Shown in pieces: positions 1 to 64,000 of a stretch of 64,000 bases of DNA (positions are counted from its first letter, which is position 1; the number at the start of each line of letters is the position of its first letter). The position numbers and the translations under genes were made by a program. Under the pieces are notes generated by a model. It was given only the letters and a program-made list of their open reading frames with translations. It did not search any database and had not been told where the DNA came from. The stretch is from positions 18,290,001 through 18,354,000 of the forward strand of contig OX597816.1 in the NCBI GenBank assembly GCA_951406725.2. Reading direction: 5' to 3'. The stretch is from Octopus vulgaris (lineage: Eukaryota).

Positions 1-460
1 AATCGTACGTTGTTAAATTTTGCTTTCAAAGAAACACATGGGGTGAACATTATAGAGACGATACGGGATAGAGTGCCACATCGTAAATCATAGAAATTTG
101 GAGTAAAATATATGGACATGAGCTCCTATACGGAAATCAATTGAGCAGAACAATATTTTCATAAAAATATATATCGAAGATATATATTCTCAAGAAATTA
201 GATTAATTCAAACATCAAGTTTAAACATCCAAATAATGTTTGGCTATCAATTTGCGAAAAACTCTGCATCTTACTTTCCGTTTTGATTGAATCACGTCAA
301 CTTTATAAATAAATCAAATAAACCCAAAACAGTGATTCAGAATTCGCTTTGAGACCATTGAACAATCAATAAATATATTTCAAATTTCGATTATATATTC
401 TACTGGAAACGTTATTCAAGTGCAAACACCGCATTGTTGGTAGAAATCTGCCGTTTATAT

Positions 461-461
<1 letters not shown>

Positions 462-505
<44 letters not shown>

Positions 506-544
506 TAATAATCAATAATAATAATAGTAATAATAATAATAGTA

Positions 545-581
<37 letters not shown>

Positions 582-658
582 TAAGATAATAATAATAATA
601 AAAATAACAATAATAATGATAATAATAATCCATAAAGATCTTAATAATAATAATAGTA

Positions 659-718
<60 letters not shown>

Positions 719-733
719 GTGACGATGATGATC

Positions 734-775
<42 letters not shown>

Positions 776-785
776 TAATAATAAC

Positions 786-834
<49 letters not shown>

Positions 835-1023
835 GTAATAATAATAATAGTAATAGTAATACTACTACTACTAATGATAATAATAGTAATCATAGTAATA
901 ATAATAATAGTAATACTACTACTACTACTACTACTAATAATAATATTAATAATAGTAATACTAATAGTAATAATAATAATATTAATAATAATGATAATAA
1001 TAATAATTATAATAGTATTGATA

Positions 1024-1108
<85 letters not shown>

Positions 1109-1117
1109 TGATGATAA
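462..1117. repeat. (AAT)n/(AGT)n trinucleotide microsatellite
   Basis: Long imperfect AAT run; explains the poly-I/N ORFs. Confidence 0.95.
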
Positions 1118-1632
1118 CTACTTGGCAAATGATATTTTGAATTAAACTCTAAAATATGAATTCCATGCAGCCTTAAACGTAACGCTACGATGTAAGGTTT
1201 TTCTTATCTTTTCATCAACATAACAACAGTTGGTGCCGTTATGGTTAAACATCTCTGGTGAGCCAAGGAACAGACTTTGTAAAGCAAAACAGAAAAGTTA
1301 TAGTAAATAAGCAACAAATGGCGTGCTCAACATAAATTATCTCAAGTGAAACAACTATTTTTTTTATATATATATACTTATTAAATCTTAAGTCTCGTAC
1401 TAAATAACTTAAATATTTATCTATGATCGCCTTTCATCTTCATCTTTTCATTTACCAGATGCTAGTAAACTCTGCAGTAAACCCCAAACTTTCGCACGCA
1501 CGCATATTCAAACACTTATAAATACACACACACACGCATAGAAGAACTCGCGATCATACGCATATACACACATTTATACACATAAATGCGAACAACTATC
1601 TGCCCGTCTTTCCCTTTCTGTATCCCTATCTT

Positions 1633-1706
<74 letters not shown>

Positions 1707-1800
1707 CATACATACATATACACATGTATTTATATATATGTATTATGTCTATTTGAATACATATATATATATGCGTGTATGCACACACATACACACACAC

Positions 1801-1834
<34 letters not shown>

Positions 1835-2392
1835 GTATGTATACATGTATATATTTAAACGCAGTTGCAGGTATAAGTGTGTGTCGATGTAAGAATATAT
1901 ATATATGTATATACACTTGTAAACATGTTATTTCTCGAAAAGTGGAAAAAAAATTATAATGAGAAAACATTTGAATAGTGAAAAATTTAATAATCCTCAG
2001 ATACAATTAAATTTTGAAATAAAATTTCAGTTGTTGATGTTTATAACGATTTACACAATACTTGTCTTTACGACCGCCGGCCAAATTAAACTGAATTCAT
2101 AAACTGACAAAAAAGCTATATAAAAACGAGATAAATCAAGAAAACAACAAAAAAGAAAGTAGACATAGATTATATCAAACGATGATTGAAACGTTTGATG
2201 TAAGTATCAGACGATATAGTTTTTTTATATTCTCGATTCTGTGCTGTTTTTGATTGTCATACGAGACAACAGTAACAGCATCAACATTAGCCTGGAAACA
2301 ACAATATCAACCAAAGTAGAAAACACCTATCGCTTAAATATATCAAAAGAAAATTTTTTTTGTACAAATATTTCTCGATTTGTTATAGAAAT

Positions 2393-3930
<1,538 letters not shown>

Positions 3931-4339
3931 ACAAACAGACGCTGTCTGACCAGCAGGCACGGACACATCTATTCACACCCGCATACTAACCTCCTGATAA
4001 CCCCAAAATCATTCATGCATAAAGGGGAAGTATACACCACATTGGCTACTTCTTCTGTTCTCTCAGTTCAGCCTTTCTGCTAATACTGACAGGTCAGTAA
4101 AAACATACTTAAAATATTCTGAGATGTACAAAAAATCCATTTTAATTTTTGCTGTCAAAACGCTGTATATATATACCAAAGATTGTATATATATACATGT
4201 AATGTGACAATTTGCGACAACCAATAATTAACGCAACCAATTCCCAATAATATATTTGTTTTATCCTTTTCTGCCAAATTTTCCCAAATAGTCTCATCAC
4301 ACTATTGAACTTCTCTGTTACCAAACACTATATTTATAC

Positions 4340-4571
4340 ATGTAATGTGACAATTATGTATAAAAAAACATTTTTGAATTCATAATATCCAATGTGACAA
4401 TTATGTAAAAAACTTTTTTGAATGCATAATATTCAATGTGACAATTATGTAAAAAACTTTTTTGAACCCATAATATCCAATGTGACAATTATGTAAAAAA
4501 CTTTTTGAATGCATAATATTCAATGTGACAATTATGTAAAAAACTTTTTTTGAACCCATATTATTCAATGT
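4340..4571. repeat. ~40-bp minisatellite, about 5-6 units
   Basis: Recurrent AATGTGACAATTATGTAAAAAACTTTTTGAA..CATAATAT units. Confidence 0.8.
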
Positions 4572-4702
4572 TTCCTTAAATGTAACTTTTGACAATCTTT
4601 TACCAAAGAGTGAAACCGGTTAAGTAAATAAACATCGTTTAAATTGCATTTTCAAACCTTTTTTCTTATATAATCCCACTCGTGCGATACCCCACAACTC
4701 AA

Positions 4703-4769
<67 letters not shown>

Positions 4770-4936
4770 ATAAAAAAGGAAATGAAGAAAATGGTGACAA
4801 AATAATTTAAGTATTTTAAGTAATTTAATTAGGTCAAAGTTATTTTTACCGGTCGCGCATTTGTTATGCCTATCAAAATTTTTTTAAGAGAGATAGAGTT
4901 CCTTTCTGATAGATTTTTCCTCTTACATATATATAT

Positions 4937-5262
4937 GTTAGTTAGTTAGTTAGTTAATTTGGCTCAAAAGCAAATAGCAAGGCCATGTAGGGGGACATGG
5001 AGTTAAGTACAGGGTGGTGTTCATGTAAAGAGTTCAGGGCACTTGAGGTCCAGGGAGGCTTTGAACAAAGCGGTCGTCGGCATCTTCACAATCTCGTCTG
5101 GCAGCTTGTTCCACAGATCCGCAACCTGGACGGAGAAAGCTCCTCTCCTTCGATTGAGATGAAATCGTCGCAGGTAGAGCTTTTCGGAATGACCCCGCAG
5201 TCGACGCTCCGGAGCAGGAGTGAAGAACAGCTCTTTCGAGAGGTTACACTTCCCGCTTATGA
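4937..5262 (-). mobile_element. 3' end of a CR1/L2-type LINE (RT C-terminal fragment) with (TAAC)n tail
   Basis: ORF 5021-5332(-) has LRGHSEKL...FSVQVADLWNKLP...FKASLD, typical of the CR1-group ORF2 C-terminus; GTTA repeats at 4937-4956. Confidence 0.8.
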
Positions 5263-5388
5263 TGATATATATATATATATATATATATATTGATAAAACG
5301 GTAAGATAACAAAAGAAAGAAAGAGACCTCAATATTATGTAAATAGAGGAAATTTATCTATACAATATGTTACATTACTCGGTAGTCA

Positions 5389-5451
5389 AGATAAAACTCT
5401 GAGTTTCAGATGCCGAAGTGGAAATCCACAACACCATCTCTTCGGTTATCT
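5389..5451 (-). ncRNA. Type I hammerhead ribozyme variant (inverted pLTR copy)
   Basis: Reverse complement of 6834-6896. Confidence 0.65.
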
Positions 5452-5868
5452 GGCTATTTGAAAACGTTATGAAAAAATACCGTTAAAAATGAAGGGAAAT
5501 TACTCTGTTATAACTCTGCTTTGCCTGCGTACTTATACATCGCTCGCATTTTTCGTCATAAAAATTATATAAAAATACATAAAAAAATATATAAAAATAT
5601 ATAAAAATATATAAAATCTTCTTGGGAAATAACACAGAAAGCATGTTCTATCCGTTTTCTTTAGGGGACCAAAAACGTAACAGAAATTTAGTCACATGTG
5701 GGCATGATCCGAAAATCTCTGTCCTTGTATTTAGACATGTGGTAGGGTCTAAGCTGCTTTTCCAGATAAGCCATCTCTCCATGTCGCATAAACCGCACCT
5801 TCCGCTGCCGTTAGTGTAGGGCTTACATCTGGCCAAAATCTTCCATTGTATATTTACCTATAGAGTAA

Positions 5869-6636
5869 GTTTATAATAAAGCTTTAAAAGATAGTGGTTT
5901 TAGCGAAAAAATAAAATATACACCTATCACCAGCCCAACAGTAAGGAAAAGCAATAATAGAAATAGGAAGGTCATCTGGTTTACGCCCCCTTACTCACCC
6001 GAGGTGGCCTTCAATATAGGTAAATATTTCCTAGCACTGATAGATAGACATTTTCCAGTTAACCATGCTTATAGGAAACTCTTCAATAGACACAATTTAA
6101 AAATTAGTTTTAGTTCAACTACCAATTTTAAAAACATAATCAATCATAACATACAAAAAACACAAGAAGAAAACAGCTGTTCATGCAGGAATAAAGAATT
6201 GTGCCCGCTAAATGGAGCTTGCATGTCCAAGACCATCATATATGAAGCTACCGTAAACTCTATAACCACTAAAGACACCGTTTCGACGAAGAAATACGTG
6301 GGCCTGACAGAGGGTAATTTCAAGGCCAGGTTCAATAACCACACTTTGAGCTTTAGGCACTGGAACAAAAGAAAAGCGACACAATTATCCAATCATATTT
6401 GGTCTTTAAGAGATAAAGGTGTCGATTATAACATACAATGGAAGATTTTGGCCAGATGTAAGCCCTACACTAACGGCAGCGGAAGGTGCGGTTTATGCGA
6501 CATGGAGAGATGGCTTATCTGGAAAAGCAGCTTAGACCCTACCACATGTCTAAATACAAGGACAGAGATTTTCGGATCATGCCCACATGCGACTAAATTT
6601 CTGTTACGTTTTTGGTCCCCTAAAGAAAACGGATAG
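5869..6636 (+). CDS. Penelope-like element C-terminal fragment: linker plus GIY-YIG endonuclease
   Basis: Open frame from 5869: YNKALKDSGF..WFTPPYS..CSCRNKELCPLNGAC..IIYEATV..KYVGLTEGNFKARFNNH..CGLC; RT core absent. Confidence 0.85.
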   Translation, partial: VYNKALKDSGFSEKIKYTPITSPTVRKSNNRNRKVIWFTPPYSPEVAFNIGKYFLALIDRHFPVNHAYRKLFNRHNLKISFSSTTNFKNIINHNIQKTQEENSCSCRNKELCPLNGACMSKTIIYEATVNSITTKDTVSTKKYVGLTEGNFKARFNNHTLSFRHWNKRKATQLSNHIWSLRDKGVDYNIQWKILARCKPYTNGSGRCGLCDMERWLIWKSSLDPTTCLNTRTEIFGSCPHATKFLLRFWSPKENG

Positions 6637-6833
6637 AACATGCTTTCTGTGTTATTTCCCAAGAAGATTTTATATATTTTTATATATTTTTATATATTTT
6701 TTTTATGTATTTTTATATAATTTTTATGACGAAAAATGCGAGCGATGTATAAGTACGCAGGCAAAGCAGAGTTATAACAGAGTAATTTCCCTTAATTTTT
6801 AACGGTATTTTTTCATAACGTTTTCAAATAGCC

Positions 6834-6896
6834 AGATAACCGAAGAGATGGTGTTGTGGATTTCCACTTCGGCATCTGAAACTCAGAGTTTTATCT
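6834..6896 (+). ncRNA. Type I hammerhead ribozyme variant in the Penelope pLTR
   Basis: AGATAA-CCGAAGA-GATG..CATC-T-GAAA-CTCAGAG-TT-TTATCT; stems I-III pair. Confidence 0.65.
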
Positions 6897-6965
6897 TGAC
6901 TACCGAGTAATGTAACATATTGTATATATATATATATATATATTTAGACATGTGGTAGGGTCTAA

Positions 6966-7425
6966 GCGGCTTATATTTATTTGCTGCCGATAAATTTGGC
7001 GCGAGTGCGATGATTTGAAAATTTTAGGTCAGATATTGCCGAGGCAGGGACGGAGATGCCTCGTGAAAATATCTGTTCCGTTCTGGCTATTTCTTACTGA
7101 GGAATCTAAGGGCCTATGGAAGATTGGCTTGATTTAATTTAATCAGGTTAGTTTACCATTAAACAGTAGATGAAACGGTGCATCGTATAAGAAATTACAG
7201 GGTAAATGTTTTTTAATTTTCTCCTGGTTTACGGAATTAATGTTATTTTGCGGTTGAAGCTTTGGCTGTTATTTCTAGTGGGTGAATGGCCTATTATTGC
7301 CGTTCCTTGATTGTGATGTTGAACTTATAAGTGGTCTATGACTATTTAATTTTTTCCCACTAGGCCGCTGGTGGCAAAAAAATTCTACAAAATTTTTTTT
7401 GCCACCCTATATTGATTAATTATAT
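6966..7425 (+). mobile_element. ~450-bp non-coding hammerhead-bearing repeat (probably Penelope pLTR-derived)
   Basis: Inverted near-identical copy at 14410-14864; flanked by (TA)n. Confidence 0.75.
7089..7195 (+). ncRNA. Type I hammerhead ribozyme
   Basis: ATTTCTTA-CTGAGGA-ATCTA..TAGAT-GAAA-CGGTGCATCG-TA-TAAGAAAT. Confidence 0.85.
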
Positions 7426-7492
7426 ATATATATATATATATGTACATTCACACATCCATAAGCGTTATATATTTAGAAGTGTGTATACTGTA

Positions 7493-7805
7493 TTATATCA
7501 CCGTGACCACCGTGACCGACCAGGCTATCAGATGTTGCTACACATCGCTGATCACAATGCACTTGGCATTGCTTTAGCCTTCAAATGATGCTACCCTGCT
7601 GATTAAGCGAGCAGGCCAACAGAAGAAAGAGAGAAAGTTGTGGCGAAAGAGTACAGTAGGGATCGCCACCACCCCCTGCCGGAGCCTCGTAGAGCTTTAG
7701 GTGTTTTCGCTCAATAAACACTCACAACGCCCGGTCTGGTAATCGAAACCGCGATCCTACAACTGCGAGTCCACTGCCTTAACCGCTAGGCCATTGCGCC
7801 TCCAC
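7493..7805 (-). mobile_element. tRNA-head SINE, family A (tail type 1)
   Basis: Head GTGGAGGCGCAATGGCCTAGCGGTTAAGGCAG..GTTTCGATT with A/B-box-like motifs. Confidence 0.8.
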
Positions 7806-8274
7806 ACTGTATTATATAAACTTCCTAATATTGCTAATCAATATCGTTGCATGATAGAAGTACATCTATTCATATGTATTACATAACATGTAGTCATATA
7901 AATGTTTTACTTCCAATAACAGTTTTCGATATTCCGAAAACGTTTTGCTTGAAGAAATTTCGCAGCAGAAATCTATCCACGCTTGGTATATCTTCATTTA
8001 GTAAAATAGGTGAAGAATATGCATTCACAAATATTGCAAAATATACAATTGATTCTAAGCATGTTTCTTTCCTTTTAGAACTAAGTATATTTAGGAACGT
8101 TTAATAGATATTTTGTAAAAATATTTGTACATATTGTTTATTACTGAACACGTTTCATACGTTAGTTTTCCATTCACATTAAATATCACGTTGAGAATCA
8201 GAAAACAAAAACAAAAGCCAAAAAAAAAACCCCGACAATAACGAACCGCTGCATGAAGGCATTATAATCAAAAA

Positions 8275-8275
8275 C

Positions 8276-8349
<74 letters not shown>

Positions 8350-8381
8350 TAATAATAACAATAATAATAATAACAATAATA

Positions 8382-8426
<45 letters not shown>

Positions 8427-8428
8427 GC

Positions 8429-8461
<33 letters not shown>

Positions 8462-8565
8462 TTAACTAAATATAATGGAACCAGTGGTAATAATGACAGC
8501 AGTAATTATAACAATATTGACAATAACATAAGCAATTATATTAACGAGAAAAATAACAACAACCG

Positions 8566-8596
<31 letters not shown>

Positions 8597-8626
8597 AATA
8601 ATAATGATAATGATGATAATAATAAC

Positions 8627-8674
<48 letters not shown>

Positions 8675-8801
8675 CATAATAATAATAACTATAATGATAA
8701 TGATGATAATAATAATAATAATGAGGATGAGGATGATGATGATAATAATAATAATAATGATAATAATAATGGTGATGGTGATGATGATAACAATACTATT
8801 A

Positions 8802-8851
<50 letters not shown>

Positions 8852-8915
8852 GCTAATTTTTACTACTACTACTAATAATAAAAATAATAATAATAATAAT
8901 ATTAATAATATTAAT
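8275..8915. repeat. (AAT)n/(ATG)n/(ACT)n microsatellites
   Basis: Direct inspection. Confidence 0.95.
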
Positions 8916-9373
8916 AGAATTAATCCGTTCCAGTAAACACGATGAAATTATTCAGTAAAGCTCTGACTGATTAATGCAGCCGAGTATGACGAAAGGAATA
9001 ACGAAGAAGATTCTCAAACGGAAATTTCTGCTGAATACGCCTTTTGCTATGAAAGCAATACGTTAGAACAAAGAAAGCTGTGAATATCATATCCTTCATT
9101 GAAATTCTGCCCAGGAATAAAATGTGAATGCCGTCGACTGATAGGGTTCCAAATTTCCTAAAAACATAAAATCTTATATCCCCTCCTATTCCCTATATCT
9201 CCTCACCCCTCTTTCTCGGTTTACGTTTCCTCGATATATATATTTATGTTTGGATGTATATAGTGTAGATGTAATTATATATACTCGTTTGACTTACTTG
9301 CATGCATCTATGAGATTTTATGTCTGTGCGAGGATATGTCGAGTCTTGTATATCATATATATATTTATGTATA

Positions 9374-9450
<77 letters not shown>

Positions 9451-9751
9451 TATATATATGCATATAACAATAAAGGGTGAAATTAATTAATTTGGAATAA
9501 TTATTAATTACACCAAGTAGATTTCGGCATGTAAAAGCCTCATTCGAGGAAAATTTAAGTAATACTAAGCAATTAAGGGTGTAGCAACGAATTGCCTCGC
9601 CACACACCGAATTTAGAAATAGCAGTCAAAGAGATATAGCTATTCCTTCTACTAAAAGGGAGATCTCAGTAAAAACACAGCACTTGAAAGGCAAACACAG
9701 ACAGGTAAGAAAGAATGAGATGACGGCAATCTATCATACAATTTTAAGTTA

Positions 9752-9843
9752 CCTACGGATGTACGTTTCGAAATCAAGTTTTAGGAAAGCATAAGAATTA
9801 GAAAATTCTACCTTACCCAAACTTCTTTTCTCATCGGCGTAGG
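9752..9843 (-). ncRNA. Type I hammerhead ribozyme variant
   Basis: Minus strand: CCTACG-CCGATGA-GAAA..TTTC-GAAA-CGTACA-TC-CGTAGG. Confidence 0.7.
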
Positions 9844-10100
9844 ATACTACAATTATTAATAATTGTATATTAAATTTTGAGATACTAGAAGGCATTATCT
9901 CAACTCAGTGTCAGAGCGAGCCAAAGCATTACCAGTACCACGAAATTCAAAGTGTGAATGAAAGTTTGTGTCACCAGCCCCCTTATATGTCTACACACAC
10001 AAACATATATATTCAAATTTACATTTATATATGTACTCATATACATACATATATACATATATATACATATATATATATACTCCCATACATACATATATAT

Positions 10101-10385
10101 CATCATCATCATCATCATCATCATTTAACGTCCACTTTCCATGCTAGCATGGGTTGGATGATTTGACTGTGGACAGATGGCTGCATCAGGCTACAATCTG
10201 ATCTGGCATAATTTCTACAGCTGGATGCCTTTCCTGACGCCAACCACTCCGAGAGTGTAGTGAGTGCTTTTACGTTCCACCGACATTAGGGCCAGTCAGG
10301 CGGTACTGGCAATGACCACACTCAAATGGTGTTTTTTACGTGCCACAGGGACGCTCGAATGGTGTTTTTTACGTCCACAGGCACG
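10101..10385 (-). mobile_element. SINE/LINE 3' fragment with (ATG)n tail (RTE-like)
   Basis: (CAT)n followed by TTAACGTCCACTTTCCATGCTAGCATGGGTTGGA and GCTGGATGCCTTTCCTGACGCC; family call is from recall. Confidence 0.55.
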
Positions 10386-10576
10386 GATATATACATATAT
10401 GTATCTATCTATCTATCTATATATATATATATATTTGAGTAGTTGAATGAATTATCTTATTATGGATAATTCGGTTAACCGATACCTGGGTAGCAAATTC
10501 ACGTCAGAAAAACACGGTTGAAGCTACATGCCTAGGGCACAGATCACGTGCTTTCGTGTGGAAATTTGTGTGTTTT

Positions 10577-10771
10577 TTTAAATACAAATAAATGAAAGAA
10601 TGGAGTTGAACGACGAATTAACAAAATTCCTTTATTTTCGACATATGTTTCGAAGGCTGTATATTCCTAATTTCGAAGGAATAAGGGGTGCATTATGCCG
10701 CCTTCTCATCAGGAAAAACAAGGAATTTTGTTAATTCGTCGTTCAACTCCTTTCTTTCATTTATTTGTATT

Positions 10772-10775
<4 letters not shown>
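10577..10775 (-). ncRNA. Type I hammerhead ribozyme inside a ~60-bp inverted repeat
   Basis: Minus core 10635-10717: TTTTC-CTGATGA-GAAGGC..GCCTTC-GAAA-CATATG-TC-GAAAA; arms 10577-10639 and 10713-10775. Confidence 0.88.
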
Positions 10776-10833
<58 letters not shown>

Positions 10834-10895
10834 GTGTGTGTGTGTGTGTGTTCGTACTCATTTTGCCCCGCTGCTTGGAATTTTATTTTAATTCT

Positions 10896-10977
10896 CTCGC
10901 AGGAAGGCCTAGTGGATTAGTGTTCTGTCTTTGCCTTCGAAACATGCTTGAGTCTACTAGCGACAGCTGATGACGGG
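10896..10977 (+). ncRNA. Non-circularly permuted hammerhead-like ribozyme
   Basis: GAAGGC/GCCTTC-GAAA, GTGT/ACAT, CTGTC/GACAG-CTGATGA, extra helix CTAGTGGA/TCTACTAG. Confidence 0.7.
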
Positions 10978-11172
10978 TTTTTTTCCTTGTGTAGCACGTA
11001 CTGTAACTGTTTTTTCGTTTTCTTGTTTTTTTGTTTTTTTTGTTTTTCCCGTTTCTACGTCTTATTGTGTTGTCCTGTAATCACGTATAATTATTTATAT
11101 ATGCATGTATATATACATGTAGATGTAGGTACGTACATATATGTTTGTATGTATGCATATATTTTTATTTAT

Positions 11173-11213
<41 letters not shown>

Positions 11214-11443
11214 GTATATATGCGCCAATACAAATAAATATATAAATATATATACTCAATGACTCATATAGGCTTATATACATTTGGATATAAGTATGCC
11301 TAAAAGTGTATTTATTTAGTTATCTTAATATGTATATATCAAACAATATATTTCTCTCGTTCTCTCTCTCTCTTTACATAACTCCCTCCTCTCTGTCTCT
11401 GTGTCTCTATTTCTGTCTCTGTCTGCCTCTCTGTCTCTCTCAC

Positions 11444-11485
<42 letters not shown>

Positions 11486-12038
11486 ATATATATGTGTATA
11501 TATATCTTCTTGAATGTATATGTACGTCGTTAATTCTTGGTCTGTTCTTCTAATGGGAATAGAGATAAAGAAAATAATGACGAAATTGAATTTATACCAA
11601 ACACATACATACACTCCGACCCCCAACACCCATATAACGTAGCAACTATTTGAAAACCGAAAAGGCTACATCTGATCCTCACTCACGCTGTCTCTAACAT
11701 TTTCTTTCATTTATAAATAAACCTATAAAAGTGTATGATAAATGAATTCCAGAGAATATTTGAAGTTCTAACACATTTTACGATACATCAATATCTCCAA
11801 TTAGGGGATTGTTTCCTTCCAAAATAAATATTTGATGAGCTTGCACCGGATTACGTCTGCAGTAATCGTATCCTTTAATGAGTATTCTTTCTGACAAACG
11901 ACCATAATGCTATTTTCACTCTGTATATATTGGATACGTCTAGAGAGATATTCAGGATATTTGACTCAGTCAGCTCATAGAACATACATAGAAATTATTG
12001 ATTTCCTACGTAGGCAAAATGCCACACGTTTGTTGGCA

Positions 12039-12107
<69 letters not shown>

Positions 12108-12504
12108 TAGATAGATAGATAGATATGTATATATATATATATATATAGACATATACACTTGCATAACTATATGTGTGTGTCGTGTGTATGTGTGTCTATA
12201 TATGTATATATATGCGTTTATACAGGCGCGTGGCTATGGTTGTTTGTGCTGCACTCATTGCACTCATGATCAAAAGATTATGGTTTCGATTCCCGGATAG
12301 GGCGATGCTTGTGTTTTTGATCCAAACACTTCATTTAGCTTTGTTAAGTTCACTCAGCTGGCAAAGAGCATTAACATACACACACACAAACTCTCACTCA
12401 CACACACACATGCACACTCACACATACATATATTAAAATCATTAATACAAACGGATAAATGGGTATGATAGTGAAACTGATATTATATCATTCTACGATA
12501 GGCA

Positions 12505-13497
12505 CAGGCCCTGAAACTTGGAGGTGAAGAATAGGCGATTCCTCTATTGTTTCACTGGTACTTAATTTATCGATCCCGAGAGAATGAAAGGCATATTCAA
12601 CCTCGGTTGAATTCAAACACAGGATGTGAACGCAGACGAAATACCTATTTCTTTACTACCCACAAGGGGATAAACACAGAGAGGACACACAGATTAAGTC
12701 GATTATATCGACTCCAGTGCGTAACTGGTACTTATTTAATCGACCCCGAAAGGATAACAGGCAAAGTCGACCTCGACGGAATTTGAACTCAGAACGTAGC
12801 GGCAGATAAAATACCTATTTCTTTACTACTCACAAGGGGCTAAACACAGCGAGGACAAACAAGGACAGATAAAGAGATTAAGTTAATTATATCGACCCCA
12901 GTGCGTAACTGGTACTTATTTAATCGAACCCCGAAAGGATAAAAGGCAAAGTCGACCTCGGCGGAATTTGAACTCAGAACGTAGCGGCAGATGAAATATC
13001 AATTTCTTTACTACTCACAAAGGGCTAAACACAGAGAGGATAAACAAGGACAGATAAAGGGATTAAGTTGATTATATTGACCTCAGTGCGTAACTGGTAT
13101 TTATTTAATCGACCCCCGAAAGGACGAAAGGCAAATTCGACCTCGGCGGAATTTGAACTCAGAACGTAGCGGCAGATGAGATACCTATTTCTTTACTACT
13201 CACAAGGGGCTAAACACAGAGAGGACAAACAAAGACAGACAAAGGGATTAAGTTGATTATATCGACCCCAGTGCGTAACTAGTACTTATTTAATCGACCC
13301 CCGAAAGGATAAAAGGCAAAGTCGACCTCAACGGAAGTTGAACTCAGAAAGTAGCGACAGATTAAATACTTATTCCTTTACTACTGACAAAGGGTTAAAC
13401 ACAGAGAGGAAAGACAAAGGGATTAAGTTGATTATATCGACCCCAGTGCGTAACTGGTACTTATTTAATCGACGCACAAAAGGATGAAAGCAAAGTG
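12505..13497 (-). repeat. Tandem array of ~185-bp SINE family C units (about 5.5 copies)
   Basis: Junction ATACCTATTTCTTTACT (or variant) recurs at ~12641, 12811, 12995, 13181, 13366. Confidence 0.9.
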
Positions 13498-13693
13498 AAA
13501 ATAAGTAAGACTGTCCATGACTAAGAGCTGTTTTGATTTTCATTTCTAGCAATACCTGTGCTGATTTGAATCGTTAGGCCCTTTATTGACGTTTGTACCT
13601 GTGCCATTTCGTTTATAACTTACTGATAGCCAGCTTAATGATTTATAAGTTTCACGCCAGTTTACCGAAGAAGCAAGTCCTATACGCTATATT

Positions 13694-14240
13694 CTTCTTC
13701 TCTTCTTCTTCTTCTCTTTCTTCTTCTTCTTCTTCTTCTTCTTCTCTTCTTCTTCTTCTTCTTCTTCTTCTTCTTCTCTTTCTTCTTCTTCTTCTTCTTC
13801 TTCTTCTTCTTCTTCTTCTTCTTCTTCTTCTTCTCTTCCTTCTTCTTCTTCTTCTTCTTCTTCTTCTTCTTTCTTCTTTTTCTTCTTCTTCGTCTTCTTC
13901 TTCTACTCTTTCTTCTTCTACTCTTTCTTCTTCTTCTCTTCTTCTTCTTCTTCTTCTTCTACTACTCTTTCTTCTTCTCTTCTTCTTCTTCTTCCTCTTC
14001 TTCTTTTTCTTCTTCTCCTACTCTTTCTTCTTCTTCTTCTTTTCCTCTTTCTTCTTCTTCTTTCTTCTTCGTCTTCTTCTTATTCTTCTTCTCCTTCTCC
14101 TTCTCCTTCTTCTTCTTCTTCTTCTTCTTCTTCTTCTTCTTTTCCTCTTTCTTCTTCTTCTTCTTCTTCTTCTTCGTCTTCTCCTTCTTCTTCTTCTTCT
14201 TCTTCTTCTTCGTCTTCTTCTTCTTCTTGTCTTCTCTTTC
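13694..14240. repeat. (CTT)n polypyrimidine microsatellite
   Basis: ~550 bp imperfect CTT run. Confidence 0.95.
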
Positions 14241-14353
14241 TCCTCTCAACCCTAGGCAACAGAGTAGGTGTCACTGATGAAGATTGTGGTCCTAATTTGC
14301 ACCCTTAATTATTTTAGGGACGTTTGTACACACACACACACACACACACACAC

Positions 14354-14409
<56 letters not shown>

Positions 14410-14410
<1 letters not shown>

Positions 14411-14864
14411 TAATTAATCAATATAGGGTGGCAAAAAATTTCGTAGAATTTATTTGCCACCAGCGGCCTAGTGGGAAAAAATTAAATAGTCATAGACCAT
14501 TTATAAGTTCAACATCACAATCAAGGAATGGCCATAATAGGCCATTCACCCACTAGAAATAACAGCCAAAGCTTCAACCGCAAAATAACATTAATTCCGC
14601 AAACCAGGAGAAAATTAAAAAAACATTTACCCTGTAATTTCTTATACGATGCACCGTTTCATCTATTGTTTAATGGTAAACTAACCTGATTAAATTAAAT
14701 CAAGTCAATCTTCCATAGGCCGATAGATTCGTCAGTAAGAAACAGCCAGATCCGAGCAGATATTATCACGAGGCACCTCTATCCCTGCCTCGGCAATATC
14801 TGACCTAAAATTTTCAAATCATCGCACTCGCGCCAAATTTATCGGCAGCAAATATAAGCCGCCG
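14410..14864 (-). mobile_element. Second copy of the ~450-bp hammerhead-bearing repeat
   Basis: Reverse complement of 6966-7425 with scattered substitutions; TA-flanked. Confidence 0.8.
14637..14743 (-). ncRNA. Type I hammerhead ribozyme
   Basis: Minus: GTTTCTTA-CTGACGA-ATCTAT..ATAGAT-GAAA-CGGTGCATCG-TA-TAAGAAAT. Confidence 0.85.
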
Positions 14865-14908
14865 ATTCCATTACGGAATTAACCACACATAATTACAGAT
14901 ATATATAT

Positions 14909-14961
<53 letters not shown>

Positions 14962-16335
14962 TTACCCTGTAATTTCTTATACGATGCACCGTTTCATCTA
15001 TTGGATTCATAGAATCTTCTGTAGGCTAAGAAACAGCCAGATCACAGTGCAATCTCCTCATCACAGGCTCCTCAGGACACAACTTCAAGACAACATTTTT
15101 GGTGCAACCAAAATGTTCTGGTGGTGACCAGATTAGTTAGTCATCTTTATCTGCATTGGTTTGTAAGTATACGACTGCACTGTATGGTGCATAGCATGCA
15201 TATAAGTGCAAGCATGTCGAATAATATTTGTTTACTTTTTCAGTCATCAGGCGTCTGTCATACTGGGGCACCGCCTTAAAGAATTTTCAAGCCTGATAAG
15301 TATCAGAATCTATCGGTCCTTTTGTCGAACCACTAAGTTTGAAATTATTATTACATGGTGAAGACTGCGAAACGGCTGACCAGCGGTTAAATAAATATAT
15401 TCACCTCTCATACCTCTTGACTTTTTATGGCACACACACACACACATACACACACACACACATTCACATGTTATGAGTATGAGGTGTAGACAACTGTTAT
15501 AACTACTAATTATCATGCTGATCGCTTTTATATGTTCATGTGTAATATATAATTTTACAACTGTCCCATACTGCATCTCTTTCGATTTCCATGTTAGACG
15601 GATTTGCCCGTGTTTTTTTTTGTGTTTTTTTTTCAATTTATTTTAATTGAACCATATTAAAAGATCAAATACTAAGGCCTGCTGTTTGATAATTTAGTTT
15701 GTTTATGGTAACTAAATTTCCTATGAATTATTTCTTTTAATTAATTTCAAATAAGTTATTAACTTCGAATTGATTATTATAGTCTCAAATTATAAGTTTT
15801 TGTTTGAGCTTTTTTTTGTGGTTAATTTTCGGCTCTATCATCATTTTAGACACGAGTTCAGCATTTTAATTAAAGTTGATGTAATGCCACAAAGCAGTTA
15901 TATGTCTTCTTAGAACATTGGAAACTTACGTAATATTTCCTATGTCAATTACAACACTAATCAGTGTTCGTAGTGGATGCAACTAAGCGAGAAACCTTAC
16001 TCGCTTAACTAGTAAAACCAATATCACTAAGTCTATGTCTGAACTTAGTGTACACTTACGAAACTTTGTACTTCATTTCTATCCTTCTGCTTTTCTCTCA
16101 CTCCATCCATCCTTGTTCGTCTTTGTTCTCTGTTATTTTATCTTCTCCTCGTTTCAGTCGTTCGAATCGGTCATGCGCCGCATTGAAGGGGTTAATGGAA
16201 AATCTCGACCCTACTACATATAACCATAAACTCTGGTGTTTATTCTAACGATCTATGTTGCCAAACGAAAACAATTAAACTAACACCGGTTGACATGCTG
16301 TGGTGGAGGAATAACACACACATATATGTGCATAC

Positions 16336-16635
16336 GTGGAGGCGCAATGGCCCAGTGGTTAGGGCAGCGGACTCGCGGTCGGAGGATCGCTCTTTCGATT
16401 CCCAGACCGGGCGTTGTGTGTATTTATTGAGCGTAAACACCTAAAAAAAATTCCACGAGGCTCTGGCAAGGGGTGGTGGTGACCCCTGTTGTACTCTTTC
16501 ACCACAACTTTCTCTCACTTTCTCTTCCTGTTTCTTGAGTAACGCTGCGATGGACTGGCGACTCGTCCAGCTGGGGGGAACACATACGCCACAGAAACCG
16601 AGAAACCGGGCCCATGAGCCTAGCTAGGCTTGAAA
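16336..16635 (+). mobile_element. tRNA-head SINE, family A (tail type 2)
   Basis: Head GTGGAGGCGCAATGGCCCAGTGGTTAGGGCAGCGG; tail GCTGCGATGGACTGGCG..GAAACCGGGCCCATGAGCC. Confidence 0.8.
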
Positions 16636-16859
16636 ATAGTGACGTTTATCGTTATATATGTATATATGACGGCCTTCCACATTTTTACTGCTTACAAAAT
16701 TCACTCGAAAGACAATAGTCATTGCGGTGCTATACTTGAAGTCACTCAAAACGTATCACGCTGTGACACTGGTCTCTAAACTATTCGGTTGCAAAGTGCG
16801 CTTCGTAACCACACAGCCAAGCATGCGTTTATCTATCTATGTAGTAATATACTCTTCTA

Positions 16860-17080
16860 TTCCTTTTACTTGTTTCAGTTATATAACTGCGGCCGTGCTG
16901 TAGCAACGCCTTTATTCAATGAAATCGACCCCAGGACTTATTCTTTGTAAGCCTAGTATTGATTCTATCGGTCTCTTTTGCCGAACCGCTAATGTTACAG
17001 GGACGTAAACATACCAGCATCGGTTGTCAAGCGATGTTAGGGGGACAGACACAGACACACAAACATACACACACACATAC

Positions 17081-17141
<61 letters not shown>

Positions 17142-17308
17142 TACGACGTGCTTCTTTCAGTTTCCATCTACCAAATCCACTCGCAAGGCTTTGGTCTGCC
17201 CGAGGCTATAGTTGAAGACACTTGCCCAGGGTGCCACGCAGTGGGACTGAACACGAAACCATGTAGTTCGTAAGCAAGCTACTTACCACATAGCCACTCC
17301 TACGCCAA
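16860..17308 (-). mobile_element. tRNA-head SINE, family B with internal TA/TG microsatellite
   Basis: Matches GGCGTAGGAGTGGCT..GGTAAGTAGCTTGCT..GTTCAGTCCCACTGCGTGGCACC..ACTGAAACAAGTAAAAG; many copies in window. Confidence 0.8.
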
Positions 17309-17888
17309 TGGGACTCACCACGCAGCCCCTCCTACGTCTATATATTTATCTTTCTAATTATATCTATTCTGCGTTTTATCTATTATTACAGTGCGTTGCA
17401 GGGTATATATTGTTTTGCAAGTTAGTGTCAACACAATTAATGCATTGAATTTAAACAGCGCGGAATATAGATCCACAGTGAATGAAGAGGATACAGGATG
17501 TTAGTAAATAATTTCCATTATATAATATATATATATATATATATATAAAATTAAGACATACTTCGTTTATATTTGGAGATCTTCAGCGAAGCATTTAATG
17601 CCCGTTTATAGATGCAAGTAACTGGATCCATATGTAAACTATTTTATTTTTTGTACTTTAAACAGACGGGAGTCGCGAGCCAGATTCATTCACAAATATT
17701 ATTCTGTCCAAGTAACTCACGAAGGTTTCAGTATTTTGGTGAAAGAAATTCAGTTTACTTGTAGTGCAAATGACCTCGGAAAATTCTGCTGCAAACCAGC
17801 CCGTATCATGTGACAAAAACTAATTTGGCTTACATACGTATCTGAATCTTTCTTTCTGTCTTTCTTTATCACTCTGTCATTCCTTTTC

Positions 17889-17948
<60 letters not shown>

Positions 17949-17953
17949 CCTAC

Positions 17954-17989
<36 letters not shown>

Positions 17990-18089
17990 AAGACAATTTG
18001 CCAACTTATTTCGTCCATGAATATATATATATATATGTACTAAGTAAGTGGGTAGGTAGATATATATATATATATATATAGATAGATAA

Positions 18090-18159
<70 letters not shown>

Positions 18160-18614
18160 TGGTAGATAAGGGCGTATAAATTTCCATATGTTCTTACCCA
18201 TTGAATTTAGTCATTGTCTGTGAATAATTCTTTGTATGCACAACCTACACTGCACAAATAATATATGTATTTGTATGTGGATTCATGTTCAATATAAACG
18301 CGAAAGAATATTACTTCCCAAATAAAATGAGAGTTATTATAAATCTTAGGAAGGAAATGCTTATTTGACAATATAATATTTTCTTATTCCACGTTTCTCT
18401 TTCTCACCCAGCGAATGCAAATATAGTAGAATAGAGACAGAGATATCTGTAAATGTTTATTCTTGCAAATATCTCCCACACACTCATGGGGGTATACACA
18501 TACCATATGTGTGTTTGCACTGCGTCTTTATCATGTGTATCCGCCTGTAACTACAAGAGTGTGTTCCTATATCAAGCTGTTCATAGAAAAGTACGTAGTT
18601 ACACTTTTTACTAT

Positions 18615-18975
18615 TTTACTGTTTTACTTGTTTCAGTCATTTGACTTCTGCGGTCATGCTAGAGCACCACCTTTATAAGACTAGCAAATTGACCCCAGAG
18701 AATCTATTTTGCCGAATCGCCAAGTTACGGGGACGTAAACACACCGCATCGGTTGTCAAGCGATGTTGGAGACACAAACATATACACTTACATACATACA
18801 TGCATATACATAAACATATATACGACTGGCTTCGTCTACCAAATCCACTCATAAAGCTTTGGTCGGTACGAGGCTGTAGTAGAAGACACTTGCGCAAGGC
18901 TCCGCGAATTGGAAATGAAACCGGAACCATGTAGTTGTAAAACATGCTACTTACCACACATTCACACCTGGGCCT
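18615..18975 (-). mobile_element. SINE family B, diverged
   Basis: Homologous to other family B copies. Confidence 0.7.
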
Positions 18976-19060
18976 ATTTACGAATTATGGAGATTAGCGT
19001 AATAAATATAACAGATTTCCTTTATCTCAATTTGAGTGTATTGATATATACATATTTTGT

Positions 19061-19448
19061 GTGGAGGCGCAATGGCCCAGTGGTTAGGGCAGCGGACTCG
19101 CGGTCGTAGGATCGCGGTTTCGATTCCCAGACCGGGCGTTGTGAGTGTTTATTGAGCGAAAACACCTAAAGTTCCACGAGGCTCCGGCAGGGGATGGTGG
19201 TGATCCCTGCTGTACTCTTTCACCACAACTTTCTCTCACTCTTACTTCCTGTTTCTGTTGTAGCTGTATTTCAAGGGGCCGGCCTTGTCACTCTCTGTGT
19301 CACGCTGAATATCCCCGAGAACTACGTTAAGGGTACACGTGTCTGTGGAGTGCTCAGCCACTTACACGTTAATTTTACGAGCAGGCTGTTCCGTTGATTC
19401 GGATCAACCGGAACCCCCGTCGTCGTAACCGACGGGGTGCTTCCATCC
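19061..19448 (+). mobile_element. tRNA-head SINE, family A (tail type 3)
   Basis: Full copy; TSD ATACATATTTTGT on both sides. Confidence 0.88.
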
Positions 19449-20001
19449 ATACATATTTTGTATATTTATCCCAAACTGTTATATTTAATTCGTTTACCTG
19501 CATAATTACCTCCATATTTGCTCACCTGGATTCCTCTTATAGACACTCATTACCCTGCGTAGAGACACGAGAGTCTAAGTTGGAATTATTGGAGCACTAC
19601 AAAGTGTTTTCTATACTGAGAGTCTATGGATCTTATCTACTGACTTTAGTTATTTACGTGTGTGCCCACGTGTGTATGGGTGAGTGTGCGTACGTGTTGG
19701 CCTTGTAACGACAAACGAGTTTTTATTTTATGACTCTCTGGAACTTTTCCCCTTTTCCCTTTCTCACGAAGATGCGTCTTCAAAACGTTGCACCCCGCCC
19801 TTTTTGCTCCCATTTTAAATCTACTCCGAGCGACAATGTCATTCACTCTATACGCACTTTTTTTTTTTTATTTACTGTCCTTTATTGTTAATTTTTCCTC
19901 TCTCTCTTCTCTCTCCTCCTATACATACGCACACACATACATAATACGTTTCATACATTCATACGTACATACATTCATACATATATATTTGTGCGTGCGT
20001 T

Positions 20002-20108
<107 letters not shown>

Positions 20109-20328
20109 CTGAAGTTGTCTGTGTATGGCAGATTTGGTAACCTTCAACTAACACTATCTCCTCCGAGACCCTGCGGCGCAAGGTGACCAAAATTGAGAGT
20201 ATGCTAGAAGACGGCTTGCTCTTCATTCCGAAGAACGTAAAATTCAAATCAAACCAAAAATTATTTACATAAAAAGGTGCTTTTTTTCCATATTTATGTA
20301 TATATATATATGTATATATAAATAATAT

Positions 20329-20597
20329 AAAATACAAAAATGGGACAAGAACGCAAAGCATCCAGACAGTTAGGTGAAACAAGAAAAAAGGAAAAAATAT
20401 CCAGTCAGACGATACAGGGAAAGCATGGACGGATCATTCGGAGCTGGCCAGATTGGAGCAATCTCGAGAGTAACCAGCCGAAATTGCAAAGATAATCTGG
20501 AACTCGACTGAGGATACAAAACTACGAATGATCCGTCCTTGTGTTTCTTGTATTGTCTGTCTGGATGTTTTGCGTTCTTGTCCTATTTTAGTATTTT
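20329..20597 (+). mobile_element. Fold-back mini-element enclosing a permuted hammerhead
   Basis: Inverted arms 20329-20370/20557-20597 and 20427-20440/20525-20538; TA-flanked. Confidence 0.7.
20443..20514 (+). ncRNA. Non-circularly permuted hammerhead-like ribozyme
   Basis: GCTGG/CCAGC(C)-GAAA, GCAAT/ATTGC, TCGAG/CTCGA-CTGAGGA, extra helix CCAGATT/AATCTGG. Confidence 0.7.
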
Positions 20598-20633
20598 ATA
20601 TATATAAAATATAGCGGCGTACGTACACTTTAG

Positions 20634-20695
<62 letters not shown>

Positions 20696-22089
20696 TATCG
20701 TTGCTGCAACGGAAAAGTATTGTAAGTCGACAACGTTGCTTTTTCAGAAGACGAAAAAATAGTTTCACCATTCCTTTACTTTTTACATTAGCAACAATTA
20801 AGCTTAATAATAATACTTTGTTGGGTGCATAAAATCGTAACTCCATGCATGTATGAAATTTTCTGTCGGAAATATTTTGTCGCAATACTGTCGTATGTGG
20901 GACTAACTACACTTTTGAAAAATATTAAATGGTTGTACAACAATTTGTCAACTTTTACCTGAAGCAGCTGGAGATACAATAGTTTGTTGTAACGGTTATT
21001 GCAAGCAAAATTAATAATTGAAAATAAAAAACACTATTTGCCTAATTTGGACATACGACGTTTAAACATAATCGCAACTATATATACATACACACATGCA
21101 TACATACACACACATACATACACACACACATATATATATACGAATAAGTCATTAGCAGCAATGAACATATATGTTTGTTTTGTTGGAAGGAAAAGTATTT
21201 TCCAGTGCATCACTAGACATCGCATCATTGCATTTATTGTGGTCATCTTTGAATTCGGAAGCGCATTGTACGCGAGAAAGCTTTGAACTCGAATGACAAT
21301 ATTGTTATTAGCACCACCATGTGCTCATGCCGGTGTCACTATATAAAGAAATATGTGAAATGGTTCTGCTGATGAATTCGCTAATGATATGAATTAGTCA
21401 TGGTTTCTTCTCTGAAATCATTCTGACACCATAGACTAGAATACCGTTTGTGTAACAATGTTTCTAACGACGCTACAGAATTTAACAAAATATCCCTTTG
21501 AAGTCTAATGTATTTTTGTCTTCAAGTACTGACATTTTATTGAGTGACATTAGTTGTAATTGATTCGTTTTGAATATTTACGCAGAAATGTATAACGTCT
21601 GGTGTATTGTTATACACGCGTGTATACAGTGTCTTGGCAAGGTGATATTCATATTATCTGACATTTGATCTGTCACAGAATTAGGTTCGTGTTTACATCA
21701 CGTTTACTTGTGTAGCGAAATCTACACTCGCTATTCACTGAGGCTATCTAGGGGTCATTGCTTAGCTCTATATCATAATTTATCGAGAACGATATTCCAG
21801 CAGTGATTACCATCCTATATATATAATTCAGTTTTTGTGCATGATTTCATTATCTAACATGTATAAAATAATCCTCTCACATGACTGAAATTTGGTGGGA
21901 GAGGTACAGTCGATGGAGCGAGGGGTGGGTACAGTCGATTAATAGGATGGGTGGAGTCGTACCCCGAATGAATGGATGGGAATTTTAAGTCAGTGGTATC
22001 TGAACACAGACGTAGCAGACAAAACAAACTCAGTGTTTTGTCCGGTGTGCAAACAATTCTTATCTTTTCATTGTCCACAGTAGGCTTTA

Positions 22090-22481
22090 TATAGAGGGGA
22101 CAAACAAGGACAGACAAAGGTATTAAGTCGATTACATCGATCCCAGTGCGTAAGTGGTACTTAATTTATGGACCCCGAAAGGATGAAAGGCAAAGTCGAC
22201 CTCGGCGGATTTGAACTCAGAACGGAGCGGCAGACGAAATACCTATTTTTATTTCTTTACTACCCACAAAGGGCTAAACACAGAGAGGACAAACAAGGAC
22301 AGACAGACGGATTAAGCCGATTATATCGACTCCAGTGCGTAACTGGTACTTATTTAGTCGACCCCGAAAGGATGAAAGGCAAAGTCAACCTCGGCGGAAT
22401 TTGAACTCAGAAGGTAACGGCAGACAAAATACCGCTAAGCATTTCGCCCGGCAACCTAACGATTCTGCCAGCTCGCCACTT
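22090..22481 (-). mobile_element. SINE family C, tandem dimer
   Basis: Two units of CGACCCCGAAAGGATGAAAGGCAAAGTC.ACCTCGGCGGA; head at the right end. Confidence 0.8.
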
Positions 22482-23262
22482 TAAATATGCCTAAGAAAAT
22501 ACGATGTCATGTGCTGGCGGTGAAACTGATACCTCTAGTAGCCCTACCGAGTATATACTGGCCCCTTCTTCCCCTTCTCTCTGTATCATAATCCTTCTCA
22601 TCATTATCGTCAGCACTAACAGCGACCCCATGGACAATGCTGTCTCTAGTCCCAGTACTCATTGGGTTGGTTACCCTTTTTCCATGGCGTATAAGTAACC
22701 GAGATCACAACAGTTTCTCCAAACCTGGAAGCCAATACGTCTCAAGAGCAGATCAATCATCGACAGCTACGTGGACTGGAGCTAAGTGAAATTATATGTA
22801 TTTTCTCAAAAACACAAATCCCAGCTCGGTGTCGGTGGAATTGAAACCACGATCTTGTAATCGCCATTGCAACACCCAAACCATTTGACCCACGTGACGT
22901 CATCCGCCTTTATTTCTATGCTACGTTGGATATCGTGGTCAAAATATGTCAGTGTGATCGGATAAATATGCATATGATGTTTGCATGAGAAAGCATTATT
23001 CCGTGAAATGATTAAAACTATTCATCTCCATACAACATGAATTGTTTCCTCTTCTGTAACCGATGTAAGATACCTACTATTCAGTGGTAAGCTCAATATT
23101 TACATTGAATTTCTTAAGTGACACTTGTATGGTACTATCTTGAATTTTCCATTGTAGCAGTCTTAGAATTCAACCTGGAATGATATTGTCCTCTTTCCTT
23201 TAAGCTTGCAATACAAAAGTGGTTGAAGGAAAATCTTTCTAAGATATATATATATATATATA

Positions 23263-23853
23263 TGTAACGAACTTAGTGTGATGTGAATATCTTGTCTTGT
23301 ACTTTCGGGATACAAGAAAGCAATCACTCACTAGCCGTTGCTTTAATAATCCAGAATTCTACCAGTCAGAAACAACAAGACGCAGACGTAAAATATATAT
23401 ATACTACTTTATTCTCTTTCTTGGTAACAATAACAATAAGTGTGTTATCTGATGTCCTTGGTTCGGGGCGCGCAAGGCTGAAAGTTAATCGATTGTAATA
23501 TTTACAATATTCAGCCGCAAAAACAGAACGGGTTCAAGTTGGCGTCGAACAATGGAGACGATGTTGGTCTGCAACAATTTGGTTAAAGGCCTTTTGGTAA
23601 GGACTGCTAGAAGCTAGTTCGAACGGAGAGAAAATATGCGTGACCGTCGCGTTCAATCGCTGCCGTCCCAAGTCCCCGCTGCTGCTGCCATCGGTCAAAT
23701 GTTCTACGACCCCCTGCCTTCGCCAGGGTCGTGCTTCCGGTGGTTCGCGCATGCGCGAGAGGGCCCTTCCTTTCCCTGCCTTGGTAAAGGCACCAACACG
23801 CGCGAAATACAAATGGACGGTGCGCGAGCGCGCCGCTATATAGCGTCACTACA
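23263..23853 (-). repeat. 3' LTR
   Basis: TGTAACG...CACTACA; about 10 mismatches to 25404-25994 by eye. Confidence 0.92.
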
Positions 23854-23866
23854 AGGCTCCCCTCCA
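23854..23866 (-). other. Polypurine tract
   Basis: Minus TGGAGGGGAGCCT directly before the 3' LTR. Confidence 0.7.
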
Positions 23867-25384
23867 GTGGGTAGCACGACACAAAATCCTTTGTAGTGAC
23901 TTTAAAACTCAAGGTGGACACCAGATAACCAAATAGCACACAATAATATAATGGCAAAATTTATAACATACACAAGAAATTTACTAAAGGAAAAAGAGAA
24001 AAAATACTCAATGAGCAAAAATCAAGAGTGCATGCATGAAAGTGTATACGTCACAAAGTATAGAACCTTCCGCTGAAGGGAGCGGAAGAAAAGGCAGAAC
24101 TCACAGTTATTGAACCTAGGCGAAATTAAAATCCAACTTCTCCAAAGGTGGTTGATCCTGCAAAATAGCAGTTAAATCAATTGCTGCAGGAGAGGAAATG
24201 GAATTGGCAGAAGCTCGCTAGTAACACAAAAGGCAAAAGTGCAAACATGCTGGTGTGATGCGCGACACAGATAATTTTCTGTTATTTACGTGACCAACAG
24301 TGGTCTAACAGGGAAAATAATTACGCCTAACCATGGCGCAGCGCATGTGAACATCCGACGTCCTATGAGTCGGGAAAAGAATTAAGCTAGCGCAAACGTG
24401 TTGCAAAAAACAAGGCAATACACGTGCGAAGCAAGGCGCATGAAATGCAAGAGTGCTTGCCAGACCGAAAAAACAGCAAGAATATGCCAGTGGTTGAGCG
24501 ATTATATGCCTCGTTCGTACAGGAACAAACGTATGACATGCTGGCGCGTCATAATGGACAAACAACCCTCTCTATGTATACGTGACCGCTAGGGTCTATA
24601 GAAATGAGGGGTGTCCACAAAAGGCAAATTTAGCATGGAACAAAACAAGCGAGAAAAGCATGTGTGACGTATGTATGTGAGAGAGAGCATTTATGTGTGT
24701 GCACGTGTGTGCGACAGAAATACATACAAGGTGAATGCGAGCAAAATACAAAAAATACAGCGCATAGAAAAAAAAATGTCTCTCAAGGCTATTTCAGACA
24801 ATGGAGTTAGTTTACCAGTCTATAATAGCCTGAAGCACAATAGCAGTTCGTTCTGTAACAGAAATGTTGAAATCACAAAATGCAGATGCCGGTTGAACAC
24901 ATATCGTGTAACGGTTGTGGCTTCGATGCTGTGACAGGTTAACTAGAACAGAAGAATCTCGTAGATAGACGGTGCTGTTTATCCTTGGTGTGCATATGCA
25001 CAAAACAGCGTGCACGCTAAAGTTCCGCGAGTTGCTATGTACATCTTGTGGAGGTCGACGGTGTTGAAAGGCGACGGTGGTGGTGGAAGGCGACTGTAGT
25101 GGACTTGAGACAACATCGTTCTTAGTGATGATGGCGATGAAGATAACGACGACGTGAAGTAAAAAGACGACGATAGCGATGACGAAGGTGGAGAAAAGGC
25201 ATCGAATATATGATGGCGTCCGTCATCATGGCTGTAGAATTAGAAAGAGGCTCCTTCTACAACTGTTTGTGGTGGCCGGAAACAAATCGTCGAAAGATGA
25301 ATGCGTAGAGTTAAATCGTGTTCCGACTTCGCAGAAAAACTGGATTTTTTTTTGTTGATAAGTGATCTCTGGTTTTAGACCAGA

Positions 25385-25402
25385 ATCACGTCGGGGTCAC
25401 CA
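25385..25402 (-). other. Primer binding site complementary to the tRNA-Trp 3' end
   Basis: Minus TGGTGACCCCGACGTGAT, 1 nt from the 5' LTR. Confidence 0.9.
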
Positions 25403-25403
25403 G

Positions 25404-25994
25404 TGTAACGAATTTAGTGTGATGTGAATATCTTGTCTTGTACTTTCGGGGTACAAGAAAGCAATCACTCACTAGCCGTTGCTTTAATAATCCAGAATTC
25501 TACCAGTCAGAAACAACAAGACGCAGACGTAAAATATATATATACTACTTTATTCTCTTTCTTGGTAACAATAACAATAAGTGTGTTATCTGATGTCCTT
25601 GGTTCGGGGCGCGCAAGGCTGAAAGTTAATCGATTGTAATATTTACAATATTCAGCCGCAAAAACAGAACGGGTTCAAGATGGCGTCGAACAATGGAGAC
25701 GATGTTGGTCTGCAACAATTTGGTTAAAGGCCTTTTGGTAAGGATTGCTAGAAGCTAGTTCGAACGGAGAGAAAATATGCGTGACCGTCGCGTTCAATCG
25801 CTGCCGTCCCAAGTCCCCGCTGCTGCTGCCAGCGGTCAAACGTTCTACGACCCCCTGCCTTGGCCAGGGTCGTGCTTCCGGTGTTTCGCGCATGCGCGAG
25901 AGGGCCCTTCCTTTCCCTGATTTGGTAAAGGCACCAACACGCGCGAAATACAAATGGACGGTGCGCGAGCGCGCCGCTATATAGCGTCACTACA
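25404..25994 (-). repeat. 5' LTR
   Basis: Direct repeat of 23263-23853. Confidence 0.92.
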
Positions 25995-26143
25995 TATATA
26001 TAGGAGAGGAAAAATTATAATAAGGCAGAATGCTAAATTTAATAAAAATGGGTGTATGAAAGATTAAAAAAGAAAATATAATAAATCAAACCAGTTTTCA
26101 TTGCAAGGCAAATTTTCACAACGCCACTATTTACTGACTTTTA

Positions 26144-26222
<79 letters not shown>

Positions 26223-26350
26223 ATATATATATATATACTTATACTTACATATATATATATGTATATAAAGATATATATATATTCTTATACATATATATAT
26301 ATATATACTTATACATATATGTATGTATATATATACACACACACATATAT

Positions 26351-26385
<35 letters not shown>

Positions 26386-26749
26386 CTAATTATCAGCATT
26401 TTTGCGTATAAGCTACTACATGTCAAATCAATTATGATTTTATTAATGTCTTGGTTACACGTATTATATGCTACGTGATCTTCCATTAACGAAACGTTAA
26501 TTAACTTTAATACGCAAAAATTTAAAACATGGTTTCCTAGTTATTTCTGTTCTACAGCAAAACCTCCCAATTTTGTTATTTGTAAGAATTTGCTGTATAA
26601 AGATTATATCGACTTCGGTTTTGTTATATTCATCATATTGCCTATTATGTGCAATGACGTGACAGAAATTTTTAATATAATAAGTATGTCACAATTTATT
26701 AATGAAGTTGTTGCCTTCATCTAGACATATTTCCAATAATACATGATTA

Positions 26750-27290
26750 TCTATTTTATAGAATCCGTTCTGTCTGTGTGTGTGTGTGTTTTCTAGGGTC
26801 TCGGGCATCCTCCATCCGATTGTGCTCATATTTGATATGTAGATATCGACGGTATCAGGGCGTTTATAAGTCTTGGAGAAATTACAAAAATCGATTCCAA
26901 GTGAGAATGCGATCGATAAAGCCGTGGGAACGTGCATTTATACGCGCAAGTACATCAGCTGGTGCGATCGATACTACGCGTACGTGATAAAAATGCACGT
27001 GCAGTTTGCACAAAAAAGCCGGCTGGCTTGAAATAGTGCCACAAATTGCAGTATATTTAAGAGACCAAAAACGTAAGATGAAAAAGAGATATTTTCTTCA
27101 AAATTGGCATGAAGGAAAAAAGAAACTATTTGGTTTCAGAAGAGTTTTTTTTGCCTTAACTTCGTTTAACAAAACCAAATTTTTTTATTGAAATGAAGGC
27201 ATGCTTACTTATTTTTTAATGAAAAGAAAACACTGATTGCTTTTTATTCAACAGATATGATTCAGCACCGTCCATTGGACGGAGGTCGTT
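26750..27290 (+). mobile_element. Possible non-autonomous Helitron/DINE-like element
   Basis: 5' CTGT/GTGT microsatellite and 3' hairpin CCGTCC-ATT-GGACGG (~27268-27282). Confidence 0.35.
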
Positions 27291-27488
27291 TTGCTTGTCA
27301 TTAATAATAACCTAGCTACATTATAAAATCCTGGAAAAAACTCTTTACATTAGAGATTCGATCCCCTGTATCATAACATTGGTTTCTACCACGAAAGGTC
27401 AATGACAGAAATTTCTGTAATAAATATATTTTTTTACGGCATGTTCACAGTGCAGGTATAAAACAATCTTCGTAATTTAAGCGCTGAC

Positions 27489-27722
27489 AAGGCGGCGAGC
27501 TGGCAGAAACGTTAGCACGCCGGGCGAAATGCGTAGCCGTATTTCGTCTGCCGTTACGTTCTGAGTTCAAATTCCGCCGAGGTCGACTTTGCCTTTCATC
27601 CTTTCGGAGTCGATCAATTAAGTACCAGTTACGCCCTTGGGTCGATATAATCGACTTAATCTGTTTGTCTGTCGTTGTTTGTCCTCTTTGTGTTTAGCCC
27701 CTTGTGGATAGTAAATAATAGG
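27489..27722 (+). mobile_element. SINE family C monomer
   Basis: AAGGCGGCGAGCTGGCAGAAACGTTAGCACGCCGGGCG head, GAGTTCAAATTCC B-box, GCCTTTCATCCTTTCGG core. Confidence 0.85.
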
Positions 27723-28054
27723 TAATTTAAGCTTTGAATTTTTGCCATATGTATTTCACTTAAATTTTATTGCCTCCAACATCTTGAAATGTGCTCATAA
27801 CTCTTATTTCCTTTTCATATATTACTCAAATTCCATTGTTTAGTAATTATATAGACTAGGACCAGCTATGTACGACATGAATGCACAAATATCTGAAAAA
27901 TGTGTCCCTTTGAGACAAAGATATATTTGACGTTATTAGGTAGTTATTCAACAATCCAATCCAATCACAAGTTGAGTCAAGTCTTAAAGTAACAGTCACT
28001 GAAACCTTGACATTCAGCTTGTTTGGCTCACTCTAGTACACTGTGGGATACTAC

Positions 28055-28322
28055 TCTTTACTCATTACTCTTTACTCTTTTTCTTGTTTCAGTCATTTGA
28101 AAGTGGCCATTGTGGAGCACCTCCTTTAGTCGAGCACATTGACCCCAGGACTTATTCTTCGTAAGCTTAATACTTATTCTATCGGTCTCTTTGCCGAACC
28201 GCTAGGTTACGAGGACGTGAACACACCACCATCGGTTGTCAAGTGATGTTGGGGGGGGACAAACACAGACACAAAAACATACACACACACACAGACACAC
28301 ACACACATACACACATATATGC

Positions 28323-28371
<49 letters not shown>

Positions 28372-30200
28372 TATCAAATTATTACCTTTGTATGGTATTT
28401 ATTCCCATGATGGCCACTTGATAAGATCGATATTTAAATGTCGATATTATCCTTATTTATTAATTTATATATATATATATATATATACATATATACGACG
28501 GGATTCTTTCAGTTTCCGCCTACCAAATCCACTCACAAGACTTTGGTCGGCCCGAGACTATAGTACAAGACACTTGCCAAAGGTGCCACGCAGTGGGACT
28601 GAACCCGGAACCATGTAATTTGTAAGCAAGCGACTTAACACACAACCACTCCTACACCTACTACCTTTACAGTCATTAGATTTTTCAATTAGTTTGCATG
28701 ATTTCAATGACAAATTCATTCAGAAAGGAAAAAAGCCGGAGTGAGAGCGGATATTGTTAACAGCAGGGAATAATAATAGAAAGCAGCATAACGTAATATC
28801 AATCACGAGAAACCAAGTGTTTTGTTATGTGTCTAGACGGATTACTTACTTTGCTTGTATTATATTTTCATTTCAAAACCTTTGAGGTGCAGGAGTGGCT
28901 GTGTGGTAATTAGCTTGCTTACCAACTGCATGGTTCCGGGTTCAGTCCCATTGCGTGGCACCTTGGGCAAGTGACTTCTACTATAGCCTCGGGCCGACCA
29001 AAAGCTTGCGAGTGGATTAGGTAGATGGAAACTGAAAGAAGCCCATCGTATATATGTATATGTATATATATGTGTGCTTTTGTGTGTCTATGTTTGTTCC
29101 CCCAACATCGCTTGATAACAGATGCTGGTGTGTTTACGTCCCTGTAACTTAGCGGTTCGGCAAAATAAGCCGATAGTATAAGTATTAGGCAGACAAAGAA
29201 TAAGTCTTGGGTGTCGATTCGCTCGACTGAAGGCGGTGCTCCAGCATTGCCACTATTAAATGACTGAAAGAACTAAATGAGAATTTAATATTAATCGCAC
29301 CGAATACCATATCTTTGTATTTCATTCTTTATTTTTATGATTCTATTTAAATGTGTCATTGATCTCAGGTGTTCTGGACGCATCCAATTTATTGTTTGCT
29401 CTTTTATTGTTGAGGCTTCAGTTCAGTCGTCTCCTGATATATTTCACACTATCATGAAGACACAAATCCCCCCACACACACACACACACCACAAAACAGA
29501 ACTCTTAATATAATAAATGTAATCAGTTTATTAATGAGGTTATAACTTTCACCTGTGCGCATCTATCGTATTGATAACTATTATTGGTTTTAAATTTTGT
29601 TACAAGGCCAGCAAGTTTAAAGGCAGGGTCTAGGTCGATTACATCGATTCTAGTGATCATTTGATTCTTATTTTAGCGACCCCGAAAGAATGAAAGGCAG
29701 AGTCGACTCCTGTGTCATGTTACCTCAAAGCGTAAATGCAAAAGAAATGACGCTGAGTATTTTTTTTGCGGCTCAGTAAAGATCCTACCAGCTCGCAGAC
29801 TTAATGACTATTAGGAGTTGGTGAGTGGTAAGTAGCTTGCTTACCAACAACATGGTTCCGGGTTCAATCTTCAGTGTCTTCTACTATAGCCTCGCGCCGA
29901 CCAAAGACTTGTGAGTGTATTTGGTAGACGTGAAATGAAAGAAACCCGTCGTATATATCCATATATATGTATGTGTGTGTGTGTCTGCGTTTGTGTGCCA
30001 GTGTTTCTCCCCCCACCCCCAACATCGCTTGACAACCGATGCTGGTGTGTTTACCAGTAGTTAGCGGTAACGTAACGGTTCGGCAAAAGCCGATCGAATA
30101 AGTACTAGGCTTACAAAGAACAAGTCCTCGTGTCGATTTGTTCGACTGAAGGCAGCGCTCCAGCATGGCCACAGTCAAATGACTGAAACAATGAAAAGAA
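28055..30200. mobile_element. Cluster of three SINE family B copies (28055-28660 -, 28886-29280 +, 29813-30200 +)
   Basis: Homology to family B. Confidence 0.8.
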
Positions 30201-30300
30201 TAAAATTAAAAAAAAAAGCGAAAAAAGACCCCTCACAAAAAAAACCCAAAATAAAAAGCACTCGCAAACGAATGCCTGTCTGTCTATATTAATCGGTATG

Positions 30301-30532
30301 AGGCACCGAGCTGGCAGAATGGTTAGCACGCCGGGCGAAATGCTTAGCGGTATTTCGTGTGTCGTTACGTTCTGAGTTCAAATTCCGCCGAGGTCGACTT
30401 TGCCTTACATACTTTCGGGGTCGATAAATTAAGTACCTGTTACGCACTGGGGTCGATGTAATCGATTTAATCCCTTTTTCTGTCCTTGTTTGTCCCCTCT
30501 GTGTTTAGCCCCTCGTGGGTAATAAAGAAATA
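30301..30532 (+). mobile_element. SINE family C monomer
   Basis: Homology to 27489-27722. Confidence 0.85.
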
Positions 30533-32011
30533 TATATTAATTGGTATGAATATAGTGCTAAATATTTTGTTTCTATTAATATTGTACATGCTTCATAACA
30601 AGCTCTCATTTGTGTTTGCCTGTCCATTGATAGTTTGTATTATCTTCCTTCATCATAACTCTCTCTATCTTATATTCACCCACCACTGCTCTGCTTTCTT
30701 TCTTCTTCAATATTTTAGCATCCTTCATCTATTTTTTTTCTCTTTATTCTCTTCACCTAATTCTGTTTTAGCTTTATGATCACAGAATTATTTTTTTCTC
30801 TGCTCCTCTCTTTTACTCATACATATTGCCCCCACTTCTTTCCACTTACTAAAGATATACCACTTACGAGGGAATATTTTACTGACCGACCTACAAGATC
30901 CGTTACCATAGCTACATATATATTCCTGATTTCCATGAATCAACATTAGTTCTTAGAAGTTTCTTTTGTAATTCACAGATTATTGTATAAACATATTCTA
31001 GGAATACGCGTGCCTTTCAGTTCTACGTGATTTAATAAATGGAATTGTTGATCTTAACAATCGAAGACGAGTTTCAATAGATTTTATTTGAAAGAAGAAA
31101 ACTACTCACTGAATACCGAACACTATAATATTGTTATCGACAATTTTGCTAACACTACCGGTTTTTTTGTTTATGCCTTTTCTTTTGTTACGGCGTAATA
31201 TATCGCTTCCCAATTTTTCTCGTTGTTTAGAGTATTTAACCAGAATACGGTGGTCAATATATTAGCCAATCATAGATTTAAGTCGTATTCTTCCACAGTA
31301 TACAGCCCTGCTTTTAAAACTGCTCGAGAAAAATGGAGGCTATAGTATATATTTTCGTAGAGTTTAAAAAGTACCAAACTGAAATATTGAAAAATATCTC
31401 CTAATGCTATTTTCATGTTCCTTGTCAGATGAAGTAGTTATTTTTGTATGAATAGCAATTTGCTTTGTATGAAATTCTATATTTAGCATATCTGGAGACA
31501 TAGTGACGCGTGCACCCGGTATCTATCTCCAGCAAAATGATAAAATTTAACAGTGCAAACAAAATATAATTATTTTGTTTTAAATTATTTATATATACCT
31601 TAGCAAATAGTTTATTATTACGTTATAGCTACTGACTGCAGTGAGATAACAGAATCGTTAGAACACCAGACAAATTGCTAAACGGCATTTCTTACGTCGT
31701 TACGTTCTGGTATCAAATTTAGAAGTGACAGACCTTGCGTTTCCTCCTTTTGGGTTGATGAAATACTTAACAACTAGTCACTGAGGTCGATATAATCGAT
31801 TAGCCAACCCCACCAGAAGTTCAGGCCTTGTGCCTATTAGTAACAAGTTTTTATATCTTTGCTATTTATATGGAACTAAATCGTTCTTCAGTAATATTTC
31901 CTTCGATCACCAATAAAAACTAAGGAAACGTGGTAATAGCACAGATGTACACAAACACTAGGTGAGATAATCATCATTAAAAGAGAAATGCGGTCTGGTA
32001 ACTATATTTCT

Positions 32012-32408
32012 TTTTTACTCTAGGCACAAGGCCTCAAGTTTTGGGGGAGTGGGGTCAATCAATTTGATCGACCCCAGTACGCAAGTGGTACTTAATTTAT
32101 CGACCCCGAAAGGACGACAGGGAAAGTCGACCTCGGCGGAATTTGAACTCACAACATTAAATCAGACTAGATACTTATTTCTGTACTACCCACAAGGGGC
32201 TAAACACAGAGAGGACAAACAAGGACAGGCAAACGGATTTAGTCGATTATATCGACCCCAGTGCGTAAATGGTACTTAATTTATCGACCCCGAAAGGATG
32301 AAAGGCAAAGTCGACGTCGGCGGAATTTGAACTCAGAACGTAACGGCAGACGAAATACGGCTACGCATTTCGCCCGGCGTGCTAACGAATCTGCCAGCTC
32401 GCCGCCTT
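32012..32408 (-). mobile_element. SINE family C dimer
   Basis: Two units; imperfect TSD TCTG(G/A)TAACTAT(A/G)TTTC. Confidence 0.8.
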
Positions 32409-33092
32409 TCTGATAACTATGTTTCCAGCCTCTATCCCGCCAGATTGTGCCCAGTAAATGAAATCGTCTGCTTTAAAGATTACATTATACGTAAAGTAAA
32501 AGAAATCTTATCGGCATCTCCAGTAATGAATATATACTTAGATCTTAATTTAATTGATAGAAATAAGCGTATTAATTTGAAGTAAGTGCATACGAATTTT
32601 TTGCGTAGTACACATAGCGTTTGTTATAAACGAAAAAATAAATAAATTATCACAGCTAATTACTATCTGGATCAAACTGGTGCGTAGAAAGAAACAAAGG
32701 ATTCCTTAAATAAAATGCTATAATAAATATCAATTACGTATATCTTTTGCCTTTCACTACAACACAACAAATGTCAGTCTGACCTGTTTCTGAGTGTAGT
32801 TCATCGCGAAGCAATGCAGTTCTTTATAACAATTCACACACGAGCGTGCTGTTTTAATTAACAAACTTATACTTCTCATCTAGTGTATAGATTCCTTTGA
32901 ATAATATCATAGACAGTGATGGAAATGTCTTATAAACTATATATAAACTCCGTTCATTTTGTAGTTGAAAGCTTAGAAACCAAGCACACCTCAGCTTTAT
33001 TATGCCAGAAGCGTATTCGTATATATAATCGATTACAAGTACTCTATTTGACATCGCTATGTCATTATCAATCCATCAATATATCTTGTCTG

Positions 33093-33170
<78 letters not shown>

Positions 33171-33171
33171 A

Positions 33172-33222
<51 letters not shown>

Positions 33223-33591
33223 CATCTATATCTATCTATCAACCTGCTGTTTGTTCCTTAGTCTCTCTATCCGTTTATTTATGTCATTGCGTATACATCC
33301 GTGCTAGATTCATATCTATGAGTTTGTATATATATATAATTAATTTTCCATTAACTTTTACTGTCAATCGTTCTCAGATTAGCTCATCTATTTCTCATTC
33401 TATTTCGACTCTATTTCAAGTGTGTCTATAGCCAGCTGGAGGAGATATCTTCCTGGGGCTACAAACTACAGTAGCATCCACCCTTAGGGGTTAGCCATAT
33501 TCAAATGGCAAATATGCGTCACGATGTGTTACCGCTACTGTTTATAACTCGCTCTGAGATTTATCATTGTTATATATATATATATATATAT

Positions 33592-33824
33592 ATATTGTTA
33601 TATTTCGGAAGGGTCATATTGCCAGTTTAGCCAATAAAAACACACGCACTATATATTTGATGTTATTTTGCTTCAGTGATATTTATTTTTTACATTAATC
33701 TTAATCTTATTTCGGCCAGAGTTCTTTCGTCACACTCCTGTGACCGCATCAGTGGTCCTTTGTTTTCTTCTTTCGTATTTATTGGCTAAACTGGCAATAT
33801 GACCATTCCGAAATATAACAATAT
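33592..33824 (-). mobile_element. Fold-back mini-element with a minimal hammerhead variant (33714-33758)
   Basis: Arms 33592-33638/33778-33824; minus GGACCA-CTGATG(CG)-GTCACA-GGAG-TGTGAC-GAAA-GAAC-TC-TGGCC. Confidence 0.6.
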
Positions 33825-33876
33825 CTGTTTCAACACACGACTTCACATAAAAAATCTTGCACAACAAATATTTAAA

Positions 33877-33922
<46 letters not shown>

Positions 33923-34532
33923 TGCACCTACTCGTTTAATGATCACGACTGTAGGATTTTCAAAATATTGTTTGCAATGTATATATCGTAATTATATATT
34001 CATTACTAAAAATTATGATATAATTATTTAGGAAAGATAACCCATAAGATTTTGCTTATGATTGAAGCGATGCCAAGAGCTGTAAATTTTATGTGATTGA
34101 AATTTCATTTAAGTTTTTTAACTTTCATTTTACTTAACCCATTATCTCCATTAAAATATATGAAGTTTTTGAATTTAAAATTTCCGCGTTTCTGTATTAC
34201 TTATTAACGCTGATAAATGCTTCTGAAATAGTGCTATATATAGTAAAAATCATTTGTATTTATGAAGGAATGTTGTAACATAAATAAATGAGTGTGAAAT
34301 ATGATAAGTGAATGCGAGGTTCACTACATATCTTAGCATTTGGAGTCTAAAGCCTGTACAATTCAGCTTTACCACTCAACCAATAAAACATGTACGAAAC
34401 ATCGAAATAAGTACACGGACATATACGATCGATTGTACTCTACTGGGCACTGCTCGAGGTAAGTTAAAATTCAATTCCTGAATGCAGTTCAGTACTAAAC
34501 GAAAGTTATACCATTGGAAGTGTTTGTCTATA

Positions 34533-35800
34533 CGAGGGACGTTCAATAAGTAATGCCCCTGACCCACTTGTATTTGTTTGATCTTGCTGAAATTTCGCAT
34601 GCGCAATTATCTATATCTCTATAGATTAAGTGGCAAATTGTGCTTTCTGATATTCAGGTGTTTGAACTGAGTCAAGTGTGAAATGGAGCCTGTTGAGTGT
34701 CGAGCAGTGATCCGGTTTTTGTATTTGAAAGGACGCACACCACGGGAGACTTTTGATGAAATGAAAGTAACTTATGGTGATGATGCCCCATCATATGACC
34801 TTGTAAAACGATGGCATCGTGAATTAAAACATGGTGGGAACTCTGTGGAAACAGCTCCCAGATCTGGTCGCCCCCCTTCTGCCATTGATGAGGCATCTGT
34901 CCGTCAAGTTGAGGCTGCCATTTTGGAAGGTCGACGCATAACTATTCGCCAAAAAGCCCATGACGTCAAGATTAGTACCGGGTCTGTGAAAATTTTCATT
35001 CATGACCATTTGCATATGCAAAAGGTGTCTGCCAGATGGATTCCCAGGCTGCTCACACCTTTCCAGAAGCAAGAACGCGTCGAGTGCTCGAGGATGAATT
35101 TGGAGATGTGCCAAGAAGATGAGTCAAAATTTTCAAAAGATTGATTACACAGGATAAAATCTGGGTCCATCACTATGATCCAGAGACCAAAGCCCAGTCA
35201 ATGCAGTGGAAGTACCGTGACTCACCTCCTCCAAAGAAGGCAAGGATGCAGCCCTCCGCTGGTAGGGTCATGCTCACAGTCTTCTGGGACCAGTAGTGAT
35301 GACAGATTTCCTGACAAAGGGTACCACAATTACAAGAACCTATTATGCTTCACTTTTGAGGAAATTAAGAGATGCTATCAAAATCAAGAGGCGGGGCAAG
35401 ATCAGCAAAGGCATCCTCCTCGTGCAGGACAACGCTCCGGTCCACAACTCGCGTGTCGCCAGATCAGAAGCACAGGAGTGCGGCTATGAACTCCTCACCC
35501 ATTCCCCCTACTCTCCTGACCTTGCACCCTCTGATTTTCACCTCTTCCCAGCCATAAAGTTGTTTTTGAAAGGAAAGCATTTCCCAGATAATGCAGCCTT
35601 GATTTCTGAAGTCACATCGTAGCTGAAGGACCAAGCTGAGGTCTTCTACAAAAACGGTCTCCAGAGCTGCATCAAACGATGGGAGAAATGCGTAACTCAG
35701 GGCGGTTCCTATGTAGAAAAAGACTAAAAACTGTGCCAAGTTTCGTTGCTCTACTGCTATGGGAAGTGGGTCAGGGGCATTACTTATTGAACGCCCCTCG
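34533..35800 (+). mobile_element. Full-length mariner (DD34D) transposon
   Basis: 37-bp TIRs CGAGGGACGTTCAATAAGTAATGCCCCTGACCCACTT (1 mismatch), TA TSD, 1268 bp. Confidence 0.95.
34683..35727 (+). pseudogene. Mariner transposase, frameshifted with premature stops
   Basis: HTH N-terminus, WIPRLL, QDNAPVH, YSPDLAPSDF, GSYVEKD; split over several frames. Confidence 0.92.
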
Positions 35801-35883
35801 TAAGTCATGATTAATGTGTTAACTCACTTTTAACTCAGTTGGATATAGAAATAATGTTAACGAGGTCAGCGGTTTCTTTACTA

Positions 35884-35989
35884 TCACTAGCTACAGCGGA
35901 ACATATCCTAAAATTAGAACGATACAGAGAAGATTAGCATGGCCCCTGCCCAAGGATGACACGCAAATTCGTGAAGCGTCCCATATTTT
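35884..35989 (+). ncRNA. U6: U6 snRNA copy, probably a pseudogene
   Basis: ACGATACAGAGAAGATTAGCATGGCCCCTGCCCAAGGATGACACGCAAATTCGTGAAGCG..CATATTTT; diverged 5' stem. Confidence 0.9.
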
Positions 35990-35993
35990 CTTA

Positions 35994-36174
35994 TAGGCGT
36001 AGGAGCGGGTGTGTGGTAAGTAGCTTGCTTACCAACGTAATGGTTCCGGGTTCAGTCCCACTGCGTGGCAACTTGGGCAAGTGTCTTCTATTATAGCCTC
36101 GGGCCGACCAAAGCCTTATGAGAGGATCTGGTAGACAGAAACTGAATGAAGCCAGTCGTATGTATGTATATATG

Positions 36175-36206
<32 letters not shown>

Positions 36207-36415
36207 AGTGTATTTTTGTGTCTGTGTTTGTCCCCCGCAACATCGCTTGACAATCGATGCTGGTGTGTTTACCTCACCGTACCATAGCGGTTCAACAAAA
36301 TAGACCGATAGAATAAGTACTAGGCTTACAAAGAATAAGTCCTGGGGTCGATTTCAATGAATAAAGGCGGTGCTCCAGCAATGTCGCAGTCAAATGACTG
36401 AAACAAGTAAAAGAG

Positions 36416-36416
<1 letters not shown>
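35994..36416 (+). mobile_element. SINE family B
   Basis: Full copy directly after U6. Confidence 0.85.
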
Positions 36417-36449
<33 letters not shown>

Positions 36450-36730
36450 TTCGTCATAAATATTTCACTAAAATTATATTATTACAATATATATATATAG
36501 AGAGAGATATATAATAACAAAATAATAAATAAAACATATGCATATATACATACATATATGTACGTACCTACATCTATATGTATATATACATGCTTATATG
36601 GGTACAGGACACACAAAAAACAAACGTCGAACACAATGAGAAACAAAAACATAAAAACAAAACCAAGGAAACGGACGTTTTTTAAACAATGAAAAAACAG
36701 AGTAAAAGACATACAACACTAGGAAAATTC

Positions 36731-36818
36731 CCCTTCTTCAGCCGCTTCAGTTTCGTCTACTCCGTGTTTTGAAGGTAAAGGCGAGACACGACTTCAGGAA
36801 ACTGTCCTTCCCGCAAAG
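36731..36818 (-). ncRNA. Non-circularly permuted hammerhead-like ribozyme, G12-mutated copy
   Basis: Minus: GAAGG/CCTTC-(A)AAA, CGTGT/ACACG, TCGC/GCGG-CTGAAGA, extra helix CAGTTTC/GAAACTG. Confidence 0.6.
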
Positions 36819-37454
36819 CAAATTAAATAAAATTTGAGATTTTTTGCGGAGGGGTAAAAGTGGTCACAAAAACAGGACAATAAAAACAATACAAATAAAA
36901 ACTGTAAAAGACAGGACAAGGAGAATAACAGTAACACAAACATTAAGGGCTGTTAAGCCTGAAGGAATGAAAAAATATTTTGAATGCTTTGAAAACGGCT
37001 TGAGAGGGACAGAGAAGGCCGTCTACACTTGTTGGAAGCAGTAGTCAGAAAGGCAGTAGACCTCTGGTCATGTGTCAGTGACGGAAGGGAGGGGGAGGAG
37101 TAAAAGAAAGGGAGAGAAAAAGGGAAGCGTTGTAGAGAAAACCCAGAAAGAATGAAAAATGAGAGAGAGAGAGAGGGACAGTAAGGTTAAAGAAAGGAAA
37201 CCAGAGAGAATGAAGAATGAGAGAGGGAGGGGGACAGAAAGGTTAAGAGTGCGCATTATTATTATTAAGATAAAACTTACTTGGAAATGGATGCGTGGTG
37301 TTCCATCATATAATAACCAAATAATAAATAAAACATATGCGTGTTTGTATACATGCTTATCTTTGTATATTCTAAAATGTGTTTCTAGGCATGTTCACTC
37401 ACCCCCACACACATACACGCTCATATGTTTAATTACGTACTTGTCAAAATATGT

Positions 37455-37510
<56 letters not shown>

Positions 37511-38162
37511 CTATGTATGCATATATAGGTTCATTCCATATATATTAGTATATATGTCTTCTGCCCATTTGCATTTATATGCGCAGTTTAATATTCTCGT
37601 TTTGGTGTCCTATACCTACAAATTCTGATCCTTTCTTTATATTACTTTATGTTCTGATATCATATGCTTCATTACGTTTGTATTTGTACGGATTCTCGTT
37701 TGTTGATATTTTCATGTATCAGCCTGTTTGTGATTGAATTCCAATCATTAATATATCCATGCGTATATATTTATGCTTACCATACAATACTCTAGGCATC
37801 ATTGTTAGAAATATGTCGTGCTAGCTTTTTCTGTTTTATTCCTCCCGGCTATATAAATAATACCTCCACGATTTCTGCATTAATTTTTCTCTTTGTTTAT
37901 ATCAGCTACTTCAATGACTATAGAGAAATCTTTCTAAACATATTCCAACGCTTCTTGCTGTCCCTTTGCAGTGCAGGATTTTATACGATTTGCTGCTTTG
38001 TGAGTTCGAAAATATTTTCCATATACGTTATAGATTCCTCTAAAAATGTATTGCTGTTAATTAGCTGCTGATAGCCCTTTCTGTTTCCACATGTGATGGC
38101 GCTTCGTAACAGTACATTTACAAAATTTGCTGTACGCAAATTTTTCTAAAATCTTTCTCAAT

Positions 38163-38336
38163 AGGCGCAGGAGTGGCTGTGTGATAAGTAGCTTGCTAAC
38201 CAACCACATGGTTCCGGGTTCAGTCCCACTGCGTGGCATCTTAGGCAAGTGTCTTCTGATATAGCCCCGGGCCGACCAATGCCTTGTGAGTGGATTTGGT
38301 AGACGGAAACTGAAAGAAGCATGTCGTATATATGTT

Positions 38337-38426
<90 letters not shown>

Positions 38427-39186
38427 CTTGTTTGTCTGTGTTTGTACCTCTAGCATTGCTTGACAACCGATGCTGGTGTGCTTACGTCCCGTCACTTAGC
38501 GGTTCGGCAAAAAGTGACCGATAGAATAAGTACTGGGCTTACAAAGAATAAGTCTCGGGGTCGATTTGCTCGACTGAAACAAATAAAAGAGTAAAGAGTA
38601 TATCTAATGTGATTTGCTGAGTTGCTGTGCCGTATCTTGAATTTGGTGTAGACATAAGTCCTTGTTGGAAATTTGTATATATATATATTTGGAGGCGTAG
38701 GAGTGGCTGTGTGGGAAGTATCTTGCTTACCAGACACATGGTTCCGGGTTCAGTCCCACTGCATGGCACCTTGGGAAAGTCTCTTCTACTATAGCCTCGG
38801 GTCGACTAAAGCCTTGTAAGTGGATTTGATTGACGGAAACTGAAAGAAGCCGGTTGTATATATATATACATATAAATATGTATGTGTGTATATATGTTTC
38901 TGTGTCTGTTCGTCCCCACAACATCGCTTGACAACAGATGCTGGTGTGTTTACGTCCACGTAACTTAGCGGTTCGGCAAAAGAGACCGGTAGAATAAGTA
39001 CTAGGCTTACAACGAAGAATAAGTCTTCGTGTCGATTTGCTCGACTAAAGGCGGTGCTCCAGGATGGCCACAGTCAAATGACTGAAACAAGTGAAAGACT
39101 AAGTGTAAAGAGTATATCTGTGATTTGCTGAGTTGGTGTGCCGTATCTTGGATTTGGTGTAGATGCAAGTTCTTGTTGGAAATGTA

Positions 39187-39190
<4 letters not shown>
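38163..39190 (+). mobile_element. Two tandem SINE family B copies, each followed by the same ~90-bp segment
   Basis: 38593-38675 resembles 39106-39186. Confidence 0.8.
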
Positions 39191-39246
<56 letters not shown>

Positions 39247-39327
39247 AATTTATCTCTCTATCTCTCTCTCTCTCTCTCTCTTTCTCCCCCTATATATATA
39301 TATATACACACAAACATACATACATAC

Positions 39328-39359
<32 letters not shown>

Positions 39360-39917
39360 GTATATACATGACGGGCTTATTTTAGTTTCCGTCTACCTCG
39401 CAAGAATTTGGTCGGACTGAGGCTACGGTGGAAGACACTTATCGAAGGTGCCACACAGTGGGACTAGACTGGGAACCATGTGGTTGGCAAGCAAGCTTCT
39501 CTAACACACAGCTATTCGTTGGTTAAGGTGGGAGGGAAGTGAAGAAAATGAGAGGCAGAAGGACAAAAAGAAATTCGTAGTAGTTTTGAGGGAAAATGGC
39601 AGAGAGACACTCATATCTGTTTGTCACTACCTGAAATTTGTGTATTCATTATGATTAAAATAATAAATATCTGTGGTGTATATAACGCCTCCTGTTGTTA
39701 TAAGAAAATATCAATCTTTGAAGATGAGATCTGTGGTGAAAGAGATTCAAGCTGTCACCATTCGCTCTTGCAGTGAATTGAGACTTCATTTACAAATTCT
39801 ATATTTTCTCAGAATTATTAATTTCTCGTGTCTATTTCGTCTTATTTTTATCTTCTGATTTCTTCATGGCATGAAAGCAAAAATTAAACGCTTACCAAAG
39901 GGCCCATAATTTCATCA

Positions 39918-40299
39918 GTGGAGGCGCAATGGCCCAGTGGTTAGGGCAGCGGACTCGCGGTCATAGGATCGCAGTTTCGATTCCCAGACCGGGCGTTGTG
40001 AGTGTTTATTGAGCGAAAACACGTAAAGCTCCACGAGACTCCGGCAGGGATGGTGGTGATCCCTGCTGTACTCTTTCACCACAACTTTCTCTCACTCTTA
40101 CTTCCTGTCTCTGTTGTACCTGTATTTCAAAGGGCCGGCCTTGTCACTCTCTGTGTCACGCTGAATATCCCCGAGAACTACGTTAAGTGTACACGTGTCT
40201 GTGGAGTGCTCAGCCACTTACACGTTAATTTCACGAGCAGGCTGTTCCGTTGATCGGATCAACCGGAACCCTCGTCGTCGTAACCGACGGAGTGCTTCC
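39918..40299 (+). mobile_element. SINE family A (tail type 3)
   Basis: Homologous to 19061; TSD AATTTCATCA. Confidence 0.88.
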
Positions 40300-41143
40300 A
40301 CAATTTCATCACACATCTTTAATAGCAATATTGTGTACAAACCTGATCAGTGCATAGAATTTAGTTATTTTTTAACAGCCACCAATATTGCAGCGATTCA
40401 ACTAAATTCAAATTTACCCCTCGGCAGCTGAAAGTTTTTTTCGACACCTCATATTACGAATCTTTTCCCTTGTTAAATATTCATTCTTCTTGAGAATTCA
40501 GAATTAAAATATAAACGGAATATAACAAATAACACAAGTGTTCCACTATTTCTTGATAATTATATTGATTCAGATTTCAGGTAGCTAATCTTGGAAACAT
40601 TATGTTCAAATGTAGAGCGGTGATTGTTGCTAAGTTATCTTGAGATTATTATTGAATATAGAAATTAGTCATCGTTACCTAAAGCTACTGGATATTACGA
40701 CATGAAAGAAGGTGACATATGTTTAAGGCATTAGCAATATTCGCTGTGATAGTTAATAATATCACATCTTGAATCTGACAAAGCTAGAATAGTGTAACAG
40801 ACTTGAAGTAATATTACAGCAACACAACATATTAGCTTGTTGCCATGATGATAAATCCCATTTTGACTTACATTTCTCTCTTTCCAGATAGTTGAACACA
40901 TTCATCAAGTGTCTTATCTGAGATCTCTTAAACATTTTCGCTTCAGAAATTATTTATTACTGAATAGTTCTCCGTTATGCTGTCCACCTGAAACAGGTTA
41001 TGCCGGTGTATAGTGGCATTCTGAAGCGTAGACATTTAGTGCAATAGAATTTACGTTATTAAAAGGTTGTAATCATACGAGGGACCTGATGATACCGGTG
41101 CAAATATAAAGCAAATATAAGGTGATGTTTGTTAAGCTGGTTT

Positions 41144-41375
41144 AAGGCGACGAGCTGGCAGAAGCGTTGGCGTGCCGGGCAAAATGCTTAGCGGTGTTTC
41201 GTCTGTCGTTACGTTCTGAGTTCAAATTCCGCCGAGGTCGACTTTGCCTTTCAACCTTTCGGAGTCGATAAATAAAGTACCAGTTTCGCACTGGGTCGAT
41301 ATAATCGACTTAATCCGTTTGTCTGTCCTTGTTTGTCCCCCCTGTGTTTAATCCCTTGTGGGTAGTAAAGAAATA
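41144..41375 (+). mobile_element. SINE family C monomer
   Basis: Homology to family C. Confidence 0.8.
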
Positions 41376-41447
41376 TACTTCTGTAATATCCTGCCGTACA
41401 CAGAGCAGTTATTAATTTTGTGTTTACGGAATTCCACATATGCCAGA

Positions 41448-41707
41448 GTGGAGGCGCGTGGTTTAGTGGCCAGGGTGTCAGCATCATAATCGCAAGATTG
41501 TGATTTCGATTCTTGGACCGGGCGACGCGTTGTGTTCTTCAGCAAAACACTTCATTCCACGTTGCTCCTGATCACTCAGCTGGCAAAAAAGGAGTAACGC
41601 TGCGATGGACTGGCGTCCCGTCCAACTGGGGAACACATACACCATTGAAACCGGGAAACCGGGCCCATGAGCCTGGCTAGGGTTTAAAAGGGCGCATTTA
41701 TTTATTT
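41448..41707 (+). mobile_element. tRNA-head SINE sharing tail type 2
   Basis: Related head; tail as in 16540-16635; TSD ACATATGCCA. Confidence 0.8.
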
Positions 41708-42252
41708 ACATATGCCACAACATATAACTTTCATTACCAATGTCAAGAATGTATATAAGCGTGTATCTTCAATAGCCGATGCCATTTTGGGGATAAACAA
41801 ATATTTGACACCGTCCTGTGCATAACGTGTAATAGTCTGGAGCATTTCAACACATTATGGAATACAAAACATGCCATTTACCGATTATATCCAACTGCGA
41901 AAGGACATGTTTCATTTCAACAATGAGAATACCACCATTTATTGGAATTATGAATCATTACTTAAGCTCACGATTAAAAATTTATAGAAAAACATAACTG
42001 AAATTATAAAACGCACCAGCATCTTTCACAACTATTTAAAATATAAATTACACTTCTTCATTCAATAAATTACTTTTCGGAACCCCGAATTATGAAAGTT
42101 ATTTACAGATAAAGAATATTCAAAATTTAACGGGATGTTAACTGAAATATTAAAAATAAACATATGAAGAAGAGAAAGACATTTAATTCAACATTCAACG
42201 AGATATAGAATGGAATCATTTACTTCGATCCTCCTTTAATTTACCTTATATG

Positions 42253-43378
42253 CTTCTTTATTACCCACTAGGGGCTAAACACAGAGGGAACAAACAAGGA
42301 CAGACAAACGGATTAAGTCGATTACATCGACCACAGTGCGTGACTGGTACTTAATTCATCGACCCCGAAAGGATGAAAGGCAAAGTCGACCTCGGCGGAA
42401 TTTGAACTCAGAACGTAGCGACGGGCGAAATACCGAGAAGCACTTCGCCCGGCGTGCTAACGTCTCTGCCATCTCGCCGCCTTTCCTTTAATTTACCTTA
42501 TAAGGAGTGAACGATCATGTTTTGTTAAAAAAAACATAAAATTGAGGGTTATATTTTATTAGTTTCTAAAAGATTATTTTCTTCAAACTTCCTTACCCAA
42601 GAAAAATTATTTGAAATTTTAGTTACAAATTTTTGCAGAAAGACAGTAATTTCGGGAAAGGTGGAGGAATAGGTCGATTACATCGACCCCAGTGTTCAAC
42701 GGGTACCTTGTCTATCGACCCGAAAATGATGAAAGGCAAAGCCAGTCTTAGTGGCATGTGAACTCAAAACGTAAAGATATTTGAAATATAAAAATAGACT
42801 TTAGTAAAACGCCGTGTGAGGAAACCATTGAAAGCTAATTATCAATAACTAAAAAAAATTACCGAAGAAATTTGATAACTTTTAAAAATAAGTGATTCTG
42901 CAAGTAAATGAAAGGCAATATAGCATTTTCCCAATAAATGAATAGAGAACGGCATTTGAATAAACTTGGTGAGCAGGCAGAAACGTTGGCATGCCGGGCG
43001 AAATGCGTGGCCGTATTTCAACTGCCGTTACGTTCTGAGTTCAAATTCCGACCGAGGTCGACTTTGCCTTTCATCCTTTCGGAGTCGATAAATTAAGTAC
43101 CAGTTACGCACTGGGGTCGATATAATCGACTTATCCGTTTGTCTGTCCTTGCTTGTCCCCTCTGTGTTTCACCCCTTGTGGGTAGTAAGGAAATAGGTAT
43201 TTCGTCTGCCGCAACGTCCTGAGTTCAATTTCCGACCGAGGTCGACTTTGCCTTTCATCCATTCTGGATCGATAAATTAAGTACCAGTTACGCACTGGAA
43301 TCGATATAATCGACTTAATCCATATGTCTGTGCTTGTTTGCTCTCTCTGTGTTCAGTCCCTTGTAGGTAGTAAAGACA
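42253..43378. mobile_element. SINE family C copies (42253-42482 -, 42670-42775 fragment, 42970-43378 + dimer)
   Basis: Homology; TSD TCCTTTAATTTACCTTATA around the first copy. Confidence 0.8.
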
Positions 43379-44043
43379 TATATGTGTAAATAGCACATAA
43401 GAATCTGCATATTATTTACAGAAAACCTGTTAGATTTATACTGATAAAAAGTATCAAAAATAGGGTGACATAATACACAAATCATATACCATGTATCACT
43501 GCCAATTATTTTATATTAGTCGAGGAGCCGTAATGCAAATGCGTTGGCATATCAGACTAAGCAGGTGTTGAGTTTGTATGCTGGTAAATTTTGCTTTCTG
43601 TTAATGAGACGGTTTTGACGAAAATTCTTCCTGTACAGGAAAATACTTGAACGGAAGAAGTGTCTGTAAAAGTTTTCTCCTTCACAGCATTTTATTAACT
43701 TAATAATGTTGAAATTTAGACGGCGAAATATTTCCAATATCAAGTATTAGTACAAAACCTGAAGATATAATCATGAAACCAACACGAAAATGTTAGTTAT
43801 TTAACATTGCGGATTTATCATCATCGTATTATCTTCAACGTAACCAACCACATCTTTTGTTGCAATGTATCAACGACTACCTCTGTAATTAATAGTTTAA
43901 CTAATATACTTGTCAAATGAAGTCATGATCTTCTCATTAATATTTTACAGGAATCAATTACAAAGATATTTTAATGTAGAGGTGACTCAGCTTATAATTA
44001 TTTTTAGAGTAACAACACCGATATATGTGTGTAAGTATGTATG

Positions 44044-44077
<34 letters not shown>

Positions 44078-44243
44078 TGTATGTATGTATGTATGTATGT
44101 ATGCATGCATGTATGTATGTATGTATGTATGTATGTATGTATGTATGTATGCATGTATGTACGTATGTATGCATGTGTATGTATGTAATCTTGTATGTTT
44201 GTATATTTAGTTGTATATGTTTACATGTATATTTGTACGTATG

Positions 44244-44287
<44 letters not shown>

Positions 44288-44805
44288 TATATATATGTAT
44301 ATATATTTGTACGTATCTATATGTAAATACATGTGTATATATACGAATATATATACGAATAATATACATATATACATATACGCAAACGCACACATACATA
44401 TGTATATATATATGTATTTTGCTATGGAGTTGATAAGTTTATATTTGAACGATAGTTTAATTGAAAGAAAATAGAGGTTAAACACCCCACTAATCAGGTT
44501 GATATTGCATAATATTTCAATTAATGAAGTCTTGTAAAATTGATTTAAATCTTCCAAATACCAGGTTGATTTAGTAAAAATAGATTTTCTCTGACTTAAT
44601 ATAACAAATGTTAGCAAATATTCTTGAAAGATAGCTAGTGAAATTGCAGGTGCGTAAAATGGAAAGCTCAAGAATTTGTAATGTTTTAATTTGTCTCAGA
44701 GGTATTCAACCCCGAAGGAACGAAACTGATTTAGTGTTAGTCTGGATATGTTCTAAGAACAGACTGTAAGCGGAATTACTAAATATTTAATATATACATA
44801 CAAAT

Positions 44806-45180
44806 AGGCACAGGAGTGGTTGTGTGGTAAATAGCTTGCTTATAAACCACATGCTTCCGGGTTTATTCCCACTGCGTGGCACCTTGGGCTAATGTTTTCT
44901 ACTATAGTCTCGGGCCGACCAAAACCTTCTGAATGGATTTGGTAGTTGGAAACTGAAAGTAGCTCGTCTTATATATGAGTCTGTGTTTGTCCCCCCAACG
45001 TAGCCGGACAACCGATGCCGGTGTGTTTATGTCTCCGTAACTTAGCGGTTCGGCAAAAGTGACCGACAGCATAAGTACTAGGTAAATGATTGAACCGAAT
45101 AAAATAAAATAAATATGTACACTCACATAAACATGTACATAATACAAAGGCGCGAACATATATGTGAGTGTGTGTGTGCA

Positions 45181-45254
<74 letters not shown>

Positions 45255-45296
45255 CCTACCTACCTACCTACATACATACATACATACATACATACA

Positions 45297-45333
<37 letters not shown>

Positions 45334-46205
45334 ACTCTTACTTTTTTATTCGTTTAAAGCTAGAGCACCGCCTTTAGTCGCACAAATCAACTCCAGGACT
45401 TATTATTTGTAAGCCTAGTACTTATTCTATAGGTGCCATTTGCCGAACCGATATGTTACAGCGATATAAACACACCATCATGGTTGTCAAGCGATGGTGG
45501 GGTAACAGACACATACACACATATATTTATGCACACACGTTATCTGATCAAATATCCAGCAAAATTTGGACCACATTTGATCCGCATATCTGGACCCTTG
45601 GATCTTCAGGTATTTTGGGACTCAACGTAACTATATACTTCGAATATAAAACAAATTACGAATAGTAAAAACCTAATTTATAGTAAATATTTTCAAATTA
45701 ATTCTCATCAAAAGCAGTTCGTCCTTGATATTATCTATCTTCTTTGGCGGCCAACTGGCAGAAACGTTAGCATGCCGGGTGAAATGCTGAGCGGTATTTC
45801 GTCTGTCTTTACATTCTGAATTCAAATTCTGCCAAGGTCGACTTTGCCTTTGATACTTTCGGGGTCGCTTAAATAAGTACCTGTTACACACTGGGGTCGA
45901 TGAAATCGACTTAATTCCTTTGTCTGTCCTTGTTTGTCCCATCTATGATTAGCCCCCTGTGGGCAAGAAAAATAGATATTATTAATCTACGAAGGTGGCG
46001 AGCTGGCAGAAACGTTAGTACACCGGGCGAAATGCTTAGCGTTTTTTCCTTTGTCTTTACGTTCTGAGTTAAAATTCCTCCGAGGTCGACTTTGTCTTTC
46101 AGTCTTTCGGGTTCGATAAATTAAGTACCAGTCGTGTACTGCGGTCGATCTATTCGACTGGTCCTCTCCCACCCAAATTTCAGGCATTGTGCCTAGAGTA
46201 GAAAA
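44806..46205. mobile_element. Diverged SINE family B and C copies
   Basis: B at 44806-45085 (+) and 45340-45510 (-); C at 45745-45970 and 45992-46205 (+). Confidence 0.7.
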
Positions 46206-47560
46206 GGATATTATTAGCCCACTTAAATTCTCCACATATATCATGTATATATTCATATATTCATATTATATATCAATACTTCAGTCTTGATTTTGTATTT
46301 CTTTTACTGGAAATGCTCTACGGCGTTTGTTAATGGTATTGAAACCGATTTGGTATTGCTTTTACGTGTCTAGTTTGTACCTAGGTGGCAGATGTATGAC
46401 GGTCGTATTCTCAGAAACCTACTGGAGTTCTGAGTTCTTGCAGTATCTATAATTTGTAGAACCATTCAGAAATGCGGCTGCCAACCTTGCACTGGCGAAA
46501 GCCGAGAAAACCTGGGGGAAAATCGTGCACCCAGTTTGCCTTCCCTGCAAGGAAACTTTATTCATCTTATCCCCCTTCATGCTGTTGAAAGTAAGAAAAC
46601 TATATATTTACATCTACTTACAAATAGATCTGCTCCTAATAACCTACGCAACATTGTAAACGGCAATGAAACTACGCCGGGTAAGTACTGTCATTACATC
46701 CTTATGCATTATAAATATAGTGTTAACACATCAAAGTGTCTCTCTATGCATTAAACAGTAGAGAAACAGACACAATTATGGTTCAAACATTTATACCAGA
46801 CGAATGAATCACACTAAAATTACTATAGAAGTTTGAGTTATTTCATCCACAGACATACCCAGTACCTGAGTATCAATTTATGTTAATATCACTCATACAT
46901 CATAAACTACTGGAACACCGATACAATAAATCAAAGCTAATCATTAAATAGAACATGTAACGAAATAAAATGGGAAATGAAATTACAACAAAAGTCCTTC
47001 CCTGAAACGTTAAATAAATCATATGTTCTCTTCTGACACATCATCGATTCAAGTAAATATGGAGCATAAAAACTTAATTGAAATGTCTTATCATTGACGT
47101 TTGTGACAAAAGTCTCTCAATGAGGGAACACTTTATTTACTGTGAAGCAGAATTTATATTATACAAACCACATCTAATACTTCTCGATAGACTAGACATA
47201 TCTATCAGAAAACAGCAATCACTCCTGTATCAGAATGTTTAGCAACAGCGACGAGGGAGAGTGTAAATATATCAGAAACACTAACCGAAAGGCACTAGCC
47301 TTTTATTAAATTTATAGAATATGCAGAAAATAATTGAAAATGTTCATTATAATATATACAGACCAGTGGTGTGTAACTATATTTATTACATGCGATTTCC
47401 TGATTATTACAGCTACGTAGCTGGTTGTAAATCAGCTAAAGACAGAATGATATATTCTGCACTTTGCTGAATTATCTTCCAAACCACAATAGCCGTTAAA
47501 TATGTTGCAAGTAACAAGTATTGTTTGAATAGCAGGTACTTATATATAAACTTTGGTATA

Positions 47561-47815
47561 CAGCAATCTTTCGCCATATAGCGATTCACCTATCACGGTT
47601 CACCTATCGCATTTCACATATGGCGGTTTATTATTTAAGCTTACGTCGATTCTTCTGTGCTATTTTGTATTGCATTTATGATAAAATAAATTTATACAAA
47701 TTATAAAAATAATTTTTTTAAATATACAGTACAATATTATTTCTACTACGCGGATTTTCACCTATCGCGGGGTAGGGGTTGGAACGTAACACCCGCGATA
47801 GTAGAGGGATTACTG
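47561..47815. mobile_element. Tigger/pogo-like MITE
   Basis: Imperfect TIRs CAGCAATCTTTCGCCATATAGCG / CGCGATAGTAGAGGGATTACTG, left TA. Confidence 0.6.
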
Positions 47816-48835
47816 CAGCTTTATTTGAGAATCAGAATTCGAAGTTCATACAAGAGACGATTTATAATATTTTTGTATAATTGTATCGATATGTTGTTGC
47901 AAAATTGATATCGTTTGCACGATTTTCTATCATCGTTATCGGTTCCCTTAAATATACGTGTTGATATCACACCACAGTCATTTCAATGTTTGCCTGAAGC
48001 GTATGGATTCCAATGGATAATTTTTCCTTCTTTCATTCTTTCTTTCATTTTCTTTTCCTCTTCTGTTTTCTGGTCGAAGTCATTAAAATGCAGAAGTAGA
48101 CTTAATTTGTATCGTCTCTAATATATTATTCGTACTTATTTCGCCGACTACAGCTGGATGAATATTAAAATCATCTAAAGTGTATAAAACTAGCAAATAA
48201 AAACGACTTTATTAAATTGTCTAAGTTCGGCCATGCAAAATCTAATAAGCGCCGCCATTCCGATGCAACTAAGTCATAAAAACGTAACAAATCATTATTG
48301 TTCTATTAAGACGAAAAACGAATATTTCCCAGACATTATTATTATTTTTATGTCAATTATTTTCTTTCGTAAATCGCAATCTCACCCTCCCTTCATCTAA
48401 ACATTTAGTTGGCTATAATCATTCGGTTATCGAATATTTCCACCAACTTTTCTCAAACTGGTACTCATATAAATATTTTCAGTTTCCGTTTATTGATTAT
48501 AGACACAGAAAGTGTATTTTTAGCGAAAAATCATAAGTAATAAGAAACATTAATATCTCTCTGAAATGCATTAGATGATTAAATGAAAATAATTAGTTTC
48601 CAACACGAAATCGAAATTGCTTTCCGGCACAACTTATAAGAGCCTCCCAATTATATTACAGCATACATCACCGCGATATTCATGATGAACAATCACTTAC
48701 AAGTGAAACCTGGTCCGCAGAAACAATGTTGGAATATACGCCGCTTGTATATACATGTGCTGTGCTGTGTGTTTATATGTGTGTATGTGTGCGTATATGT
48801 GTGTGTACGACAGGCTTCCATTTTGTCTATTAAAA

Positions 48836-48884
<49 letters not shown>

Positions 48885-49826
48885 AGAGAGAGAGAGATGT
48901 GTGTGTATGTGTGTTAACGATACTCGAGAACAATCTATACAAAGTGAATAATAGAATTTTTTTCCGCATACAACAGATAAAGATTTATTCTCCAACATAA
49001 AGCGAAATTATTTCTAAACGAGATGAATTGAAACTCTATTAGTATATATCAATTCTTTATTAATAATTTATGAAAGAGAATGCAGCCATTACATCACCTA
49101 TCGCAACCAAACTCTTAAGGAATAGTACAGAAACACCAAGAGAAACAATTTCATAATTCCTCATAATTATAAAGTCACAAACCTAAAAATCATCGAGCGC
49201 ACTGCAGCTAAGTGAGGAACATACTTAAATTTTACGGAGACCTCTATGTTTACTGATAAATACATTCATGGGACAAATATACCATTCTGTATCTATTGTG
49301 GTGGAGTTACACTTCCTGAATCATGTACCTCTCGCCCTCATAAATTCTGCAAACTAAAGATTAGGGTATTGAAAGCCTATAACTTCGATATTTCCTACGC
49401 ATGGTATAAAACAATGTTCCGCAGCATTTTTTCATTGGGGTACTCTTATATTTTTTTCAAAATTCGGTGACGCACCTGAACTAAAAATATAACTAGAAAA
49501 TATTATGTTCAGGTTCACTGCGTATCACCTAACATCGCCTCGTGGGACTGGTATAAACTATAAAAATCTAAGAAACCAAGAAACAAAACAAGAATAAAAA
49601 GAGAAGGCGTGTAATATAGCAGCTGCGAGATATTACCCAAGATGTATGTTTAAGGTCACATCTCTATTTGTATGCACAGTTACGTCTTGACTCCACTAGC
49701 TTCAGGGGACTAATAAAATAGCATAAGATATCCACAAAATATTATTAGATACGAGACAAGTAAAGAATATCAGCAAATATTTATGTACAAAGAACAGACT
49801 AATGGTATCTGAATTCAAACGGATAT

Positions 49827-50212
49827 GGATGGAAGCACTCCGGTCGGTTACGACGATGAGGGTTCCGGTTGATCCGATCAACGGAACAGCCTGCTCGTGA
49901 AATTAACGTGTAAGTGGCTGAGCACTCCACAGACACGTGTACCCTTAACGTAGTTCTCGGGGATATTCAGCGTGACACAGAGAGTGACAAGGCCGGCCCT
50001 TTGAAATACAGGTACAACAGAAACAGGAAGTAAGAGTGAGAGAAAGAGTTGTGAAAGAGTACAGCGGGGATCACCACCATCCCTGCCAGAGCCTCGTGCA
50101 GCTTTAGATGTTTTCGCTCAATAAACACTCACAACGCCCGGTCTGGGAATCGAAATCGCGATCCTACGACCGCGAGTCCGCTGCCCTAACCACTGGGCCA
50201 TTGCGCCTCCAC
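49827..50212 (-). mobile_element. SINE family A (tail type 3)
   Basis: TSD TCAAACGGATAT. Confidence 0.88.
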
Positions 50213-50730
50213 TCAAACGGATATATTCGTACGTCGAATTTGAATTAGATGTTTTATAGCACACGTTGTGTAATGAAGGAAAATAATTAAAACCATAAAT
50301 ATATCAGGAAATTGTATCATTATATAGTTTTAGCATTATGTTTAACACAGTAGGAATAAAGATAATATTTTAAACAAATGATAATTTTCATCATTTAAAA
50401 GTATATTAAAAAACAAAATCGGGATATAATCAGACATGATTTCTTTGTACCGAACATTTAATTTTGACTTTCCAATGTTTCGCATTATTAGACTGCAGTC
50501 TTTTTATAGAGCTCAAATGTTACTTGATAAATATTGCAATAATAATCGATATTTAGGATCTAACACGTACGCAAACACAAACAAAACGTACACATTTATA
50601 AGTGAGTACAGCATGCGATTAATATATTCTCATCTAAATTACGCAAAAATGAAAATAACACTGAGAACTCATTTTAACAGAAGTATTACCAAAATTACAT
50701 AAAAATATCTCGAAATACTAAAGAGTAAAT

Positions 50731-51443
50731 TTATTCAATAAAATCGCCATTGGCTTCGAGCACGGCCTCCAAACGACTTCGGAATCTTCTGCAACTCTTC
50801 TGGACGATCTCCTTTTTTACGGTAGTGAATGCTACCATAAGCCTTGCCTTCAGTTCAACTTTGGTGTTACAAGGAGTTTTGATTGTCTTTCGTTCAACTG
50901 CGCCCCACACATAATAATCTGGGGAGTTAGGTGGCCAGATGTTCAGGGTCGTGTGAGTGCAGAAATTGTCTGACACCCATTACTGGGCTCTCCTGCCTGA
51001 GTAGCATAGCGGAGAATCCTGTTATCAGACATAGAGTATTGACCCAGGGCAGCACTATTTCGTCCAGGTATTTGATGTAGGCTTCCGTGTTGATTCTGAG
51101 GGCGTGGGGTAAGATGAATGGAGGCATAAAGTTGCCATCACTAGTGATCATTCCAAACACCATGAGGTTGATTGGATGTTTGATTTTTCTCACTCTCGGT
51201 ACATGATTTGGGGACACGGCAAGCCAACGGTTGTTCCGTGTGATCACTAGCTGTTCGTATTTCAGTTTCTGTTGCGAATACCAAACAGTATAGCGGAGTG
51301 AATTGCGACATGGTGCTGTGTTTCTCATAGACAGTGCCCATCTGATCCTACTATACAGTGTAGTCAATAAAATCAAAAACAAACGATGCGCAATGGCGAA
51401 ATTAAAAATATAAAATGGTGACCATTTTATCCACCAAAGTATA
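50731..51443 (-). pseudogene. Degraded Tc1/mariner (maT-like) transposase remnant
   Basis: Fragments KHPINLMVFGMITSDG, WPPNSPD..YYVWGAVE, RLEAVLEANGDFIE. Confidence 0.8.
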
Positions 51444-51456
51444 TGTGTTTGTGTGC

Positions 51457-51498
<42 letters not shown>

Positions 51499-52045
51499 CA
51501 GTTTCTATACGCCCATGTATAATAATATGTAGGCCAGATATTTCATCCGAATGTAAGTAGAAGTAGATGTAGCAACAGAAATATAATGAATCACAGTAAA
51601 TGATCGCAACTGACGGCACTCCATCCAGGATCTTGATATACTTGCACGATATGTATCTTTATTGTATTTTAATATGTCTCTACAGTATCCTATATAATAT
51701 AGGATAAAACTATTATCTTTAAACATATTTAGAACGCGTTATTGCTCCAACTTGTCATATAAATGTCAAATATTATTAAGTGGCCGTTTTGCGAACTATC
51801 TAAATTCATTTATTTCTTATTCACATTGGGAATATTATTTGCCAGTTTATAGCTGTGAATATTTCAGCTTTATACATTATTTAAGAAACTATTTCACGTC
51901 TTGTTCAATGCTGTATAAAACCTTACACAATGTTTCATTTACGCACTTAATAATAACTTATTGACATATATTCTTTAATAGCCATTGTCAAATTAATCGT
52001 AACGAATTCATTTCGCTTTTATCCACGGCGGTTGTTCTAACGGGA

Positions 52046-52280
52046 AAGGCGATGAGCCGGCAGAATCGTTACGTTGCCGGGCGAAATGCTTAGTGGTATT
52101 TCGTCTGCCATTACATTCTGAGTTCAAATTCCGCCGAGGTCGACTTTGCCTTTCAACTTTTCGGGGTCGCTTAAATAAGTACCAGTTACGCACTGGGGGT
52201 CGATATAATCGACTTAACCCGTCTGTCTGTCTCTGTTTGTCCTCTGCGTTTAGCCCCTTGTGGGTAGTAAAGAAGTAGGT
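52046..52280 (+). mobile_element. SINE family C monomer
   Basis: Homology; flanking GGTTGTTCTAACGGGA duplicated (TSD). Confidence 0.85.
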
Positions 52281-52912
52281 TGTTCTAACGGGATAGTCTA
52301 TGTCAATAATTTTGTTTCTCGAATGGCTAAGTACGAAATCCGTGTTGCAGACCATTACTAGTTCTGTTAGTGAATTTTATTATCGATATCAAAATACATT
52401 TTTGTGAGAGATATGACCAGATTTACACTCTACCCGTTCTAGTGATAGGGTGGTATTATCATTAATAAACTACCTTAGAGTTGTTATTTTTTCTTTTACT
52501 TACGCACATGTACCACAACCAGGAGATTGCAGTTAGATTCAATGTATATGGTTAAAACTGGTGGCTTTAAAAGTCATACATTACATACTTTGGTGTTATG
52601 CGTATTTTAACAAAATATCAATCCGTTAGTTATCAAACTTTACAGTTATAGTAAGCACTTCACTTGCACTTAGACATGTTGAAATAAATGAAAAGATTGC
52701 TTCCCATATACATACATACATACATACATACGCACATACATACATACATACATACATACATACATACATACATACATACATACATACATACATACATACA
52801 CACACATACATACATACAAACATAAAACATATATACATAGAAGTCGACTCCGACATCGGGACCAACCCCCTGCAAGCATGAAGGCACGCTGACTGAATTC
52901 GTTTACAATATT

Positions 52913-53495
52913 GAAAAGAAAAATATAGTACGAAAGAAAAAAATTGTGTTCTCACCAGCAATACCCATCAAGCAAGGAGGATTGCAGAAAAACGAAGGCG
53001 AGAGTCTCAAGACATAAGGGCCATGAGGCTTTCTCAAGATTTGCAAAGCCGTGCTGCGGAACGTAACATGGAGTTTCGGGAAAGAAGGAAGAGGAGACTT
53101 TCTCAAGATCAACAAAGACATCCTGCAGCACGTCCGATTGGGTCTCAAGAGAGAAAGGAGATGATACATTCTCATTGAATCATTAAAACAGCGTTTACCA
53201 CGCCAGATTACTCAGAGGTACAAAAATACCATAGCACTCAGAAGTAAACTACGCAAAAATTCGTTCTTCACAACTCCTGGAGTTCCTTACAGATATGATC
53301 TGTTCCATTCTTATAAAAATTAAAATGTTGTTCAAATTACTGTGCGAAACTCAAATTCTCGTTTCTGCACAGCATTAACATTTACTCTACAAATGTTTTG
53401 TCGTCAAACTGCACTTTCGGGTATCATATATATATATATATATATATATACATACATACAAACTATGCTATCTTAATCCCGAGCAACGGTGGGTA
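52913..53495 (+). mobile_element. Possible Helitron remnant
   Basis: Plus frame ..RRRESQDIRAMRLSQD..RRKRRLSQDQQRH.. (repeated R-rich helical motif); CCCGAGCAACGGTGGG hairpin-like end. Confidence 0.35.
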
Positions 53496-54061
53496 TATAT
53501 ATATATATATATAAATAAACACACACTCACATATGTAAAAAATATTATATATATGCGTGTATCTACATATGTATCCATCCGCATTATTTCCTAGTGTGTG
53601 TCGGTTGAAAGAGTAGATAGATATCTTTCAGCATACAAACACTGTCAAAGTCTCACTCTCTCTCGCGTGTTATGGTGGCCCAATCGATTTTATCTATAAA
53701 CAAAAAAAAAAAACCAACTACAAGTAAGATGAAAATGCAAATATAAGGGATTTTTATAGTTACAATACAACTTGATGAATGTAAAGAGGTCAGTATAATA
53801 TAATAATTACTTCTTTCTACAACTTGATATGAGACTGATAATCAAATTTGTTAATTTTTGAACTGTTAATCTGTCTACAGCACATATATCAAACAGAGAA
53901 AATTCAAATAAAAATATTCATCATTCTGTATTGATGTCACGCATAACGATTAAACGAATTCATTGACATTGTTAATACACCATCTTTTATAGAATACATT
54001 TCGATGAAAATGTATAAAATGTGTAAATGACACTGGCTTTCTAAGGTTTAATATATTTTAT

Positions 54062-54574
54062 GGCGGCGAGCTGGCCGCATCGTTAACACACGAGGCAAAA
54101 TGCTTAGCAGGATTTCGTCTGTCTTTACGTTCTGATTTCAAATTCCGCTCAGGTCGACTTTGTCTTTCATTATTTCAGGGTCGATAAATTAAGTACCAGT
54201 TACACACTGGGGTCGATGTTGTCGACTAGCCCCTCCCTCCAATTTTCAGGCCTTGTACCTATATTAGAAAAGTTTTATATATTACTGAACGGGTAAGCAA
54301 TTCTGTCTTGAATATTATATCGTACTCAAACATTCTACATACGCTTAAACATTTTTTTATTCTTTTATTTGTTTCAATCATTTAACTGCGGCCATGATGG
54401 AGCATCGCCTTTAGTCGATCAAATCAACTGCAGGGCTTAGCTTTTGTGAGCCTAGTTCTTCTATCGATCTCTTCTGCCGCACCGCTAATTTTACTTGGAC
54501 GTAAACACACTGGCATCGATTGCCAATCGATGGTCAGGGGACAAACACAGACACACAAACATATACACGCACGC

Positions 54575-54631
<57 letters not shown>

Positions 54632-54852
54632 TGCACACACCGTGCACGCACGCACACACATACGCACACGCTCACGCTCACACACATATACAACGGGCTT
54701 ATTTCACATTCCATCTGTTAAATCCATTCGCAAGGCTTTGGTCGGCATGAGCCTTTAGTAGAAGACACTTGCACAAAATGCCACGCAGTGAAACTGAACT
54801 AGTAACCATGTCATTGCTAAGTAACCTATCTACCACAAGCTACTCTTACGCC
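54062..54852. mobile_element. SINE family C (54062-54270 +) and family B (54360-54852 -)
   Basis: Homology to families B and C. Confidence 0.75.
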
Positions 54853-55049
54853 ATATACATACATATATATATACATATACATACATTCACACGCGTGCAT
54901 GTACACACACACATACACACATATATACGTATGTGTATATGTCCATAAATGGAATCCTTTTGATTGAATCACAAGCCTGTTTTATTAGAACTGACCTAGA
55001 CATGACAAACTGCACAATGTATGTATATATGTGTATATATATATATATA

Positions 55050-55099
<50 letters not shown>

Positions 55100-55116
55100 C
55101 AAACACACAGACACAA

Positions 55117-55177
<61 letters not shown>

Positions 55178-55500
55178 ATAGGTGCAAGAGTGACTGTGTA
55201 GTAAGTATGTTGCTTATGAACCACATGGTTCCGGGTTCAGTCCCACTGCGTGGCACCTTCGGCAATTTTTTTGTACTATACCCTTGGGCCGAATAATTTA
55301 CTCATTTCCATGCAACGGTTTAAATCCGAGGATTAGCTAAAGTGCGTTGTGTGTGCGTTAAAAGTTACGTCACAAATATTGTTTAGCTATGAAACATATG
55401 TAGTCTTTACTTACCTTTCTCGTTGCTTACATTATCGTACTATACCTTTAGTAGACGGAAACTGAAAGAAGCCAGTTCTATATACACATGCATAAATATT

Positions 55501-55531
<31 letters not shown>

Positions 55532-56255
55532 GATTTTGATTTTGATTTTTCCAGTTTCAGCTGAAGAGCTTTGGCCATGCTATATATATATTGTATGTGT
55601 GTTTCTGTGTGTATGTAAGTCTTTAGTCATTAAGAGAAATAATTTCTATTAAAGCTTGAGTTATTTCTTGAATTAGAATATATCCGTAGGTTTTTACAGA
55701 AATTTGCTGGTGTTGACGTTGCTGTTCGCGTTTCATTTCACAATCAGCAAGCACATGTAATAACATGAAGGTGATAACACCTCAAACTTGGAACCCAAGC
55801 AAATAAATGATTATTTTACTATGGCTGTGTGTGTGATTTCGCATAAATGTATCACTCATAAAGCTTGTCTATTCTTAGCAAAATATAACCTTTTCTCCTT
55901 TCACTGATAGGGTTATACATTCAGTCAGGTATATAGAAATGGATTTATTGAGGTTTCTGAAAAGAATTGCGTGATAAACAAATTCACATATTCAGTGTTT
56001 ATCTTCATATGATAAGCAGTGATTTTTTTTTTTAATAATCTAGTCAGAAGGCAAGTGATACGTGCGGGTAGGAGAGTAATCAGATTTACATGCATACAAT
56101 GCGTAGCTGGTATTTTATTATATCGACACCGGTAAGAGAGAAGGTGAGCTGACCTTGGAGGAAGCCTCAACTCAAGTCTTAAGCAACTAGGTTATATTTC
56201 GCAAGGTACTTTTCCCGACGCGTAGCGGTTATGTCAATTCATGACTCTACATACC

Positions 56256-56722
56256 TATTTCTTTACTACCCACAAGAGGCTAAACACAGAGAGGACAAAC
56301 GAATTAAGCTGATATACCGACACCAGTGCGTAACTGGTACATACTTAAGCGACCCCGAAAGGATGAAAGGCAAAGTAGACATCGGCGGAATTTGAACTCA
56401 GAACGTAGCGGCAGACGAAATATTGCTAAGCATGTCGCCCGGCGTGCTAACGATTCTGCCAGCTCGCCGCCTTAAAGACAGAAGAAATACTTATTTCTTT
56501 ACTACCCACAAGGGGCTAAACATTGAGAGGACAAACAAGGACAGTCAAACGGATTGAGTCGATTACATCGACTCCAGTTTGTAATTGGTACTTAATTTAT
56601 CGACCCGGAAAGGATGAAAGGCAAAGTTGACCTCGGCGGAATTTGAACTCAGAACGTAACGGCAGACGAAATACAGTTGCGCATTTCGCCTAGCATGCAA
56701 ATTTTCTGCCAGCTCGCCGCCT
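56256..56722 (-). mobile_element. SINE family C dimer within one TSD
   Basis: 18-bp TSD TTCATGACTCTACATACC at 56238-56255 and 56723-56740. Confidence 0.85.
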
Positions 56723-57606
56723 TTCATGACTCTACATACCATTGTTACTAATACGATATGTAGTTTAATGCAGTTACTTCGGCCCCTAAATAATTTGATT
56801 TCAATCATTGTCTTCTATGTTTTACACGCTATATTCAATAGACTGCGGCTTTACTTGTGAATCACCTTCAAAAATTTCCAGTCGAAAGAAATTGACCGCA
56901 GTACAGTTCTTAAAGCCTGGCATTTAATCTTTTGGATCTCTTTGGCCAAAACACACTGATCTCCTTGGACGTAAACAAACCGACGCCGCTTATGATGCTG
57001 TTTGTCCTCTATATCATTGCTGCTCAAAGCAGTGGTCCGCGGACCGGTGCCAATCCGCGAGCCATCAGCTGCCGATACGTGGTGGGTTTCCAGAAAAGAA
57101 ACAAGATATAATGCTTATAAAATACTTATGTAATATTGTACTATTTGTTTACAAAATAAATATATGATAGAAGAGAAATTGTCATTTTTTATTATTCTCA
57201 TTATATATATATTGTTTCCCGTATAAATTTATATTTCTAAGCAATATTACCGGCCCCTCGCACATTCGAAAAACAAAAACAAAGACAAAACAAAACTACC
57301 AGTAAGCCCACATCTGAGACACACAGACGTGTACACATAAATGTACGTATAAACGATGCGCTCCTTTCAGTTTCCTTTCACTCAGAAATCTTTAGTTGGC
57401 CCCAGGCTGTAGTAGGACTCACTTGGTCAATGTGCCACGGAGTAGGACTTGAACACAGAACCATGTCGTTGGGAAGCAAGCTTGTAATGTTTATAAAATT
57501 CCCTCTATTGCCTATTAGTTCTGATTCAACAACAGGCAGAACTATGAAAATGAATAATTAGTCCTCAGGAATGAGGGATGAAGACTGTAGAAACAGTTAT
57601 AAAACA

Positions 57607-58300
57607 AGGCGGCGAGCTGGCAGAATCGTTTGCACGGCGGGCGAAATGCTTAGCGGTATTTCGTCTGCCGCTACATTCTGAGTTCAAATTCCGCCGAGGT
57701 CGACTTTGCCTTTCATCCTTTCAGGGTCGATAAATGAAGTACCAGTTACGCACTGTGGTCAATCTAATCGACTTCATCCCTTTGTCAAGTCCGTGTTTAT
57801 CCTCTAATAAACAGTTATAAAAGAGAAAACTTGTTACAAATTAACAAAAAATGTACACTTTAATTTTATGTCACCGAATCTGCTCCTCCTTGAGAATTGA
57901 AACAATCTTTTGGTACTTTAATAGAAATAGATATACGCTAATATAGATTACTATAAGACTGAATATATCATGATGAACAGGAGTGGCTGTGTGGTAAGTA
58001 GCTTGCTTACCAACCACATGCTTCCGCGTTCAGTCCCACTGCGTAGCACCTCAGGCAAATGTCTTCGAATATAGCTTCGGCTTATGCGTGTGTATCTGTG
58101 TTGGTCCACGCAACATCGCTTGGCAACCGATGCTGGCATGTTTACGTCCCCGTAACTTAGCGGTTCGGTAAAAGAGACCGATGGAATAAATACTAGGCTT
58201 ACAAAGAATAAGTCCTGGGGTCAATTTGCTCGACTAAAAGTCTGCTCCTGCATGACCGCGGTCAAATGACTGAAACAAATAAAAAAGAATAAAAAGAGTG
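57607..58300 (+). mobile_element. SINE family C (57607-57800) and internally deleted family B (57975-58300)
   Basis: Homology to families B and C. Confidence 0.75.
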
Positions 58301-61147
58301 ATACAGTTTCAGTATTTACTGAACACTTGATGACCCCTATAGCTGGTTATCTATATCTGCCTGTTATAACGTTGCTGTTATTGTTGTTTGTTCCTTGTTG
58401 TGACATCTCTGACTCATAAGAGCCGGTTTCCCCGATTTCATTGGTGTATAGTTCCCCCAAATGGACTTGACACCGGTTCGTCGCATCCAAGTATACACTA
58501 ATATTAAATATTCGTTCTACTGGTCCGTATATTGCACGGTCGACTAAGCCCATTCTCTGCTTACGATTTTCCAATAGAGGCGATTTTTATAAACGCTCTC
58601 ATTGATATAAAGAAAAGCTGAAAACAATTAACTCCCATATTTATTTCATAAGGAAGTGTCATACCGATAATTTTGAACAATCAGTTGTCATAATCTGTAA
58701 TTCCTATCTATGCTGTACATCCTCTGCTTCTGGCAATTTTAACACAAGAAAATCCTATGATTTCACACGATTCTTTGATGATTTGATTTCTTTGAAGCTA
58801 TTTAAAATTTTCTTTAAATTTATGTTATTTATCCTTGCAAGATCCTTTGTCAAGGGAAAACACCCGAGGCTAAATTCCTAATTGTAAAGCTAAATCAACT
58901 AACATGAGATTTGTCTGTAAACGAAACTTTCATTTTATTCTTTAATTTTAGCAAATTACTCCGCCAGCTTAATTATTACATTTTCACGATAACTTTATTT
59001 CTATCATTGAAAATGATATTTAATAATATTTTAAAATTTTCATTTCAAGTAGTTATGAAACACTTTTATGGAATAATGGAATAGAAAAACTTTTAGTTGA
59101 CCTAACCTTGATATCATGAAGTTCATATTATACTGAAAAAGTGCGGTAACGATTTTCCAAGTGTTATGCTTATTGGACTGTGTACAATATCGAATTATTT
59201 GGAATAGATCCGAAAATTTTTCAAATATAATTTAGTTTAGCTGTGAAATCTGTAACTCTGCCAGTTTTCCAAATTTTCTGTTTCTTTTCTACTTCTTCTT
59301 GAAAGTTCGTACTTTAATTTAAATCTATATGATAATGGTTGGTTGAAGTTTTGCTGTAGTTGCTTATCCGTAAATCAACATCGACCAACTACATCTACAT
59401 TGCAAGATGTTCAATCCGTGACCATCCAATCTTATTCTCCGATCCTGGGCTATATTGCACAACGCATCTTGATTGTTGGATCAATATCGAAGATGATTAC
59501 ACTAAAATTAGAATTTTGTCTTGAGAGAAATTTGAGAAAATTCTAAATTATTCTTGAGAATTATTATATTCATTCCATCACACATGTCTTAGTTTCCACA
59601 CATTATCGCGTAGATTAATGTACAATCAGTGCTGCACTCCTACTTACGTCGACGCCAAGATTTAATGAATTTATTGCACTGTCTCGCAACTCCCTCTTCC
59701 CTCATTCACTTTTGTTCTTACTAATCCCTTCCCTCACCCCGCTTCTTTCTTCTTCGGTAAACTGTCATATATAAACAGACTCACTATTTTTTCCTTTTAA
59801 ACCTACTTGCCTAATTAGAAATAATTTCATTGGTCATTTGATTTTGCTTTTTCAACACGCTATTTCCGTTGTGATTAAATTAACCAATCATTTACTCATT
59901 TACATGCAACGATTTAAACCCGAGGATTGGCTAATGTGCGTTGCGTATGCGTTAAATGTTACGTAACAAGTATTGTTTACCTACGAAACATATGTAATCT
60001 TTACTTACCTTTCTCATTCCTTATTCTCGATATATATGTGTGTGTGTGTGTTGTTTGTATGTGTGTGCGTGTGTATGCATATATGTATATGAATAAAGCT
60101 ATATAATTGTGCATAATACAAATTGCACAGCTGTTTCACTACTTGAGTAGAGACTCTTTCGCAGTAAATAGATTGCTAATGAAAAGCTAAAGAAAGCTAA
60201 AATCAACTTGAAATTGTAAGCGAAATATCTTAATTACGTGATGTCGGCATATATAGAGAATAGCTCTTTATATCAAGGCACAAGTAATTTAGTCGACGAA
60301 ACGTCTGCTTGCTAAGCTTACTTTGCTTACACGGGTAATGTTAACTGAACATATTTTGCTGAGTGAGTTAGTTTAGCAGCTATCAATCAACTAGATCACG
60401 TCCTCTCTAGAAGAAACTAAAACACATTTAATTCAAACTCTTTAACAATTTCAACATCATATTAACTATTTTAATAAAAATGACAAGAACATAGCTGCAA
60501 GAACGGAATAAATAGACGCAGCTGCAGTTACTTATATGTAAACAGCAACAGCTTATGCCACACACATAAAGCCATCACTTTCGTTAAAAGTTTTTAAAAA
60601 ATGTAACTTGAAACAAACAAAATTATTATTTTTTCGTCTGAACACATTGAGTTAACTAACAGCCAATCAACTGAAAACTTAAGCAAATAAAAATAAACTA
60701 CGTTAGCGAGAAAAAAATAGCATTTAAGAAGAAGTGTAGTTTGGTCGAGAATAGGTTGAAAGTAAGTTTGAAAAAGTCGTGTTAAAAAATATTAAATTAA
60801 TAACAGAAAAAGTTTGTTTGGGAAAAATGAACCATGATGAAATTTCGTTTATTAATAGTTTACACTGTTGCTGGTTCAGACCTTGCTAGAGCAAAGCAAG
60901 AAACACGTATGGAAAAAATGAAGTGCTTGTGTAATGGTTTAAATCTTTATATTGTGCCATATTTGAATTTATTGGTTCTGCAAATGTGATTGTAGGTTAA
61001 TTTGAACCGTTATACGAGACCATAGAATTCGTAAACTACATTAATAAGTGGTGCAACTGGTTCAGAATGCAATGTTTTAAGTGATAACAAGACAGCAGGG
61101 CTGAATAAAGACAGCCGCCATGGCGAGACATTATTTATAATTACTAA

Positions 61148-61690
61148 GGTTAGCACGCCGGGCGAAGTGCTTAGCGGTATCTCGTCTGAGTTCAAATTCC
61201 GTCGTGGTCGACTTTGCTTTCGTACTTTGGGGGTCGATACATTAAGTACAGTTATGCACTGAAGTCGATGTAATCGACGTAATCCCTTTGTCTGTCCTTC
61301 TTTGTCCCCTCTATAAGAAACGTTAGCACGCCGAACGAAATGCTTAGGTATTTTGCCTGCCGTTACGCTCTGAGTTCAAATCCCGAGGACGACTTTGCCT
61401 TTCATTCTTTCGGGGTGGATAAATTAAGTACCAGTTACGCACTGGGGTCGATATGATCGACTTAATCCGTTTGTCTGTCCTTGTTTGTCCCATCTGTGTT
61501 TAGCCCCTTGTGGGTAGTAAAGAAATAGGTATTTCGTCTGCCGTTACGGTCTGAGTTCAAATTCCGCCGAGGTCGACTTTGCCTTTCATCCTCTAGGGAT
61601 TCGATAAATTCAATACCAGTTGCGTACAGGGGTCGACCTAATCGACTCGCCCCACCTTTCCAAACATTTCGGGCCTTGTGCTTAGAGAAG
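61148..61690 (+). mobile_element. SINE family C trimer
   Basis: Three tandem core units. Confidence 0.8.
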
Positions 61691-62092
61691 AAAAGATTAT
61701 TTATAACTACCAAGATATACTATAGTCACTAAGACATTAATCTCTGTCAGTACAACCCATCGGCTCACTCATAAGCGTGTGCCAAGAAGGAATCCTGGGA
61801 TCGTTACCTTTTGACCGACAGATTTAAAATATAATTTTTTGGAAGTAAAGACGTTCAAACTTCGGACACTGGTAGAATGTGTCATATAAAACATCTTTTG
61901 CTCTAAGCATTTTTGAGAAAAAACTTATATTTACGAAGTTATTTCACATTAAAGTTGTCATATTTCGGTAATTTCAACCAATCAATGACGTGCATTCAGC
62001 TCAAATTTACTGCTATTGTTTGTCAACAAGAACCTCCGGCAGTGTATATTTCGTTTGACACATATTTTTAACAACCGTAGCCCTAAAACTCA

Positions 62093-62211
62093 GTTTACGG
62101 CCATATCACGTTGAAAGCACCGGTTCTCGTCCGATCACCGAAGTTAAGCAACGTCGAGCCTACTGAGTACTTAGATGGGTGACCGCTTGAGAAACCTAGG
62201 TGCAGTAAGCG
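62093..62211 (+). rRNA. 5S: 5S rRNA copy (orphan, probable pseudogene)
   Basis: GTTTACGGCCATATCACGTTGAAAGCACCGGTTCTCGTCCGATCACCGAAGTTAAGC..GATGGGTGACCGC..GTAAGC, ~119 nt; no T-run terminator. Confidence 0.92.
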
Positions 62212-62223
62212 TCACACATTGTT

Positions 62224-62642
62224 AAGGCGGCGAGCTGGCAGAGACGTTAGCACGCCGGGCGAAATGCTTAGCGGTATTTCGTCTGCCGTTACGTTCTGAG
62301 TTCAAATTCCGCCGAGGTCGACTTTGCCTTTCATCCTTTCGGAATCGATTAAATAAATACCAGTTACGCACTGGGGTCGATATAATCGACTTAATCCGTT
62401 CGTCTGTCCTTGTTTGCCCCCTCTGTGTTTAGCCCCTTGTGGGTAGTAAAGAAATAGGTATTTCGTCTGCCGTTACGTTCTGAGTTCAAATCCCGCCGAA
62501 GTCGACTTTGCCTTTCATCCTTTCGGGATCGATTAAATAAATACCAGTTACGCACTGGGGTCGATATAATCGACTTAATCCGTTCGTCTGTCCTTGTTTG
62601 TCTTCTCTGTGTTTAGTCCCTTGTGGTCAATAAAGAAATAGG
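62224..62642 (+). mobile_element. SINE family C dimer
   Basis: Head plus two near-identical units. Confidence 0.85.
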
Positions 62643-63686
62643 TCAAGGTATTCAGTTCACGATCTTAAGGTCTTCCATACTTGACGGTGTGTTGTACCTT
62701 TGAGAAAGAGACTTTATTTCACGTTACTACAGTCCGCTCAATCGGTAAAAAATGTGTAGTAGCTCTATTTGAAAGAGCCAGCTTTATAACATTCTGTTTC
62801 ATGCCAAATAGCCCTAAAAACTACGTTAAGGTTACACGTGTCTGCGGTGTGCTCAGCCACTGGCGCATTAATGCCATGAGTGGGATGTTCCGTTGATTGG
62901 GTCGTCTGACGTTAGATTCCAAACCACACACGTGGTTATTCAACTTAGTAGCTTTACTTTTGCACATGTTCTGTTTAGCACAATGATATTAGAAAACGCC
63001 TTCAAATAGCCAGATGAAGCCCCTTTTCTCCACTGCACGCCTGAATTCCAGATATGAAATTTTCAGCGTTTGTAAAGAATGTATACATTCCTGTTGGAAC
63101 ATTATAAATAATATATATAAGAAACACCATACAGCACCAATATAGTTATTAAACAGTATAAGGTAAGATGGTAGAAAGTGGTCGGGAAATCAAAGAACAT
63201 CGATATGATTTAGAATTCACGAAGCAGGCCCCCAAAATGTGGGTAATCGGAATCCTCCGTAGCACAGAAACTGCACGTCGACGATTAGATCTGTCTGTTA
63301 CAAATATTAGGAGTGGAATTCTTCCAGTAGTATTGAGTTTACTAATCAAACCAGTATTTCGGCTGCTCCTAATTGCATTCCTTTTCCATTCGTTTATTTA
63401 TATTATAAATGAAAGTGTGCACACACACACACGAACACGCACACAAACACACACACGCACACACACAAAGACACACATACTCGCGCACGTGTATGGAGAA
63501 TATTTTATCCTTTTCTCCGTTAATTGTATTTCCGTTAAGAATATCTTAAGCAGTTAATAAATTGCATAACGTTTTTGCCTCAGTCATTGATTTTATGTAA
63601 CTGTATGTGCATTTCCACTCATCTTGTCATCGCTTAGTAATATCTCGTTATATTTCTAGTGAGTCATTGTGTCTTTCTAGTAAATA

Positions 63687-63689
<3 letters not shown>

Positions 63690-63783
<94 letters not shown>

Positions 63784-63902
63784 GTTATCATCATCATCAT
63801 TACAGATTATATATATGTGTGTATATATGTATATATATGCATATATATATATAATATATATAGCAGTAAATAAATGAATATATTATTATCATCATCATTA
63901 CT

Positions 63903-63991
<89 letters not shown>

Positions 63992-64000
63992 TATTATTAT
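63690..64000. repeat. (ATT)n/(AAT)n microsatellites
   Basis: Direct inspection. Confidence 0.95.

Follow-up and report, generated by a model that had tools for sequence, protein, structure and literature searches.

A decayed, retrozyme-like repeat copy in Octopus vulgaris with a probable split-core S-G-C hammerhead motif and a predicted stem II partner upstream of the cut

The insertion at 36.7 kb of the window (the whole stretch of 64,000 nucleotides of Octopus vulgaris contig OX597816.1 that was analyzed) is, in our judgment, quite probably a decayed copy of a retrozyme-like repeat carrying a split-core hammerhead motif in the block order S-G-C, with a stem II that would be completed by a strand located upstream of the predicted cut. 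The same block order is found in a sister copy at 10.9 kb and in the consensuses of eight families, each derived from 12-31 copies and anchored on GAAA, CUGANGA, and H17. The full layout reads, from 5' to 3', Y (the stem II strand), X, S, G, X', stem I, and CUGANGA. Table 1 gives the coordinates of these features.

Table 1. Positions within the window of the predicted hammerhead copies and of the elements recognized in them.
Feature	Position	Strand	Basis or remark
Whole insertion, 844 bp	36511..37354	-	~1.06 units of a non-coding ~800-bp repeat; blastn and sequence
Strand Y (GAAGG), which would form the 5' side of stem II and donate G10.1	36806..36810	-	Watson-Crick partner in 8/8 family consensuses
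Extra helix X, 5' strand CAGTTTC, tying stems I and II	36804-36798	-	Pairs with 36754-36748
Helix X, 3' strand GAAACTG	36754-36748	-	Helix at the same place in 8/8 families
Block S: stem III strand, GUC triplet, stem I strand	36779..36790	-	Alignment and family consensuses
Stem III strands CGTG / CACG	36790-36787 / 36766-36763	-	
GUC triplet	ends 36785	-	Predicted cut between 36785 and 36784
Stem I strands TCGC / GCGG	from 36784 / to 36742	-	
Block G: stem II strand CCTTC, GAAA as AAAA, stem III strand	36763..36775	-	Alignment
AAAA in place of GAAA	36770-36767	-	G12A at 36770
Block C, shortened: stem I strand plus CUGAAGA, stem II strand missing	36735..36747	-	
CTGAAGA	36741-36735	-	
Purine/pyrimidine tract after A9	36721..36734	-	Predicted short hairpin or rival weak stem II partner
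AT-rich 3' block common to the 10.9-kb family	36511..36600	-	Most insertions end in it
Sister family A copy, 5'-truncated, intact core	10848..11176	+	Alignment
Core of the family A copy	Y 10903-10908; cut after 10924; GAAA 10939-10942; CUGAUGA 10967-10973	+	
Ribozyme of the distant family J (predicted)	20442..20514	+	AUC triplet ending 20463; GAAA 20480; CUGAGGA 20508

The original prediction described a third permuted hammerhead at this place, and every helix it named, the triplet, and the core words are present on the minus strand, with the other two copies lying at 10.9 kb and at 20442-20514 (+). The homology it proposed between the downstream flank and the 10.9-kb copy also holds: when 36480-36880 is reverse-complemented and aligned with 10850-11180, 77% of columns agree, and the two share a block (36574-36553, corresponding to 11122-11143). 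Both copies align without gaps from the triplet to GAAAC and from the stem I strand to CUGANGA, and the pairings are therefore at homologous positions; the extra helix differs in length between them and aligns less cleanly than the core. That the helices differ and still pair represents real covariation, which the family consensuses uphold. Regarding the permuted fold as a whole, its order and covariation stand, while stem II, which the prediction left unspecified, appears to find its partner upstream of the cut.

The core words CUGANGA, GAAA, and NUH are present in all eight family consensuses, the 36.7-kb copy itself carrying G12A. Across these consensuses, stem I comprises 39 Watson-Crick pairs and one G-U pair in 40 cells and stem III 30 Watson-Crick pairs plus one in 32, with double changes at each position of both stems. 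The triplets vary among GUC, GUU, GUA, AUA, and AUC, and G17 never occurs. A helix joining stems I and II (helix X, 5-10 pairs) is present in 8/8 families, formed by the strand before stem I' and by a second strand that comes from upstream of block S. A type II (G-S-C) reading that uses the GUA/GUC after GAAAC was discarded on inspection, as it leaves no possible stem I.

With strand Y, stem II is Watson-Crick paired in 40/40 cells of the eight consensuses through five sequence solutions: GAAGG:CCUUC in four families, whose Y sequence is identical, and GAGCA:UGCUC, GCCCA:UGGGC, GACAC:GUGUC, and GGCUG:CAGCC in the others. Y precedes G12 by 35-43 nt and helix X by 0-1 nt, and the first stem II pair (G10.1-C11.1) is G-C in 8/8 consensuses. 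All three stems covary around the core, whose pairs G10.1-C11.1 and A15.1-U16.1 are both present. Y was initially selected as the best upstream partner, which chance achieves in 1.4-3.4% of shuffles per family; MAFFT, unaided, placed it in identical columns in all lineages but F, where it is one column off. On a MAFFT alignment of 24 distinct copies, whose related rows inflate pairing and covariation counts, the Y helix is 82.5% paired with a covariation of 0.43 (0/500 shuffles), whereas the contiguous strand after CUGANGA is 65.8% paired with a covariation of 0.19 (446/500 shuffles). The pairing of both strands is understated there because families E, F, and J are one column off at GAAA.

These comparisons bear on whether the motif is an ordinary type SGC ribozyme with an extra base after A9, in which stem II would form with the strand that follows and Y would act as an off-switch delaying cutting. 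We regard this as quite improbable: the contiguous strand yields 15 Watson-Crick pairs, 12 G-U pairs, and 13 mismatches in 40 cells, with only 2 pairs in E and F, even if it can form G-C, G-U, G-U, and G-C in the window's lineage. An extra base at the A9 step occurs in the published SGC descriptor and, in the available text of PMC4209133, in Penelope hammerheads, and seven of the eight consensuses keep a G after CUGANGA-N (+2) that could pair with C11.1 as well; this first pair, however, is missing in family J (G at +2 in 0/30 loci) and in the metagenome locus L405. The covariation of the contiguous strand does not rise above shuffles, and its predicted duplex energies in E and F are -0.7 and +0.9 kcal/mol, versus -8.3 and -8.1 kcal/mol for Y.

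Because the stem II partner lies upstream of the cut and not after CUGANGA, the predicted core likely has a backbone break between A9 and G10.1 and would be assembled from four segments instead of the usual three. The simplest reading is that type SGC has been circularly permuted and opened within block C at this step, with stems I, II, and X meeting in a three-way junction as in the published SGC ribozymes. A break at A9/G10.1 touches a metal-binding part of the hammerhead core, and activity could suffer. No closing helix across the break exceeded shuffles in any of the eight families; a hairpin with a closing helix is predicted in families B and C, not beyond shuffles, and the short hairpin predicted in the tract 36721..36734 (-) is no better than shuffles. 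The idea of a triple helix was dropped, since on inspection it fits a single lineage only. When folded without pseudoknots, three copies show no stability beyond that of shuffles (z 0.81, 0.73, and 0.12), and the 20.5-kb copy owes its low fold energy (z -3.93) to its own inverted duplication.

The 36.7-kb insertion is 91.5% and 88.7% identical by blastn to the full units L006 and L015, over 848 and 884 columns, respectively. Its last ~50 bp are a copy of its first ~50 bp, and (TA)n adjoins its 3' end. The AAAA that replaces GAAA, from which the copy had been judged probably inactive, was seen as described: the G12 position is A here and G in 26/29 other copies. A further lesion, absent from the original prediction, is in stem I, where position 36746 has changed from G, kept in 27/29 other copies, to A. 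With G12A and the C-A mismatch that this stem I lesion creates, the 36.7-kb copy is probably dead; restoring G12 alone would leave the stem I mismatch in place. Helix X of this copy differs from the majority of its own family by a T-A to A-T double change. Taken together, its sequence is that of a decayed family member with a probably inactive predicted ribozyme. The upstream sequence is not a Penelope ORF end; it belongs to the non-coding repeat, which continues back into the downstream flank. The PSGL in which the original prediction saw a weak resemblance to such an end belongs to a short frame and reads differently in 3/3 translated sister copies, and three Penelope-type proteins of the same genome gave no tblastn match to the upstream region.

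Based on the final model, a descriptor finds three sites in the window (10924+, 20463+, and 36785-) versus 0.005 per shuffled window (200 shuffles). A descriptor demanding a contiguous stem II recovered 2/3 of the window copies; the 20.5-kb copy was missed by the first descriptor because of that demand. This family J copy is without a contiguous stem II partner, and its Y starts with A where the family has G. At gathering thresholds, Rfam did not detect the motif anywhere in the window and reported only U6 and 5S.

Across the 2.8-Gb genome, more than 12,000 exact pattern matches were found, including 5268 for the CCTTC lineage (0 in the reversed control), 6942 for family J (control 0), 477 for family F (control 0), and 50 for family E (control 1). 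The two window copies gave 2494 and 1003 first-look candidates genome-wide, which are not copy numbers, and family D gave 3199 candidates. Families E and F were chosen from a loose pattern list, and D and J were met beside Penelope-type loci. Among 130 metagenome and viral pattern matches, from a metagenome scan covering 33/64 parts, one (L405, contig JACCDR010061988.1) has the split layout without a contiguous stem II; stems I and III are absent from the other 129, three viral ones included. The split-core motif of L405 is located in AT-rich non-coding DNA, and the bases that follow its CUGAUGA can also fold back over the motif, possibly giving an off state.

The copies are non-coding, pyrimidine-rich units of ~750-900 bp, single or arranged head to tail with periods of 798-801 (the L006 dimer), 832 (a trimer), 898, and 769-779. 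Each unit has one predicted hammerhead, and the window copy has no match to a Penelope protein. The 3' ends continue into (TA)n from within or just past the AT-rich block, which lies ~200-300 nt downstream of the ribozyme, while the 5' ends vary; inversions that join copies head to head at the ribozyme are frequent. Contigs from four runs, which we guess to be RNA and which are not on record as such, span the unit. In the contigs of all four runs, a joint leads back over 138 nt (L049:1675-1812), probably marking a subfamily with an internal duplication. The terminal redundancy of the 36.7-kb insertion would fit, without proving, a circular RNA form.

Given that tandem units exist and that, in the accessible text of PMC4209133, dimeric activity is known for metazoan Penelope hammerheads, the blocks might instead act between neighboring units as a dimeric hammerhead of normal circular order. 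This is highly improbable: stem III has at least 4 pairs and is not palindromic, the partners are all found inside ~75 nt and held together by helix X, and the units are ~800 nt apart, with most copies single.

Cutting at the predicted position could leave its mark on the 5' ends of the copies. These were sampled from the first 93 of 1810 matches in genome order, anchored on CUGANGA and the downstream bases only, with one internal deletion removed. Of the 88 copies that reach it, 25 end within a 36-nt interval whose upper limit is 5 nt above the predicted cut, compared with 5/63 in the next 36 nt (Fisher p = 0.0018, the intervals having been set after inspection of the data); those five include one inversion joined at the cut and two internal rearrangements. 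Most ends in the pile-up are located 4-20 nt inside the cut, with a mode at 6-7 nt. Junctions at the cut or at most 1 base away were found in L144, L174, L070, L272, L312, and L498, which represent four lineages. In family J, 7/30 loci end by eye at or below the cut and 2/30 at ~10 nt above it; an automated count in J, E, and F was discarded, as it was confounded by (TA)n runs matching one another.

The 5' ends at or just below the predicted cut are an indirect sign that points to cutting, and stalling of reverse transcriptase in the structure could produce a similar pile. A broader form of the latter idea holds that the structure is hammerhead-shaped and does not cut efficiently alone, needing the element's protein or serving in protein binding or pausing, with the 5' ends left by stalling. 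We consider this unlikely. It agrees with the anole Penelope-like element, whose hammerhead needs protein to cut and is not required for insertion in vitro (PMC11167929), and with the sample itself, in which about two thirds of the copies extend through the site and most pile-up ends fall inside the structure and not at the cut. Stalling, however, would be expected to peak at the structure's 3' foot, where only 4/92 ends are found, and the ends thin abruptly just above the predicted cut. Moreover, the catalytic bases and the NUH rule are kept over five lineages while the stems change, and a mere roadblock needs neither.

If the split-core motif cuts as proposed, tandem or read-through transcripts would cut themselves into monomers of ~0.75-0.9 kb. 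A Penelope-type reverse transcriptase, originally that of Naiad, may then initiate at a nicked (TA)n target, using a site ~200-300 nt downstream of the ribozyme, by internal priming as in the anole element (PMC11167929). On cut linear RNA it would run off at the cut and give short copies, and on circular or uncut RNA it would read through to yield terminally redundant copies such as the 1.06-mer at 36.7 kb. We lean toward the wider view that the four-segment core, a topology beyond the six permutations held possible, is the ribozyme that Naiad elements across animal phyla had seemed to lack, that it is active in vivo, and that it acts on the RNA of tens of thousands of retrozyme-like copies without protein in this genome.

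The Penelope link suspected in the original prediction is found in another form, in the sister family F, which corresponds to the 3' end of Naiad elements. In the part of the material of Craig et al. (2021, PMC8557442) available, Naiad_Ovul carries the mark "HHR_half_core." The last ~130 nt of Naiad_Ovul match the family F consensus by eye almost base for base, and so does the end of the record before it (by file order Naiad_Obim). The split layout is likewise visible by eye at the ends of three neighboring records, Naiad_Aacu and Naiad_Anas included, and at the end of one further Naiad record, among 30 passages viewed, and visual inspection of the published Naiad ends also suggests a closing helix of 5-8 pairs. 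In 12/20 fetched Naiad RT loci (of 21 motif matches), the F region follows the RT in the same orientation, nearly whole in 9, and a strict pattern finds the F ribozyme in 3/20. Neither an ORF with N-terminal GIY-YIG and RT nor homology to a Naiad end is present in the window family, while family F has the end homology; by blastn, the families of the window copies match Naiad nowhere outside the fold.

No intact Naiad was present among 140 genome matches, the longest open frame being 325 aa. Because these matches are all broken and the best family A matches are 96-99% alike, no mobilizing enzyme was found for the young families. Two young Penelope-type families sitting in (TA)n are candidates for the mobilizing enzyme. 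As an autonomous partner, an element encoding 781 aa with RT and GIY-YIG, which we take to be Neptune-like from its CxxC linker, was set aside, as the fetched loci have no such ribozyme at a fixed place. The same applies to an element of ~900 aa with a DKT motif, presumably Hydra-like (Pfam assigned no family), whose loci lack a split ribozyme at a fixed place and which has a canonical type I hammerhead motif. Matches to the repeat unit in the loci of both young elements occur at scattered places and in scattered orientations.

Several observations concern these elements in their own right. The 781-aa element (L211-L216, L222, and L223) is young, with an intact ORF and an overlapping upstream ORF of at most 479 aa; its repeat end is rich in CCAAT, TGACGTC, and TATA words, and a hammerhead was not seen there. 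L466 and L467 are tandem arrays, with a period of ~3623 bp, of an 899-aa Penelope-type ORF that has many intact copies and a long low-complexity insert between RT and endonuclease. Within the window, tblastn matches (E 4e-10 and 1e-7) at 5950-6519 (+) mark broken fragments that resemble the ~900-aa protein in its C-terminal part. A canonical type I hammerhead is located in inverted repeats at 10500-10800 (-), with its motif at ~10640-10725 and CUGAUGA at 10712; it adjoins the 10.9-kb copy, its stem II is also GAAGG:CCUUC, and the region is 89-91% like the ends of the young ~900-aa element.

Elsewhere in the window, a full U6 snRNA copy is present at 35890-35990 (+), and a high-copy interspersed repeat (35993-36417) starts within 3 nt of it, which makes a U6-retroelement chimera possible. 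An isolated 5S rRNA match lies at 62093-62211 (+). The repeat pair 6966-7447 / 14384-14862 (94%) contains CUGANGA, GAAA-like words, and strong hairpins, and inspection found no valid NUH in it.

If the proposed layout is true, the assumption of an uninterruptible CUGAnGA block, which set the number of hammerhead permutations at six, would be overturned, and non-circular permutations of the hammerhead would be placed in animal chromosomes. It would also explain the hammerhead-less look of Naiads and the misses by standard descriptors and Rfam. The 5'-end pile-up at the predicted cut makes the in vivo role of Penelope hammerheads testable, and the free A9/G10.1 junction would offer a new place for attaching sensors in ribozyme engineering.

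Our literature search, mostly of non-subscription papers, found no description of the split-core layout; bioRxiv supplements might list such repeats. The available text of PMC8370743 and PMC3088659 contains no precedent for an opened A9/G10.1 step. Judged by its sequence, the octopus motif appears to be a hammerhead variant that is SGC-like and lacks an uninterrupted block C: a stem II strand 1-2 nt from CUGAnGA is at best weakly possible, in the window's lineage. According to the accessible portion of Eckert et al. (2023, PMC10085705), the type-SGC order has been validated in vitro, block C is taken to run without interruption from the stem I strand through CUGAnGA to the stem II strand, and the descriptors require CUGAUGAG or CUGAUGAUG followed directly by the stem II strand. 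The octopus motif resembles type SGC (HRIMA-1 and variants) in its S-G-C order, its short linker between stems I and II, its full core consensus, and a fourth helix that joins the far ends of these two stems. It differs in that its stem II and linking strands lie upstream of block S, whereas those of SGC are at the 3' end, where the published SGC-1 oligos carry, by eye, the stem II strand and then the linking-helix strand. In addition, the octopus genome holds thousands of copies, whereas that text reports no SGC ribozyme from the genome of a known organism.

Similarly, the repeats share with the non-LTR retrozymes, as described in the available text of bioRxiv 10.64898/2026.07.22.740005, non-coding dispersed units with one hammerhead each, in tandem or single, a unit length inside the reported 51-972 bp, and a tie to Penelope-like elements; unlike them, they carry an S-G-C motif that would escape descriptors of the type I hammerheads by which those retrozymes are defined. 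With Naiad elements (PMC8557442, accessible part), they have in common (TA)n targets, inverted 5' pieces, and partial tandems, although Naiads are described there without canonical hammerheads and the window family is without an ORF. Finally, the type I hammerheads of Penelope elements, in the available text of Cervera and de la Pena (2014, PMC4209133), show the same core, the G10.1-C11.1 pair, and a position at retroelement ends, whereas their circular order, minimal palindromic stem III, and contiguous stem II set them apart from the octopus motif.
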